UHGV virus genome: UHGV-1592266
Source of the DNA: a virus
Direction: 5' to 3' (one strand)
Length of the DNA: 17,097 bases
The number at the start of each line of letters is the position of its first letter. Within the stretch, counting starts at the first letter, position 1. The notes under the pieces are model-generated. The model made no database searches. It worked only from the letters and a program-made list of their open reading frames with translations, and was not told the DNA's origin. Both the position numbers and the translations under genes were made by a program. Below, one piece after another: positions 1 through 17,097 of the stretch.

Positions 1-723
1 ATCGTCAGTAACTGCCCACCATTTGTTTCTCGACCAATCGTAATACCCTTCGAAGGTATCGCACTCAGTCCAGCCGTAAGACTTACCCCAACACCAAACA
101 TACTGTTTATCGTTCGGCATTCGCTCACTACAGCTTATCCAACCATCCGGAGTTACCGGATAGTTGCCACCCTGAACAGTAGGCATATCCGGACCTTTGC
201 GAATCGCCCTGGCAAGATCGATTTGGTCGTCGTACAACCAGTCACCTGTTTGCGGATTATTTGCTTCTGCCAATTGTGCAGCCCACTCCAGGCCGTCTTT
301 GTGTCCTTGCAGATAGTCCAGCGGTAACTCATCACTATTACTTACAGGTTCGGCCTGAAGCATGGCGGCGCGATAGGCGGTCCAGCCGACAGCTTTTCCG
401 TGTTCAAACGCGCTGTCAAAGTCATCATCAATTTCCATCGCAGCGGGCACAGATACCGGCGCTGGCGGGGCGGTGTAGAGCGGCATTACCTCAATATTGA
501 AGATATCCCCCTCGCTTGGACACGCCTCTGCGCTACCGTAAACCCAAGGGTGAACGACTCCGTTACGCTTGTTGATTAATCTGTGCGCCCACGCCACAGG
601 CTCCGCTTCGAGCGATGCCAGCGCGATACGCGCCAGCGCCGAAGCCTCACCGCATTGAACGTGGTCAGTTTCGATAATTTGCTGTAACTGCTCTTTGGTG
701 AATTCTCTGGTAATAGTGCTCAT
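1..723 (-). CDS. Phage protein, 3' end truncated by window edge; C-terminal region resembles DUF551-type prophage proteins
   Basis: Minus-strand ATG at 723..721 opens a frame (MSTITREFTKEQLQQIIETDH...WISCSERMPNDKQYVWCWGK...) that runs past position 1 with no stop. The Trp/Cys-rich C-terminal segment resembles DUF551 from memory. Same strand as the pL operon. Confidence 0.5.
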   Translation of the reverse strand, partial: MSTITREFTKEQLQQIIETDHVQCGEASALARIALASLEAEPVAWAHRLINKRNGVVHPWVYGSAEACPSEGDIFNIEVMPLYTAPPAPVSVPAAMEIDDDFDSAFEHGKAVGWTAYRAAMLQAEPVSNSDELPLDYLQGHKDGLEWAAQLAEANNPQTGDWLYDDQIDLARAIRKGPDMPTVQGGNYPVTPDGWISCSERMPNDKQYVWCWGKSYGWTECDTFEGYYDWSRNKWWAVTDD

Positions 724-733
724 AGGTTAGTCC

Positions 734-910
734 TCAGTATCCAGAGTACGCGCGGAGTGATGCTATTCTCGCGGTGATATCATTGATGATTTCCTCCACT
801 ACCTCTGCGTGCTCATGTTCATCACGCAAGACATCAAGGGCGCTGTCTATTTCACGGAGCATATCCTGCTGCCATTCAATATCTTCTGATTCCGGGATTT
901 CGTATTTCAT
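734..910 (-). CDS. Small acidic hypothetical protein (58 aa)
   Basis: ATG at 910 is preceded by GGGGAG. The frame (MKYEIPESEDIEWQQDMLREIDSALDVLRDEHEHAEVVEEIINDITARIASLRAYSGY) is tightly packed between neighbouring genes. Below the ORF-track size cutoff. Confidence 0.4.
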   Translation of the reverse strand: MKYEIPESEDIEWQQDMLREIDSALDVLRDEHEHAEVVEEIINDITARIASLRAYSGY

Positions 911-912
911 GC

Positions 913-1257
913 TTACTCCCCTTTACCGGCTGCGGTGACGTTGATGCCAGCGTTATCACAGGCGATGCGGAATGCCGCTTGAAGTTCTCGCGCAACGTGT
1001 GGCACATAGCCGTCGAAGGTTGGCATTTCGACAGTCTTCTTTTCTGCGGCTTCCAGCTCATCCAGCAGCGCCAGCACGGTAGTGGGGTTTGCTGCGGAGT
1101 TCAGCGCGTTCAAGGCAGTGATATCTGCATCAAGCTGAGTTCCTTCTGCCAGTGAGATATCGAAAATGTCATCAGGCGGCATAACACTAAGGCGCTCATG
1201 TGCGCCAACTGCTGCCGCTGCGATTTCACGCAGCGCCTGTTTGTCGATGTTGCTCAT
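913..1257 (-). CDS. Ead/Ea22-like protein (short paralog)
   Basis: N-terminus MSNIDKQALREIAAAA...TTVLALLDELEAAEK parallels the N-terminus of the 355-aa protein at 1523..2590 ([15 protein letters not shown]...PQVVLALLDERDA). Start ATG overlaps the upstream stop (ATGA). Confidence 0.55.
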   Translation of the reverse strand: MSNIDKQALREIAAAAVGAHERLSVMPPDDIFDISLAEGTQLDADITALNALNSAANPTTVLALLDELEAAEKKTVEMPTFDGYVPHVARELQAAFRIACDNAGINVTAAGKGE

Positions 1258-1526
1258 TGGGCGGTTCCTTCGTAACCGATGGCTTCTGCAATTTCAGCAA
1301 GTGTCTCTGCACTTTCACCCACTGGCTCATTCATCCAGTCGAAGGAAACAAGCTTACCGCCTTCGATAACGCCGATGTTGAAATCATCACTACCTTGTGT
1401 TTTCAGACCATGCTTGATTGCCTTATCGCGCTTATCGAAGTCAACGCCGTCTGTCGTGTATTCAACTCCATGGCCTTTCTCGTTGCACCACCAGTACTGC
1501 TGAATAACGATGTATGATTTGCTCAT
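1254..1526 (-). CDS. Hypothetical phage protein (90 aa)
   Basis: Complete ORF whose start overlaps the upstream stop (ATGA) in the leftward operon. No family recognised. Confidence 0.45.
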   Translation of the reverse strand: MSKSYIVIQQYWWCNEKGHGVEYTTDGVDFDKRDKAIKHGLKTQGSDDFNIGVIEGGKLVSFDWMNEPVGESAETLAEIAEAIGYEGTAQ

Positions 1527-2590
1527 AGCGCGGCTCCCTGTCGTAACTGGTCGGCGAGTTCGAATTCACCATGGTTAGTAAATTCGCCTGCAAGTTTTTC
1601 TCTTAGCTTCATAACGGCTTCCTTTGCGCTTTCGATATCCTTATGGTGCCCTGCGCTGTACTTCTTCCCGTTAAATTGAACGCTTGCTACATATCGCTTA
1701 TCGCGCTTATTCCAATAGACCCCCTTGACACCAGTGGTGTTATTTTTCTGGGTTGGTTTGTTGAATTGATTCTGCGATAGAGAGCAAAGGCGCAGGTTTC
1801 TTATGCTGTTGTCTTTCTTGATGCCATTGATATGGTCGATAGGCTGGGAAGGCCATTCTCCGTAATGTAGAAGCCATGCTAGACGGTGAGCAAAGCACTT
1901 CTTGCCAAACAGCGAAAAGGCGTAATAGCCCTGCCAAGTTTGAGAGCCAATAATTGCTCCTTCCTGACGACCTGCAAAGTTGACTTTCGCGGTAAGAACT
2001 CCAGTTTCAGGGTTGTAGTCAATAAGGTCTCTGATATCGCCAACAGACATGAGCAGATTCTTATTAAGGATTTCAATTTCCTTCTGGAGTGGTTCAGATG
2101 CCTCACGCCTAACTTCAGCCAGGAAAGCATCGGTGGCTGGGGTTTTGTTATCTGACTCCAGCCACTGGTTGTAGTAATAATCGAACATGCCAGTAGGATA
2201 ACCACATCCGCCGTGCACGTGGTCTTTCATAGCAGAACCACACATGCAGTAGTCATTGTCAGTATTACTAATGATGTTGATAAGTTGCTGTGTCCGTTGC
2301 TTCAACATCGCATTCTCCGCCGCCAGCGCCGAAAACTTCTCGTGTGCCAACTTAACAGCTGCATCAGCCTGCTTAATTGACTCAGTCGCTTTCTGGTGGT
2401 CTTCGGCCAGCCCTGCTAAATCAGCCTCCAGTTCGGCTAGGCGTTCATTTAATGCATCTCGTTCATCCAGTAGAGCCAGCACAACCTGAGGTGTTACTTT
2501 CATACGAAATGCCAGCAATTTTTGAGGTGTTGCTACTGTTTCAATTGCTACTGCTGCCTCACGCAGTACCTGATAGTCAATCTTGCTCAC
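1523..2590 (-). CDS. Ea22-like N-terminal coiled-coil fused to an HNH endonuclease and an AP2-type DNA-binding domain
   Basis: HNH_3-like motif: FAHRLAWLLHYGEWPSQPIDHINGIKKDNSIRNLRLCSLSQNQFN. It is followed by an AP2-like segment GVKGVYWNKRDKRYVASVQFNGKKYSAGHHKDIESAKEAVMKLREKL. N-terminal 100 aa are Ea22-like coiled coil. Start overlaps the upstream stop. Confidence 0.6.
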   Translation of the reverse strand: MSKIDYQVLREAAVAIETVATPQKLLAFRMKVTPQVVLALLDERDALNERLAELEADLAGLAEDHQKATESIKQADAAVKLAHEKFSALAAENAMLKQRTQQLINIISNTDNDYCMCGSAMKDHVHGGCGYPTGMFDYYYNQWLESDNKTPATDAFLAEVRREASEPLQKEIEILNKNLLMSVGDIRDLIDYNPETGVLTAKVNFAGRQEGAIIGSQTWQGYYAFSLFGKKCFAHRLAWLLHYGEWPSQPIDHINGIKKDNSIRNLRLCSLSQNQFNKPTQKNNTTGVKGVYWNKRDKRYVASVQFNGKKYSAGHHKDIESAKEAVMKLREKLAGEFTNHGEFELADQLRQGAAL

Positions 2591-3168
2591 TGGTTGCCTC
2601 CTTTGCGAAGCTGGTCGGCGATATCTTCGAGAACGCCATCAGAGAATGAGCGGTCAAAATCGCCTTCCGGCGCATTAGCCATAAACTCAGTTGAGGTAAG
2701 AATCATCCGGGCAATATCCGCTGCGTTCTTCGCAGTATCATCAATAAAACCAGCATCCCAGGCAGCCAGCATTCTGTTCGCCACAAAGTAAGCGCCTTCC
2801 TTGCGTGCTTCAGTCTTCACTTCATCCCAAAAAGCGTCGGTGACTTGGGTTTGCGGCATCCTTCCGTCTATTGCGCAGATATACGCATCAGATAGTTCAC
2901 CCTGCTCGCCGTCAAACACGTAGCAACTCTGTACGATAAATTTATTCAGCCACGCATTCTCCACAGCCAGCGCCGCGCACTTGGCCTCAAGGTTATCAAT
3001 CGTGATTCCAGCAGAACGACACTCCCGCAACGCCGTTTCTAGTTTTGATTCAAGTTCACCGAACTTACGGACAAGATATTCAGCGTTTGTTTCGTTAACC
3101 TTTAAATCTCGGGGGATGCATTTACCTTTCAGAAAACCATCCATCTCAATTAGTGACATTTGTTTCAT
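2587..3168 (-). CDS. Hypothetical phage protein (193 aa) sharing motifs with the HNH fusion protein
   Basis: Contains [16 protein letters not shown] and C-terminal DIADQLRKG, which match TDAFLAEVRREA and ELADQLRQG in the 355-aa protein. Start is placed at the ATG at 3168 ([12 protein letters not shown]), preceded by GGAG and overlapping the upstream stop; the ORF-track start at 3186 is a GTG. Confidence 0.5.
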
Positions 3169-3347
3169 TTCTTCCCACTCCGCCACATAGCATTCAGATA
3201 TTTGTTTTGATTCACTGATGGAAAAGAATTTCTCTTAAGCAATTCCTCTCTCGATGGCATTGGCTTTACGCGTTGGCGAATAATCATTTCTGCCGGAAGA
3301 ATGCCGGGATTGTATGCAAGTCCTCTCATGGTAAATTCCTCAGTCAT
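3165..3347 (-). CDS. Small hypothetical protein (60 aa)
   Basis: Start placed at the ATG at 3347 ([15 protein letters not shown]...), which overlaps the last codons of the upstream gene. Start choice is uncertain. Confidence 0.35.
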
Positions 3348-3636
3348 TACTGATAGCGCCATAGCGTGAGCGGTAATTACGCAGGCGCGGGTCGATATAT
3401 TCAGGGAATTTGTCTATTGTCGCTTTTCGCAACGGTCTCATTGCTGTTTCGTTTGTTCGGTCCTTCTCATCTTTTAACGCGAGTTGTATATCGCGTCGGT
3501 ACATCCGTTCTGCTTTTGTTTCTGGTGGCAGATCGATAAACGTGTCGAAATTGTTTTTGATATTTTCCAGCACCTCCGCCTTGGAGCTACCGGAACAGCG
3601 GCGCGGGTCATCCGCACCATACATAGGCGCTGGCAT
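3340..3636 (-). CDS. Hypothetical phage protein (98 aa)
   Basis: ATG at 3636 is preceded by AAGGA. Lies downstream of the recombination genes, where P22-type phages carry abc anti-RecBCD genes (position only; no sequence match claimed). Confidence 0.45.
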
Positions 3637-3659
3637 AATGGAATCCTTATGTTGCTACT

Positions 3660-4043
3660 TTAGAAGGGAATTGAATCGTCGTATTCAGGATGATTTTGAT
3701 GATTGCTACTTTGCTGCTGTTGGCTGTTTCCTGAGGTTGCAAATCCAATCTTTGCATTCAGTAATTCAAGAGTGATTGATTGACCATTTTGCCCCTGATA
3801 AACATCAACCCTGATGTTTTCTCCGGTAATTTCCACAATGCCACCTTCAACAAGAACACTACGGTAGTAATCCGCTTGCGCTCCCGGCTTGGCAAATACA
3901 ACGGCGCTGTAGTTTGTCCATTCTTTCTTTTTTGTCTGGCGATCGTAATACTGAACGCCAGCACGGATGTTGAATCCGATATTTTCCCCGGCCTGAAACT
4001 CTCTTGCGGGCTTGTTTAGTCTTACAGTAATCGAATGTGCCAT
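3660..4043 (-). CDS. Phage single-strand DNA-binding-like protein with acidic SSB-type C-terminal tail
   Basis: Start placed at MAHSITVRLNKPAREFQ... The C-terminus ...PEYDDSIPF resembles the SSB-Ct DDDIPF tail, preceded by a Gln/Ser-rich linker. Start ATG overlaps the erf stop (TAATG). Confidence 0.55.
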   Translation of the reverse strand: MAHSITVRLNKPAREFQAGENIGFNIRAGVQYYDRQTKKKEWTNYSAVVFAKPGAQADYYRSVLVEGGIVEITGENIRVDVYQGQNGQSITLELLNAKIGFATSGNSQQQQSSNHQNHPEYDDSIPF

Positions 4044-4648
4044 TAAGCAGCCGCTCCTTCTAATTCGTCTCGTCTGATGTTGTAAACGTCCTGCGCTTTG
4101 TGCTGCTCCGGTGTTCCTTCGAGCATCTTCCACGCTTTGGCGAACGCCTGTTTAAGCTCTTCCACGGTGTTTTTCTGCATTGCTGCGTCAGTGAATGCTT
4201 TTAGAACCTGTTCAGGTGTAGGTGATGGTTTTGATTGCTTTGCTACTGCGTTCTGCTGATGTTTATGCTCGTCTGTATCTGCATCTTTCGCATCATCAAT
4301 GCCGAACAAACCATTGAGGCAATACTTGCGTGCATAAGAGCTTGTAGCTCCCGTAACTTGTGCAGAATCCATCCCTTTCTTGCTTTCTTCCTCTCGTGCA
4401 AGAGCGGTTGCCGTATGACTGTTTTCGCCATCGGTAATAGTTGCCGTGGCTTTCACGTAATACCGATCACCAATCAACACAACTTCATCGCTGATTGATA
4501 AAAACAGGCCATTCAGTAACGGCTTAACGCCTTCAAGAATGTCTTCGCAGCTTCTGTATTTATATTTTCCGAATGAGTTGTACTGATTCTTTGGCGCGTT
4601 CAGATTCTCCTGAATAGCTGCCAGTCTTGCGTAAAATTCTTTGCTCAT
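4043..4648 (-). CDS. erf: Erf-family single-strand annealing recombinase (P22 Erf-like)
   Basis: MSKEFYARLAAIQENLNAPKNQYNSFGKYKYRSCEDILEGVKPLL...GATSSYARKYCLNGLFGIDDAKDAD matches recalled P22 Erf closely. The ORF-track start at 4678 is a TTG; the ATG at 4648 corresponds to the Erf N-terminus. Confidence 0.85.
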   Translation of the reverse strand: MSKEFYARLAAIQENLNAPKNQYNSFGKYKYRSCEDILEGVKPLLNGLFLSISDEVVLIGDRYYVKATATITDGENSHTATALAREEESKKGMDSAQVTGATSSYARKYCLNGLFGIDDAKDADTDEHKHQQNAVAKQSKPSPTPEQVLKAFTDAAMQKNTVEELKQAFAKAWKMLEGTPEQHKAQDVYNIRRDELEGAAA

Positions 4649-4658
4649 ATGATTGTTC

Positions 4659-4829
4659 TCAGAATGGACATTCCCCAAGGAAATAACGCTGATTTAATAC
4701 TTCGACTCGGGACAAATTAAGGCATACCCGCATTCCTTCGCGGTCGCCATTATGGCGATACCAGAGAGCTTTCTGCGTGTACATGCGTCTCTGTAACTTG
4801 CTCTCCTTCACTGTGGTTGCAAGTGACAT
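4659..4829 (-). CDS. Small protein immediately upstream of erf (Arf-like position, 56 aa)
   Basis: ATG at 4829 is preceded by a strong SD (GAAGGAGAT). Frame MSLATTVKESKLQRRMYTQKALWYRHNGDREGMRVCLNLSRVEVLNQRYFLGECPF ends 11 nt before the erf start. Confidence 0.4.
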   Translation of the reverse strand: MSLATTVKESKLQRRMYTQKALWYRHNGDREGMRVCLNLSRVEVLNQRYFLGECPF

Positions 4830-4908
4830 GAATATCTCCTTCGTTACCGATTAATTCTTTCATCTGACGAATGAATTCTTCGTCTGACCAGTTATCTGTA
4901 AAACTCAT
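4750..4908 (-). CDS. Small acidic hypothetical protein (52 aa)
   Basis: ATG overlaps the Kil-like stop (ATGA). Frame MSFTDNWSDEEFIRQMKELIGNEGDIHVTC... Its 3' part overlaps the next ORF in another frame, so one of the two may not be a real gene. Confidence 0.3.
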   Translation of the reverse strand: MSFTDNWSDEEFIRQMKELIGNEGDIHVTCNHSEGEQVTETHVHAESSLVSP

Positions 4909-5057
4909 TTCCTGCGATACCACGGAAGGTTGATAGCTGATTTCATCGCTTTATTTGCTTCAAGCCACATTTTTGAATCACCAATAAATCTGGCTATTAC
5001 TGCTTTGTTCTGTGCAGCACGAAGCATCTGGTGATTGATGGCTATTTCATTGCGCAT
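4905..5057 (-). CDS. kil: Kil-like host-killing / FtsZ-inhibitor peptide (50 aa)
   Basis: Lies immediately downstream of cIII, overlapping it as kil does in lambda. The motif KAVIARFIGDSKMWLEA resembles my recollection of lambda Kil (..IATFIGDEKMF..). Identification is from memory only. Confidence 0.4.
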   Translation of the reverse strand: MRNEIAINHQMLRAAQNKAVIARFIGDSKMWLEANKAMKSAINLPWYRRK

Positions 5058-5173
5058 AATAAGACCTCAACTCTTTTCCATCCGTCACGTAATTTACGGG
5101 TGATTCGTTCAAGTAAAGATTCATTTAATTGGAAGGCACCCATGCGAGCGCCTCCCGCGATTGCGTAAATCAT
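5042..5173 (-). CDS. cIII: cIII-like protein (inhibitor of FtsH-mediated cII degradation)
   Basis: MIYAIAGGARMGAFQLNESLLERITRKLRDGWKRVEV... contains the lambda cIII core ESLLERITRKLRDGWKR. ATG is preceded by AAGGA. Confidence 0.75.
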   Translation of the reverse strand: MIYAIAGGARMGAFQLNESLLERITRKLRDGWKRVEVLLCAMK

Positions 5174-5197
5174 GGGTGGTTCCTTATGTTGGTTTTA

Positions 5198-6166
5198 TTA
5201 GTAGGTTATTTTTGTTGCGAATACTTCGCCTTTTACGATGGCTGTTATGATATTTTTAGCAACATCTTCTGATGCACCAACCTTGATAAGGTCAGCAAGT
5301 ATTTTGTTATTTACTTCTTTCCGGTGAGCTTTATCCTTTGCTCTACGCTCTTCTTCGTCCTTGATTCTTTTTTCTTCTGCTATTCTGGCTTGCTCTTTTG
5401 CTTCAGCCTCGCGCCGGATTCGTTCAGCCTCCTCCTGTGCTTTTCGGCGTTCTGCTTCAATTGCCGCCTGCTTTTCTCTTTCAGCTCGTTCTGCTGCCTC
5501 TTTTGCTTCGCGCTGTGCTCGTTGCTCGGCTTCAATGCGTTCACGCTCTGCACGTTCCGCTGCGGCCTTAGCTTCTGCTTCTCGCCTTGCTGCTGCTTCA
5601 ATTTCGGCTTTTGCCTTTGCTTCGGCTTCTGCTCTGGCTTTCTCTTCAGCTTCTCTTTTTAAGCGTTCTTCATGCTCTCGCTTTTCCTGCTCCGCTTTGA
5701 GTCTTGCCTCTTCTCTTTGGCGGTCAAATTCGCGATCCATCAAAATAGCTATTTCATGGTCAGACTCAATTTGCTTTGCGAGAGCTTCAGCTGCTGCCTT
5801 AGCTTCTTCTTCGGCTTTAATCCGCGCCTGTTCTTCCTCATAATCAGTAAGAGGCTGGCGCGCCTTGGCTTTCAGCTCATCAAGGCGATCACGCACTGTC
5901 TTGCGGTTGGCATCAATTAGCTTTGGAATTTCCTTCAGTTCAGCAACAAGGTCTTTGCCAAGACCATCGAGATATGTTTTCGTCTGCGCAACTTTATACG
6001 CCAGAGAAGCGATCTCCTTTCTGCCCTTTGCCGTTGTGATATCAGGCACAAAGGACATAACTTCACGTTCAACCTTTTGAAGGATTTCTTCAATCTGGTC
6101 GGCAGACTGAAATACAGTCATTGCATTTGCTTTTTCAATAACAACTAAATCTGTTACTTCACTCAT
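5198..6166 (-). CDS. Coiled-coil phage protein with a long Ala/Glu/Arg/Lys-rich central region (322 aa)
   Basis: Start placed at MSEVTDLVVIEK..., preceded by GGAGG. The central ~150 aa are low-complexity (AEAKAKAEIEAAARREAEAKAAAERAERERIEAEQRAQREAKE). Family not recognised with confidence. Confidence 0.6.
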   Translation of the reverse strand: MSEVTDLVVIEKANAMTVFQSADQIEEILQKVEREVMSFVPDITTAKGRKEIASLAYKVAQTKTYLDGLGKDLVAELKEIPKLIDANRKTVRDRLDELKAKARQPLTDYEEEQARIKAEEEAKAAAEALAKQIESDHEIAILMDREFDRQREEARLKAEQEKREHEERLKREAEEKARAEAEAKAKAEIEAAARREAEAKAAAERAERERIEAEQRAQREAKEAAERAEREKQAAIEAERRKAQEEAERIRREAEAKEQARIAEEKRIKDEEERRAKDKAHRKEVNNKILADLIKVGASEDVAKNIITAIVKGEVFATKITY

Positions 6167-6178
6167 ATATCCTCCGTC

Positions 6179-6207
6179 AAAAAAATTGCCCTCACACTGG
6201 AGGGCAA
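6179..6207 (-). terminator. Intrinsic terminator on the minus strand, directly upstream of the coiled-coil gene RBS
   Basis: Read on the minus strand: TTGCCCTC-CAGTGT-GAGGGCAA hairpin followed by TTTTTTT. Confidence 0.6.
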
Positions 6208-6298
6208 AGAAGATTTCCAATAATCAGAACAAGTCGGCTCCTGTTTAGTTACGAGCGACATTGCTCACATAGCAGACTCGCAAATCTGCTATAGGTGC

Positions 6299-6460
6299 TT
6301 ATTCGCATCGCATGACAACATCAAATTTTTCGAGATTACTTTGTCGCAACAATCCCTCTTCTACGCGGTCAGCTTTTCTATAATTATCAAATTCGAAATG
6401 TTTAATTACTTCTTTCGTTTCTCGCTCTATAACTTCAACAATGTATTTCTTATTCATCAT
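6299..6460 (-). CDS. Small hypothetical protein (53 aa), second gene of cassette 2
   Basis: Start placed at MMNKKYIVEVIERETKEVIKHFEF...; its ATG overlaps the stop of the upstream 92-aa gene (ATGATGA). Confidence 0.45.
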   Translation of the reverse strand: MMNKKYIVEVIERETKEVIKHFEFDNYRKADRVEEGLLRQSNLEKFDVVMRCE

Positions 6461-6735
6461 TCTTCCCCCAGGGCCTTGCTGATGGCTGCCTTGGCTCGTT
6501 TGTATTCGGTTAACTCTCTGCACCCTTCGTCATGCTCGTAAAGGAAGACAAGCTCTTGCAGTGCTTCAAGCAAATCAGGAGCTGCTGCTATCAGTAGCGC
6601 ATCCTCCCTTTCATTTCTTGTTGCTGCTTCAATGTATGTGTCACCAATCGTCACACCATGGAACGTAGTCATCATCTCGTTGACGTTTCTAACCGTGTAC
6701 TTCCATTTACCAGGCGTACCCTTAAACTCTTTCAT
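6457..6735 (-). CDS. Small protein with conserved AAPDLLEALQ...AISKALGEE C-terminal module (paralog B)
   Basis: Start placed at the ATG at 6735 (MKEFKGTPGKWKYTV...), preceded by ACAGAGGTG. The C-terminal half (AAPDLLEALQELV...AKAAISKALGEE) parallels the 83-aa protein at 7256..7507. Confidence 0.55.
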   Translation of the reverse strand: MKEFKGTPGKWKYTVRNVNEMMTTFHGVTIGDTYIEAATRNEREDALLIAAAPDLLEALQELVFLYEHDEGCRELTEYKRAKAAISKALGEE

Positions 6736-6738
6736 ATC

Positions 6739-6783
6739 CACCTCTGTTGTTTATGCCAAAAATAAAGGCCGACTATGCGGCCT
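6739..6783 (-). repeat. About 45-bp direct repeat, copy 1: terminator hairpin plus conserved ACAGAGGTG leader
   Basis: Plus-strand cacctctgttgtttatgccaaaaataaaggccgactatgcggcct is near-identical to the copy at 7512..7557. On the minus strand it reads as hairpin GGCCGCATAGTCGGCC followed by TTTATTTTT. Confidence 0.7.
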
Positions 6784-7252
6784 AGTAGAATACCCAATTT
6801 TCTGTTTCTTGGTTGTGTCCAAAGTTATATTCAATATCTGGTGTTGATGTATCAATATTCTTCATCCCATCAACAAGAGTTGATACAACAGCCAAATCTT
6901 GTTTGATTCTCATCAAATGGTATTTCTTCCGGCGCAATAAACTTTCAATGGCAAGTTTCTTCGTCGGGAACGCAAAAGATCTTTCTGCATTTTTTGCTAC
7001 TTTCTTAATTGCATATCTATTTCTCCTTTGTTTCCATTCCTGTAACCACTGATTTGGTGCTGGTTTAAAATTAACAATCCAATGCGCAGGAACCAACCAT
7101 GCATAATGCTCTGTCTGATGAAAAGCTATATATTGAAGTGCGAATATTTTGATTCCATCTTCTTCAACTGTCGCTTGGAATCTCCAGAAAACAGGCATTC
7201 CATCATGTTCAGTTTCTGATTCAGGAAAAGGTACGCTCCATGATTTTGTCAT
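6782..7252 (-). CDS. Hypothetical protein (156 aa), second gene of cassette 1
   Basis: ATG lies 3 nt after the stop of the 83-aa gene. The coding sequence is AT-rich. No family recognised. Confidence 0.55.
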   Translation of the reverse strand: MTKSWSVPFPESETEHDGMPVFWRFQATVEEDGIKIFALQYIAFHQTEHYAWLVPAHWIVNFKPAPNQWLQEWKQRRNRYAIKKVAKNAERSFAFPTKKLAIESLLRRKKYHLMRIKQDLAVVSTLVDGMKNIDTSTPDIEYNFGHNQETENWVFY

Positions 7253-7255
7253 ATA

Positions 7256-7507
7256 TTACTCATCTCCAAGGGCTTTGCTGATTGCTGACTGTGCTTTCGA
7301 TACTTCATCAGGATAATGGTCATTCCAGTTTTGCTTGTATGCCTTGTTTAGCATCGCTTGCAGGGCTTCGAGCAAATCAGGAGCTGCCTCCATCAATCTC
7401 ACATCACCTCGATGGATGGTTGTATCGTCAAACGTGAAATAAACCCCATCATCGTTAAATCCAGCGCCAACAACATTCCATGGCCTTTTCATTCTTCCTA
7501 CTGTCAT
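7256..7507 (-). CDS. Small protein with conserved AAPDLLEALQ...AISKALGDE C-terminal module (paralog A)
   Basis: MTVGRMKRPWNVV...EAAPDLLEALQAMLNKAYK...AQSAISKALGDE. ATG at 7507 is preceded by ACAGAGGTG. Confidence 0.55.
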   Translation of the reverse strand: MTVGRMKRPWNVVGAGFNDDGVYFTFDDTTIHRGDVRLMEAAPDLLEALQAMLNKAYKQNWNDHYPDEVSKAQSAISKALGDE

Positions 7508-7511
7508 TATT

Positions 7512-7557
7512 CACCTCTGTGTATTTATGCCAAAAATAAAGGCCGACTATGCGGCCT
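7512..7557 (-). repeat. About 45-bp direct repeat, copy 2: terminator hairpin plus conserved leader
   Basis: Plus-strand cacctctgtgtatttatgccaaaaataaaggccgactatgcggcct. The minus-strand hairpin GGCCGCATAGTCGGCC plus T-run sits 5 nt after the stop of the membrane-protein gene. Confidence 0.7.
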
Positions 7558-7561
7558 GAAA

Positions 7562-8011
7562 TTACTTAACCAATGATGCTGCATATTCGATAAGGTAAAG
7601 CTTTGGGGCCAGCCAAATTTTTAACCAAGTCATATTGGTTACTACACCAATAATAAAAATCCCCCACAGAGTCAAAACTACAACCAATGGCATGATAAGA
7701 AGATTAATATCACCTTTGCTATCCCAAACCATTGTCGGCCTGTATTTGGGATTTCCTTTCTCCCATGAATATCCTTCATCACCGATTTTACCTGTCTCAA
7801 CTCTTTGGCACTGCTTCTTCATAAACCAGAAAACCAGTGGGATTGTTAAAATGGCCATTAATGTTTTAATCAGACTGTCAACCATATTCCATAGCAGCAA
7901 CTGATGAACAACATCAGGAATCTGTGCCTGGCTGAATGAAACAGCCGCGTCTATTCCATTACTGGCTTTTTGCAGTAGTTCTACGAGAATCTTGTTTGCT
8001 TGTTCTTCCAT
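7562..8011 (-). CDS. Membrane protein with two predicted transmembrane segments, possibly superinfection-exclusion (SieB-like position)
   Basis: Start placed at the ATG at 8011 (MEEQANKILVELL...), preceded by GAGG; the ORF-track start at 8062 is a TTG. Hydrophobic stretches LIKTLMAILTIPLVFWF and INLLIMPLVVVLTLWGIFIIGVV. Sits between N and the recombination genes, where lambda and P22 carry sieB. Confidence 0.45.
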   Translation of the reverse strand: MEEQANKILVELLQKASNGIDAAVSFSQAQIPDVVHQLLLWNMVDSLIKTLMAILTIPLVFWFMKKQCQRVETGKIGDEGYSWEKGNPKYRPTMVWDSKGDINLLIMPLVVVLTLWGIFIIGVVTNMTWLKIWLAPKLYLIEYAASLVK

Positions 8012-8019
8012 ATCTAACC

Positions 8020-8184
8020 TCAAATAAGTGGTTTGCTGCGAAAATAAATACGTTCCCACCAAGTTCCGTATCTATCTATCCAGTTACACCAATCATCGAC
8101 ATTCCATTTTGTTGTGTCGCATTTTGGCAACTGGCATGAATATCCACCTTCTTTGTAAAGTCGGCGTTTGACTTTCTTGAGCAT
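8020..8184 (-). CDS. Small Cys/Trp-rich hypothetical protein (54 aa) immediately downstream of N
   Basis: ATG at 8184 lies 8 nt after the N stop and is preceded by GAGGTG. Frame MLKKVKRRLYKEGGYSCQLPKCDTTKWNVDDWCNWIDRYGTWWERIYFRSKPLI. Below the ORF-track size cutoff. Confidence 0.4.
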   Translation of the reverse strand: MLKKVKRRLYKEGGYSCQLPKCDTTKWNVDDWCNWIDRYGTWWERIYFRSKPLI

Positions 8185-8192
8185 GGCTCACC

Positions 8193-8525
8193 TCAATCGT
8201 AATAAGCTGGAATTGATTTTCCGCGTTGCTTCTGGCGGCCTGAGCAAGTCACACCCATTTCACTGCGTGGCTTGCTGTACCATGTGCGCTGATTCTTGCG
8301 CTCAATACGTTGCAGGTTGCTTTCAATCTGTTCGTGGTATTCAGCTAGCACCGTAAGGTCTATAGGATTCAGTGCGCTTTCTACTCGTGATTTCGGTTTG
8401 CGATTCAGCGAGAGAATAGGGCGGTTAACTGGTTTTGCGCTTACCCCAACCAACAGGGGATTTGCTGCTTTCCATTGAGCCTGTTTCTCTGCGCGACGTT
8501 CGCGGCGGCGTGTTTGTGCATCCAT
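8193..8525 (-). CDS. N: Antitermination protein N (lambda-type)
   Basis: MDAQTRRRERRAEKQAQWKAANPLLVGVSAKPVNRPILSLNRKPKSRVESALNPIDLTVLAEYH... is a near match to lambda N, including the Arg-rich boxB-binding N-terminus. ATG is preceded by AGGAGAA. Confidence 0.9.
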   Translation of the reverse strand: MDAQTRRRERRAEKQAQWKAANPLLVGVSAKPVNRPILSLNRKPKSRVESALNPIDLTVLAEYHEQIESNLQRIERKNQRTWYSKPRSEMGVTCSGRQKQRGKSIPAYYD

Positions 8526-8793
8526 CTGGATTCTCCTGTCAGTTAGCTTTGGTGGTGTGGTGGCTGGTAGTCTAGCTCCAGCTTGTTGAGTCTCATTCGG
8601 AGGGGTATAACCGGCACCCCAGCGATTTTTCCATGCGACAACGTGCGCGTTATGGCGGCCTTATCGCCCGCGGCTCCCCATCTCGTCCACGCTATTGCTA
8701 GCGTTGGGAGCGCTTCACCGCTCAACAGTAGGTAAGCACTTGCCAGTGACTAGCTGGCTTCACCACACCCCAAAGCCTTCTGCTTTGAATGCT

Positions 8794-8823
8794 GCCCTTC
8801 TTCAGGGCTTAATTTTTAAGAGC
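8794..8823 (-). promoter_or_regulatory. nutL site (boxA plus boxB) for N-dependent antitermination
   Basis: Minus strand reads GCTCTTAAAAATTAA-GCCCTGAAGAAGGGC: boxA-like GCTCTTA followed by the boxB hairpin GCCCTGAAGAAGGGC. Lies downstream of the OL/pL region and upstream of N. Confidence 0.8.
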
Positions 8824-8863
8824 ATCACCTTCATGGTGGTTAGCGCGTCCTGCTGATGGCTTA

Positions 8864-8936
8864 AAATTACAAGAAAGATTGTATACTGTAAACAAGAAAT
8901 ATTGTAAAAAGAGGCGTGAAAAACAAACTCCGTTGT
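8864..8936 (-). promoter_or_regulatory. OL operators (three 14-bp ACAA-N6-TTGT sites) overlapping the presumed pL promoter
   Basis: Sites ACAAGAAAGATTGT (8869..8882), ACAAGAAATATTGT (8892..8905) and ACAAACTCCGTTGT (8923..8936). Candidate pL on the minus strand: -35 TTTACA (8887..8892), -10 TAATTT (8864..8869). Confidence 0.7.
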
Positions 8937-8986
8937 TTTTAAACGGAAAATAGTTTGTTTTTTGGTTATCGAGATTGAGGTGGGGA

Positions 8987-10339
<1,353 letters not shown>

Positions 10340-10347
10340 GACATTCC

Positions 10348-10379
10348 CGCTCTTACACATCCCCGCCCTGAAAAAGGGC
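10348..10379 (+). promoter_or_regulatory. nutR site (boxA CGCTCTTA plus boxB GCCCTGAAAAAGGGC)
   Basis: CGCTCTTACACATCCCCGCCCTGAAAAAGGGC lies directly downstream of cro. It is followed by a lambda-like tR1/cII leader (...CATACATTCAATCAATTGTTATCTAAGGAAATACTTACATATG). Confidence 0.85.
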
Positions 10380-10458
10380 ATCAAATTAAACCACACCTAT
10401 GGTGTATGCATTTATTTGCATACATTCAATCAATTGTTATCTAAGGAAATACTTACAT

Positions 10459-10737
10459 ATGCAACTTACAAGTACTCGCAAGAAAGCGAATGCAATTACA
10501 AGCAACATCCTGAATCGAATTGCTGTACGTGGTCAGCGAAAGGTTGCCGACGCGTTAGGGATTAATGAATCGCAAATTTCGCGATGGAAAGATAGCTTCA
10601 TCCCCAAAATGGGAATGCTTCTGGCTGTTCTTGAATGGGGTGTTGAAGACGAGGAGTTGGCGGAACTGGCTAAGAAAGTAGCCAGAATGCTGACAAAAGA
10701 AAAAGCCCCGAAGAACGGCGAATTCTTCGAGGCCTGA
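10459..10737 (+). CDS. cII: cII transcriptional activator (lambda-like)
   Basis: Start placed at MQLTSTRKKANAITSNILNRIAVRGQRKVADALGINESQISRWKDSFIPKMGMLLAVLEWGV..., similar to lambda cII (..SQISRWKRDWIPKFSMLLAVLEWGV..). ATG is preceded by AAGGA. Confidence 0.85.
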   Translation: MQLTSTRKKANAITSNILNRIAVRGQRKVADALGINESQISRWKDSFIPKMGMLLAVLEWGVEDEELAELAKKVARMLTKEKAPKNGEFFEA

Positions 10738-10771
10738 TGTAGAAAGACTGGATCAATCCACAGGAGTAATT

Positions 10772-11416
10772 ATGACATACGAAAATGACAAATTCCAGGT
10801 TCTGAAGAGCATGAAGGTGCCAGATGATTTTAAATCAAATGGCTTTGTTTATGTGCTTTCTAATGAGTGCATGCCAGGAATTTATAAGATTGGGATGACT
10901 AAGCATTCACCAGAAGTTAGGGCTAAAGAAATTTCAGCCTCTACTGGCGTTCCTAAGCCATTTAAGGTGATAGCAGCCTTTCATTCAAATAATCCCGCAT
11001 CAGATGAAAAACTCATGCATAAAGCCTTTGCAAAAGAGAGGCTTAGTGATAATCGAGAGTTTTTCAAGCTTGAAGATAATGAGCTTTCTGAATCTCTAAA
11101 TGAAATAAGGGCGCTGGTTGGCCCTGAAAGAAATGGCGAGACGGCAGAATACGCAATTTACGACTCATTCATTTCTTTTCGCCATGAAAATGAGCTTGAT
11201 CTTAATGAGGAGCTTATAGAGCAAGGTCTGGGTAGTGTAGTTGGTCATCTTCCTGCGGTGAAAAATTTCCTTATTCGCGCCGGAATTGATTACGCGAAGC
11301 AACTGATAAGCAAATATAACTCATCGATAGTTATTAATACAGATGGCAGTGTGGTGATGGTTAAGTCTCTTGAAGCCCAATGCTTTGATGCGGAGGTTGG
11401 AAATGAGCCTGGCTGA
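10772..11416 (+). CDS. T5orf172-domain (GIY-YIG-like) protein inserted between cII and O
   Basis: N-terminal GFVYVLSNECMPGIYKIGMTKHSPEVRAKEIS...PFKVIAAFHSNNPASDEKLMHKAFAKERLSDNREFFKL fits the T5orf172 pattern (VYVL.N...KIG.T...R..E.....P.F.V......E..LH..F...R...EFF). AT-rich relative to flanks. ATG is preceded by AGGAG. The 3' end overlaps the O start by 14 nt. Confidence 0.6.
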   Translation: MTYENDKFQVLKSMKVPDDFKSNGFVYVLSNECMPGIYKIGMTKHSPEVRAKEISASTGVPKPFKVIAAFHSNNPASDEKLMHKAFAKERLSDNREFFKLEDNELSESLNEIRALVGPERNGETAEYAIYDSFISFRHENELDLNEELIEQGLGSVVGHLPAVKNFLIRAGIDYAKQLISKYNSSIVINTDGSVVMVKSLEAQCFDAEVGNEPG

Positions 11417-12245
11417 AGTATTTTACCTGTCGAAGAGTGAACCTGTTGAACAGGAGCGAAGAGTGGCTGATATCGATGATGGTTACACCAGATTCGCTAA
11501 CGAGCTGCTGGAAGCTATCGCAAGTGCTGATTTAACCGCTCGCCAGTTGAAAGTTATGCTGGCCTACGTCCGGAAAACATATGGATTCAATAAGAAAACA
11601 GATCGAATAGCCGATGAGCAAATTGCTCAGTTAACAGGACTGTCAAGGCAGAATGTTAACAAGGCTAAAAAAGAACTGATTTCAATGAATTGCCTGTTTA
11701 TGGATGGAAATCAAATCGGTGTAAACAGTGAGGTATCTGCGTGGCAATTCAGCAAGTGTCTCCAAGTTAGCAACTTTGTCTCGAAGTTAGAGACAAAAAA
11801 TGTCTCCAAATTAGAGACACTCAATGTCTCGAAGTTAGAGACACACAAAAGACATTCTTTAAAGACAAAAGAAAATATTAATAAACCCCCTATATCCCCC
11901 AAAAAAGTTTCTCAGAAGTTCGACCCGCTAGAAACAGAGTTGCCTGATTGGTTATCAGCAGAAACATGGTTGTCGTGGGTTACCTATCGCAAGGAGATAG
12001 GTAAGTCGATCAAGTCTAAGCAAAGTGTCACTCAGGCTATCAACGTTCTAAGCAGAAGTCTGGAGAAGGGATATACACCTGAAGAAATTATAAACCAGAG
12101 CATCGCCAGTGGTTGGCAGGGGATTTTTGAACCCAAGACTCCAAAGGGGAAATCTCAACCGAGGCCGCAGCAGCGAGCTATGCAGGAAAACTTTGCCGCC
12201 AAAGATTACGGGCAAACTGAAATGCCTTCATGGGCGCAGGAGTGA
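11403..12245 (+). CDS. O: Replication initiator O (lambda O-like, iteron-binding)
   Basis: Start placed at MSLAEVFYL..., preceded by GGAGG. The segment ERRVADIDDGYTRFANELLEAIASADLTARQLKVMLAYVRKTYGFNKKTDRI parallels the lambda O N-terminal domain. The ori iterons lie inside the gene. Confidence 0.8.
   Translation: MSLAEVFYLSKSEPVEQERRVADIDDGYTRFANELLEAIASADLTARQLKVMLAYVRKTYGFNKKTDRIADEQIAQLTGLSRQNVNKAKKELISMNCLFMDGNQIGVNSEVSAWQFSKCLQVSNFVSKLETKNVSKLETLNVSKLETHKRHSLKTKENINKPPISPKKVSQKFDPLETELPDWLSAETWLSWVTYRKEIGKSIKSKQSVTQAINVLSRSLEKGYTPEEIINQSIASGWQGIFEPKTPKGKSQPRPQQRAMQENFAAKDYGQTEMPSWAQE
11757..11843. repeat. Replication-origin iterons: four ~19-bp repeats followed by an AT-rich tract
   Basis: tgtctccaagttagcaact, tgtctcgaagttagagaca, tgtctccaaattagagaca and tgtctcgaagttagagaca begin at 11757, 11777, 11801 and 11825. 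Each carries an internal TCTC/GAGA dyad. The tract 11844..11910 is AT-rich. Confidence 0.75.
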
Positions 12246-12247
12246 AT

Positions 12248-13141
12248 ATGAATACGACAAATGGTTACAATCTGGCACTGCAAAGGCAACTTGTAGACTC
12301 AAAAATCAATGACATTTCTGATCTGAAACAGAAACTTGAGTTTAGCAAAATTGGATCAGCATCAGATGGAATGTCAGTTACCAGCACAGTGGAAGAGTGC
12401 GAGAAACACGGTAAATATACTTCCTATGAGAAATATCTGACCATCTCAGGAAAAAGAATTACTTCAAGTAAATCTGAGTGCCCACAGTGCCTTGAGGAGA
12501 AAATTCGTAAGAAAGAGATTGAACGTGAGCAGGCAGAACAAAGAGCAAGACAATCAAAAATTGAATATTTGTTGAATTCTCTCAATATTCCAGAGAGGTT
12601 CAAAAATTGCACTCTTCAGAATTATGAGCCTGTTAACGATGATGCAAAGCGAGTTCTTAAGGTATGCCAGGCATATGCCAGTAAGTGGCCTGAACGCCTT
12701 CAGAAAGGTGGCGGACTGGTCATGTGTGGTAAGCCTGGAACTGGAAAGAACCACCTTGCACTGGCTATCGCTAGGCACGCCATTATCGAGCATCAAAGCT
12801 CTGTGATATTTACCACTGCGTTGAAAATTGCCAGAGAGTACAAATCAACATGGTCTAAGGCCGCAACCAGAACTGAAGAAGAAGTCATTAGGCAATTTAC
12901 GCATCCTGACTTGTTAATAATCGATGAGGTTGGCGTGCAGTTCGGCAGTGATGCTGAAAAGCTAATCATGTTCGAAATTATCAACACCAGATATGAATAC
13001 ATGAAGCCAACAATCCTGATTAGTAATCAGAGCAAAGATGAACTTTCGGCATTCATTGGTGAGCGTGTTATTGACAGGATGAATGATGGCGGCGGATGCA
13101 CCCTTGCGTTTACATGGGATAGTTACAGGAGCAGATCGTGA
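12248..13141 (+). CDS. DnaC/IstB-like AAA+ helicase loader occupying the position of lambda P
   Basis: Walker A GKPGTGKNHLA and Walker B LLIIDEVG. N-terminal Cys pairs CEKHGKY...CPQC. ATG at 12248 is preceded by AGGAG, 2 nt after the O stop. Confidence 0.75.
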   Translation: MNTTNGYNLALQRQLVDSKINDISDLKQKLEFSKIGSASDGMSVTSTVEECEKHGKYTSYEKYLTISGKRITSSKSECPQCLEEKIRKKEIEREQAEQRARQSKIEYLLNSLNIPERFKNCTLQNYEPVNDDAKRVLKVCQAYASKWPERLQKGGGLVMCGKPGTGKNHLALAIARHAIIEHQSSVIFTTALKIAREYKSTWSKAATRTEEEVIRQFTHPDLLIIDEVGVQFGSDAEKLIMFEIINTRYEYMKPTILISNQSKDELSAFIGERVIDRMNDGGGCTLAFTWDSYRSRS

Positions 13142-13428
13142 CTGGAAAAGAAATCATCCTGGAATATCTGAAAACTCATGAACAATTCTCCCCACATGAA
13201 TTAGCTCTGATCACCGGAATACCAAATAACAGAATCGCTCAAGCAGCAAGGCATATGGTGAAACAAGGGCATTTGAGTGTTGTTGAGCGTAAGTGGAAGA
13301 CGGTTATTTATGCGAAACGCAAAGTGAAGAAGGAGCCAATTAAAAGAAATCCAGATGGTACGGGGTGGGGATGTGCAAATCCAATGACGGCGTTTATTAA
13401 TAGGGCGCTTATGGAGGTAAGGCAATGA
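13138..13428 (+). CDS. ren: Ren-like protein
   Basis: MTGKEIILEYLKTHEQFSPHELALITG... (96 aa) resembles recalled lambda Ren (MTGKEAIIHYLGTH...), also 96 aa. GTG start overlaps the upstream stop (GTGA). Confidence 0.6.
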   Translation: MTGKEIILEYLKTHEQFSPHELALITGIPNNRIAQAARHMVKQGHLSVVERKWKTVIYAKRKVKKEPIKRNPDGTGWGCANPMTAFINRALMEVRQ

Positions 13429-13694
13429 ATAAAAAACAATTAGCCATTCTCGAAAAGGCATGGGATGCACAAATATCATGCGCTTTGAAAGAACAGGCAC
13501 TACCAATAATCCAGACCAAATCGAAAATAGCCAGGCAGTTATGCGATGACGGATTCCTGAACGAAGTTGAGATTACGCGCCAGATGGTAACGTTCAAAGG
13601 GTATGAGATAAATCATCATGGTATAGCGGCGTATTGCTCCCACCTTCCTGATGACGTTGACATTGATGAAATGGAAAGGGAGATGAAGCAATGA
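13425..13694 (+). CDS. Hypothetical nin-region protein (89 aa)
   Basis: ATG is preceded by GGAGGTAAGG and overlaps the ren stop (ATGA). Confidence 0.5.
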   Translation: MNKKQLAILEKAWDAQISCALKEQALPIIQTKSKIARQLCDDGFLNEVEITRQMVTFKGYEINHHGIAAYCSHLPDDVDIDEMEREMKQ

Positions 13695-13768
13695 CCATCT
13701 ACATCACTGAGCTAATAACAGGCCTGCTGGTAATCGCAGGCCTTTTTATTTGGGGGAGAGGGAATTGG
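13691..13768 (+). CDS. Possible 25-aa hydrophobic peptide
   Basis: MTIYITELITGLLVIAGLFIWGRGNWRL. ATG overlaps the upstream stop (ATGA) and is preceded by GGGAG. Too short to support firmly. Confidence 0.25.
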
Positions 13769-13780
13769 AGGCTTTAAGAA

Positions 13781-13996
13781 ATGAGTACGATAGCTGAGCT
13801 TGTCAGGGCTAATTTTCGTGAAGAGTTGGTGCGTTGGTATCGGTATCGTTCATCGTCCAGTTTGCCGATTGATGAGTTGTATGAGCATTCACCTGCTGCA
13901 CGACGCTATCCGCGTGACCGTGTTCTTCGACGGTTGTCCAAACTCAACAATGAGTTTCAGCGCAACAGAATTATTCGGAGTCTGGATTTAAAGTAA
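13781..13996 (+). CDS. Hypothetical nin-region protein (71 aa), Arg-rich
   Basis: ATG is preceded by GGAGG. Basic composition. No family recognised. Confidence 0.45.
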   Translation: MSTIAELVRANFREELVRWYRYRSSSSLPIDELYEHSPAARRYPRDRVLRRLSKLNNEFQRNRIIRSLDLK

Positions 13997-14006
13997 AGGA
14001 GTGAGC

Positions 14007-14213
14007 ATGACAAATCAGCAGCAAATAGAGTTCATCCTTGAGCAGATTCGAAAAATGCGAGAAAAGAACCAGCCAGACATGATGGAAATATGGAGACGCC
14101 AGCAGGAAGAATACCGCAAGCATATTTTTGGTGAGAGAAAACAGGATGACTGGAGCCTATATGGCTATGGCACCAGGACAAATAAAAACGGATATAGCAT
14201 TTACACATATTGA
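14007..14213 (+). CDS. Hypothetical nin-region protein (68 aa)
   Basis: ATG at 14007 is preceded by AAGGAG. Frame MTNQQQIEFILEQIRKMREKNQPDMMEIWRRQQEEYRK... Confidence 0.45.
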   Translation: MTNQQQIEFILEQIRKMREKNQPDMMEIWRRQQEEYRKHIFGERKQDDWSLYGYGTRTNKNGYSIYTY

Positions 14214-14221
14214 GGAATTCC

Positions 14222-14632
14222 ATGAAACAGACAATTTTCCTCAGGAGTAAGCAACAACAGCAAGCCGCAATCACCGCCATCCTCGCAACACCACTCGATA
14301 AAGACAAGCCAGTTACCATCCGCATTACTGACTACAAGCGCAACCTTGACCAGAACGCAAAATTTCACGCGATGCTGGCGGATATCGCAAGTCAGGTTCA
14401 ATGGTGCGGCAAATGGTTAAAACCAGAACAATGGAAGGTTTTGTTGATAAGCGGTCATGCAGTGGCAACAAAGCAGGAAGCTGATGTTTTGCCCGGGCTT
14501 GAAGGCGAATACGTCAACATTCGCGAAAGTAGCGCGCAGATGAGCGTGAAGCGCATGGCAAGCCTGATTGAGTACACGACAGCATGGGCTATTGGTCAGG
14601 GTGTCAGATTTACCGACAGGAGGTACGAATGA
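14222..14632 (+). CDS. ninB: NinB (Orf-family recombination mediator)
   Basis: ...[45 protein letters not shown]... parallels lambda NinB (..IVVTIQERNRSLDQNRKLWACLGDVSRQVEWHGRWLDAESWKCV..). Confidence 0.8.
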
Positions 14633-14811
14633 GACGACAGCGACGAAGCATCACCGACATCATCTGCGAAAACTGCAAATACCTTCCAACGAAGCGCTCC
14701 AGAAATAAACGCAAGCCAATCCCAAAAGAATCTGACGTAAAAACCTTCAACTACACGGCTCACCTGTGGGATATCCGGTGGCTAAGAGAACGTGCGAGGA
14801 AAACAAGGTGA
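14629..14811 (+). CDS. Small basic nin-region protein (60 aa) with a Cys pair
   Basis: ATG overlaps the ninB stop (ATGA) and is preceded by AGGAGG. Frame [33 protein letters not shown]... Confidence 0.45.
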
Positions 14812-14978
14812 TTGACCAAAATCGAAGTTACGAACAAGGAAGTGTCGAGCGAGCTTTAACGTGCGCTAACTGCGGTCAGAAGCTGCATGTGCTGGAAGTT
14901 CACGTGTGTGAGCACTGCTGTGCAGAACTGATGAGCGATCCGAATAGCTCAATGTACGAGGAAGAAGACGATGAATGA
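14808..14978 (+). CDS. Small zinc-ribbon-like nin-region protein (56 aa) with acidic C-terminus
   Basis: GTG start overlaps the upstream stop (GTGA) and is preceded by GAGGA. Motifs CANCGQK...CEHCC. C-terminus YEEEDDE. Confidence 0.4.
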
Positions 14979-15693
14979 GTTAATAAATGGCAATGCCATC
15001 AAAATGACAAGCATTGAAATCGCTGAGTTGGTGGGTAAGCGTCATGACAATGTGAAACGTACCATCGAAACACTGGCTAAAAATGGTGTTATCCGGCTTC
15101 CTCAAATTGAGGTTTCCGAAAGAATCAATAACTTAGGGTTCAATGTTCAGTACGAGCATTACGTCTTCGAAGGCGAACAAGGTAAGCGAGATAGTATTGT
15201 TGTTGTTGCCCAGTTGTCGCCAGAGTTCACCGCTCGCCTTGTTGACCGCTGGCGAGATCTTGAAGACGCTGCGGTTAATATCCCCAAAACGCTACCAGAA
15301 GCGTTGCGCCTTGCTGCTGACCTTGCTGAGCAGAAAATGCAACTGGAAAACCAGCTCGCAATTGCCGCACCTAAAGTTGAGTTTGCCGATCGAGTTGGCG
15401 AAGCCAGCGGAATTTTGATTGGAAACTTTGCAAAGGTTGTCGGTATTGGTCCAAACAAACTGTTTGCGTGGATGCGCGATCACAAAATCCTTATTGCTTC
15501 AGGTTCCCGGCGCAATGTGCCAATGCAGGAATATATGGATCGCGGCTATTTCACAGTGAAAGAAACAGCGGTCAATACAAATCACGGAATACAGATATCG
15601 TTCACCACAAAAATCACCGGGCGTGGTCAACAGTGGCTGACCAGAAAGCTGCTCGATAACGGAATGCTGAAAGTAACAGGGGAGGCTGCTTAA
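14971..15693 (+). CDS. Phage antirepressor / regulatory protein (Rha-type N-terminal domain, ANT-type C-terminal domain)
   Basis: N-terminus NGNAIKMTSIEIAELVGKRHDNVKRTIETL is Rha-like. C-terminal half (..FAKVVGIGPNKLFAWMRDHKILI..) is antirepressor-like. Domain assignment is from memory. Confidence 0.6.
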   Translation: MNELINGNAIKMTSIEIAELVGKRHDNVKRTIETLAKNGVIRLPQIEVSERINNLGFNVQYEHYVFEGEQGKRDSIVVVAQLSPEFTARLVDRWRDLEDAAVNIPKTLPEALRLAADLAEQKMQLENQLAIAAPKVEFADRVGEASGILIGNFAKVVGIGPNKLFAWMRDHKILIASGSRRNVPMQEYMDRGYFTVKETAVNTNHGIQISFTTKITGRGQQWLTRKLLDNGMLKVTGEAA

Positions 15694-15983
15694 TGGCCAA
15701 TCTACGCAAAGAAGCACGCGGCAGAGAATGTCAGGTACGTATTTACGGCGTATGCAATGGCAATCCTGAAACTACAGTTCTGGCGCATTACCGGATGGCT
15801 GGAATTTGCGGAACGGGAATGAAGCCTGACGACCTGATCGGCGCATGGGCTTGTAGTGACTGCCACGCGGAGATCGACCGACGCACAATGATTCTCGACA
15901 ACAAAGACGCCAGACTTTACCACCTCGAAGGCGTGATCAGGACGCAGGCGATACTGCTGAAGGAGGGGAAGATTAAGCCATGA
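15693..15983 (+). CDS. ybcO: YbcO-like protein (DUF1364, putative nuclease of the nin region)
   Basis: MANLRKEARGRECQVRIYGVCNGNPETTVLAHYRMAGICGTGMKPDDLIGAWACSDCHAEIDRR matches recalled E. coli DLP12 YbcO (96 aa). Confidence 0.7.
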   Translation: MANLRKEARGRECQVRIYGVCNGNPETTVLAHYRMAGICGTGMKPDDLIGAWACSDCHAEIDRRTMILDNKDARLYHLEGVIRTQAILLKEGKIKP

Positions 15984-16342
15984 ACGAATATCAGTTTGTG
16001 CTTCCATACCCGCCGTCGGTGAACACCTACTGGCGAAGACGGGGAAGCCAATACTACATCAGCGATAAAGGCCAGAAATACCGAAAAGACGTTCAGCAAA
16101 TCATCCGCCAACTCAAGTTAGACATTTTCACCAAATCACGACTCCGCATCAAAGTAATCGCAGACGTTCCAGACTCCCGCCGCCGCGACCTCGATAACAT
16201 CCTGAAAGGTTTACTCGATTCCCTTATCCACGCAGGATTTGCGGAAGACGACGAGCAATTCGATGACATTCGCGTAATTCGTGGCGTGAAAGTACCAGGC
16301 GGACGGCTTGGAATAAAAATCACCGAACTGGAGAACGTATGA
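15980..16342 (+). CDS. rusA: RusA Holliday-junction resolvase
   Basis: ...LPYPPSVNTYWRRRG...DVPDSRRRDLDNILKGLLDSLIHAGFAEDDEQ...GGRLGIKITELE parallels E. coli RusA (..LPWPPSNNRYYR...[26 protein letters not shown]...GGRLELTITEM). Confidence 0.85.
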   Translation: MNEYQFVLPYPPSVNTYWRRRGSQYYISDKGQKYRKDVQQIIRQLKLDIFTKSRLRIKVIADVPDSRRRDLDNILKGLLDSLIHAGFAEDDEQFDDIRVIRGVKVPGGRLGIKITELENV

Positions 16343-16527
16343 ACGCCACAATTCAAACGATACCAGAGCTTCTTATCCAGACACGAGGCAATCAGACCGA
16401 AGTGGCGAGGATGCTTTCCTGCGCAAGAGGAACAGTGCTCAAGTACAACCGAGACAGCAAAGGCGAGCGTCACGTAATAGTTAACGGCGTCCTGATGGTC
16501 AAACAGGGCAAGAGGGGAAGACGATGA
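16339..16527 (+). CDS. ninH: NinH-like protein
   Basis: ...TIPELLIQTRGNQTEVARMLSCARGTVLKYNRDSKGERHVIVNGVLMV resembles lambda NinH (..TIPDMLVEAYGNQTEVARRLKCSRGTVRKY..). Confidence 0.7.
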   Translation: MNATIQTIPELLIQTRGNQTEVARMLSCARGTVLKYNRDSKGERHVIVNGVLMVKQGKRGRR

Positions 16528-17012
16528 GCATAAGAGAAATAAACCTCACCAAAGAACAGCACGATTGGCTGAATGGCTGGCTTGAACTGTGGGGCGCATG
16601 GGTTTATTCAGGTCGTCTGGAAAAGCGCATGAGCAGCGTAATAGCGAAGTTCATGGAGAGCGTAGAGCCGGGAAGAGTTATGACAAGGCCAATGTGTAAT
16701 GATGATGATGGAATGTTGATTTCTCAGGTCGTCGATTCCGTCATGTGCATTGACAAGAAAGCCTTTGGCATCCTCCTCAGCTACTACGCTCATGGATCTT
16801 CCAAGCATGCCATTGCATCTTACTATCATCGTGTCGCAAGACCTCGCAAGATGTTATGCCGGGGCGGCGGGCGTATTCAAAAACCATCGCTCGCAACCTG
16901 TCGCCGGGAAGTTGACGAAATCCTCAATGCTTCGTTGTTTATGATTTACCCAGTTCTGGATAGTGCGTTTAAAAACCGGAAACGTGTAGAGAAAATTAAA
17001 CATGTAGCATAG
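16524..17012 (+). CDS. Q: Late-gene antiterminator Q (phage 82 / QuuD-type family)
   Basis: Motifs ELWGAWV and RPMCNDDDGMLI resemble recalled E. coli QuuD (ERWGAWA, RPQCCDDDAMII). Last gene before a candidate late promoter. Confidence 0.6.
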   Translation: MSIREINLTKEQHDWLNGWLELWGAWVYSGRLEKRMSSVIAKFMESVEPGRVMTRPMCNDDDGMLISQVVDSVMCIDKKAFGILLSYYAHGSSKHAIASYYHRVARPRKMLCRGGGRIQKPSLATCRREVDEILNASLFMIYPVLDSAFKNRKRVEKIKHVA

Positions 17013-17018
17013 AACGTG

Positions 17019-17097
17019 TTGACATCATTGAGCAAATGAGCAACACTATTCGCATAAGCTGCCGTTAGTGACTCTTAAGTTGCAACGGTGGCTTTTT
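17019..17097 (+). promoter_or_regulatory. Candidate pR' late promoter and start of the Q-modified short transcript (truncated)
   Basis: TTGACA at 17019..17024 lies 7 nt after the Q stop. No clean -10 hexamer was found. An imperfect dyad (CCGTT...AACGG) precedes a terminal TTTTT at the window edge. Confidence 0.3.

Follow-up and report, generated by a model that had tools for sequence, protein, structure and literature searches.

The 355-amino-acid protein encoded on the minus strand at positions 1523..2590 of the window (the whole 17,097-nt stretch analysed, virus genome UHGV-1592266) joins an Ea22-type scaffold to an HNH-AP2 endonuclease cassette. This fusion is a real and fairly widespread product of domain shuffling rather than a fresh insertion, and the ORF, an accessory gene, is intact and belongs to the mosaic Ea22 family. 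We consider it probable that a homing-type nuclease was captured in frame long ago as an Ea22 effector cassette and reached the present genome through recombination at conserved boxes. This genome is that of a lambdoid E. coli prophage that has integrated beside ybhC, the position of lambda attB.

The 355-aa gene is a continuous ORF that consists of an Ea22-type N-module, a hinge, the HNH-AP2 cassette and a tail, as defined by the ORF list, Pfam and PHROG. Its GTG start overlaps the stop codon of the upstream gene (GTGA), and its stop codon overlaps the ATG of the downstream gene (ATGA). The N-module (aa 1-149; 2144..2590, minus strand) contains the Ead_Ea22 domain (PF13935; aa 2-88, 36.6 bits against a gathering cutoff of 27), a long helix predicted to form a coiled coil (aa 34-109) and a Cys/His cluster (C115-C129); phrog_368 matches aa 1-168 (E = 7.9e-41). 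Ea22 proteins are tetrameric and combine an N-domain, a coiled coil and a variable C-terminal domain (CTD) in what has been termed a 'mosaic organization' (PMC7093339, PMC10834534). The 355-aa protein shows the same three-part build: a first, full-length AF2 model places the helix at aa 34-109 with a pLDDT of 74-90, and the N-module is found joined to 10 other C-terminal cassettes. That model was calculated from a shallow alignment and is unusable in the HNH region (pLDDT < 50). A PDB sequence search gave no significant match, NCBIfam returned coiled-coil noise only, and the PADLOC defence models yielded a marginal 'HEase' match (E = 0.0027) in addition to coiled-coil noise.

The C-terminal half of the protein is predicted to be a complete endonuclease. 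HNH_3 (PF13392) matches aa 233-275 (1766..1894) with 57.1 bits against a cutoff of 24.8, and AP2 (PF00847) matches aa 286-335 (1586..1735) with 26.1 bits, below its gathering cutoff of 33.3. The HNH-AP2 core (aa 181-341; 1568..2050, minus strand) corresponds to an entire free-standing ORF, as free-standing phage HNH-AP2 endonucleases begin where M181 lies and end with ...GEF(A/T)NHG, and phrog_99 matches the core with an E-value of 6.6e-66. A second AF2 model, restricted to aa 176-355 and based on an alignment with diverse free-standing homologs, reaches a pLDDT of 91.8. In Foldseek comparisons, the core model matches I-HmuI (1u3e; probability 1.00, 97 columns), and its AP2 part matches AtERF1 (1gcc; rmsd 1.3 A over 49 columns, probability 1.00) and TEM1 (7et5; rmsd 1.3 A). 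The modelled AP2 fold comprises strands 116-119, 124-131 and 134-141 and helix 144-162 (model numbering), and the structural match of the model confirms the AP2 assignment that is sub-threshold in Pfam. The initial annotation placed the Ea22-like N-terminus, the HNH_3 and AP2 domains and the two flanking motifs correctly. Between the hinge and the core lies a cassette-specific linker, RREASEPLQKEIEILNKNLL (aa 161-180; 2051..2110, minus strand), which is part of a helix (151-179) in the AF2 model and is present in all HNH-fused proteins but not in free-standing relatives. No SD sequence precedes M181, and the nuclease module is devoid of a start signal of its own.

The 355-aa gene sits between two Ea22-like paralogs, all on the minus strand. 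The 193-aa paralog (2587..3168) contains a different N-module, the LAxENA box, a TDAFWDEV hinge, a non-nuclease cassette and a 12-residue tail with the SD sequence AAAGGAGG at 2597..2604. Its ORF extends over 2587..3186 (199 aa) from a GTG; the 193-aa form begins at the ATG at 3168, and this codon and the stop of DUF2737 overlap in the sequence ATGA. The 114-aa paralog (913..1257; Pfam 64.2 bits) consists of the Ead_Ea22 N-domain only, with no hinge and with a tail that ends in ...GKGE. It shares the N-terminus alone with the 355-aa protein (E = 2e-4), as had been proposed; Bas106_0026 and mEp213 gp34 each have an N-terminus identical to its own. Two E. coli prophages have inherited the HNH cassette together with a 90-aa gene (phrog_26897 by PHROG match; 1254..1526, minus strand), which phage Dewey (L001) carries without the cassette, with 99% identity over 1526..1225. 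The neighbour in Dewey that a megablast match labelled 'HNH endonuclease' is an Ea22-like protein without any HNH domain.

The gene order of the locus is erf, abc2, (DUF2737), ea genes, int and ybhC, as it also is in the loci L006 (another E. coli prophage), L007 (Salmonella) and L009 (Enterobacter). Across four genera, the fusion gene lies right after DUF2737/abc2 and the recombinase genes and upstream of xis/int, the interval between recombination genes and xis/int in the early leftward operon that Ea22 genes occupy. By synteny with lambdoid early-left regions, the 355-aa gene probably belongs to the pL operon, and no promoter-like or terminator-like sites were found on the gene strand within the cluster. 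A toxin/immunity pair was also considered and was rejected because the genes downstream of the HNH cassette are unrelated in four contexts (90, 77, 106 and 174 aa).

How did the nuclease come to lie within an Ea22-like protein? The initial annotation envisaged an insertion into one of three local paralogs, based on two motifs, TDAFLAEVRREA (aa 153-164) and ELADQLRQG (aa 344-352), which flank the HNH-AP2 segment and were thought to be contiguous in the 193-aa paralog. Both the 16-residue motif and DIADQLRKG are indeed present in this paralog. They are not contiguous: they lie 55 aa apart and bracket a different cassette of ~55 aa (AYFVANRML...GVLE), and the HNH-AP2 segment therefore substitutes for a cassette and interrupts none. 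The motifs are real in the family alignment, although the pairwise alignments of the paralogs by which they were to be delimited are not significant (BLASTP E = 0.032 and 0.15).

One alternative is a recent, lineage-specific insertion of a homing endonuclease gene into this one of the three paralogs, which would have split a contiguous C-terminal region. The motifs common to the 193-aa paralog speak for such an event, as do the HNH-free alleles of the same gene in close relatives, which had been suggested as a search target and do exist: mEp213 gp35 and CurroJimenez Bas106_0027 share 99% DNA identity over nt 1-479 (aa 1-160). However, the HNH-free allele bears its own 54-aa cassette, which is missing from the 355-aa gene. 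In comparison with CurroJimenez, 847 nt (HNH cassette and 90-aa gene) take the place of 155 nt, which is a replacement and not a splitting. Moreover, L006 contains the identical cassette together with the 90-aa gene (99.1% identity over 2145..1235, 911 nt) behind a different N-module, and the orthologous cassettes of Salmonella and Enterobacter are saturated at synonymous sites. The recent-insertion model is thus already contradicted, and we regard it as highly improbable. What stands of the earlier proposal is that the module is not a constant part of the family, corresponds to a whole free-standing ORF and has Ea22-typical flanks; its confinement to one local copy does not, given that the cassette occurs with at least 16 N-modules.

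The reading in which HNH-AP2 is a constant feature of the family, or is removed by protein splicing, fares worse and can practically be dismissed. Nothing further than the in-frame position of the module speaks for it. Forty-two HNH-free homologs carry the same N-module, so that HNH-AP2 is not constant in the family, and Pfam detects no Hint or intein domain. The junctions (V160|R161 and F343|E344, or RR|EA.. and ..HGEF|ELA in the fused protein) offer no Cys, Ser or Thr, and the HNH-free alleles contain no contiguous 'extein'. This reading is already refuted, and the earlier statement that no intein is apparent is upheld. An intron in the 355-aa gene was likewise dropped on the evidence of the ORF list and Pfam.

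The actual joint of the mosaic is the hinge TPATDAFLAEV (aa 150-160; 2111..2143, minus strand), at which N-modules and C-cassettes meet. In an alignment of 37 sequences, near-invariance is confined to the LAxENA box and to the columns T150, P151, T153, D154, F156, L157, A158, E159, V160 and R350. Of 120 homologs, 108 (66 fused to HNH and 42 without it) are joined at TDAFLAEV, and the control cassette family, that of the 193-aa paralog, uses the same hinge junction. The hinge is conserved as protein despite synonymous variation and may therefore have a structural or functional role beyond that of a recombination joint.

The breakpoints of the exchange are seen directly in alignments with CurroJimenez, mEp213, Dewey, L006, L007 and L009. 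At the hinge, blastn alignments break at 2112/2113 on the N-module side and at 2143-2146 on the cassette side, and the left crossover lies within TTCCTGGCTGAAGT. Identity with CurroJimenez (L002) runs over 3636..2112 and resumes over 1264..1039, delimiting a mosaic segment (1265..2111, minus strand) that replaces the 155-nt C-cassette of Bas106_0027. The right crossover box (1235..1264, minus strand), where identity blocks with L002, L003, L001 and L006 overlap, is the 5' end of the following Ea22-like gene, which is conserved (MSNIDKQALRE). Crossing over thus maps to ~14-35 nt within the hinge and to ~30 nt of this box. Beyond these relatives, N-module DNA with 99% identity is also found in HNH-free genes of mEp043 and of E. 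coli prophages.

Modules on both sides of the hinge are freely combined. The N-module of the 355-aa protein is joined to at least 10 non-HNH C-terminal cassettes, and the HNH-AP2 cassette occurs behind at least 16 unrelated N-module clusters in E. coli, Salmonella, Enterobacter and Citrobacter prophages. The non-nuclease control cassette has at least 21 N-module clusters as partners (70 proteins), and several N-modules occur with both the control and HNH cassettes. The breadth of N-modules in four genera, together with saturated synonymous sites, argues that the capture is old and that the cassette arrived by module exchange. Furthermore, a non-nuclease cassette is equally promiscuous at the same hinge, and homing activity is therefore unnecessary to explain the pattern.

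Nevertheless, the cassette may be an active selfish element, a homing cassette that is read in frame and needs no splicing. Its nuclease would cleave Ea22-like alleles that lack HNH, either in phages that infect the same cell or in prophages resident there. The break would then be repaired by the recombinase of the phage (Erf/RecT/Rad52 with Abc2) from the HNH-containing allele, with the hinge and the gene-boundary boxes as homology arms, and the cassette would be over-transmitted. Such activity would suit the architecture and fold of a homing endonuclease, the position of the cassette, which is bounded exactly by conserved boxes and adjoins the recombination module, and its association with many N-modules in four genera. 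Near-identical phage backbones differ in the presence or absence of the cassette at this one locus (the window against CurroJimenez, mEp213 and Dewey), a few decayed copies exist (P0114, frameshifted; P0078, truncated; L013, split), and domain swapping and a location at the boundaries of genetic exchange are known for phage homing endonuclease genes (HEGs; PMC10448857). However, the HNH-AP2 cassette is neither a free-standing ORF nor embedded in an intron or intein, and the control cassette, with its higher minimum count of N-module clusters, indicates no spread beyond passive recombination. Among 5,426 complete E. coli genomes, 766 carry the N-module as a potential 'empty' site, yet a DNA search with the HNH half (1523-2111) found the cassette in none. 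The hinge DNA is nearly the same in alleles with and without HNH, and beyond the hinge, empty alleles differ in sequence; a target that spans the hinge would therefore be self-cut or not conserved. The exchange also carried the unrelated 90-aa gene, and the strong constraint described below is unusual for a purely selfish HEG cycle. Taken together, these observations make an active selfish element unlikely.

A broader version of this idea would treat enterobacterial lambdoid Ea22-like genes as a two-joint 'cassette display', consisting of an invariant hinge and a gene-boundary box, that is driven by the HNH-AP2 cassette. The nuclease would act on HNH-less alleles of prophages in the same cell, cutting them at or close to the conserved boxes, and Erf/RecT/Abc2 would repair the breaks. 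If so, the cassette would be over-transmitted as a splicing-free, in-frame homing element and would, as a by-product, fuel extreme module shuffling across the ea region. We hold this scenario to be quite unlikely.

The cassette evolves under severe constraint. Its dN/dS is ~0.025 (0.023-0.032) over 203 codons without indels and over synonymous divergence that is saturated against the Salmonella and Enterobacter orthologs; between the same two genomes, the values are 0.33 for abc2 and 0.30 for DUF2737. The pS of the AP2 segment, 0.98, suggests at first sight more than saturation; the codon alignment attributes it to ordinary saturation (third-position identity 0.53) and a small-sample artefact. 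Such very strong purifying selection indicates that the predicted enzyme is retained because it is used. Is it used as a nuclease? HNH-AP2 might instead be kept as a nuclease-dead adaptor that tethers the Ea22 scaffold at a specific site, for instance as a regulator, without cutting DNA. The lowest pN is found in AP2 and the inter-domain linker (0.006), as a DNA-binding role would have it, and lambda Ea22 has a regulatory, pro-lysogenic phenotype (PMC7093339). However, the HNH_3 segment is itself highly conserved (pN 0.010-0.020). The HNH-motif residues that do not vary among free-standing relatives are all retained, in the motifs AHRL, IDH, DN, NLR and QN...N: H235, D252, H253, N261, N265, R267 and N277 are intact, and they are invariant among 31 fused and free-standing proteins. 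We therefore judge a nuclease-dead adaptor very unlikely.

The close copies of the cassette that database scans recovered are fusions. Only three clusters with at least 65% identity exist among 1.84 billion representatives, and all are fusions. An IMG/VR scan returned eight close loci, each of which is an in-frame fusion, and the sole split copy (L013) is a 1-nt deletion variant. P0072, a candidate free-standing version, turned out to be a 1-nt deletion in the hinge on a single short contig. A tblastn search of 50,697 phage records did not find the cassette at 60% or higher amino-acid identity and recovered only free-standing relatives below that level, and a scan with one genome per species gave a single, uninformative remote match in Lactobacillaceae. 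A protein identical to the 355-aa protein occurs in four human-gut/ENA contigs, within a prophage adjoining ybhC. Given the absence of the cassette from the 5,426 E. coli genomes and the 50,697 phage records, its benefit, if any, is not general.

The tail EFELADQLRQGAAL with its stop codon (aa 342-355; 1523..1567, minus strand) contains the SD sequence CAGGGAG at 1534..1540, 7 nt before the ATG (1524..1526) of the 90-aa gene. The layout CGC AAA GGA G N7 ATGA is shared by all family tails examined, and an SD sequence, 7 nt and a start codon that overlaps the stop are present in every ea-gene tail examined except those of DUF2737 and a 58-aa gene. The tail of the unrelated 90-aa gene also carries this arrangement, and the free-standing relative of phage ClaudiaMuster (L011) ends at ...NHGE. 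The motif that had been read as a flank of the insertion is present in the 193-aa paralog as claimed, and it contains a gene-boundary signal, an SD sequence with an overlapping start. Accommodating the SD sequence and spacer for a translationally coupled next gene would be a plausible function of the conserved R-(K/Q)-G-x3-stop.

We propose a two-step origin for the fusion. In an old event, an entire HNH-AP2 ORF of the free-standing type would have come to lie in frame between the hinge helix TPATDAFLAEV and the C-terminal tail, as the alignment limits and the small fused clade suggest. This capture would have been a single one, judging from a few closely related clusters rather than from a phylogeny. 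The unit of hinge, linker, HNH, AP2 and tail has since behaved as any other C-terminal cassette of the family, and homologous recombination at short conserved boxes swaps it among unrelated N-modules. In the present phage, such an exchange brought in the HNH cassette and the 90-aa gene behind an mEp213-type N-module. The 355-aa protein would be made early after infection or induction and may oligomerize via its coiled coil, like tetrameric lambda Ea22. It would act as a Mg2+-dependent, sequence-specific enzyme that nicks or cleaves DNA, with specificity provided by AP2 and the N-terminal beta-hairpins of the HNH module, and oligomerization would bring at least two nicking centres together.

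The Ea22 family belongs to the 'dark matter' of lambda, and an endonuclease CTD gives it a biochemical handle. A widespread Ea22 member with a strongly conserved predicted endonuclease CTD suggests that the Ea22 scaffold works on or near DNA. The whole capture of a homing-type ORF into a modular host protein under strong selection also bears on the domestication of selfish nucleases. In addition, the two conserved motifs can be explained simply: the hinge is the module joint, and the K/R-G tail contains the ribosome-binding site of the next gene. Databases label such fusion proteins plain 'HNH endonuclease', which masks the Ea22 scaffold, and this label can make fusions look like ordinary free-standing homing genes.

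Among known systems, lambda Ea22 and its Stx-phage variants from the exo-xis region resemble the 355-aa gene in their position between the recombination genes and xis/int and in their short N-domain, long coiled coil and variable CTD. They also end in a conserved basic-Gly tail (K/RGE), the significance of which is reported as unknown (PMC7093339, PMC10834534). However, the published Ea22 CTDs are small acidic dimerization domains or domains of unknown function, with one DUF551 variant and one relative of a MazZ-type enzyme, whereas the CTD of the 355-aa protein is a full HNH-AP2 module. None of the published CTDs is a nuclease, and the word 'nuclease' is absent from the Ea22 NMR paper. The sub-family of the 355-aa protein is further distinguished by the explicit invariant hinge TPATDAFLAEV, for which we found no description in Ea22, and a literature search on Ea22 and HNH, Ea22-like, and exo-xis and endonuclease found no description of the fusion.

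Free-standing HNH_3 and AP2 endonucleases (phrog_99; ClaudiaMuster Bas77_0074 and Salmonella phage 64795_sal3 gp21) have the same domain order, HNH residues, limits (M181...NHG341) and fold as the core, for which I-HmuI is the structural prototype. They share at most 49% identity with it and occur as independent ORFs of 160-240 aa or as tandem duplications, whereas the module of the 355-aa protein forms the C-terminus of a coiled-coil protein and is framed by a 20-aa linker and a 14-aa tail that are foreign to the free-standing family. In polymorphic toxins, an invariant short motif marks the site of C-terminal swaps, nucleases included, as in CdiA after VENN and in Rhs after PxxxxDPxGL. The 355-aa protein similarly belongs to a family that swaps C-terminal domains at an invariant motif, but it has no cognate immunity gene and is intracellular rather than delivered.

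In the ShiLan element, an HNH endonuclease lies inside a phage DNA methylase gene, likewise without an intein or intron and with presence/absence polymorphism (PMC11855218). The ShiLan HNH is encoded in another frame than its host gene, and in-frame read-through produces a loop, whereas the HNH-AP2 module uses the host frame and replaces a domain. Finally, the ICP1 nuclease Odn and the domain swaps of HEGs also exemplify chimeric phage proteins that are derived from homing-type nucleases, with nuclease genes at exchange boundaries (PMC8263062, PMC10448857). In Odn, an acquired DNA-binding domain redirects the nuclease to the origins of satellites, as experiments have shown, whereas the part added in the 355-aa protein would be an oligomerization scaffold.

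The 355-aa gene (1523..2590, minus strand) encodes a protein with an Ea22-type N-terminal part and an HNH-AP2 C-terminal part. Pfam identifies an Ead_Ea22 domain at residues 2-88 and an HNH_3 domain at residues 233-275, both above threshold, and an AP2 domain at residues 286-335 below the gathering score. The PHROGs assignments agree with this division: residues 1-168 match phrog_368 (Ea22-like, unknown function) and residues 167-351 match phrog_99 (HNH endonuclease). The architecture noticed in the initial annotation is thus real; the motifs that it quoted are found where it placed them in the 355-aa protein and the 193-aa paralog, and the 114-aa paralog indeed has only the N-terminal Ead_Ea22 domain in common with the 355-aa protein. 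The two motifs had also been described as contiguous in the 193-aa paralog, which is incorrect: they lie ~55 residues apart and bracket another domain. Taken pairwise, the motif matches between these two proteins are not significant alone (E = 0.03 and 0.15). A Cys/His cluster, CMCGSAMKDHVHGGCG (window 2204..2248, residues 115-129), is located between the coiled coil and the hinge TPATDAFLAEV, in the N-module (the part before the hinge). This cluster is also present in HNH-free alleles and could be a candidate metal binder, in a region of low AlphaFold2 confidence.

Is the HNH-AP2 region a constant part of this gene? Genes of mEp213, mEp043, CurroJimenez and several E. coli chromosomes share its first 479 nt (codons 1-160, up to ...TPATDAFLAEV) at 99% identity and encode 214-aa proteins that lack any HNH. 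After ...TDAFLAEV, these proteins continue into a 54-aa domain, RAHDLNAFIRHH...FREQIRKEAAQ. The existence of such HNH-free alleles with 99% identical codons 1-160 demonstrates that the HNH-AP2 region is not constant. In a large protein database, the N-module of the window occurs with ten different non-HNH C-terminal cassettes, all of which begin directly after TDAFLAEV and most of which finish with a ...Q(L/I)R(K/Q)(G/E)xxx tail. One of them (in P0075 and P0108) is the C-terminal domain of Dewey_CDS0030. This phage Dewey gene (1713..2252 in PQ850600.1), annotated as 'HNH endonuclease', encodes an Ead/Ea22 N-domain followed by a ...AERQRQ..EGW.PEHDD...WPW..WWKP..AGALILAEIERIDR domain; in the product, Pfam detects Ead_Ea22 alone, without an HNH, and the annotation is therefore probably wrong.

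The HNH-AP2 cassette, in turn, is found behind at least 16 unrelated N-terminal modules, and the joint is always TDAFLAEV. Sixty-six database proteins contain the cassette at ~90% amino acid identity or more, and more divergent members, such as P0073, share ~60-75% identity. They originate from E. coli, Salmonella enterica (hundreds of contigs), Enterobacter and Citrobacter. Eight prophage contigs from IMG/VR display the same pattern, with all fusions in frame. In an alignment of 37 HNH-fused and HNH-free sequences, nearly invariant columns are limited to a coiled-coil box (L89, A90, E92, N93 and A94), the hinge (T150, P151, T153, D154, F156, L157, A158, E159 and V160) and R350 in the tail. 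The initial annotation interpreted the gene as an in-frame insertion into one of three Ea22-like paralogs. The HNH-free alleles and the match of the core to a whole free-standing endonuclease bear out part of this interpretation; its restriction to one gene does not hold, given that the cassette follows at least 16 N-modules.

Decayed and extended variants of the cassette also exist. P0041 and P0114, both named Enterobacter kobei and probably from one genome, are HNH-fusion genes with different N-modules, and one of the two is frameshifted inside AP2. P0050 reads through its tail, ELAAQLRQ, into a Cys-rich extension, and P0078 is truncated in AP2. In a Logan contig (SRR12299051, L013 600..650), a 1-nt deletion in the hinge relative to locus L017 (TTCCTGG to TTCTGG) breaks the fusion in two, leaving an N-module protein of 93 aa and an HNH-AP2 protein of 196 aa; the latter begins with the GTG of '...EV', overlapping the new stop (GTGA). 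The split would in effect regenerate a free-standing, translationally coupled endonuclease gene; the deletion, seen in one short contig only, may be a sequencing error.

Does the mobility of the cassette require homing? As a control, we counted the N-modules of the non-nuclease cassette of the 193-aa paralog. Among its 70 matches with a recognisable hinge, TDAFLAEV connects this cassette to at least 21 N-module clusters, and several of these also occur with the HNH cassette (P0293 ~ P0030, P0326 ~ P0020 and P0291 ~ P0047). Therefore, the Ea22 family is an N x C matrix in which hinge shuffling is generic, and a cassette without nuclease shuffles at the same hinge. A selfish (homing) contribution may have been added to this shuffling, given that the cassette has the architecture of homing endonucleases, is polymorphic in presence, lies in a gene beside the recombination module and has left a few decayed copies (P0114, P0078 and the L013 split). 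However, an invasive spread is difficult to reconcile with the 5,426 complete E. coli genomes, 766 of which contain the N-module and none the cassette, with hinge DNA that is nearly alike in HNH+ and HNH- alleles, or with the lack of a conserved partner or immunity gene 3' of the cassette in the contexts examined.

The window corresponds to the early region of a lambdoid phage, with abc2, erf, kil, cIII and replication genes, and is patchwise 94-98% identical to E. coli phages CurroJimenez_Bas106, HK633, Sf101, mEp043/mEp213 and Sf6. Between 700 and 3700, the minus strand encodes a series of short genes whose stop and start codons overlap. The DUF2737 gene (3165..3362) is transcribed first, followed by the 193-aa gene, whose ATG at 3168 overlaps the DUF2737 stop (an ORF tool gives a longer 199-aa form from GTG 3186), the 355-aa gene, the 90-aa gene (1254..1526), the 114-aa gene (913..1257) and a 58-aa gene. 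In all contexts examined, the fusion gene is located 3' of the recombinase, abc2 and DUF2737 genes and before xis/int. Human-gut metagenome contigs carry the exact 355-aa protein, and the prophage ends there with an integrase adjoining pectinesterase and aconitase-family genes, which we take to be ybhC and ybhJ of the lambda attB neighbourhood of E. coli. The 90-aa gene belongs to phrog_26897 and has no match in Pfam, NCBIfam or PADLOC. Two E. coli prophages have it together with the HNH cassette (99% identity), and in phage Dewey it directly follows a 193-aa Ea22-like gene, with no HNH there.

Comparison with related phages locates the recombination joints. Identity to CurroJimenez extends from 3636 to 2112 and resumes at 1264; the intervening 847 nt (HNH cassette and 90-aa gene) lie where CurroJimenez has 155 nt. 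Identity to Dewey, which lacks the entire 355-aa gene, spans the 193-aa gene (to 2598) and restarts exactly at the 90-aa gene (1526). An E. coli prophage (L006, protein P0002) matches the window at 99.1% over 911 nt (2145..1235), from the hinge through the HNH cassette and the 90-aa gene to 20-30 nt into the next gene; in L006, the N-module ahead of this stretch is a different one. In Salmonella and Enterobacter prophages, the cassette alone matches (2143/2146 to 1519/1534, 80-82%). These blocks of identity place the left crossover inside the hinge, where both parental types share the stretch TTCCTGGCTGAAGT, and the right crossover where the next Ea22-like gene has its conserved 5' end (MSNIDKQALRE). 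The LAxENA box is a further exchange point, with a 44-nt island that matches L006 at 95% identity and an 84-nt island at the coiled-coil box that is 92% identical to a Salmonella gene. This coiled-coil box, (K)CAALA(A/V)ENA(x)L(K/N) (window 2945..2988 and 2309..2392), is a third nearly invariant box as well as a mosaic breakpoint, and thus Ea22-like genes seem to be built of at least three exchangeable segments.

The tail of the family appears to serve translation of the next gene. Tails were examined at window 1523..1567, 2587..2631 and 1254..1290 and in loci L002, L003, L006, L007, L009 and L016-L022. The last codons of every family member examined read ...CGC AAA GGA G (or CAG GGA G, AAG GAG G) and are followed by seven nucleotides and A/GTGA, in which the start of the next gene overlaps the stop. 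The unrelated 90-aa gene ends alike (GAAGGA-N8-ATGA). In most ea-region genes examined, the terminal codons spell a Shine-Dalgarno sequence (AAAGGAG, AGGGAG or GAAGGA) 7-8 nt from the overlapping A/GTG start (ATGA or GTGA). The R-(K/Q)-G-x3 tail thus includes a Shine-Dalgarno sequence, and its spacing to the start of the translationally coupled next gene is fixed. Such a layout probably explains the 'K/RGE motif of unknown significance' of Ea22 proteins (PMC7093339). The preceding A-x-Q-L-R residues are likewise conserved and may be part of the same recombination/translation box or a helix end (helix 342-354 in the full-length model).

The HNH-AP2 core resembles an entire free-standing endonuclease. 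An alignment to 27 free-standing proteins covers the window protein from M181, at their initiator-Met position a few residues before the Y-x-P-E-T-G motif, to G341, the end of their ...GEFANHG; the 20 residues that precede this core (RREASEPLQKEIEILNKNLL) and the 14 that follow (EFELADQLRQGAAL) have no counterpart in the free-standing family. Twelve columns are invariant in all 31 aligned sequences, including the HNH-motif residues H235 (AHRL), D252-H253, N261, N265, R267 and N277. An AlphaFold2 model of residues 176-355, built with an alignment including free-standing homologs, is confident (pLDDT 91.8). Its best solved neighbours include the HNH homing endonuclease I-HmuI (1u3e, probability 1.00), and it superimposes on the AP2/ERF domain of AtERF1 (1gcc) with an rmsd of 1.3 A over 49 columns; TEM1 and Plasmodium AP2 domains are also near. 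The HNH part of an earlier full-length model was unusable; the full-length model contains one long helix (34-109) and another formed by the hinge and linker (151-179). Free-standing phage HNH-AP2 endonucleases share at most 49% identity with the window cassette. Among 1.84 billion cluster representatives, the cassette has 97,446 relatives, and the only three clusters that are at least 65% identical are all Ea22-type fusions; the remaining relatives either stand free (160-185 aa) or are tandem duplications. The 355-aa protein is predicted most likely to be an oligomeric, sequence-specific DNA nickase/cleavase made early in infection.

The cassettes of E. coli, Salmonella and Enterobacter are saturated at synonymous sites (pS ~0.7, third-position identity 0.53), differ at 4-6% of non-synonymous sites and contain no indels in 203 codons. 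Their dN/dS is 0.023-0.032, and the HNH_3 (pN 0.01-0.02) and AP2 (pN 0.006) segments are the most constrained. The cassette is therefore an old, strongly maintained protein, and its history is unlike that of the neighbour genes. Between the window and a Salmonella prophage (L007), dN/dS is 0.33 for abc2 and 0.30 for DUF2737, and dS is 0.43 for abc2, 0.68 for DUF2737 and ~2 for the HNH cassette. The low dS of the flanks indicates that their exchange between E. coli and Salmonella phages took place long after the cassette lineages had diverged. Discordant histories against L007 thus lie within 2 kb (window 3340..3636 versus 1526..2134).

We propose, as the likely history, that a complete homing-type HNH-AP2 endonuclease was captured in frame long ago as one of the Ea22 C-terminal cassettes and was delivered here by recombination. 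The cassette would have reached the mEp213-type gene of this phage through exchange at the hinge and at the conserved 5' box of the next gene. Our literature searches on Ea22 + HNH, Ea22-like, and exo-xis + endonuclease found no description of an Ea22-HNH fusion. Ea22 proteins are tetrameric, with a coiled coil between a short N-domain and a variable C-terminal domain, and are described as having a 'mosaic organization' (PMC7093339; PMC10834534). These studies mention no nuclease as the C-terminal domain, whereas that of the 355-aa protein is HNH-AP2. Related kinds of fusion are known, and databases already hold many copies of this one as bare 'HNH endonuclease'. Domain swapping and chimeric domesticated nucleases are known among phage homing endonucleases (PMC10448857, PMC8263062), and in ShiLan (PMC11855218) an HNH gene likewise resides within a phage gene without splicing, but out of frame.

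Follow-up and report, generated by a model that had tools for sequence, protein, structure and literature searches.

The window analysed here is the whole stretch of 17,097 nucleotides of the viral genome UHGV-1592266, and the region of interest comprises a group of small genes that are all read from its minus strand (Table 1). The genes cIII and kil belong to the early left operon, and the former overlaps the start of the latter. They are followed by two small open reading frames, designated ORF A and ORF B, and then by erf, whose ATG lies 10 nt beyond the stop codon of ORF B and whose product has the N-terminus MSKEFYARLA, which matches that of P22 Erf. Upstream of cIII, another minus-strand ORF of up to 340 aa is located at positions 5198-6220, with a repetitive centre extremely rich in E, A, K and R (EAKAAAEALAKQ, REAEAKAAAERAERERIEAEQRAQREAKEAAERAEREKQ).

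A first-pass annotation of this DNA had described two small ORFs between kil and erf that overlap by about 80 nt in different frames, the 52-aa ORF being coupled to the Kil-like stop and the 56-aa ORF being preceded by a strong Shine–Dalgarno (SD) sequence. This anatomy is confirmed at all three points. The overlap is exactly 80 nt long, the stop codon TGA of kil (4907-4905) and the ATG of ORF A share the tetranucleotide ATGA (4905-4908), and the SD sequence GAAGGAG is separated from the ATG of ORF B by 6 nt. The GAAGGAG motif is also present in two diverged lineages (L088 and L090). ORF B starts 79 nt downstream of the start of ORF A and, thus, lies in its +1 frame. In the mechanical list of open reading frames, ORF A is given 57 aa from a GTG at 4923; the ATG at 4908 is used here, as in the homologues. 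The C-terminal peptide of ORF A is ELIGNEGDIHVTCNHSEGEQVTETHVHAESSLVSP.

Table 1. Features at the kil–erf interval and at the comparable overlap in two other phages; positions are those of the window unless another record is named.
Feature	Position	Strand	Remarks
cIII, 43 aa	5042..5173	minus	Pfam Lambda_CIII PF02061, E 4e-15
kil, 50 aa	4905..5057	minus	Pfam Lambda_Kil PF06301, E 1.7e-20
ORF A, 52 aa, phrog_2123	4750..4908	minus	ATG 4908-4906, stop TAA 4752-4750
Unshared part of ORF A, codons 1-26	4830..4908	minus	Carries the conserved module MSFTDNWSDEEFIRQMKELI
80-nt overlap	4750..4829	minus	A codons 27-52 and stop; B codons 1-27
SD sequence of ORF B, GAAGGAG	4836..4842	minus	Inside A codons 22-24 (N-E-G)
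ORF B, 56 aa, phrog_1723	4659..4829	minus	ATG 4829-4827, stop TGA 4661-4659
erf, 201 aa from ATG 4648	4043..4648	minus	Pfam ERF PF04404, E 5.6e-44
Second overlap, SPN9CC (L093)	1201-1383 and 1289-1477		
Second overlap, 29485 (L112)	701-883		

Distribution and mosaicism of the A+B pair

Existing annotations already include the A+B pair, which is nothing unusual in a compact lambdoid early operon. A 501-nt stretch that contains both ORFs finds matches in 94 phage records, while the 250-nt A+B unit is present in 1,113 of 5,426 complete E. coli genomes (about 20%). The two ORFs are found again, 98-99% identical in DNA, as gp42.1/gp42 of HK97, gene 30/29 of Sf6 and ECRS218_0052/_0053 of CUS-3, and in these phages the pair likewise sits between kil and an Erf-type gene, although the downstream gene of Sf6 is a Rad52-type 'Erf' whereas the window carries a P22-type Erf. 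The records of Sf6 and CUS-3 list A as well as B, with an identical 80-nt overlap in the +1 frame. In the HK97 record, two extra bases generate a single ORF of 83 aa (gp42.1), gp42 being an in-frame internal start.

In total, 85 full-length copies of the pair were collected, representing 57 haplotypes. An ORF A of 52 aa occurs together with an ORF B of 56 aa in 82 of these copies. One copy (L103, HK022 type) has an ORF A of 56 aa and an intact B, and in another (L028, the IMG/VR UViG 2657244986_000007) a nonsense change turns A codon 8 from TCA into TAA while B is again intact, so that this copy may represent either a natural knock-out of A or a prophage in decay. A and B are fused in HK97 only.

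Similarity to other phages ends exactly at the start of A (4908) and just past the stop of B (4658). Across lineages, four or five different genes are joined at the upstream junction, including those encoding Kil, KilR and a 56-aa protein that begins MQQFAIAG, and different strand-annealing genes are joined at the downstream one. These breaks in similarity indicate that the A+B pair moves as a mosaic unit and, judging from the second junction, strand-annealing genes appear to be exchanged right after B.

The way in which the pair has been annotated varies widely. On RefSeq E. coli chromosomes (L113 and L114), PGAP reports A alone (WP_000010966.1) or neither ORF, and phage records are inconsistent, listing one ORF, both, or a fusion. 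Moreover, PHROG-derived annotation calls both ORFs 'recombinase', with no visible basis. Concerning the sampling of sequences for the comparisons below, the best 80 IMG/VR loci are all at least 97% identical and, therefore, of no use for deep frame tests; divergent lineages were taken from contigs encoding protein-search matches and from GTDB genomes.

Families of the two ORFs and independence of ORF B

ORF B can be assigned to the HkaM family (phrog_1723), which it matches along residues 1-56 (E 4.5e-35), as do HkaM of phage HK620 (NP_112046; E 3.6e-33) and a 62-aa ORF of phage SPN9CC (E 1.4e-31). HK620 HkaM has 62 aa and shares 34-38% identity with B in a collinear alignment, where the C-terminal pattern E..N.R.FL....PF is common to both, and the family alignment contains 12 invariant columns, among them E43, N46, F50, L51, P55 and F56. 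HK620 HkaM is coupled directly to kil, with no A-type ORF over it, and precedes sak4 (Sak4, RecA-like core), whereas B of the window precedes Erf; both are, thus, located directly upstream of a strand-annealing gene. HkaM has been called arf by position only, without homology to P22 Arf (PMC5928155). In a search of the literature on HkaM, gp42 or the A/B overlap, only that paper, where HkaM is an orphan, and PMC12315714, which deals with Arf, were relevant.

Protein searches retrieved 56-aa homologues of B down to 63-71% identity, and in species-representative genomes B is found at 73% identity in Pseudocitrobacter, 64% in Kluyvera and 54% in Yersinia. The family is narrow, with 21 representatives in 1.84 billion proteins, and this exhaustive profile search gave no lead to function. 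Neither A nor B is covered by a family in NCBIfam or Pfam, and HkaM likewise lacks one in NCBIfam. The AF2 model of B is a two-helix hairpin (helices 7-27 and 30-51, pLDDT 91), a shape too generic for the fold searches in PDB and BFVD, which returned nothing below E 0.2.

Several lineages possess B without the A module, namely the Salmonella-type loci L084-87 and L091/92 and those of Kluyvera and Yersinia (L105 and L106 among the loci). In them, B is preceded by an intergenic spacer or by an unrelated gene, and in two of the four lineages without A the A frame shuts 4 codons past the ATG of B. In the first-pass annotation, related phages that keep only one of the two frames open were regarded as evidence against a true overlap. 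B-alone lineages do exist, but the whole A gene is absent from them rather than closed by stop codons, and such evidence is, thus, obtained in a trivial manner only. The next gene follows B after 2-13 nt and belongs to the ERF, Rad52_Rad22 (Sf6 type) or AAA_24 (Sak4) families. In a Salmonella prophage (L087), a gene for an HNH endonuclease (PF13392, 1679-2149) is located between the B homologue and erf, an arrangement resembling the insertion of a homing endonuclease between the two genes.

ORF A matches phrog_2123 (HK97 gp42.1/Sf6 gp30 type) along residues 1-52 (E 6.6e-42), and diverged lineages that carry both A and B are L088/89, L090 and L104. The start of A overlaps the stop of the upstream gene in five of five lineages, as ATGA, GTGA or TAGTG. 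The N-terminal consensus is (M/V)S(F/I)(T/A)D(N/T)W(S/T)D(E/D)(E/A)FIR(Q/L)MK(E/D)LI. Nei–Gojobori counts along residues 2-20, in an alignment anchored on the Trp codon, yield pS 0.69 and pN 0.28 among the five lineages, pS 0.91 and pN 0.07 between L088 and L104, and pS 0.97 and pN 0.18 between the window and L104. From these counts, a module formed by the first ~20-26 aa, with the motif WSDEEFIR, is under purifying selection. Within the close population, the N-terminus of A is constrained only moderately, the unshared part of the ORF containing 6 synonymous, 16 nonsynonymous and 1 nonsense variants in 55 haplotypes. The AF2 model of A consists of a single helix (residues 9-20) followed by a low-confidence coil (residues 21-52), and the tail, with pLDDT 46-60, is predicted to be disordered.

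The N-terminus of A, in the form MSFTDNWSDE(E/T)FIR(Q/L)M, is shared by ORFs of other recombination modules. In phages HK140, Louie, EC.P3 and mEpX1, which have RecT-type modules, the first 20 residues of A head a 35-aa ORF with a short acidic tail, followed by a 103-aa gene and RecT. In the P22-like phages SPN9CC and 29485, the latter a Salmonella phage, an A-type N-terminus heads a 60-aa ORF (phrog_17766). The A-like ORFs of both groups start, as A does, in overlap with the stop codon of the upstream gene. Moreover, the 60-aa ORF of SPN9CC and 29485 overlaps an HkaM-like 62-aa ORF by 95 nt in the +1 frame, ahead of Erf, an arrangement that constitutes a second, independent case of the same kind. 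One of the two records annotates the first ORF only and the other the second ORF only.

The relationship of the pair to P22 Arf deserves separate consideration. Arf aids Erf-dependent recombination, according to Poteete et al. 1991 as cited in PMC12315714. Like A, P22 Arf (47 aa) is encoded by a small acidic ORF after kil, with a start that overlaps the kil stop, and residues 5-11 of Arf have only (W/F)SDEEFI in common with the N-terminus of A. In P22, arf runs into erf, its stop overlapping the start of the latter, whereas A terminates within B and does not abut erf, and P22 has no B. The Arf family PF17585, carried by 42 of 42 Arf homologues, is not matched by the A family even at E up to 10. 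A matches phrog_2445 (Arf) along residues 5-26 with E 0.037, and hhalign of the A family against the Arf family gives a probability of 8% (P 0.004, 18 columns). Since PF17585 is not matched and the other scores are weak, A is not a demonstrated member of Arf, and it can be described only as faintly Arf-like in position and motif. B, in turn, shows no Pfam or PHROG match to Arf.

Selection within the shared segment and competing explanations

In classical phage overlapping pairs, such as lambda Rz/Rz1, both products are functional and both frames are constrained. The A/B pair resembles Rz/Rz1 in being an ORF read in another frame of its neighbour within a compact phage operon but, unlike in Rz/Rz1, the shared segment shows constraint in one frame only. 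In a deep comparison that comprises four or five lineages, short segments and saturated synonymous sites, the overlap read in the B frame has pS 0.73 and pN 0.18 (pN/pS 0.24) among the five A+B lineages, and the unshared part of B has pS 0.66 and pN 0.19 (pN/pS 0.29). Read in the A frame, the same overlap has pS 0.19 and pN 0.32, hence a pN/pS of 1.7, within a range of 1.3-1.7. A reduction of synonymous variation, which the first-pass annotation had proposed to look for in each frame, is not found for B: its synonymous sites are as diverged in the overlap (pS 0.73-0.85) as outside it (0.63-0.66) or in lineages without A (0.70, range 0.65-0.75), and synonymous divergence is not lowered in either half of the overlap. 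At the protein level, 6 of the 26 residues in the N-terminus of B are different between the window and L088, against 12 of 26 in the tail of A, while the comparison with L090 yields 5 and 14 of 26, respectively.

The close population points in the same direction. The overlap contains eight polymorphisms in 55 haplotypes, seven of which are synonymous in B and nonsynonymous in A, all at the third position of B codons; the eighth changes the amino acid in either frame, and A-synonymous variants are absent. The unshared part of B contains 13 synonymous and 5 nonsynonymous variants in the same haplotypes. Altogether, the shared 80 nt evolve under the B frame only, and dual constraint is not supported.

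Some observations could nonetheless hint at selection on the tail of A, or on the initiation region of B. Firstly, in each of the four independent A+B lineages the A frame runs on without a stop as far as B codon 26-30. Given the B protein, and with simulated synonymous codons, the probability of an A frame open by chance is 0.25-0.63 per lineage (0.17-0.73 when lineages without A are included), and the joint chance for the four lineages is about 0.03-0.08. It is mainly the K/E/Q/R-rich sequence of B that keeps the A frame open, and this openness constitutes weak evidence for A; the reality of both ORFs rests on conservation and not on openness. Secondly, nucleotides 1-41 of the overlap (4790-4829, B codons 1-13) are free of polymorphism in the 55 haplotypes, where 4-5 B-synonymous variants would be expected (P about 0.01), and variants occur in the flanks at 0.2-0.3 per nt. 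This invariance may be due to chance, to a constraint on the initiation region of B, or to one acting on A residues 27-40 over the short term; in the deep lineages, this segment is saturated. Neither the joint openness nor the invariant 41 nt holds at deeper divergence.

Against this background, true overprinting, with both frames of the 80 nt selected and a functional 26-aa tail of A, is considered unlikely. The two hints just described, together with the independent 95-nt overlap of an A-like with an HkaM-like ORF in SPN9CC and 29485, are the points in its favour, but they are opposed by the undiminished divergence of B-synonymous sites, by an A-frame pN/pS above 1, by polymorphisms that alter A and not B, and by a tail that differs between lineages at more residues than B does. 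In addition, this tail is predicted to be disordered, and the A module works with wholly different tails elsewhere.

It is somewhat less probable still that B is the only gene of the two and that the frame of A is open from the kil stop on into B merely by accident. Such an explanation would fit the fact that PGAP often annotates neither ORF and that many phage records list one hypothetical protein, as well as the nonsense codon of L028 in front of an intact B, the occurrence of B without A, and the many nonsynonymous singletons in the N-terminus of A within the population. However, the first 20 codons of A are under clear purifying selection between diverged lineages, as in L088 and L104, its start/stop overlap is retained behind different upstream genes, and the 20-residue module heads ORFs in both RecT-type and P22-like modules. 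The related proposal of the first-pass annotation, namely that only the SD-bearing 56-aa ORF is real and occupies the position of P22 arf, is not supported, since B belongs to the HkaM family with no match to Arf, while the faintly Arf-like SDEEFI residues are found in A. Translation of both ORFs, the other possibility raised there, is better supported. It finds support in conservation, of the N-terminus of A on the one hand and of B down to 54% identity on the other, but the true overprinting with which it had been equated does not, since the shared 80 nt are under the B frame only.

A further explanation, which we hold to be improbable, is that A and B constitute a two-part accessory unit of the phage recombination module whose overlap is itself functional. 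Ribosomes that translate A across the SD sequence and the ATG of B would set the A:B ratio or delay B, or a low-level +1 shift would make a fusion comparable to the 83-aa ORF of HK97. If this were true, it would account for the maintenance of an open A frame.

Fused forms of the pair have to be considered in this context. Compared with the other copies, HK97 has one extra base at each of two sites 7 nt apart (CATGTcACACGCgAGAAAG; AF069529.1 = L001, 1560-1811; window 4775-4785). As this is the sole fused copy of 85, the insertions may stem from an error in the sequence deposited in 2000 or be a variant private to HK97. The protein collection also contains A–B fusions of 81-82 aa, whose break points differ and which are mostly singletons, as expected if they derive from sporadic 1-nt deletions or errors at varied points of the overlap in E. 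coli assemblies. One of them (P0022) occurs on 36 contigs, so that in at least one case a fused variant is maintained within a lineage. The fused form of HK97 was rejected as the ancestral state. Programmed +1 frameshifting was discarded as well, with no conserved slippery motif and with variable codons at the A stop (CCA TAA; AGG TGA; GGG TGA; TCG TGA). RNA folding of the region 4640-4925 is no better than that of shuffled sequences (z -0.97), Rfam gives no match for it, and a scan for promoters and terminators finds no sites above chance, results that together argue against a non-coding element there. The idea that A and B are halves of one gene, broken by a frameshift mutation or joined by programmed +1 frameshifting, is very improbable: the single 83-aa ORF of HK97, the 81-82-aa fusions and the +1 position of B are compatible with it, but B starts from an SD sequence and an ATG of its own and in several lineages occurs by itself, the fusions are sporadic and break at different positions, the A-stop codons vary between lineages without a slippery motif, and the RNA structure is not unusual.

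Proposed expression of the pair and biological meaning

The explanation that we favour, and judge to be likely, is that a lambdoid prophage carries A and B as two distinct small genes of its early-left (PL) recombination module, arranged in an asymmetric overlap. Both ORFs are probably translated, since signals for translation are present in each case, start-stop coupling for A and an SD sequence for B. As suggested by the conserved start-stop overlap, ribosomes that end kil would reinitiate at the overlapping ATG of A. Translated by this termination–reinitiation, A would have its functional part in the first 20-26 residues, which would form one amphipathic helix. Because the SD sequence and the ATG of B lie inside A codons 22-28, ribosomes translating A would cross them and continue in the -1 frame of B to the TAA at 4750. 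This read-through would extend 80 nt into B and add a hydrophilic tail of 26 aa that is dictated by B and is itself unselected. In turn, B would be initiated separately from its own strong SD sequence, as the constrained partner of the two.

Regarding the function of B, its constant position directly upstream of a strand-annealing gene, whatever the family of the latter, suggests an accessory role in the recombination module. The fact that three unrelated SSAP folds are found behind B argues against a specific physical partnership and, hence, the description 'accessory to SSAP' amounts to guilt by position. Instead of one particular SSAP fold, the target of B may be a common one, either of the host or in DNA.

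The importance of these findings is modest. The overlap illustrates in textbook fashion how a frame can be open and probably translated and yet not selected. Moreover, a clearer annotation of the locus is gained, with B recognized as a member of the HkaM family that is often missed by PGAP; B, the ORF most often omitted from annotation, is the better-supported gene of the two by comparative evidence. Accompanying three unrelated strand-annealing families, B/HkaM is a reasonable candidate for an accessory factor of phage recombination modules, a role that could also matter for recombineering.

Follow-up and report, generated by a model that had tools for sequence, protein, structure and literature searches.

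The stretch from the antiterminator gene N to cIII in this virus genome (UHGV-1592266) is best read as the accessory-gene section of a lambdoid pL operon, carrying hairpin-plus-T-run signals of two different kinds; we put the probability of this reading at about 0.72. The first kind is a single hairpin, h1, which is homologous to lambda tL2a at the 3′ end of the PreS/LPR1 small RNA. The second comprises h2 and h3, two copies of a junction element that probably marks the joints between swappable genes. All coordinates refer to the window, the whole 17,097-nt stretch of DNA that was analysed, and the features that matter here are the following.

10365..10379, plus strand: nutR boxB (boxB match).
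8794..8824, minus strand: nutL, with boxA-like TGCTCTTAA (8824..8816) and boxB GCCCTGAAGAAGGGC (8808..8794) (boxB match and sequence read).
8193..8525, minus strand: antiterminator N, lambda type (Pfam N36, 1.6e-26; phrog_271).
8020..8184, minus strand: small DUF5484 gene, directly after N (Pfam DUF5484, 1e-10; phrog_1871).
7562..8011, minus strand: membrane-protein gene, Sf6 gp34 family, ATG at 8011 (phrog_3054, 1.6e-64).
7516..7557, minus strand: h3, a copy of the junction element with its hairpin at 7557..7540 and a T-run that ends at 7532, followed by GGCATAAATACACAG (scan, fold, homology breaks at both edges).
7506..7533, minus strand: promoter-like match TTGGCA-16-AATAAT, its -10 overlapping the ATG (10 of 12 consensus positions).
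7256..7507, minus strand: 83-aa gene, first of cassette A (phrog_1273, 4.6e-18).
6782..7252, minus strand: 156-aa gene, second of cassette A (phrog_1636, 2.7e-112).
6742..6783, minus strand: h2, a copy of the junction element with its hairpin at 6783..6766 and a T-run that ends at 6758, followed by GGCATAAACAACAGAGG (scan, fold, homology breaks).
6457..6735, minus strand: 92-aa gene, first of cassette B, paralogue of the 83-aa gene (phrog_1273, 2.1e-24).
6299..6460, minus strand: 53-aa gene, second of cassette B (phrog_6949, 3.4e-40).
6269..6292, minus strand: 8-bp hairpin that lacks a T-run and adjoins the PreS-like RNA at its 5′ end (fold -14.9 kcal/mol with flanks).
6179..6266, minus strand: PreS/LPR1-like sRNA, 88 nt, its putative 3′ end being h1 (alignment to lambda and Sf6; Sf6 record; preprint; conservation at 122 sites).
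5198..6166, minus strand: coiled-coil gene, Sf6 gp33 family, 'TolA' in some records (phrog_1376, 2e-110).
5042..5173, minus strand: cIII (Pfam Lambda_CIII, 4e-15).

The stop codon of the 156-aa gene (TAG) overlaps the first bases of the h2 stem, the 53-aa and 92-aa genes overlap by ATGA, and the 83-aa and 156-aa genes occur together in the E. coli p11A prophage. Neither the cassette proteins nor the membrane and coiled-coil proteins gave an informative match when searched by sequence against Pfam, NCBIfam, PADLOC and PDB. The two-cassette arrangement, sought at ≥80% coverage, was absent from the phage records searched and from 5,426 complete E. coli genomes.

The original prediction placed minus-strand hairpins with T-runs at 6179..6207, 6758..6782 and 7532..7556, and all three are there, each with the layout of an intrinsic terminator, a G+C-rich stem-loop followed by a T tract on the sense strand. 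In h1, an 8-bp stem with 5 G-C pairs (TTGCCCTC/GAGGGCAA, 6207..6186) encloses the loop CAGTGT and is followed by T7 (6185..6179), GAC, the ribosome-binding site (RBS) GGAGG (6175..6171) and the ATG at 6166. The h2 stem has 6 bp, 5 of them G-C (AGGCCG/CGGCCT, 6783..6766), with the loop CATAGT and a tail, TTATTTTT, that ends at 6758, 12 nt from the RBS AGAGG (6745..6741). For the gene that follows, a GTG start at 6741 gives way to the ATG at 6735 as the most likely one, matching the Bas106 annotation (92 aa). The h3 stem (7557..7540) is identical to that of h2; its tail ends at 7532 and lies 13 nt from AGAGG (7518..7514), with the ATG at 7507.

These signals stand out statistically. Strict criteria (a stem of 6 bp or more that includes 5 or more G-C pairs, and 6 or more T in 8) return 5 sites in the window against 0.19±0.42 (maximum 2) in 100 dinucleotide shuffles, and h1, h2 and h3 make up three of the five, all sense to the leftward operon; they also lie in the three largest non-coding gaps from N to cIII. 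A looser terminator scan gave no enrichment (22 sites against 17.2±4.5 in shuffles). However, h2 and h3, which had been counted as separate observations, are a single element in two copies, 774 nt apart and identical at 34 of 34 positions. The three signals are real, yet the finding is largely ordinary, because h1 corresponds to the characterised lambda tL2a and h2 and h3 are copies of a common joint sequence.

The identity of h1 follows from comparison with lambda. The 88 nt up to the end of its T-run (6266..6179) align without gaps and are identical at 86 of 88 positions, the two differences being a base at the foot of the stem (A for G) and T7 in place of T6, and the fold predicted for the sequence is that predicted for the lambda sequence. 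In lambda, LPR1/PreS lies between ea10 and ral and ends at tL2a, a termination site of the early left operon; it is an Hfq-bound RNA of about 88 nt that is processed to about 68 nt, is expressed only in lytic growth and raises expression of host dnaN (Silverman et al., bioRxiv 10.1101/2024.10.31.621285). The same preprint takes at least 92% identity as its criterion for PreS conservation, a level that 86/88 exceeds. The G+C hairpin and poly-U 3′ end of an Hfq-type sRNA, matching tL2a, are present at h1; the equivalent hairpin is marked 'tL2A, homology to lambda' in the Sf6 GenBank record, and tL2A is annotated at the equivalent position in that of HK620. Standard pairing of the six core stem positions is seen in at least 94% of 122 related sites, 121 of which retain a T-run of at least five, and the loop occurs in 8 variants. 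A d'Aubenton-Carafa-type discriminant, with energies taken from ViennaRNA, scores h1 at about +23 and lambda tL2a at +22. We conclude that h1, judged by homology, is the orthologue of lambda tL2a and first of all the predicted 3′ hairpin and U-tail of PreS/LPR1.

The likeness to lambda extends to the setting: N and nutL lie upstream, and the position within the pL operon is the same, with the accessory genes on one side and ea10/cIII on the other. The immediate neighbours differ: upstream are the 53-aa gene and another hairpin where lambda has ral-proximal sequence, and downstream is the Sf6 gp33-type coiled-coil gene where lambda has ea10. At least four downstream contexts follow the h1-type T-run in related sites, and h1 thus stands beside an RBS because different downstream modules join directly after the T-run of a conserved sRNA module. 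For annotation, 6266..6179 would be entered as a PreS/LPR1-type sRNA gene ending in tL2a and not as a bare terminator before the coiled-coil gene. On the RNA, h1 would serve both as Rho-independent terminator and as Hfq-binding 3′ end of the ~88-nt PreS/LPR1. By homology, PreS would be made from the pL transcript in lytic growth and would target host mRNAs such as dnaN, as its expression and Hfq binding in lambda lead one to expect. Rfam returned no match, either for the whole window at the gathering threshold or for 5900-8950 at E≤1, PreS being apparently absent from the Rfam set. One point counts against our preferred explanation: if N-modified polymerase ignores tL2a, the lytic PreS 3′ end is left to be accounted for.

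The machinery for antitermination is encoded in the window. N is of lambda type: Pfam N36 is matched over profile positions 1-35 of 35 (1.6e-26), in keeping with an arginine-rich N-terminus of the boxB-binding sort. A nut site of boxA-like sequence and boxB lies upstream of the first terminator; this boxB is identical to that of lambda nutL, with 0 matches expected in shuffles. Given a lambda-type N, nutL and a tL2a homologue, N-dependent read-through is the textbook expectation and, by analogy, plausible: polymerase modified at nutL would in this phage continue past h1 into the coiled-coil gene, cIII and kil. The pL terminators of lambda (tL1, tL2a-d and tL3, with those of HK620 and Sf6 by homology) are likewise hairpins with T-runs that follow nutL and N in the leftward early operon. 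Like tL1, h3 is the first such signal after N and would be the first intrinsic stop. In contrast, neither h2 nor h3 has a sequence counterpart among the annotated tL sites; the lambda counterpart, with a weakened stem, lies just after ral (34056-34088) and bears no terminator feature in the two lambda records examined. A literature search on tL1/tL2/tL3 returned unrelated papers only.

The element shared by h2 and h3 consists of AGGCCG-CATAGT-CGGCCT followed by TTATTTTT and GGCATAAA. Over its conserved length of ~41 nt it comprises the hairpin, the T-run and then GGCATAAAYAACAGA, and its core, GGCCTTTATTTTTGGCATAAA, was found in at least 120 viral contigs. At 123 sites in related phages it links 10 upstream with 13 downstream sequence classes in 30 combinations. 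When sequences are compared pairwise across it, identity drops from ~100% on one side to the random level on the other, the switch falling at most 10-20 nt from the core; mosaic breakpoints thus lie at the edges of the element. The 3′ end of the membrane-protein gene bears the junction hairpin in many phages (upstream context U4), and two copies bracketing this gene occur in other phages. Joints without the element also exist, the 156-aa gene directly abutting DUF5484 in Bas106 and the PreS region in the p11A prophage. The element, with 13 downstream contexts among its 123 sites, offers gene mining a sequence handle for accessory genes in the lambdoid N-to-cIII slot, the home of ral.

These comparisons suggest that, in many lambdoid and P22-like phages, the element marks where one exchangeable gene cassette is joined to the next. 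Recombination by Red or RecA needs a minimum of ~30 bp of homology (PMC2327257), and at 34-41 nt the element is long enough for Erf/Red or RecA to use it as a homology patch. Such a role would explain both the copies that flank the cassette of the 83-aa and 156-aa genes and the fixed distance to the next RBS, and we infer that recombination takes place at the element. The RBS distance of h2 and h3 is constant because it is inherited with the element and not tuned gene by gene. We suggest, tentatively and as a possibility that we ourselves rate below even odds, that the ~41-nt element and the 88-nt PreS together form a docking slot in lambdoid and P22-like phages. The two would provide homology arms for Erf/Red-type cassette swaps, one arm would double as a partial terminator that places each cassette under N control, and the presence of two copies would reflect a recent capture.

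Short conserved boundary sequences are an established idea for lambdoid phages (Clark 2001, as cited in PMC3029335), and 'bsq' features are present in the Sf6 and CUS-3 records. As far as these GenBank features and the secondary citation of Clark et al. 2001 (HK620) describe them, the bsq are short conserved sequences at non-homologous joints with many flank combinations, and the element likewise lies, short and conserved, between unrelated flanks in different phages. Sf6 bsq4 differs in that it covers the PreS/tL2a stretch and not the element with its type II hairpin. Although the idea itself is not new, the element provides a clean and countable case in which mosaic joints fall on a short conserved sequence, and bears on the debate over homologous versus illegitimate recombination in phage evolution. 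An integron- or MITE-like origin of the repeats was considered and rejected; the stems are only 6 bp, the repeats are direct, and the cassette genes have no match to a recombinase or integrase family.

How well h2 and h3 could stop polymerase is a separate matter. Without flanks, the h1 stem-loop folds at -12.5 kcal/mol and those of h2 and h3 at -9.1 kcal/mol (-16.4, -9.6 and -9.7 kcal/mol, respectively, with flanks), which makes the latter pair borderline. Their discriminant, by the same formula, is -4 to +2.5, with a 6-bp stem, a 6-nt loop and an interrupted T-run. In lambda (-4.3 kcal/mol), in Sf6 (-2.9 kcal/mol) and also in mEp213 the counterpart of this hairpin is weak or disrupted, and this decay implies that termination at the element is not universally maintained. 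Stem changes are one-sided only (wobble), accompanied by loop changes, in both hairpin families, and compensatory double changes, sought at the 122 and 123 sites of the two, were not seen; structure-specific selection is therefore inseparable from plain sequence conservation. These models indicate that h2 and h3 are borderline terminators only. Termination may nevertheless be presumed at h1, h2 and h3 from their sequence, and the junction element, once transcribed, probably acts on unmodified polymerase as an intrinsic terminator of weak to moderate strength.

With this in view, the proposal that the downstream genes are conditional on N holds insofar as the structures are sense-strand, intergenic and terminator-like, N and nutL are present and h1 corresponds to tL2a. 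Its stronger form, in which three equivalent terminators were placed to make the downstream genes strictly N-dependent and silent in a lysogen, with the cassettes acting in lytic-phase counter-defence, is possible but doubtful. All three hairpins do lie just before an RBS, and in lambda and Sf6 this slot is taken by ral, which is known to act against restriction and has a related hairpin at its end. Yet h1 is part of the PreS sRNA, h2 and h3 are inherited, borderline junction copies whose equivalent has decayed in several phages, and the cassette proteins match neither a family of known function nor a PADLOC defence-system model. Silence in a lysogen, which the original prediction ascribed to the terminators, is already given by repressor at OL/pL, so that the terminators would add insulation at most. 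Nor does a lytic function of the cassette genes follow from them; position in the pL operon alone implies early lytic expression, and the terminators thus add no argument on what these genes do.

The opposite view, that h2 and h3 are recombination linkers only, the hairpin being incidental and of no use as a polymerase stop, is unlikely. It accommodates a discriminant of about 0 and the 30 combinations of flanks, whose breakpoints fall at the edges of the element, as well as the decay in lambda, Sf6 and mEp213 of the hairpin but not of the T-run and GGCATAAA. Against it stands the repeated placing of a G+C stem directly before the T-run. The 3′ end of ral has a structurally different hairpin (GGCTGCC-TGAT-GGTGGCC) before the same kind of T-run, and Salmonella phage Oslo has a variant with a 7-bp stem and 3-nt loop. 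Two unrelated 5′ arms (ral type and type II) and the Oslo variant thus all keep such a stem, the best of these hairpins score +14 to +15, and all copies are on the sense strand.

A post-transcriptional role for h2 and h3, as 3′ hairpins against exonucleases after processing or as 5′ structures of the downstream genes, giving graded expression along the operon, is improbable. The hairpins start at or within a few nucleotides of the upstream stop codon, and a hairpin lacking a T-run also lies where the 53-aa gene ends, immediately ahead of PreS, but the T-run would be superfluous for such a role and is the best conserved part of the element.

Morons, reportedly described by Juhala et al. in 2000, are said to be units of promoter, gene and terminator inserted between phage genes, and the extra genes here resemble them in that each is followed by a terminator-like hairpin; here, however, there is no conserved promoter, and the units lie inside and in line with the early operon. 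A search for promoters between terminator and gene gave a single consensus match, TTGGCA-16-AATAAT (7533..7506), and the own promoter upstream of an inserted gene that characterises a moron was not found. Independent expression of the 83-aa cassette from this match, possibly in a lysogen, is very improbable: although no other site in the window matches the sigma-70 consensus as closely (10/12) and the p11A prophage has it too, its -10 overlaps the ATG, so that transcription starting ~7 nt downstream would leave out the start codon. This -10 is missing from all other element contexts, h2 included, and shuffles contain more promoter-like matches than the window does (25.4 against 14).

Salmonella phage Oslo also has the hairpin at 6269..6292, which abuts the PreS-like RNA; the hairpin at this place in lambda is a different one, of 14 bp.

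The early region of a lambdoid/P22-like phage makes up the window. Of the phage records, those of Escherichia phage CurroJimenez_Bas106, HK633 and Sf101 come nearest, the highest coverage by any single record being 59%; judging by a gene annotated as Erf in Bas106, the nearest relative, this phage too appears to carry an Erf-type recombinase. N-dependent read-through of pL-operon terminators is the textbook expectation, and its sequence parts are all found in the window. In pL order, the membrane-protein gene is followed by h3, the 83-aa and 156-aa genes (cassette A), h2, the 92-aa and 53-aa genes (cassette B), and a non-coding stretch with h1 at its end, then by the coiled-coil gene (Sf6 gp33 family), cIII and kil. 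The hairpins, each with a T-run, are listed as recovered by a consensus scan:

~8840-8900, pL region: 434-type operators (from sequence)
8824..8816, minus strand: nutL boxA-like TGCTCTTAA (from sequence)
8808..8794, minus strand: nutL boxB GCCCTGAAGAAGGGC, identical to lambda
8525..8193, minus strand: N (Pfam N36, 1.6e-26)
8184..8020, minus strand: DUF5484 gene, directly 3' of N in pL order
8011..7562, minus strand: membrane-protein gene (phrog_3054, Sf6 gp34 family)
7557..7540 and 6783..6766, minus strand: h3 and h2, each with a 6-bp stem (5 G-C), tail TTATTTTT, stem-loop ΔG -9.1 kcal/mol
6207..6186, minus strand: h1, 8-bp stem (5 G-C), tail T7, stem-loop ΔG -12.5 kcal/mol

All three structures thus lie where the original prediction had placed terminators, close ahead of ribosome-binding sites (RBS): the T-run is 3 nt from the RBS at h1 and 12 and 13 nt at the other two, the gene 3' of h2 most likely starting at ATG 6735 to give 92 aa. 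Because a loose scan showed no enrichment of terminator-like sites in the window (22 versus 17.2±4.5 in shuffles), the scan was redone with strict criteria (≥6 bp, ≥5 G-C pairs, ≥6 T in 8; 100 dinucleotide-preserving shuffles), giving 5 sites in the window versus 0.19±0.42 (maximum 2) in shuffles. Three of the five are h1, h2 and h3, all sense-oriented; between N and cIII, no other non-coding gap is as large as the three they fill. The remaining two are 13720..13743 (plus strand), in the nin region, and 10703..10735 (minus strand), which falls within the 3' end of a plus-strand ORF of 112 aa (presumably cII) a short way 3' of nutR; the latter resembles the terminus of an OOP-type antisense RNA.

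The observation therefore stands, and its interpretation is partly right, although the parts were misassigned. Nothing categorically new was found: h1 corresponds to an already known terminator that ends an sRNA, and h2 and h3, one 34-nt sequence in two identical copies spaced 774 nt apart, belong to a widespread element of a known kind found at cassette joints.

BLAST of the window against phage records led to Sf6, whose GenBank record labels the h1 hairpin 'terminator, homology to phage lambda, tL2A', overlapping 'boundary sequence' bsq4; the HK620 record has the same tL2A annotation. When the window is aligned with lambda and Sf6, an 88-nt block, opening with GAGCAATG at 6266 and closing with the last T of the run at 6179, is lambda-identical bar two changes, a stem-foot base (A for G) and the T count (seven versus six). 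At this very position, with ea10 and ral on either side, a 2024 preprint (10.1101/2024.10.31.621285) reports a lambda sRNA, LPR1, since renamed PreS; there it is described as ~88 nt long, processed to ~68 nt, strongly Hfq-enriched, seen from 10 min post-induction and absent in the lysogen, increasing dnaN translation, aiding phage DNA replication, and occurring at ≥92% identity in 2,537 genomes. The window's homology block begins at the would-be 5' end of the 88-nt RNA, and its predicted fold matches that predicted for lambda. We conclude that h1 is, on sequence homology, the counterpart of lambda tL2a and the predicted end of a PreS-type sRNA.

Across 122 related sites, which comprise 48 sequence variants, ≥94% keep standard pairing at the six core stem positions, stem changes are wobble-compatible, loop variants number eight, and a run of ≥5 T follows the stem in 121. 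Directly 3' of the T-run at least four unrelated continuations are seen, namely lambda ea10, a tL2b/cIII leader of the HK620 type and the coiled-coil gene with either of two RBS variants. That h1 stands so near an RBS therefore comes from its position at the end of a conserved sRNA module, onto which different genes have been joined. An 8-bp hairpin without a T-run (ATAGCAGA/TCTGCTAT; 6269..6292, minus strand), ending 2 nt before the PreS-like 5' end, may act as a signal for processing or for 3' protection. At this spot lambda has another hairpin, of 14 bp, and Salmonella phage Oslo (L131 2173..2200) has the window-type hairpin ahead of a diverged PreS-like sequence.

An exact search of IMG/VR with GGCCTTTATTTTTGGCATAAA matched at least 120 contigs. 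We sorted the flanks (26 nt on each side, upstream of the hairpin and downstream of the element) of 123 sites with full flanks, drawn from the matches listed plus other loci, lambda and the window included; among these there are at least 10 upstream classes, at least 13 downstream classes and at least 30 combinations. On the upstream side the classes include gene 3' ends (ral, the membrane-protein gene, an Nmad5-family gene, the 156-aa gene); on the downstream side the sequence runs into PreS or into diverse small genes with their RBS and ATG. The limits of homology can be seen in pairwise comparisons. Upstream of h3, 150 nt of the window are ~99% identical to an IMG/VR contig (L009) whose downstream side is random, whereas downstream 149/150 nt are identical to the E. 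coli p11A prophage, with random sequence upstream; at h2, the upstream side matches three other loci, identity being gone ~15 nt past the core. Several phages, including Sf6, have two copies around the membrane-protein gene, at the ral end and after the gene, and in lambda the element lies directly 3' of ral (34056-34088). Among the matches listed and the other loci compared (~126 in all), the window is the only locus with two copies of the type II hairpin, AGGCCG-CATAGT-CGGCCT. The element, 34 nt identical or ~41 nt counting the shared GGCATAAAYAACAGA, is longer than the ~30 bp of homology that Red or RecA recombination is said to need as a minimum (PMC2327257). It resembles the 'boundary sequences' of Clark et al. 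(2001), in the sense in which PMC3029335 cites that term. The Sf6 and CUS-3 records carry 'bsq' features for such sequences; Sf6 bsq4 spans the PreS stretch and not the junction hairpin, for which the records examined hold no annotation. These comparisons argue that h2 and h3 are two copies of this joint element.

It is uncertain whether h2 and h3 would also act as intrinsic terminators. In favour, the ral-type hairpin GGCTGCC-TGAT-GGTGGCC, with a stop codon in its loop, has only GGCC and the T-run in common with type II, yet both fold (the ral type at -10.8 to -13.3 kcal/mol), and in Oslo a variant with 7 bp and a 3-nt loop, AGGTCGC-AAT-GCGGCCT, precedes T6. However, a classical discriminant of the d'Aubenton-Carafa type, computed with ViennaRNA energies, gives only -4 to +2.5 for h2/h3, whereas h1 scores +23, the ral type +15 and Oslo +14, and the equivalent hairpin has decayed in lambda (-4.3 kcal/mol), Sf6 (-2.9) and mEp213. 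Among the matches listed, stem variants are chiefly wobble or loop changes, a few are stem-disrupting, and no compensatory change was found. Given this mixed evidence, h2 and h3 would be weak to moderate terminators at best. As the first strict intrinsic signal 3' of N, h3 is placed much like lambda tL1.

On its own terms the original prediction would be refuted by a promoter between terminator and gene, and one candidate exists, TTGGCA-16-AATAAT at 7533..7506, the window's best promoter-consensus match. Its -10 overlaps the ATG, however, and it is missing at h2 and in the other contexts of the element compared, so that a promoter here gets little weight. The terminators had also been held to silence the genes in a lysogen, where pL is already shut by the repressor; at most they would add insulation against stray read-through, for example past the weak hairpin 8948..8928. 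Nor do they bear on the proposed lytic role of the cassette genes, since early lytic expression is to be expected of any gene placed in the pL operon. Searches of these genes against Pfam, NCBIfam, PADLOC and PDB sequences gave nothing informative, and their PHROGs are all 'unknown function'; the sole hint, a circumstantial one, is the presence of ral in the same slot.

The 92-aa (6457..6735) and 83-aa (7256..7507) proteins, both minus strand, are paralogues (phrog_1273) with AAPDLLEALQ and a C-terminal AISKALGxE in common. Similar N-termini, such as MEFKGTEGKW, open several other downstream contexts of the joint element, which may therefore travel with this gene family. Recombination between the 34-nt direct repeats (6750..6783 and 7524..7557) should allow deletion of the 83+156-aa cassette, so the arrangement would be either recent or selected; neither the phage collection nor 5,426 E. 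coli genomes yielded the two-repeat arrangement as a whole. In the p11A ST131 prophage (L125 3394..4017), an Nmad5-family 'putative nucleotide modification protein' gene lies between N and the junction hairpin, taking the place of the window's DUF5484 and membrane-protein genes. Phage mEp213 (L130 1976..3733) has two N genes, lambda-like and HK620-like, in a single leftward operon. The first of its PreS copies breaks off within the tL2a loop, where the sequence toward the second N starts, and elsewhere in this locus there is a second tL2a-type end, which is complete.

Follow-up and report, generated by a model that had tools for sequence, protein, structure and literature searches.

In phage lambda, tL1 and the tL2 cluster are the N-sensitive terminators of the early-left (pL) operon. 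Integron attC sites are long imperfect palindromes with a single defined crossover point, recombined by a dedicated integrase. The morons of Juhala et al. 2000 reportedly have their own promoter and are typically expressed from the prophage. Modular theory (Susskind and Botstein; Clark et al., HK620) attributes to module boundaries short conserved 'linker' sequences, according to the summary in PMC3233612. The lambda RNA LPR1/PreS, which is about 88 nt long, ends at tL2a (bioRxiv 10.1101/2024.10.31.621285). Here we describe a short repeated element, E, which many lambdoid phages have in common where exchangeable accessory genes meet just downstream of N, and which neatly illustrates a long-standing view of how phage genomes are shuffled.

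We analyzed a stretch of 17,097 nt from the UHGV virus genome UHGV-1592266, hereafter the window, which is a lambda-type early-left (pL) operon. On the minus strand nutL is followed by N, a 54-aa ORF, a membrane-protein gene, one copy of E with the 83-aa and 156-aa genes, another copy of E with the 92-aa and 53-aa genes, and a homologue of LPR1/PreS (Table 1). The region around nutL (8764-8858) shares 97% identity with lambda 35,489-35,583, lambda N is 97% identical to window positions 8269-8572, and the LPR1/PreS homologue (6180-6266) matches lambda 33,925-34,011 at 98.9% identity. The lambda ral-ea10 region (33,905-34,086), which includes LPR1/PreS and tL2a, is homologous to the window and agrees with it in operon, order and orientation. 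The genes abut the E copies closely: the TAA stop codon of the membrane-protein ORF (7562-7564) lies 4 nt ahead of the hairpin of copy 2, and the TAG stop codon of the 156-aa gene (6782-6784) overlaps the first hairpin bases of copy 1. The start of the 53-aa gene overlaps the stop of the 92-aa gene in an ATGA. The cassette proteins have no matches in Pfam, NCBIfam or PADLOC, PHROGs assigns them only to families of 'unknown function', and sequence searches of the PDB returned chance-level matches only. Both E and the PreS homologue are without annotation in all records inspected.

Table 1. Features of the window discussed in the text, with positions counted from its first nucleotide.
Feature	Position	Strand	Remarks
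nutL	8794..8824	-	boxA-like TGCTCTTA and boxB GCCCTGAAGAAGGGC
N antiterminator	8193..8525	-	Pfam N36
149-aa predicted membrane protein	7562..8011	-	phrog_3054
E copy 2	7512..7557	-	46 nt; hairpin 7557-7540, T-run 7540-7532, GGCATAAA 7531-7524, TACACAGAGGTG 7523-7512
83-aa gene, first of the cassette between the E copies	7256..7507	-	phrog_1273; ATG 7507
AAPDLLEALQ-coding stretch in the 83-aa gene	7357..7405	-	counterpart of 6555-6603
156-aa gene	6782..7252	-	phrog_1636, family of unknown function
E copy 1	6739..6783	-	45 nt; hairpin 6783-6766, T-run 6766-6758, GGCATAAA 6757-6750, CAACAGAGGTG 6749-6739
92-aa gene, first after copy 1	6457..6735	-	phrog_1273; ATG 6735
AAPDLLEALQ-coding stretch in the 92-aa gene	6555..6603	-	conserved; 82% identical to 7357-7405
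53-aa gene	6299..6460	-	phrog_6949
sRNA LPR1/PreS homologue, ending in tL2a	6180..6267	-	tL2a hairpin 6207-6186 and T-run
Erf-family single-strand annealing protein	4043..4678	-	phage recombinase

On the transcribed (minus) strand, E reads AGGCCG-CAUAGU-CGGCCU, followed by UUUAUUUUU, GGCAUAAA, ACAGAGGUG and an ATG. A Shine-Dalgarno sequence, GAGG, precedes the ATG behind each copy, and that of copy 2 lies inside TACACAGAGGTG. A repeat finder recovers a 34-nt core that is 100% identical in both copies (6750-6783 and 7524-7557) at a spacing of 774 nt, and the copies differ solely between GGCATAAA and ACAGAGGTG (CA-AC vs TACAC, two substitutions and one indel). Searching the window for E with up to three mismatches returns exactly two sites, whereas 0.00 are expected from 200 dinucleotide shuffles. 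These results bear out the preliminary description, which had reported the two repeats at these positions, each with a hairpin and a T-run ahead of a leader and an ATG. Also as described there, the repeats bracket the 83-aa and 156-aa unit and precede a second cassette, and the genes behind them are paralogous; the 92-aa and 83-aa ORFs both match phrog_1273. Rfam gives no match for the whole window at gathering thresholds, and none in 6000-8700 at an E-value of 1 or below. We also considered E as a nut site, defined by a boxB hairpin with a GNRA-like pentaloop and a boxA ahead of it, and rejected this assignment: the loop of E has six nucleotides, no boxA is present, and the true nutL is the one listed in Table 1.

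Both copies score as terminator-like on the minus strand, with a stem of six pairs, five of them G-C, the 6-nt loop and the tail TTATTTTTGG. The hairpin has a free energy of -9.7 kcal/mol and is part of the minimum-free-energy fold of both copies, and the U-tract, with U at eight of its nine positions, begins at the last stem base in each. The canonical terminator form is found on the transcribed pL strand only, and the interval from N to copy 2 contains no further terminator-like site. E is the first intrinsic-terminator-like site downstream of the lambda-type nutL and N; therefore, a need for N-dependent read-through can reasonably be expected. The hairpin and U-run would act as a Rho-independent terminator on the pL transcript, where polymerase lacking N would stop and N-modified polymerase would continue, so that the accessory genes behind E would be delayed-early and N-dependent. 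Since the stem is short, termination may be only partial. As the sequence itself shows, the 3' half of the element, from GGCAUAAA to ACAGAGGUG, supplies a leader and Shine-Dalgarno sequence for any gene that follows. Covariation in the stem is statistically uninformative, with 93.5% of cells paired vs 93.3% in shuffles, and the stem variants, one compensatory A-U pair and changes that preserve G-U pairing, occur in counts equal to those of shuffles. Contexts of 76-78 nt around the two copies fold no better than shuffles (z = -0.45, -1.11).

The absence of a separate promoter between terminator and gene, noted in the preliminary description, holds up: the sole promoter-like match (7533-7506) sets its -10 hexamer on the ATG. 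Promoter-like matches in this region number five vs 9.3 expected from shuffles, and because of the overlap between the only consensus match and the start codon, a promoter of its own inside E is rejected. The window cassettes resemble morons in that small accessory genes of unknown function are followed by a terminator and lie between conserved phage genes. Unlike in morons, no credible promoter is found ahead of the cassette genes, and a terminator is found there instead. With a terminator in front and no promoter, these genes should depend on pL and N.

Like the lambda pL terminators tL1 and the tL2 cluster, E has the predicted form of a hairpin and U-run downstream of nutL and N. A truncated remnant aside, E is not among the named lambda terminators, from which it differs in its fusion to a translation start region and in its recurrence between cassettes. 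That remnant, lambda 34,055-34,087, is ~94% identical to the 3' two-thirds of both E copies, lacks the 5' part of the element, and lies directly after the stop codon of ral; next come the spacer and PreS that also follow E in most E-bearing phages. In place of the 5' arm, lambda has the end of ral (…GCC TGA TAG TGGCC TTTATTTTT), and therefore no hairpin is present there; to our knowledge, no terminator has been named at this position. Compared with lambda, the window has four genes between E and PreS and carries E twice. LPR1/PreS with tL2a forms a conserved border on the downstream side of the cassette slot. The non-coding stretch behind E in the majority of phages was also considered as the EHEC anti-sRNA AgvB; this was rejected, since AgvB and the EcOnc RNAs are located downstream of PR' (PMC4104026), and the stretch corresponds to the lambda ral-ea10 spacer and LPR1/PreS.

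Among IMG/VR contigs, at least 120 carry the exact 34-mer of E, as do 90 phage records, and a 43-mer of E is present in 850 of 5,426 complete E. coli genomes. At more than 200 loci, E is located only downstream of N and, where PreS is present, upstream of it, always in one orientation; in most E-bearing phages it is followed by the lambda spacer and PreS (downstream class L1). A GTDB scan with the 19-nt hairpin finds true copies only in prophages of Enterobacterales and in gut-MAG contigs. Hairpin matches outside Enterobacterales are read as chance occurrences, because they lack the context of E and come mostly from G+C-rich genomes. One match in Dialister, which consists of hairpin and T-run, is set apart from these. 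The exact two-cassette arrangement is absent from the 5,426 E. coli genomes and from 50,697 phage records (at coverage of at least 80%), and is shared, with 100% identity, by the two adjoining stretches L181 and L075 of IMG/VR. In the literature, the E sequence matched only one unrelated paper that prints lambda sequence, and descriptions of this hotspot were not found.

Searching other prophages for the 45-mer, as the preliminary description had proposed, reveals E as a recurrent junction. Its flanks fall into at least ten unrelated upstream classes and at least six downstream classes, which occur in 23 combinations, although these class counts do not represent independent events, owing to redundant sampling with many near-identical prophages. 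Similarity between the loci stops sharply at the base of the hairpin and just after CAACAGA. The flanks around E thus show a combinatorial pattern. The commonest upstream partner is the membrane protein (phrog_3054), which in some phages is flanked by two copies of E. A search anchored on the membrane-protein gene, and therefore blind to E, finds E behind it in 105 of 106 cases; the 6-bp stem is intact in 82 of the 105 fully read copies, and an internal stem mismatch is present in 19. Searches anchored on the downstream gene family also bear out the junction role.

The 156-aa gene is flanked by E on both sides in six loci in addition to the window, only downstream in 16, only upstream in 13, and on neither side in two. 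Two copies of E at a distance of 525-540 nt enclose the 156-aa or the membrane-protein gene in 10 of 205 other loci. The predicted loop-out product, in which the membrane-protein gene is joined through E to the 92-aa gene, is found, and another locus (L064) equals the window without the 83-aa gene. Two upstream classes (R2 and R3) occur with either nucleotide of a C/T variant just 3' of the core, in all four combinations. These combinations and the flank states of the 156-aa gene are compatible with crossovers in E, with recurrent mutation, or with crossovers in neighbouring shared genes.

The preliminary description had taken absence of the repeat from relatives with the same genes as evidence against such a role, and this absence is found in part: the hairpin is missing at 8 of the 27 genes closely homologous to the 92-aa gene, and phage 933W carries the 156-aa gene with no E present. 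The presence of these genes without the hairpin in some relatives suggests that E is an independent module and not an obligatory part of either gene. E is also only one of several recombination joints in this region, along with the gene ends, the 5' end of PreS and the AAPDLLEALQ-coding stretch, which acts as an intragenic mosaic joint.

The reading that we consider probable is that E is an intrinsic terminator overridden by N, combined with a translation start region, and at the same time a homology linker through which cassettes are exchanged. Phages with wholly different flanks share these 34-45 bp, and hence E and PreS/tL2a can anchor homologous pairing; recombination at E and PreS, whether general or by phage-encoded functions of the Erf or Red type, would then replace, add or remove the genes that lie in between. 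Short or diverged homologies are substrates of Rad52-like recombinases, a group that includes Erf, and for Red-beta a minimum of ~30 bp has been quoted (PMC3945230). The linker is identical over 34 nt and near-identical over 45-46 nt, which reaches this minimum, and Erf is encoded by this phage. E resembles the linkers of modular theory in being short, conserved and intergenic, in its location at module joints of phages whose flanks are unrelated, and in having sufficient length for homologous exchange. It goes beyond them in being a recognizable functional unit, a terminator with a ribosome-binding site, and in being documented in hundreds of genomes.

Alternatively, E could be conserved merely as a working terminator and translation start, with no real part as a recombination substrate, the joints around it having arisen through illegitimate recombination and subsequent selection for intact genes (Hendrix/Juhala model). 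Some joints have the appearance that such an origin would give. The upstream ORFs stop 0-4 nt from the hairpin, as would be expected of joints trimmed by selection, breakpoints are located inside the hairpin in lambda and mEp213-type phages and also between T-run and leader, and the 156-aa gene can be joined to PreS via an unrelated 44-nt link without long shared sequence visible. Many mosaic boundaries without conserved sequences have also been described (PMC3233612). However, random joining would not reproduce the same 34-45 bp amid 23 flank combinations, the 156-aa gene is found in all four flank states and loop-out products also occur, and the 34-bp core reaches the roughly 30-bp minimum quoted for Red-type recombination, in a phage with Erf. 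We therefore regard this alternative as unlikely.

The arrangement is also reminiscent of integron gene cassettes with attC sites: a hairpin-forming repeat delimits single genes, which share one orientation and a common promoter, can be reshuffled, and form arrays of up to two. A site-specific recombination site of this kind, or a miniature mobile repeat of the MITE or REP type, is nevertheless hardly credible as an identity for E. The breakpoints occupy at least four positions in and around the element, with no single crossover point, and its hairpin is a perfect 18-mer, much shorter than attC. No integron-type integrase is encoded among the compared neighbours (N, small ORFs and Erf), the flanks that were compared show neither terminal inverted repeats nor target-site duplications, and E is confined to the interval between N and PreS. 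Unlike that of integrons, cassette exchange at E appears to be explained by general homologous recombination.

The presence of two copies in the window invites another explanation, that a terminator-plus-gene unit recently underwent local tandem duplication in this genome, since the copies are direct, 774 nt apart and each placed ahead of a member of the same family. The sequences behind them indicate otherwise. The 83-aa and 92-aa proteins share 47% identity over the C-terminal 51 residues, whereas their N-terminal halves are unrelated, and the DNA behind the two copies has diverged outside E and one 49-nt motif. Each copy is also found separately with its own gene in other phages, at 98-100% identity to the window. 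The genes behind the E copies are old, mosaic paralogues, which makes recent duplication extremely improbable. The combination of deeply diverged coding parts with near-identical E copies points to two different modules stacked one behind the other: the window would contain [E + 83 aa + 156 aa] and [E + 92 aa + 53 aa], each module bringing its own E. Of the earlier proposal of modules inserted or duplicated at a conserved boundary, the boundary therefore stands, as homology ends at the edges of E, and the duplication does not, given the divergence of the coding parts. The two-copy state could also have come from a crossover inside the shared 156-aa gene instead of inside E.

A second family of the element, E2 (...GGCCTTCTTTTGGCAGCAAGCCACAGAGGTG), adjoins genes only 35-55% identical to those of the window, and retains the 16-nt hairpin unchanged, including the loop CATAGT, although its T-run and leader differ. 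A plain terminator needs no fixed loop, and a sequence-specific role of the hairpin beyond termination, in protein or RNA binding, in processing or stability, or as an Hfq-type 3' end, would account for the kept loop. Such a role is improbable, because the loop does vary (CATAAT, AATAGT, AATATT and CATGGT), about as frequently as the stem, and the recombinational spread of one allele explains the identity equally well. The lack of an Rfam match also argues against it, as does the pairing between PreS and the E leader, which is no better than with shuffled targets.

Beyond serving as a linker, E might also be kept as a dedicated site of cassette exchange, in a promoterless, N-gated 'plug-and-play' array, which we consider doubtful. 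If it were true, the array would be an analogue of the integron that operates by homologous recombination: Erf or Red-type annealing would carry single genes with identical 34-45-bp linkers on either side, such as the 156-aa gene, that of the membrane protein and the phrog_1273 family, between co-infecting or resident lambdoid phages. Selection or drive for exchangeability would then account for the unusual conservation of hairpin and loop in both element families.

E provides a concrete, countable case for the dispute between homologous exchange at short linkers and random joining followed by selection: a single functional element of 34-45 bp has a hypervariable slot on either side and is carried by about one in six complete E. 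coli genomes. Its recurrence maps the variable accessory-gene slot of the pL operon, bounded upstream by N and E and downstream by PreS with tL2a. The small genes in this slot are predicted to be expressed only after N acts, which would make it a sensible place to search for early functions in host takeover or counter-defence.

The two repeats that delimit the small cassettes are present exactly as the preliminary description had them, and a repeat search of the window finds a 34-nt core (6750–6783 and 7524–7557) that is 100% identical in both, at a spacing of 774 nt. At ≤3 mismatches the core occurs at only two sites in the window, against 0 expected from 200 shuffles. Outside it, two substitutions and one indel, all between GGCATAAA and ACAGAGGTG, separate the full copies of this intercistronic element, E. 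On the minus strand both copies read AGGCCG-CATAGT-CGGCCT, then TTTATTTTT, GGCATAAA, (C/T)A(A)CACAGAGGTG, 3–4 nt and ATG, confirming a GC hairpin, T-run and leader before a start codon in each. A terminator-site search of this strand scores both as terminator-like (a 6-nt loop closed by six pairs, five being G-C, with a T-rich tail), and the hairpin (-9.7 kcal/mol) belongs to the minimum-free-energy structure of each copy. As would be expected of a single small hairpin, folding of the 76–78-nt contexts of E is no more stable than that of shuffles (z = -0.45 and -1.11). The stem is short, with a mismatch in about a fifth of copies, and its covariation across copies is uninformative.

The surrounding minus-strand genes form an early-left (pL) operon of lambda type, and the terminator-site search finds no other terminator-like site between its N gene and E copy 2. 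The 92-aa stop overlaps the 53-aa start (ATGA, 6457–6460), and the 156-aa start lies 3 nt past the 83-aa stop (7252–7258); this tight packing suggests translational coupling inside each cassette. The nutL-to-N interval (8573–8763, minus strand) is about 110 nt longer than that of lambda, with both flanks 97% identical to lambda; sequence has been inserted into the N leader or has replaced part of it. The 322-aa ORF occupies the position of lambda ea10, has PHROG families of unknown function as its only matches and contains many imperfect direct DNA repeats (families D1–D3, 5328–5812). On the plus strand, inside a 291-aa ORF (11370–12245), three to four tandem 24-nt units containing the palindrome TGTCTC-N6-GAGACA (11754–11848) resemble the iterons at an origin of replication of the lambda type, lying within an O-like gene.

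Features of the early-left operon in order of transcription, nutL first and Erf last, followed by the joints, in whose rows the dash denotes no strand
Feature	Position	Strand	Remark
nutL	8808–8794 (boxB)	-	boxB GCCCTGAAGAAGGGC
N	8525–8193	-	Pfam N36; 97% identical to lambda N
54-aa ORF	between N and membrane-protein gene	-	DUF5484
149-aa membrane-protein gene	upstream of E copy 2	-	phrog_3054; 'TM helix-containing protein' in one phage record
E copy 2	7512–7557	-	after 149-aa gene
83-aa gene	7256–7507	-	phrog_1273; first behind E copy 2
156-aa gene	after 83-aa gene, before E copy 1	-	phrog_1636
E copy 1	6739–6783	-	after 156-aa gene
92-aa gene	6457–6735	-	phrog_1273; first behind E copy 1
53-aa gene	after 92-aa gene	-	
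LPR1/PreS block, 87 nt	6180–6266	-	98.9% identical to lambda 33,925–34,011
322-aa repeat-rich protein	5198–6166	-	downstream of PreS
Erf recombinase	further downstream	-	
Joint	6266/6267	-	5' end of PreS
Joint	6455–6491	-	92-aa/53-aa gene boundary
Joint	6555–6557 and 7366–7387	-	AAPDLLEALQ-coding stretch
Joint	6741–6743 and 6782–6783	-	edges of E copy 1
Joint	7254–7266	-	83-aa/156-aa gene boundary
Joint	7501–7524 and 7557–7560	-	edges of E copy 2
Joint	8027–8047	-	start of membrane-protein gene

E recurs widely elsewhere and is an independent module. At least 120 IMG/VR contigs contain the exact 34-mer; E is present in 90 deposited phage genomes, among them Stx-converting phages, CUS-3, Sf101 and mEp phages, and at 911 places in 850 of the 5,426 complete E. 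coli genomes; none of the records listed annotates it. We clustered the 300 nt on each side of 122 copies (the IMG/VR copies and the two of the window), obtaining 10 upstream classes, 6 downstream classes and 23 combinations. With the flanks aligned in register, similarity between classes ends 5' at the first hairpin base and 3' after CAACAGA, which is followed by GG and the start codon or by ATAAACACTG: a recurrent junction of the kind that the preliminary description proposed to look for in other prophages. Across about 200 loci the general layout is N, slot A, E, slot B, PreS/tL2a (in most loci), further genes and a recombination module. Slot A contains the membrane-protein gene, a 207-aa, 107-aa or 230-aa ORF or the 156-aa gene, or is empty, and slot B contains zero to three small genes; E directly follows N in five loci.

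The 3' part of E is also found in lambda (34,055–34,087), immediately past the ral stop codon, sharing about 94% identity with each window copy (...GCC TGA TAG TGGCC TTTATTTTT GGCATAAA TAACAGA ATAAACACTGCACTG...). The window E keeps both hairpin arms, whereas in lambda the end of ral replaces the 5' arm, which therefore leaves a linker without a hairpin. A spacer hairpin and then LPR1/PreS with tL2a follow this remnant, and exactly this lambda spacer constitutes L1, the most frequent downstream class (65 of the 122 clustered copies). Between E and PreS lambda has the spacer only, while the window carries genes. The window also contains an unannotated homologue of the sRNA (6180–6267, minus strand), ending in tL2a (hairpin 6207–6186). 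Lambda LPR1/PreS is an 88-nt Hfq-dependent sRNA with its 3' end at terminator tL2a (bioRxiv 10.1101/2024.10.31.621285), and it is exactly from the 5' end reported for this RNA (GGAGCAATG...) that the window and its relatives become similar. Directly 5' of that start lies a hairpin, ATAGCAGA-TTTGCGAG-TCTGCTAT (6268–6295, minus strand), and the corresponding place in lambda (34,012–34,040) has an unrelated one, GTGTATTCA-TTCCAACGAG-TGAATACAC. Like structure with unlike sequence could mark a processing site freeing the sRNA 5' end.

Anchoring on neighbouring genes rather than on E guards against circularity. Searching with the final 25 nt of the membrane-protein gene gives 106 occurrences, with E next in 105; the 105 fully read sequences comprise 82 with an intact 6-bp stem, 3 with a 5-bp stem, 19 with an internal stem mismatch and one deletion variant without E. 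Counted at ≤1 mismatch, the hairpin lies just upstream in 19 of 27 close homologues of the 92-aa protein, 5 of 31 at 40–69% identity and 5 of 21 below 40%. The 156-aa gene is flanked by E on both sides in six loci and the window, downstream only in 16, upstream only in 13 and on neither side in two, phage 933W among them. The expectation that relatives with the same genes would have the repeat is thus borne out in part, and E is dispensable for either gene. More distant 92-aa relatives frequently carry a second version, E2 (AGGCCGCATAGTCGGCCTTCTTTTGGCAGCAAGCCACAGAGGTG, also given as AGGCCGCATAGTCGGCCTTCTTTTGGCAGCAAGCCACAGAGGTGAATATG), with exactly the hairpin of E, while its T-run and leader are not those of E; in the remotest relatives another terminator hairpin, or a promoter, precedes the gene. 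E2 loci (L218–L263, L275, L280 and L284) are found in prophages of Enterobacter, Pluralibacter and Pseudocitrobacter, where the upstream genes are many and varied and their stop codons abut the hairpin. At one genome per species, true E or E2 is restricted to Enterobacterales (Pseudocitrobacter, Enterobacter, Pluralibacter, Tatumella, Shimwellia) and gut-MAG contigs; most other exact hairpin matches lie in G+C-rich genomes, lack the E context and look like chance. Hairpin and loop are identical in E and E2 beside genes only 35–55% identical. Either one allele has spread by recombination or the hairpin has a sequence-specific role; both could account for this identity.

The repeats do bracket the unit of 83-aa and 156-aa genes, with E copy 2 before it and copy 1 after. 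The genes behind them are paralogous, as described, but at 47% identity over the last 51 residues only, and beyond E and one 49-nt motif the surrounding DNA has diverged. Elsewhere the two halves of the arrangement occur apart from each other, at 98–100% identity. The diverged coding parts and the separate halves rule out recent duplication as the source of the two copies; of the proposed insertion or duplication of modules at a conserved boundary, the recombination joint stands, with the cassettes stacked. Two E copies occur in 10 of 205 other loci, around the 156-aa or membrane-protein gene, 525–540 nt apart in nine. Three of the IMG/VR loci (L132, L165, L211) have an E-type element on either side of the 149-aa membrane-protein gene, at a distance of about 525 nt from each other, and in some phages this gene therefore behaves as a single-gene cassette, like the 156-aa gene. 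One locus, L064, is the window minus the 83-aa gene, and the expected loop-out product (membrane gene, E, 92-aa gene) exists among the loci. None of the E. coli genomes or phage records searched has the exact arrangement at ≥80% coverage; two adjoining IMG/VR stretches match it at 100%, and it is rare overall. One crossover in the shared 156-aa gene, or in E, between phages of unlike flank states would be enough to produce it.

Breakpoints between the window and its relatives cluster at the tabulated joints, the edges of both E copies among them; E is one of several joints. Among loci L001–L266 the phrog_1273 proteins are intragenic mosaics of at least six N-terminal and at least four C-terminal types joined at an invariant LIAAAPDLLEALQ, and the tail AISKALG(D/E)E is common to all those compared. 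Searches of Pfam, NCBIfam, PADLOC and PDB found no relatives. The mosaic pattern suggests a fast-evolving two-part protein family with early expression from pL.

In the window E combines a canonical terminator form on the pL strand, a Shine-Dalgarno sequence with a start codon and a position behind nutL and N. It would halt unmodified polymerase and be read through after N acts, and its 34–45 bp of identity would serve as a substrate for homologous exchange. The window encodes an Erf recombinase; Rad52-like phage recombinases, an Erf included, efficiently recombine short and diverged homologies, and the minimum homology for Red-beta is quoted as about 30 bp (PMC3945230). Short conserved boundary sequences are an established idea, disputed as a general mechanism (PMC3233612). 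Sequence comparison supports, with three corrections, the reading of the repeat as a recombination boundary with a terminator: E is a conserved boundary sequence and predicted N-sensitive terminator of the lambdoid early operon, a well-documented fresh instance of a known feature type rather than a new kind of system.

What the first reader, a model, noticed from the sequence alone, without database searches (positions are those of the whole stretch)
8020..8184. Unannotated Cys/Trp-rich 54-aa ORF directly after N
This ORF is below the size cutoff of the ORF track. It has a good RBS (GAGGTG), starts 8 nt after the N stop and ends 9 nt before the membrane-protein start, so it is embedded in an otherwise compact operon. 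Four Cys and six Trp in 54 residues suggest a small metal-binding or protein-interaction module. Lambda carries the small anti-restriction gene ral in the equivalent region.
Basis: partly seen in the sequence, partly recalled or inferred. Interest (0 to 1): 0.35.

Follow-up and report, generated by a model that had tools for sequence, protein, structure and literature searches.

The report
Small conserved phage gene after N
The 54-codon reading frame just after the antitermination gene N is a real phage gene of a catalogued but uncharacterised family (Pfam DUF5484, T4 gp55.4, Sf6 gene 36); it is unrelated to ral and its cysteines are not conserved, so it is an ordinary small early accessory gene of unknown target.

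Summary
The ORF at 8020..8184 (minus strand) exists as described. Two details are wrong: it has 3 Cys and 5 Trp, not 4 and 6, and it lies 8 nt, not 9, from the next ATG.

It is a genuine gene. It scores above the Pfam cut-off for DUF5484 and matches phrog_1871. It is the same gene as Sf6 gene 36, SfI_0044 and Bas106_0043, and it is about 50% identical to T4-type gp55.4.

- **Frame conservation:** the frame is intact in 77 of 79 close relatives, always 7-8 nt after the same N C-terminus.
- **Conserved core:** residues 1-43 form a confidently predicted helix-strand-helix-strand mini-domain. It carries invariant Pro20 and Gly40 and near-invariant Tyr15, Trp27, Trp32, Ile36, Asp37 and Trp42.
- **Tail:** the last 10 residues come from a 19-nt deletion that removes the usual stop codon, so translation runs into the leader of the next gene.
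- **Cysteines:** they are not conserved, so a metal site is unlikely.
- **Ral:** there is no similarity to Ral, and relatives carry ral as a separate gene.
- **Dispensability:** T4 55.4 knock-down has no fitness cost on the laboratory host.

The most likely role is a small early accessory protein that binds a host factor, but the target is unknown. The gene had no annotated feature in any of the 13 RefSeq E. coli records I looked at.

The parts
8020..8184 (-). Whole 54-codon ORF plus stop: the lambdoid copy of DUF5484 / phrog_1871 (T4 gp55.4, Sf6 gene 36)
8056..8184 (-). Conserved core, residues 1-43: predicted helix 3-12, strand 15-17, helix 29-39, strand 40-42. Invariant P20 and G40; near-invariant Y15, W27, W32, I36, D37, W42
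8020..8055 (-). Non-conserved tail (residues 44-54 plus stop). A 19-nt deletion relative to the 45-aa Sf6/SfI/BEN2908 form removes the TAA stop, so translation runs into the leader of the next gene. Model confidence is low here
8012..8054 (-). Conserved junction ('boundary') sequence with the RBS of the next gene. It is also found upstream of unrelated downstream genes in HK633, Oslo, Sf6 and SfI
8189..8194 (-). Shine-Dalgarno GAGGTG, overlapping the N stop codon by 2 nt
8193..8525 (-). Antitermination gene N (Pfam N36, phrog_271). Its C-terminal codons travel with the ORF in all 79 related loci
7562..8011 (-). Downstream membrane-protein gene (phrog_3054, Sf6 gp34-like), a variable occupant of this slot
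7540..7557 (-). First terminator-like hairpin plus T-run found on the minus strand downstream of N, just after the membrane gene
8794..8808 (-). Hairpin GCCCTGAAGAAGGGC, boxB-like (nutL). It sits upstream of N at the position equivalent to the nutL annotated in Sf6
   Evidence: the boxB sequence identity is from memory

Best explanation
The ORF is a real protein-coding gene. It is the temperate-phage (Sf6/P22-like) copy of the DUF5484 family, whose founding member is T4 gp55.4.

Shown:
- It lies in the early leftward operon, 8 nt after N, with its Shine-Dalgarno sequence overlapping the N stop codon.
- The pattern scan finds no terminator-like site on the minus strand before the end of the next gene.
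- Residues 1-43 are predicted with high confidence to fold into a helix-strand-helix-strand mini-domain.
- The tail (residues 44-54) is a by-product of a 19-nt deletion and is not part of the family.

Inferred:
- It is made together with N at the very start of lytic growth.
- The conserved aromatic residues form the core of the mini-domain.
- The protein has no catalytic or conserved metal site. Most likely it acts stoichiometrically by binding a host (or phage) macromolecule, as a dispensable early accessory factor for host takeover or counter-defence. The target is unknown.
For: Identity:
- Pfam DUF5484 scores 41.5 bits against a cut-off of 27, and phrog_1871 gives E = 4e-21.
- T4 55.4 is listed under the same phrog_1871 (PMC11879866 supplement).
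- Sf6 gene 36 is annotated 'similar to T4 55.4' and sits in the same position.
- The gene is 47-52% identical to T-even copies, and tblastn finds it in 1029 phage records.

Selection:
- 77 of 79 close relatives keep the frame.
- Pooled pN/pS is 0.21.

Fold:
- The AlphaFold2 model has pLDDT 89.7.
- It matches predicted structures of family members, for example phage AR1, at rmsd 0.6.
- It matches no solved structure by fold or by sequence.

Early expression:
- The SD overlaps the N stop codon.
- No terminator-like site lies on the minus strand between N and 7557.
- T2 gp55.4 transcripts are grouped with early-to-middle functions.

Accessory status:
- T4 55.4 knock-down is scored 'Not Fit', score -0.35, p = 0.68.
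- HK633 holds a different gene in the same slot 8 nt after N.
- The downstream neighbours vary.
- Distant members sit in arrays of small unknown phage genes.

Binding rather than chemistry:
- The domain is only about 43 aa.
- The conserved positions are Pro, Gly, aromatic or aliphatic residues, plus K6 and D37.
- The net charge of the core ranges from -5 to +7.
Against: - No experiment or interaction partner exists for any member: a search for DUF5484 found 0 papers and one for phrog_1871 found 0.
- Nearly all conserved residues could be purely structural, so no conserved binding surface is evident.
- Some prophage copies are degraded: one frameshift and one truncation among 79 loci, P20Q in 6 of 79, and truncated clusters P0003-P0006. 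Selection in lysogens may therefore be weak.
- The pN/pS estimate rests on at most 5 differences per pair.
- Translation of this copy has not been shown.
Confidence: 0.6

Rival explanations
1. It is a Ral-like anti-restriction or modification-enhancing protein that occupies the ral slot.
For: It lies in the accessory region between N and cIII, where relatives carry ral. This window has no ral homologue. It is small and expressed early.
Against: BLASTP against Sf6 Ral gives no alignment, and there is no Ral family hit in Pfam at E <= 1. It co-occurs with ral in Sf6, SfI and about 30 of 80 loci, so it does not substitute for ral. There is no PADLOC match.
Confidence: 0.07
2. It is a Cys-based metal-binding (zinc) module.
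For: All lambdoid copies have three Cys: C17, C22 and C33. Some environmental relatives with an N-terminal CxxC extension keep C33 and His39 (P0029, P0031, P0047), so a subfamily might bind zinc.
Against: There are only three Cys and no His in this protein. Only 2 of 36 diverse members keep all three positions and 11 of 36 keep none; C22 is mostly V/G and C33 mostly I/V. T-even copies such as RB69 gp55.4 have no Cys at these positions. The fold is predicted confidently without a metal.
Confidence: 0.06
3. It is a nucleic-acid-binding regulator, for example an RNA or DNA binder that modulates early transcription or antitermination together with N.
For: This copy is basic: 12 K+R against 6 D+E. 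K6 and K/R11 are conserved. It is tightly linked to the N C-terminus in 79 of 79 loci. Exposed Trp residues could stack on bases.
Against: Net charge is not conserved: it ranges from -5 to +7 with a median of 0. The family is abundant in T-even and other phages where the gene lies among unrelated small genes, not next to an N gene. There is no match to a known nucleic-acid-binding fold. Linkage to N is expected from adjacency alone, because the loci were chosen as close relatives of this ORF.
Confidence: 0.15
4. It is not a functional gene: either a chance ORF or one whose translation only serves to couple expression of neighbouring genes.
For: Many ORFs of this size occur by chance. None of the 13 RefSeq E. 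coli records looked at has an annotated feature there. A few relatives are frameshifted or truncated.
Against: The amino-acid sequence is conserved at about 50% identity between lambdoid and T-even phages, with invariant or near-invariant positions. The Pfam score is above the cut-off. The fold prediction is confident.
Confidence: 0.03

Closest known systems
Shigella phage Sf6 gene 36 protein (NP_958212), SfI_0044 and Bas106_0043
   Same: Same gene and same position, 8 nt after the same type of N. They are about 89-93% identical, and Bas106_0043 is also 54 aa.
   Different: The Sf6 and SfI copies are 45 aa and end in WWDK. The window copy lacks 19 nt, including their stop codon, and carries a 10-residue unrelated tail. 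Downstream, Sf6 has ral; here there is a membrane-protein gene.
T4-type gp55.4 (Pfam DUF5484, phrog_1871)
   Same: Same family by HMM score. It has the same conserved K-x2-LY-x2-G-x-Y ... P ... T-x2-W-x4-W-x2-WID-x2-G-x-W pattern, the same predicted fold and a size of about 43 aa. It is an early accessory gene of unknown function.
   Different: Only about 48-52% identical. The T-even copies lack the Cys residues. They sit in the gene 55-nrdH cluster of a virulent phage, not behind an N gene.
Lambda-type Ral (restriction alleviation)
   Same: A small early gene in the accessory region of the leftward operon between N and cIII.
   Different: There is no sequence similarity. In relatives it is a separate gene that co-occurs with this one. 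This window contains no ral at all.

Membership tests
Pfam DUF5484 / PHROG 1871 (T4 gp55.4 family) | Score above the curated Pfam gathering cut-off across the whole model | tested here: met
   41.5 bits against a cut-off of 27; residues 5-42 match model positions 3-41 of 43. phrog_1871 gives E = 4e-21.
Pfam DUF5484 / PHROG 1871 (T4 gp55.4 family) | Family-wide conserved residues present: P20 and G40 (invariant); Y15, W27, W32, I36, D37, W42 (at least 90%) | tested here: met
   All are present in the window protein.
Pfam DUF5484 / PHROG 1871 (T4 gp55.4 family) | Same predicted fold as other members | tested here: met
   BFVD matches to phage AR1 D4Z9L8 (TM 0.73, rmsd 0.6, 42 columns) and two further members at E <= 1.1e-3.
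Pfam DUF5484 / PHROG 1871 (T4 gp55.4 family) | Single-domain protein of about 41-48 aa | tested here: inconclusive
   The core fits, but this allele has a 10-residue non-homologous tail created by a 19-nt deletion.
Ral (restriction alleviation) family | Sequence similarity to Ral | tested here: not met
   BLASTP against Sf6 Ral gives no alignment at E <= 100. A Pfam scan at E <= 1 returns only DUF5484.
Ral (restriction alleviation) family | Alleviates type I restriction or enhances modification | not testable with these tools
   This needs plating assays.
Small zinc-binding modules (zinc ribbon or knuckle) | Four conserved Cys/His ligands | tested here: not met
   The protein has three Cys and no His. 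The three positions are all kept in only 2 of 36 members.

The most novel reading that the evidence does not exclude
DUF5484 could be an uncharacterised class of small inhibitor with its own mini-fold. It is shared by T-even, lambdoid and marine podophages, made in the first minutes of infection, and would neutralise a conserved host factor or defence system. If so, the lambdoid copy is co-expressed with N from the first early transcript, before antitermination is established.
Probability: 0.3. Interest if true: 0.5.

Novelty: already known. Interest (0 to 1): 0.18.

Why it matters
The practical value is modest.
- It shows that this small gene lies in prophages of 145 of 5426 complete E. coli genomes. 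None of the 13 RefSeq records I looked at has an annotated feature over it.
- It links a T4 orphan gene (55.4) to a fixed position right behind N in Sf6/P22-like phages.

If a target for this family were found, it would assign a function to a gene present in about 2% of sequenced phage records.

Tried and rejected
- **Ral homology:** rejected.
- **Defence-system membership:** there were no PADLOC hits for the ORF, the membrane protein or the 158-aa ORF next to the repressor gene.
- **NCBIfam:** no model matched.
- **Structural relatives:** Foldseek against the PDB gave only noise at E > 7. A profile search of PDB sequences gave nothing at E <= 10. BFVD returned only family members.
- **Domain fusions as a functional clue:** longer relatives (P0031, P0032, P0043-P0048) carry no recognisable second Pfam domain. 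Three multi-stretch hits (P0016, P0019, P0020) look like repetitive sequences unrelated to the family.
- **Genomic context of distant members:** uninformative, only arrays of small unknown phage genes.
- **Literature:** a search for DUF5484 found 0 papers, phrog_1871 found 0, and gp55.4 found only a transcript listing. Two T4 gene-list searches found nothing. The T4 genome review is not held in the library.
- **Rfam:** no RNA family matched anywhere in the window.
- **Antisense ORFs:** no significant family match.
- **GTDB species genomes:** A strict motif pattern found only one locus, a Pirellulaceae MAG contig carrying P0011, so the family looks largely confined to phages.
- **Complex prediction:** I could not run complex prediction or inspect model coordinates, so burial of the conserved Trp residues is inferred, not measured.

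Full report
**Observation**

The minus strand carries an ATG at 8184 and a TGA stop at 8022-8020, giving 54 codons. GAGGTG lies at 8194-8189 and overlaps the stop codon of the upstream gene (TGA 8195-8193). Eight nucleotides separate that stop from the ATG.

The upstream gene (8193..8525) is antitermination protein N: Pfam N36 gives E = 1.6e-26, and phrog_271 also matches. The downstream gene starts at ATG 8011, eight nucleotides after the stop rather than nine. It encodes a 149-aa protein of phrog_3054 that is annotated with the same start in other records.

The protein has 3 Cys and 5 Trp, not 4 and 6. An ORF of this length is not remarkable in itself, since 37 ORFs of at least 40 aa overlap 6000-10500.

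**What it is**

The protein scores 41.5 bits against Pfam DUF5484 (cut-off 27) and E = 4e-21 against phrog_1871. The following phage records annotate the same gene in the same place, 8 nt after N:
- SfI_0044
- Bas106_0043, which is 54 aa and 92.6% identical

tblastn finds the protein in 1029 of 50,697 phage records. Almost all are T4-like phages of Escherichia, Klebsiella, Shigella, Yersinia and others. In those the match is 43-52% identical over residues 2-42, and in RB69 it is annotated gp55.4. T4 55.4 is itself listed under phrog_1871 (PMC11879866 supplement). An Alteromonas podophage also has a copy.

A full HMMER search of 1.84 billion representative proteins gave 42 hits. Nearly all are 41-120 aa.

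**Conservation**

In an alignment of 36 diverse members, P20 and G40 are invariant. Y15, W27, W32, I36, D37 and W42 are at least 90% conserved. K6, L9, Y/F10, G13 and T24 are strongly conserved.

The cysteines are not conserved. C17 is Cys in 22 of 36 members, C22 in 4 of 36 (mostly Val or Gly) and C33 in 6 of 36 (mostly Ile or Val). All three are kept in only 2 of 36, and none in 11 of 36. The net charge of the core ranges from -5 to +7.

Among 79 close relatives from IMG/VR, 77 keep an intact frame of 45 or 54 aa; one is truncated and one frameshifted. Pooled pN/pS over 22 core alleles is 0.21, but this rests on very low divergence.

**Structure**

AlphaFold2 with this alignment gives mean pLDDT 89.7, with helix 3-12, strand 15-17, helix 29-39 and strand 40-42. 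Confidence drops over residues 44-54. Foldseek finds nothing meaningful in the PDB. A profile search of PDB sequences is empty. In BFVD, Foldseek matches only uncharacterised family members, such as phage AR1 at rmsd 0.6.

**Origin of the 54-aa form**

The 45-aa form in Sf6, SfI and E. coli BEN2908 ends ...TGG TGG GAT AAA TAA. A conserved junction sequence of about 45 nt follows, which carries the RBS of the next gene. The window lacks 19 nt (ATAAATAACAGGTAACTTA), including that stop codon, so the frame reads through the junction sequence to a TGA 8 nt before the next ATG.

The same junction sequence precedes unrelated downstream genes in HK633 and Oslo. Nine other IMG/VR loci and Bas106 carry the 54-aa form.

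**Context**

The window is the early region of an Sf6/P22-like temperate phage.
- It carries cIII, kil and a gp33-like gene that are 100% identical in protein to those of Sf6.
- It also carries Erf, SSB and Abc2.
- A boxB-like hairpin lies upstream of N at 8794-8808. That its sequence equals lambda nutL boxB is from memory.
- The first terminator-like site found on the minus strand downstream of N lies at 7557-7540, after the membrane gene.

N, this ORF and the membrane gene therefore look like one immediate-early unit; this is an inference from pattern scans.

In all 79 related loci the ORF follows the same N C-terminus (...GRQKQRGKSIPAYYD) by 7-8 nt. The downstream gene varies: ral, the membrane protein, a 156-aa protein or an SSB-like gene. 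HK633 has the same N, diverging from window position 8230, followed after 8 nt by an unrelated 129-aa gene. So this is a variable accessory slot.

**Function**

Nothing is published for any member. In the CRISPRi-ART screen of T4, knock-down of 55.4 is scored 'Not Fit' (score -0.35, p = 0.68), meaning the gene is dispensable on the laboratory host. T2 gp55.4 transcripts are grouped with early-to-middle functions.

Taken together, these points lead me to commit to one reading. The protein is tiny, its fold appears to rest on an aromatic core, it has no catalytic or conserved metal site, it is expressed early, it is dispensable, and it sits in mosaic accessory regions. I read it as a small early accessory protein that acts by binding a host or phage macromolecule, in host takeover or counter-defence.

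The identity of the gene is near certain. The mode of action is inferred, and the target is unknown.

**Rivals**

- **Ral-like anti-restriction:** not supported. There is no similarity, the gene co-occurs with ral, and the window has no ral.
- **Metal module:** not supported for the family. A subfamily with an N-terminal CxxC extension that keeps C33 and H39 might bind zinc.
- **Nucleic-acid binder:** possible for this basic allele, but charge is not conserved.
- **Chance ORF:** excluded by cross-family conservation.

**Annotation status**

The 129-nt core occurs at 95% identity or more, in single copy and on the chromosome, in 145 of 5426 complete E. coli genomes. No feature is annotated over it in any of the 12 records sampled across the ranking, nor in BEN2908. 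GenBank phage records do annotate it, as a hypothetical protein.

**Verdict**

This is a real, already catalogued gene of unknown function. Its two functional suggestions, a metal-binding module and a ral analogue, are not supported.

Noticed in passing
window 6750-6783 and 7524-7557: An exact 34-nt direct repeat (TTTATGCCAAAAATAAAGGCCGACTATGCGGCCT), with copies 774 nt apart. On the minus strand the copy at 7524-7557 reads as a terminator-like hairpin plus T-run; the other copy is identical in sequence. Each copy sits just upstream of one of two paralogous small genes (7256..7507 and 6457..6741, both phrog_1273). A further 49-nt repeat lies inside those genes. This looks like a duplicated terminator-plus-gene cassette.
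   Followed up: partly
window 8012-8054 (minus strand): A conserved junction sequence (...GCAGCAAACCACTTATTTGAGGT.AGATATG) precedes different downstream genes in the window, Sf6, SfI, Bas106, HK633 and Oslo. This is the kind of short shared linker at which lambdoid modules are exchanged.
   Followed up: partly
E. coli RefSeq genomes (hits H116-H127, L004): The DUF5484 core is present in 145 of 5426 complete E. coli genomes, yet no feature is annotated over it in any of the 13 RefSeq records looked at.
   Followed up: partly
window 8794-8808 (minus strand): The hairpin GCCCTGAAGAAGGGC is flagged as terminator-like on the plus strand. Read on the minus strand it is a boxB-type nutL hairpin upstream of N, consistent with the lambda-type N36 arginine-rich motif of this N.
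   Followed up: no
IMG/VR loci L011-L089: In about a dozen loci the reading frame that ends in the N C-terminus is open for only 29-61 codons upstream, so N may be truncated or have a different arrangement there. Six of the 79 copies of the small gene carry Gln in place of the otherwise invariant Pro20.
   Followed up: no
proteins P0029, P0031, P0043, P0047 (metagenomic relatives; L008, L010): Environmental family members carry an N-terminal CxxC-containing extension, and three of the four (not P0043) also keep Cys33 and His39. This hints at a zinc-stabilised subfamily distinct from the enterobacterial copies.
   Followed up: no
window 8987-9463 (minus strand): A 158-aa ORF with an N-terminal hydrophobic segment (phrog_2651, unknown function) overlaps the end of the repressor gene. 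It occupies the position where lambda has rexAB and Sf6 has gene 38. There is no PADLOC match.
   Followed up: no

Follow-up and report, generated by a model that had tools for sequence, protein, structure and literature searches.

The locus

The window (the whole stretch of 17,097 nucleotides that was analysed, from the virus genome UHGV-1592266) is the early region of a lambdoid phage or prophage, a P22/HK-like mosaic, and its top whole-window match is Escherichia phage CurroJimenez_Bas106 (hereafter Bas106), with 97.5% identity across 59% of the window. In phage lambda, cII and the replication initiator gene O are not separated by any protein gene. Here this gap is occupied, as a preliminary description had already noticed, by an open reading frame of 214 aa with a ribosome-binding site of its own (AGGAG, 10762-10766, 5 nt ahead of the ATG). 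The reading frame, its neighbours and the parts of its product are the following:

10459-10737, upstream of the nuclease gene: cII (Pfam Phage_CII, 1.8e-42)
10703..10735, minus strand: oop-like antisense terminator hairpin that overlaps the 3′ end of cII (terminator scan; a stem of 14 pairs, then TTTCTTTTGT)
10772..11416, plus strand: gene for a protein with a T5orf172 domain and an orphan C-terminal domain (ORF with ATG start, 214 aa; Pfam)
10841..11107, plus strand: nuclease domain, residues 24-112, T5orf172/MUG113 class of the GIY-YIG superfamily (Pfam)
11108..11413, plus strand: acidic, family-private C-terminal domain (CTD), residues 113-214 (pI 4.56, net charge -8)
11403..12245, plus strand: replication initiator O (Pfam Phage_rep_O, 3.4e-36; PHROG 678, 1.6e-80)
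11757..11848, no strand assigned: four origin iterons TGTCTC[CG]AA[GA]TTAGAGACA within O (direct repeats, 20-24 bp spacing)

Since the ATG of O lies at 11403, the two reading frames overlap by 14 nt, which is the overlap given earlier, and the ribosome-binding site of O (GGAGG, 11392-11396) is situated within the nuclease ORF; O is translationally coupled to the nuclease gene. A gene for a DnaC-like loader is found 3′ of O. From the nuclease gene to the iterons further downstream the distance is about 350 bp, and some alleles contain one additional 24-bp unit. The sequence of the oop-like hairpin is identical in phages N7 and WEM25, in which the site is empty, and it is part of the context that is common to phages without the nuclease gene. 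In other lambdoids the same slot between cII and the replication genes holds small genes, e.g., gene 42 of Sf6 (a homolog of HK97 gp53) and orf63 of Salmonella phage S107.

The protein is 99.5% identical to Bas106_0049, labelled hypothetical in Bas106, and is annotated in RefSeq as 'GIY-YIG nuclease family protein' in 19 E. coli genomes. It falls in PHROGs 8430 and 16524, both without an assigned function. The literature search, whose scope did not include the papers that mention Bas106, returned no paper describing the gene or its synteny.

Composition and expression

The gene was initially called AT-rich, and this holds in a mild form only. Its GC content is 40.6% (37.2% in the nuclease half), compared with 45.6% in the window, 46.6% in cII and 43.7% in O, its GC3 of 35.8% lies below the 46-47% of both these neighbours, and among 645-nt windows it takes the 6th percentile, so that a strong compositional anomaly can be set aside.

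The promoter scan yielded no promoter-like site upstream of the gene and no excess over shuffled sequence in the region overall, and the DNA upstream of the gene does not differ from that of the empty-site phages; on these grounds a promoter of its own for expression in the lysogen is rejected. An antisense promoter-like site lies at 11449-11420. A search of the region for structured RNA (Rfam) returned sub-threshold matches only. In the lambda paradigm the pR operon is on at infection or induction and is repressed in the lysogen. Since no promoter of its own was found, and since the upstream DNA is that of the empty phages, the gene must presumably, by analogy with lambda, be read from pR together with cII and O, being on at infection and after induction and repressed in the lysogen. 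The co-expression with replication genes that was proposed at the outset agrees with this operon position, and so does the remark that such expression is unusual for a prophage defence gene, because, no promoter of its own having been found, a classical role in lysogen defence is unlikely.

The nuclease domain

The N-terminal half of the protein had been assigned to T5orf172, in the GIY-YIG superfamily, from its pattern alone, with the proposal to search Pfam models and to look at the catalytic residues. The profile search bears the assignment out: T5orf172 (PF10544) matches residues 24-112 with 55.2 bits (1.1e-14; gathering cut-off 20 bits) over profile positions 1-100 of 101, and MUG113 (PF13455) matches residues 38-111 with 58.3 bits (1.2e-15; cut-off 22.3 bits). 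In an alignment of 28 relatives that are 83-33% identical to the protein, the residues G24, Y27, Y38, K39, G41, T43, R50, E53, H83, R95, E96, F97 and F98 are invariant, and thus the GIY-YIG catalytic positions (Y27, Y38, G41, R50 and E96, plus H83 and R95) are unchanged in all 28, down to 33% identity. The spacing of the catalytic residues (11, 12, 46) agrees with that of Y6, Y17, R27 and E75 in I-TevI; no counterpart of I-TevI N90 was identified in the nuclease domain. The predicted structure (pLDDT 87) has the GIY-YIG alpha/beta fold, with Slx1, I-TevI and UvrC as the nearest structures. By sequence, motifs and fold the protein is a member of the Pfam families T5orf172 and MUG113 and of the GIY-YIG superfamily, and it is predicted to be a catalytically competent endonuclease of the T5orf172 class.

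The C-terminal domain

The C-terminal half, left unassigned in the preliminary description, remains so on a much wider search. Even with the threshold relaxed to E<=10, no Pfam family is found in residues 113-214; they match no entry of BFVD at E<=0.001, and neither a fold nor a sequence relative in the PDB, and the domain modelled alone reaches a pLDDT of 77, with a core above 90. When its profile was compared with 1.84 billion representative proteins, just 14 clusters were obtained, 13 of which correspond to the same two-domain protein of about 215-245 aa, complete or as a fragment, the other one being a spurious acyl-carrier repeat protein. The CTD is thus an orphan domain private to this architecture. 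Acidity is shared by the whole family (pI 4.5-5.1).

Nothing in the protein resembles a known DNA-binding module: neither a CapR, DUF723 or DUF4397 zinc finger nor an HTH was detected, Pfam gives no RepA_N or Phage_rep_O domain, and in a profile-profile comparison (hhalign) the CTD is related to the adjacent O with a probability of 2%. The proteins of a sister clade end in ...PDFDDAPF, ...DDSDIPF or ...VDEPIPF, tails that presumably resemble the C-terminal tip of E. coli SSB, and a tail of this kind is absent from the protein of the window.

A cassette present or absent on one O allele

The comparison of cII-O junctions that had been suggested for defining the insertion boundaries was informative, since the gene is missing from sibling phages whose cII and O alleles are the same. 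Alignments with phage N7 and the E. coli genomes 401651, WEM25 and PE15 delimit the following elements:

10747..10777, plus strand: module-boundary sequence ACTGGATCAATCCACAGGAGTAATTATGACA, the left edge of the cassette, conserved, containing the ribosome-binding site and the start codon
10778..11447, plus strand: the cassette proper, 670 bp
11403..11447, plus strand: recoded 5′ end of O, 45 nt, MSLAEVFYLSKSEPV in place of the lambda-like MTNTAKILNFGRGNFA

Phages that carry the same O allele without the cassette have 42 bp (AATACAGCAAAAATACTCAACTTCGGCAGAGGTAACTTTGCC) where the cassette has 670 bp. On the left side, identity with the empty phages extends through the junction, the ribosome-binding site and ATGACA to 10777, and in the empty phages this shared ribosome-binding site and ATGACA start O itself; on the right side, identity restarts at GAACAGGAGC (11448), which is codon 16 of O. 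The N-terminus of O encoded by the recoded segment is different yet functionally equivalent. The 42-bp O 5′ end of the cassette-less phages also contains the -35 region of pO. The left edge coincides with the most conserved junction sequence, as Bas106, N7, Sf6 and E. coli prophages that differ in their cII (three alleles) all share ACTGGATCAATCCACAGGAGTAATTATGACA, with variation at one base alone (10768, A or C); in the annotation of Sf6 it is termed 'bsq5 boundary sequence'. The boundaries of the cassette are identical in all copies.

In a survey of 5426 complete E. coli genomes, the nuclease gene was found in 19, each time at full length. The body of O (11448-12245) is present at >=80% coverage and about 99% identity in 46 of these genomes, 19 with the nuclease gene and about 27 without it, and the recoded 5′ end of O occurs in precisely the 19 nuclease-bearing genomes. 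In the three gene-less genomes that were inspected (401651, WEM25 and PE15) and in phage N7, cII is directly followed by an O that is about 99% identical. Among 17 close copies from IMG/VR, 16 are full length and the remaining one ends at a contig edge; the block conserved in these copies and in Bas106 is always 10747-12251, i.e., the nuclease gene and O are co-inherited, whereas on the left side the close copies break off at 10328, 10442, 10615 or 10747, with another break at the end of O. One decayed copy is known (P0032), in which the remnant is fused in frame to O.

Filled and empty genomes are interleaved on the SNP haplotypes of the O body, with at least 6 changes of state on a neighbour-joining tree, and linkage of the cassette to sites in the O body is lost over about 100 bp; the one site that stays linked is 10 nt away from the junction. 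The gene is therefore inserted in the local sense, being present or absent on near-identical O alleles, and this sporadic occurrence at one precise site between conserved genes, in near-identical genomes, is the distribution expected of a free-standing homing endonuclease gene.

An old companion of replication initiators

On a wider scale the gene has a different aspect. Among 66 non-redundant loci encoding the two-domain protein, the downstream gene was readable in 62, and in all 62 it is a replication initiator; the synteny with an initiator holds for homologs down to 35% identity. The hosts of these loci include Escherichia, Klebsiella, Pectobacterium, Pantoea, Enterobacter, Mixta, Dryocola and others. 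The initiators are diverse: 23 are of the Phage_rep_O type and 2 more weakly so, 36 are a protein of about 287 aa without a Pfam match (followed by lambda P in the sole locus inspected, L010), and 2 have no Pfam match and an O-like N-terminus. The spacing between nuclease and initiator genes ranges from an overlap to 12 nt in 61 of the 62 loci. Full-length homologs with 46-64% identity lie between cII (or YdaT) and the initiator in Klebsiella aerogenes, Pectobacterium, Pantoea ananatis and Enterobacter, and T5orf172 genes whose C-terminal halves are weakly similar or different occupy the same place in Salmonella phage S107, Proteus phage Brookers and many proteobacterial prophage contigs. All homologs are located within phage early-right operons and none in a defence island.

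Against a relative of 70% identity, each of the two domains gives a dN/dS of 0.10, at a dS close to saturation, and the family is under strong purifying selection (dN/dS about 0.1). Because synteny is kept across the loci and dN/dS is this low, the gene is long established, functional and conserved in position, and no recent stray insertion. It is an optional first cistron of the replication module. The earlier view of the gene as an insertion is consequently right for the E. coli siblings with the empty site and wrong if a fresh arrival is meant, as the family is an old one, upstream of the initiator in every readable locus. It had also been held that conservation at this position together with ordinary GC content would speak against a selfish insertion; the half that concerns position is indeed found, while GC is modestly low. 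New, as far as the literature search goes, are the orphan CTD and the systematic coupling to replication initiators.

What may the nuclease do?

An early-expressed endonuclease cassette of the homing or marker-exclusion type is the reading preferred here, and it is held tentatively. The nuclease would be transcribed from pR after cII and made alongside the replication and recombination functions of the phage, in a cell that also holds a related cassette-less lambdoid genome, either a co-infecting phage or a resident prophage. It would cut in or near the cassette-less cII/O junction, i.e., the 42-bp O 5′ end, and recombinational repair from the cassette-bearing genome would then copy in the nuclease gene along with the recoded 45 nt of O, which in turn may protect the carrier from its own enzyme. 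T5orf172 is an established family of phage homing endonucleases that cluster beside essential genes (PMC10448857). In favour of homing are the clean presence/absence polymorphism, boundaries that are fixed at the most conserved junction, and the 45 nt of O beside the gene, which are perfectly linked to it and heavily diverged when the remaining O is about 99% identical, as would be expected if the target site of the carrier is recoded. The interleaving of filled and empty states on O haplotypes, with linkage that decays within about 100 bp, fits as well; as proof of homing it does not discriminate, being expected of any accessory gene in mosaic lambdoids. The low GC of the nuclease half (37%), a GC3 below that of the neighbours, the existence of the decayed copy P0032 and the probable early co-expression with recombination functions point in the same direction.

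Several observations fit homing less well. The protein has no recognisable sequence-specific DNA-binding module, and 87% of T5orf172 homing endonucleases carry CapR, DUF723 or DUF4397 zinc fingers (PMC10448857); a novel binding mode may be envisaged. The family is also acidic (pI 4.5-5.1), unlike typical homing endonucleases. There are, on the other hand, GIY-YIG restriction enzymes that achieve specificity without a separate binding domain. Furthermore, the place of the gene is kept beside at least 4 initiator types, non-homologous ones included, down to 35% identity, with a conserved overlap or abutment and dN/dS of about 0.1 in both domains, which looks more like an integrated gene of the module than a transient parasite, and the copies are intact in 19 of 19 cases in E. 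coli and 16 of 17 in IMG/VR. Homing-like spread, one of the two readings offered at first, remains in the lead, although an acidic protein in which no DNA-binding module is recognisable weakens it.

A second reading, possible and less likely, is that of a nuclease effector which belongs to the replication module and finds its target through contacts with proteins, the nuclease domain itself having little sequence specificity. The acidic CTD might dock on the initiator, on the helicase loader, or on proteins of the host replisome or those interacting with SSB, and the enzyme might cut forks of the host or of a competitor, satellites, plasmids, or, in a structure-specific, Slx1-like manner, replication intermediates of the phage itself. 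Such a role would suit a CTD that is acidic, family-private and constrained as strongly as the nuclease domain, and a gene that stands directly before the initiator gene of whatever type, often overlapping it. The CTD subfamily tracks the type of initiator, a correlation that linkage of adjacent genes could explain; the sister-clade tails are like the C-terminal tip of E. coli SSB, but the protein of the window has no such tail. The top structural matches are Slx1 structure-specific nucleases, and SNIPE/PD-lambda-1, with a T5orf172-type nuclease, provides a precedent for aiming by other domains (bioRxiv 10.1101/2025.11.03.685801). Against it, the gene is dispensable, as phage N7 and about 27 E. 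coli prophages use the same O allele and lack the nuclease. Production of a poorly specific nuclease in each infected cell would also be a danger where lysogeny is about to be established, and no partner has been found.

The idea may be widened, and then becomes unlikely as a whole, to the proposal that T5orf172 nucleases upstream of the initiator constitute a class of replication-module nucleases, widespread and so far undescribed, among the temperate phages of Proteobacteria, whose private CTDs (in one clade an SSB-tail mimic) plug into the replisome/SSB interactome, and which would cut rival or host forks or remodel their own intermediates instead of acting in sequence-specific homing.

It is improbable that the gene serves as an early lytic counter-measure, directed against host defence or satellites, that destroys nucleic acid of a host defence system or DNA of a satellite or competitor in the way the ICP1 nuclease Odn does. 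T5orf172 domains have repeatedly been recruited as anti-satellite weapons by phages (PMC10448857), and early expression and a sporadic, accessory-like distribution would be in keeping with this; Odn-type enzymes, however, borrow the DNA-binding domain of an initiator, and the CTD here is unlike O (hhalign 2%) or any known domain, nor was a target element identified. Very improbable is a defence or superinfection-exclusion nuclease that is encoded by the prophage, protects the lysogen and is a relative of PDC-S57. The N-terminal domain does match the PADLOC models of PDC-S57 (best 4.1e-29) and PD-Lambda-1 (3.5e-12), and the PDC-S57 profiles are of similar length (212-245 positions), but the matches are confined to the nuclease domain (residues 21-113; PDC-S57 profile positions 3-94), the gene sits in a repressed pR operon with no promoter-like site upstream, and its homologs all belong to early-right operons of phages, with none in a defence island. 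Of the nuclease effector proposed as the other initial reading, only a version that acts during lytic growth, and not in the lysogen, survives. Least credible is an inactive relic, whether a DNA-binding or regulatory protein or a mere ribosome-binding site and translational coupling device for O, for although the ribosome-binding site of O sits inside the gene and T5orf172 domains are said to have been first described, by Iyer and co-workers in 2002, as DNA-binding modules of viral regulators, none of the catalytic positions varies among the 28 relatives, which reach down to 33% identity, the protein as a whole has a dN/dS of about 0.1, and the empty phages translate O from the shared ribosome-binding site without any nuclease gene.

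Early-right operons of lambdoid phages are among the best-studied DNA, yet no role has been assigned to this optional nuclease gene, which lies at the most conserved module junction and is coupled to the replication initiator. If the preferred reading of homing or marker exclusion is true, exchange driven by a nuclease would take place at the classic lambdoid "boundary sequence" and would offer a mechanism for part of lambdoid mosaicism; if the nuclease is aimed by protein contacts, the CTD would be a new adaptor domain in the GIY-YIG toolkit, linking phage nucleases to the replisome. The gene is carried by Bas106, a cultured phage of the BASEL collection, which makes the readings directly testable.

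Comparison with known systems

The closest parallel in distribution is provided by the free-standing T5orf172 homing endonucleases of ICP1 and other phages (Barth, Dunham and Seed, 2023; PMC10448857). They have the same Pfam nuclease domain, and in both cases a free-standing gene lies beside an essential gene (here one of replication), sporadically, at a fixed site and at a boundary of genetic exchange. Theirs nearly always have a DNA-binding domain, be it a zinc finger of the CapR, DUF723 or DUF4397 type or some other one, and were described mostly in lytic phages, whereas here an acidic orphan CTD, temperate lambdoid phages and synteny with the initiator across deep divergence are found. In its distribution the gene therefore behaves as homing genes do, and it lacks the recognisable DNA-binding domain by which they are otherwise known.

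Odn, the origin-directed nuclease of ICP1 (PMC8263062; PMC10448857), is likewise a T5orf172 nuclease tied to replication initiation and expressed in the lytic phase. For targeting, Odn uses a copy of the RepA_N domain of the satellite initiator, in contrast to the CTD here, which has no detectable relation to O, so that an Odn-type nuclease with an O-derived binding domain is ruled out. SNIPE/PD-lambda-1 has a related nuclease domain (PADLOC 3.5e-12), which is non-specific and aimed by the other domains of the protein (bioRxiv 10.1101/2025.11.03.685801). SNIPE, however, is found in bacteria, is anchored in the membrane and has about 490 aa; the protein of the window has neither its transmembrane segment nor its DUF4041, and membership is ruled out, as only profile positions 355-450 of 496, those of the nuclease, are matched and Pfam gives no DUF4041.

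PDC-S57, a candidate single-gene defence system of PADLOC on which the literature search found no publication, is of similar size with an N-terminal T5orf172 domain and gives the strongest profile match (4.1e-29). With the best model this match ends at profile position 94 of 212, the C-terminal halves differ, and the gene of the window is part of a phage pR operon, not of a defence island; it is not a member of PDC-S57. The T4 GIY-YIG homing endonucleases (I-TevI and the Seg proteins) bind DNA through a basic C-terminal domain that is attached by a linker, in contrast to the acidic and unrelated CTD described here, and the structure-specific GIY-YIG nucleases Slx1 and HIGLE are eukaryotic, have a RING or zinc domain and an Slx4 partner, and are 12-13% identical to the protein. 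Gene 42 of Sf6 and orf63 of S107 share with the nuclease gene the variable slot right after the conserved boundary sequence, and encode unrelated proteins of about 50 aa.

C-terminal tails of the nuclease family

The C-termini within the family of the window protein, the 214-aa T5orf172/GIY-YIG nuclease encoded between cII and O, are not uniform. Its sister clade (proteins of 230-245 aa) ends in GIYGPxxPxEF, and a part of this clade carries instead the C-terminal sequences PDFDDAPF, DDSDIPF or VDEPIPF. The sister-clade C-termini were read in the following relatives and compared loci:

Relatives P0031, P0035, P0039, P0040 and P0054
Loci L017, L070, L071 and L088

The C-terminal tip of E. coli SSB is DFDDDIPF, to which the three alternative endings bear a close likeness. 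Such tails may be a mimicry of the SSB tail, tying these nucleases to SSB-interacting proteins; the SSB-like tail is absent from the window protein.

Apparently decayed or possibly fused copies

A 41-kb ENA contig has a called protein of 202 aa, P0032, in which the C-terminal domain of the nuclease protein, reduced to its last ~65 residues, runs in frame into O (...EVGNRQLEVFYLPKSEPVEQERR...). P0032 appears to represent a cassette (nuclease gene plus recoded O 5' end) that has decayed or been frameshifted. The best PHROG match of the nuclease protein was phrog_8430 (1.5e-67), with residues 1-172 aligned to positions 275-439 of the 439-position profile. Since this match begins at profile position 275, some members of phrog_8430 may have ~270 additional N-terminal residues, or else may be mis-called fusions.

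Antisense signals and origin iterons

The minus strand of phages without the cassette shows a sequence readable as an oop RNA promoter, pO, of lambda type (TTGAGT, 17 nt, CATAAT); reverse-complemented, its predicted -10 gives the ATTATG found at the start codon. With the cassette in place, this -10 is retained and the -35 region is swapped out. The elements in the window are:

10703-10735, minus strand: strong oop-like intrinsic terminator (14-pair stem and T tract), antisense to the cII 3' end
10769-10812, minus strand: place of the predicted pO promoter of cassette-less phages, of which the -10 is kept here
11420-11449, minus strand: promoter-like site TCAACA-18-TAAAAT in the recoded O 5' end
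11757-11848: within O, four iterons of the origin with the sequence TGTCTC[CG]AA[GA]TTAGAGACA, every unit an inverted repeat

The terminator is conserved in both cassette-bearing and cassette-less phages. The promoter-like site lies in the recoded O 5' end at the equivalent of the pO place; a transcript started there would be antisense to the nuclease gene and enter it from its 3' end. The iterons code for the peptide repeat VSKLET, and one additional 24-bp unit, found in the O alleles of loci L124, L040 and L037, is seen in filled (cassette-bearing) and empty genomes alike.

An ORF in the immunity region

8987-9463, minus strand: 158-aa ORF directly downstream of the cI-like repressor, overlapping the repressor 3' end

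This ORF contains an internal 20-residue signal-peptide-like stretch and could encode a secreted or lipoprotein moron of the immunity region. It gave no Pfam match, and its stretch has no match in Escherichia phage CurroJimenez_Bas106, the best overall match of the window.

Nuclease genes in the same slot and in another variable slot

The empty-site prophage of E. coli 401651 has a different nuclease gene in the nin region immediately ahead of ninB, a further slot of this module whose content varies. Further lambdoid or P22-like phages contain ~200-aa T5orf172 genes in the same slot as the window gene, preceding different replication proteins. The loci of both kinds are:

L113 (E. coli 401651 prophage), 4821-5408: HNH endonuclease gene and its own partial duplicate
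L140 (Salmonella phage S107), 2356-3097: ~200-aa T5orf172 gene
L141 (Proteus phage Brookers), 2459-3067: ~200-aa T5orf172 gene

The similarity of the S107 and Brookers proteins to the C-terminal domain of the window protein is weak, and in S107 a small ORF additionally separates cII from the nuclease gene.
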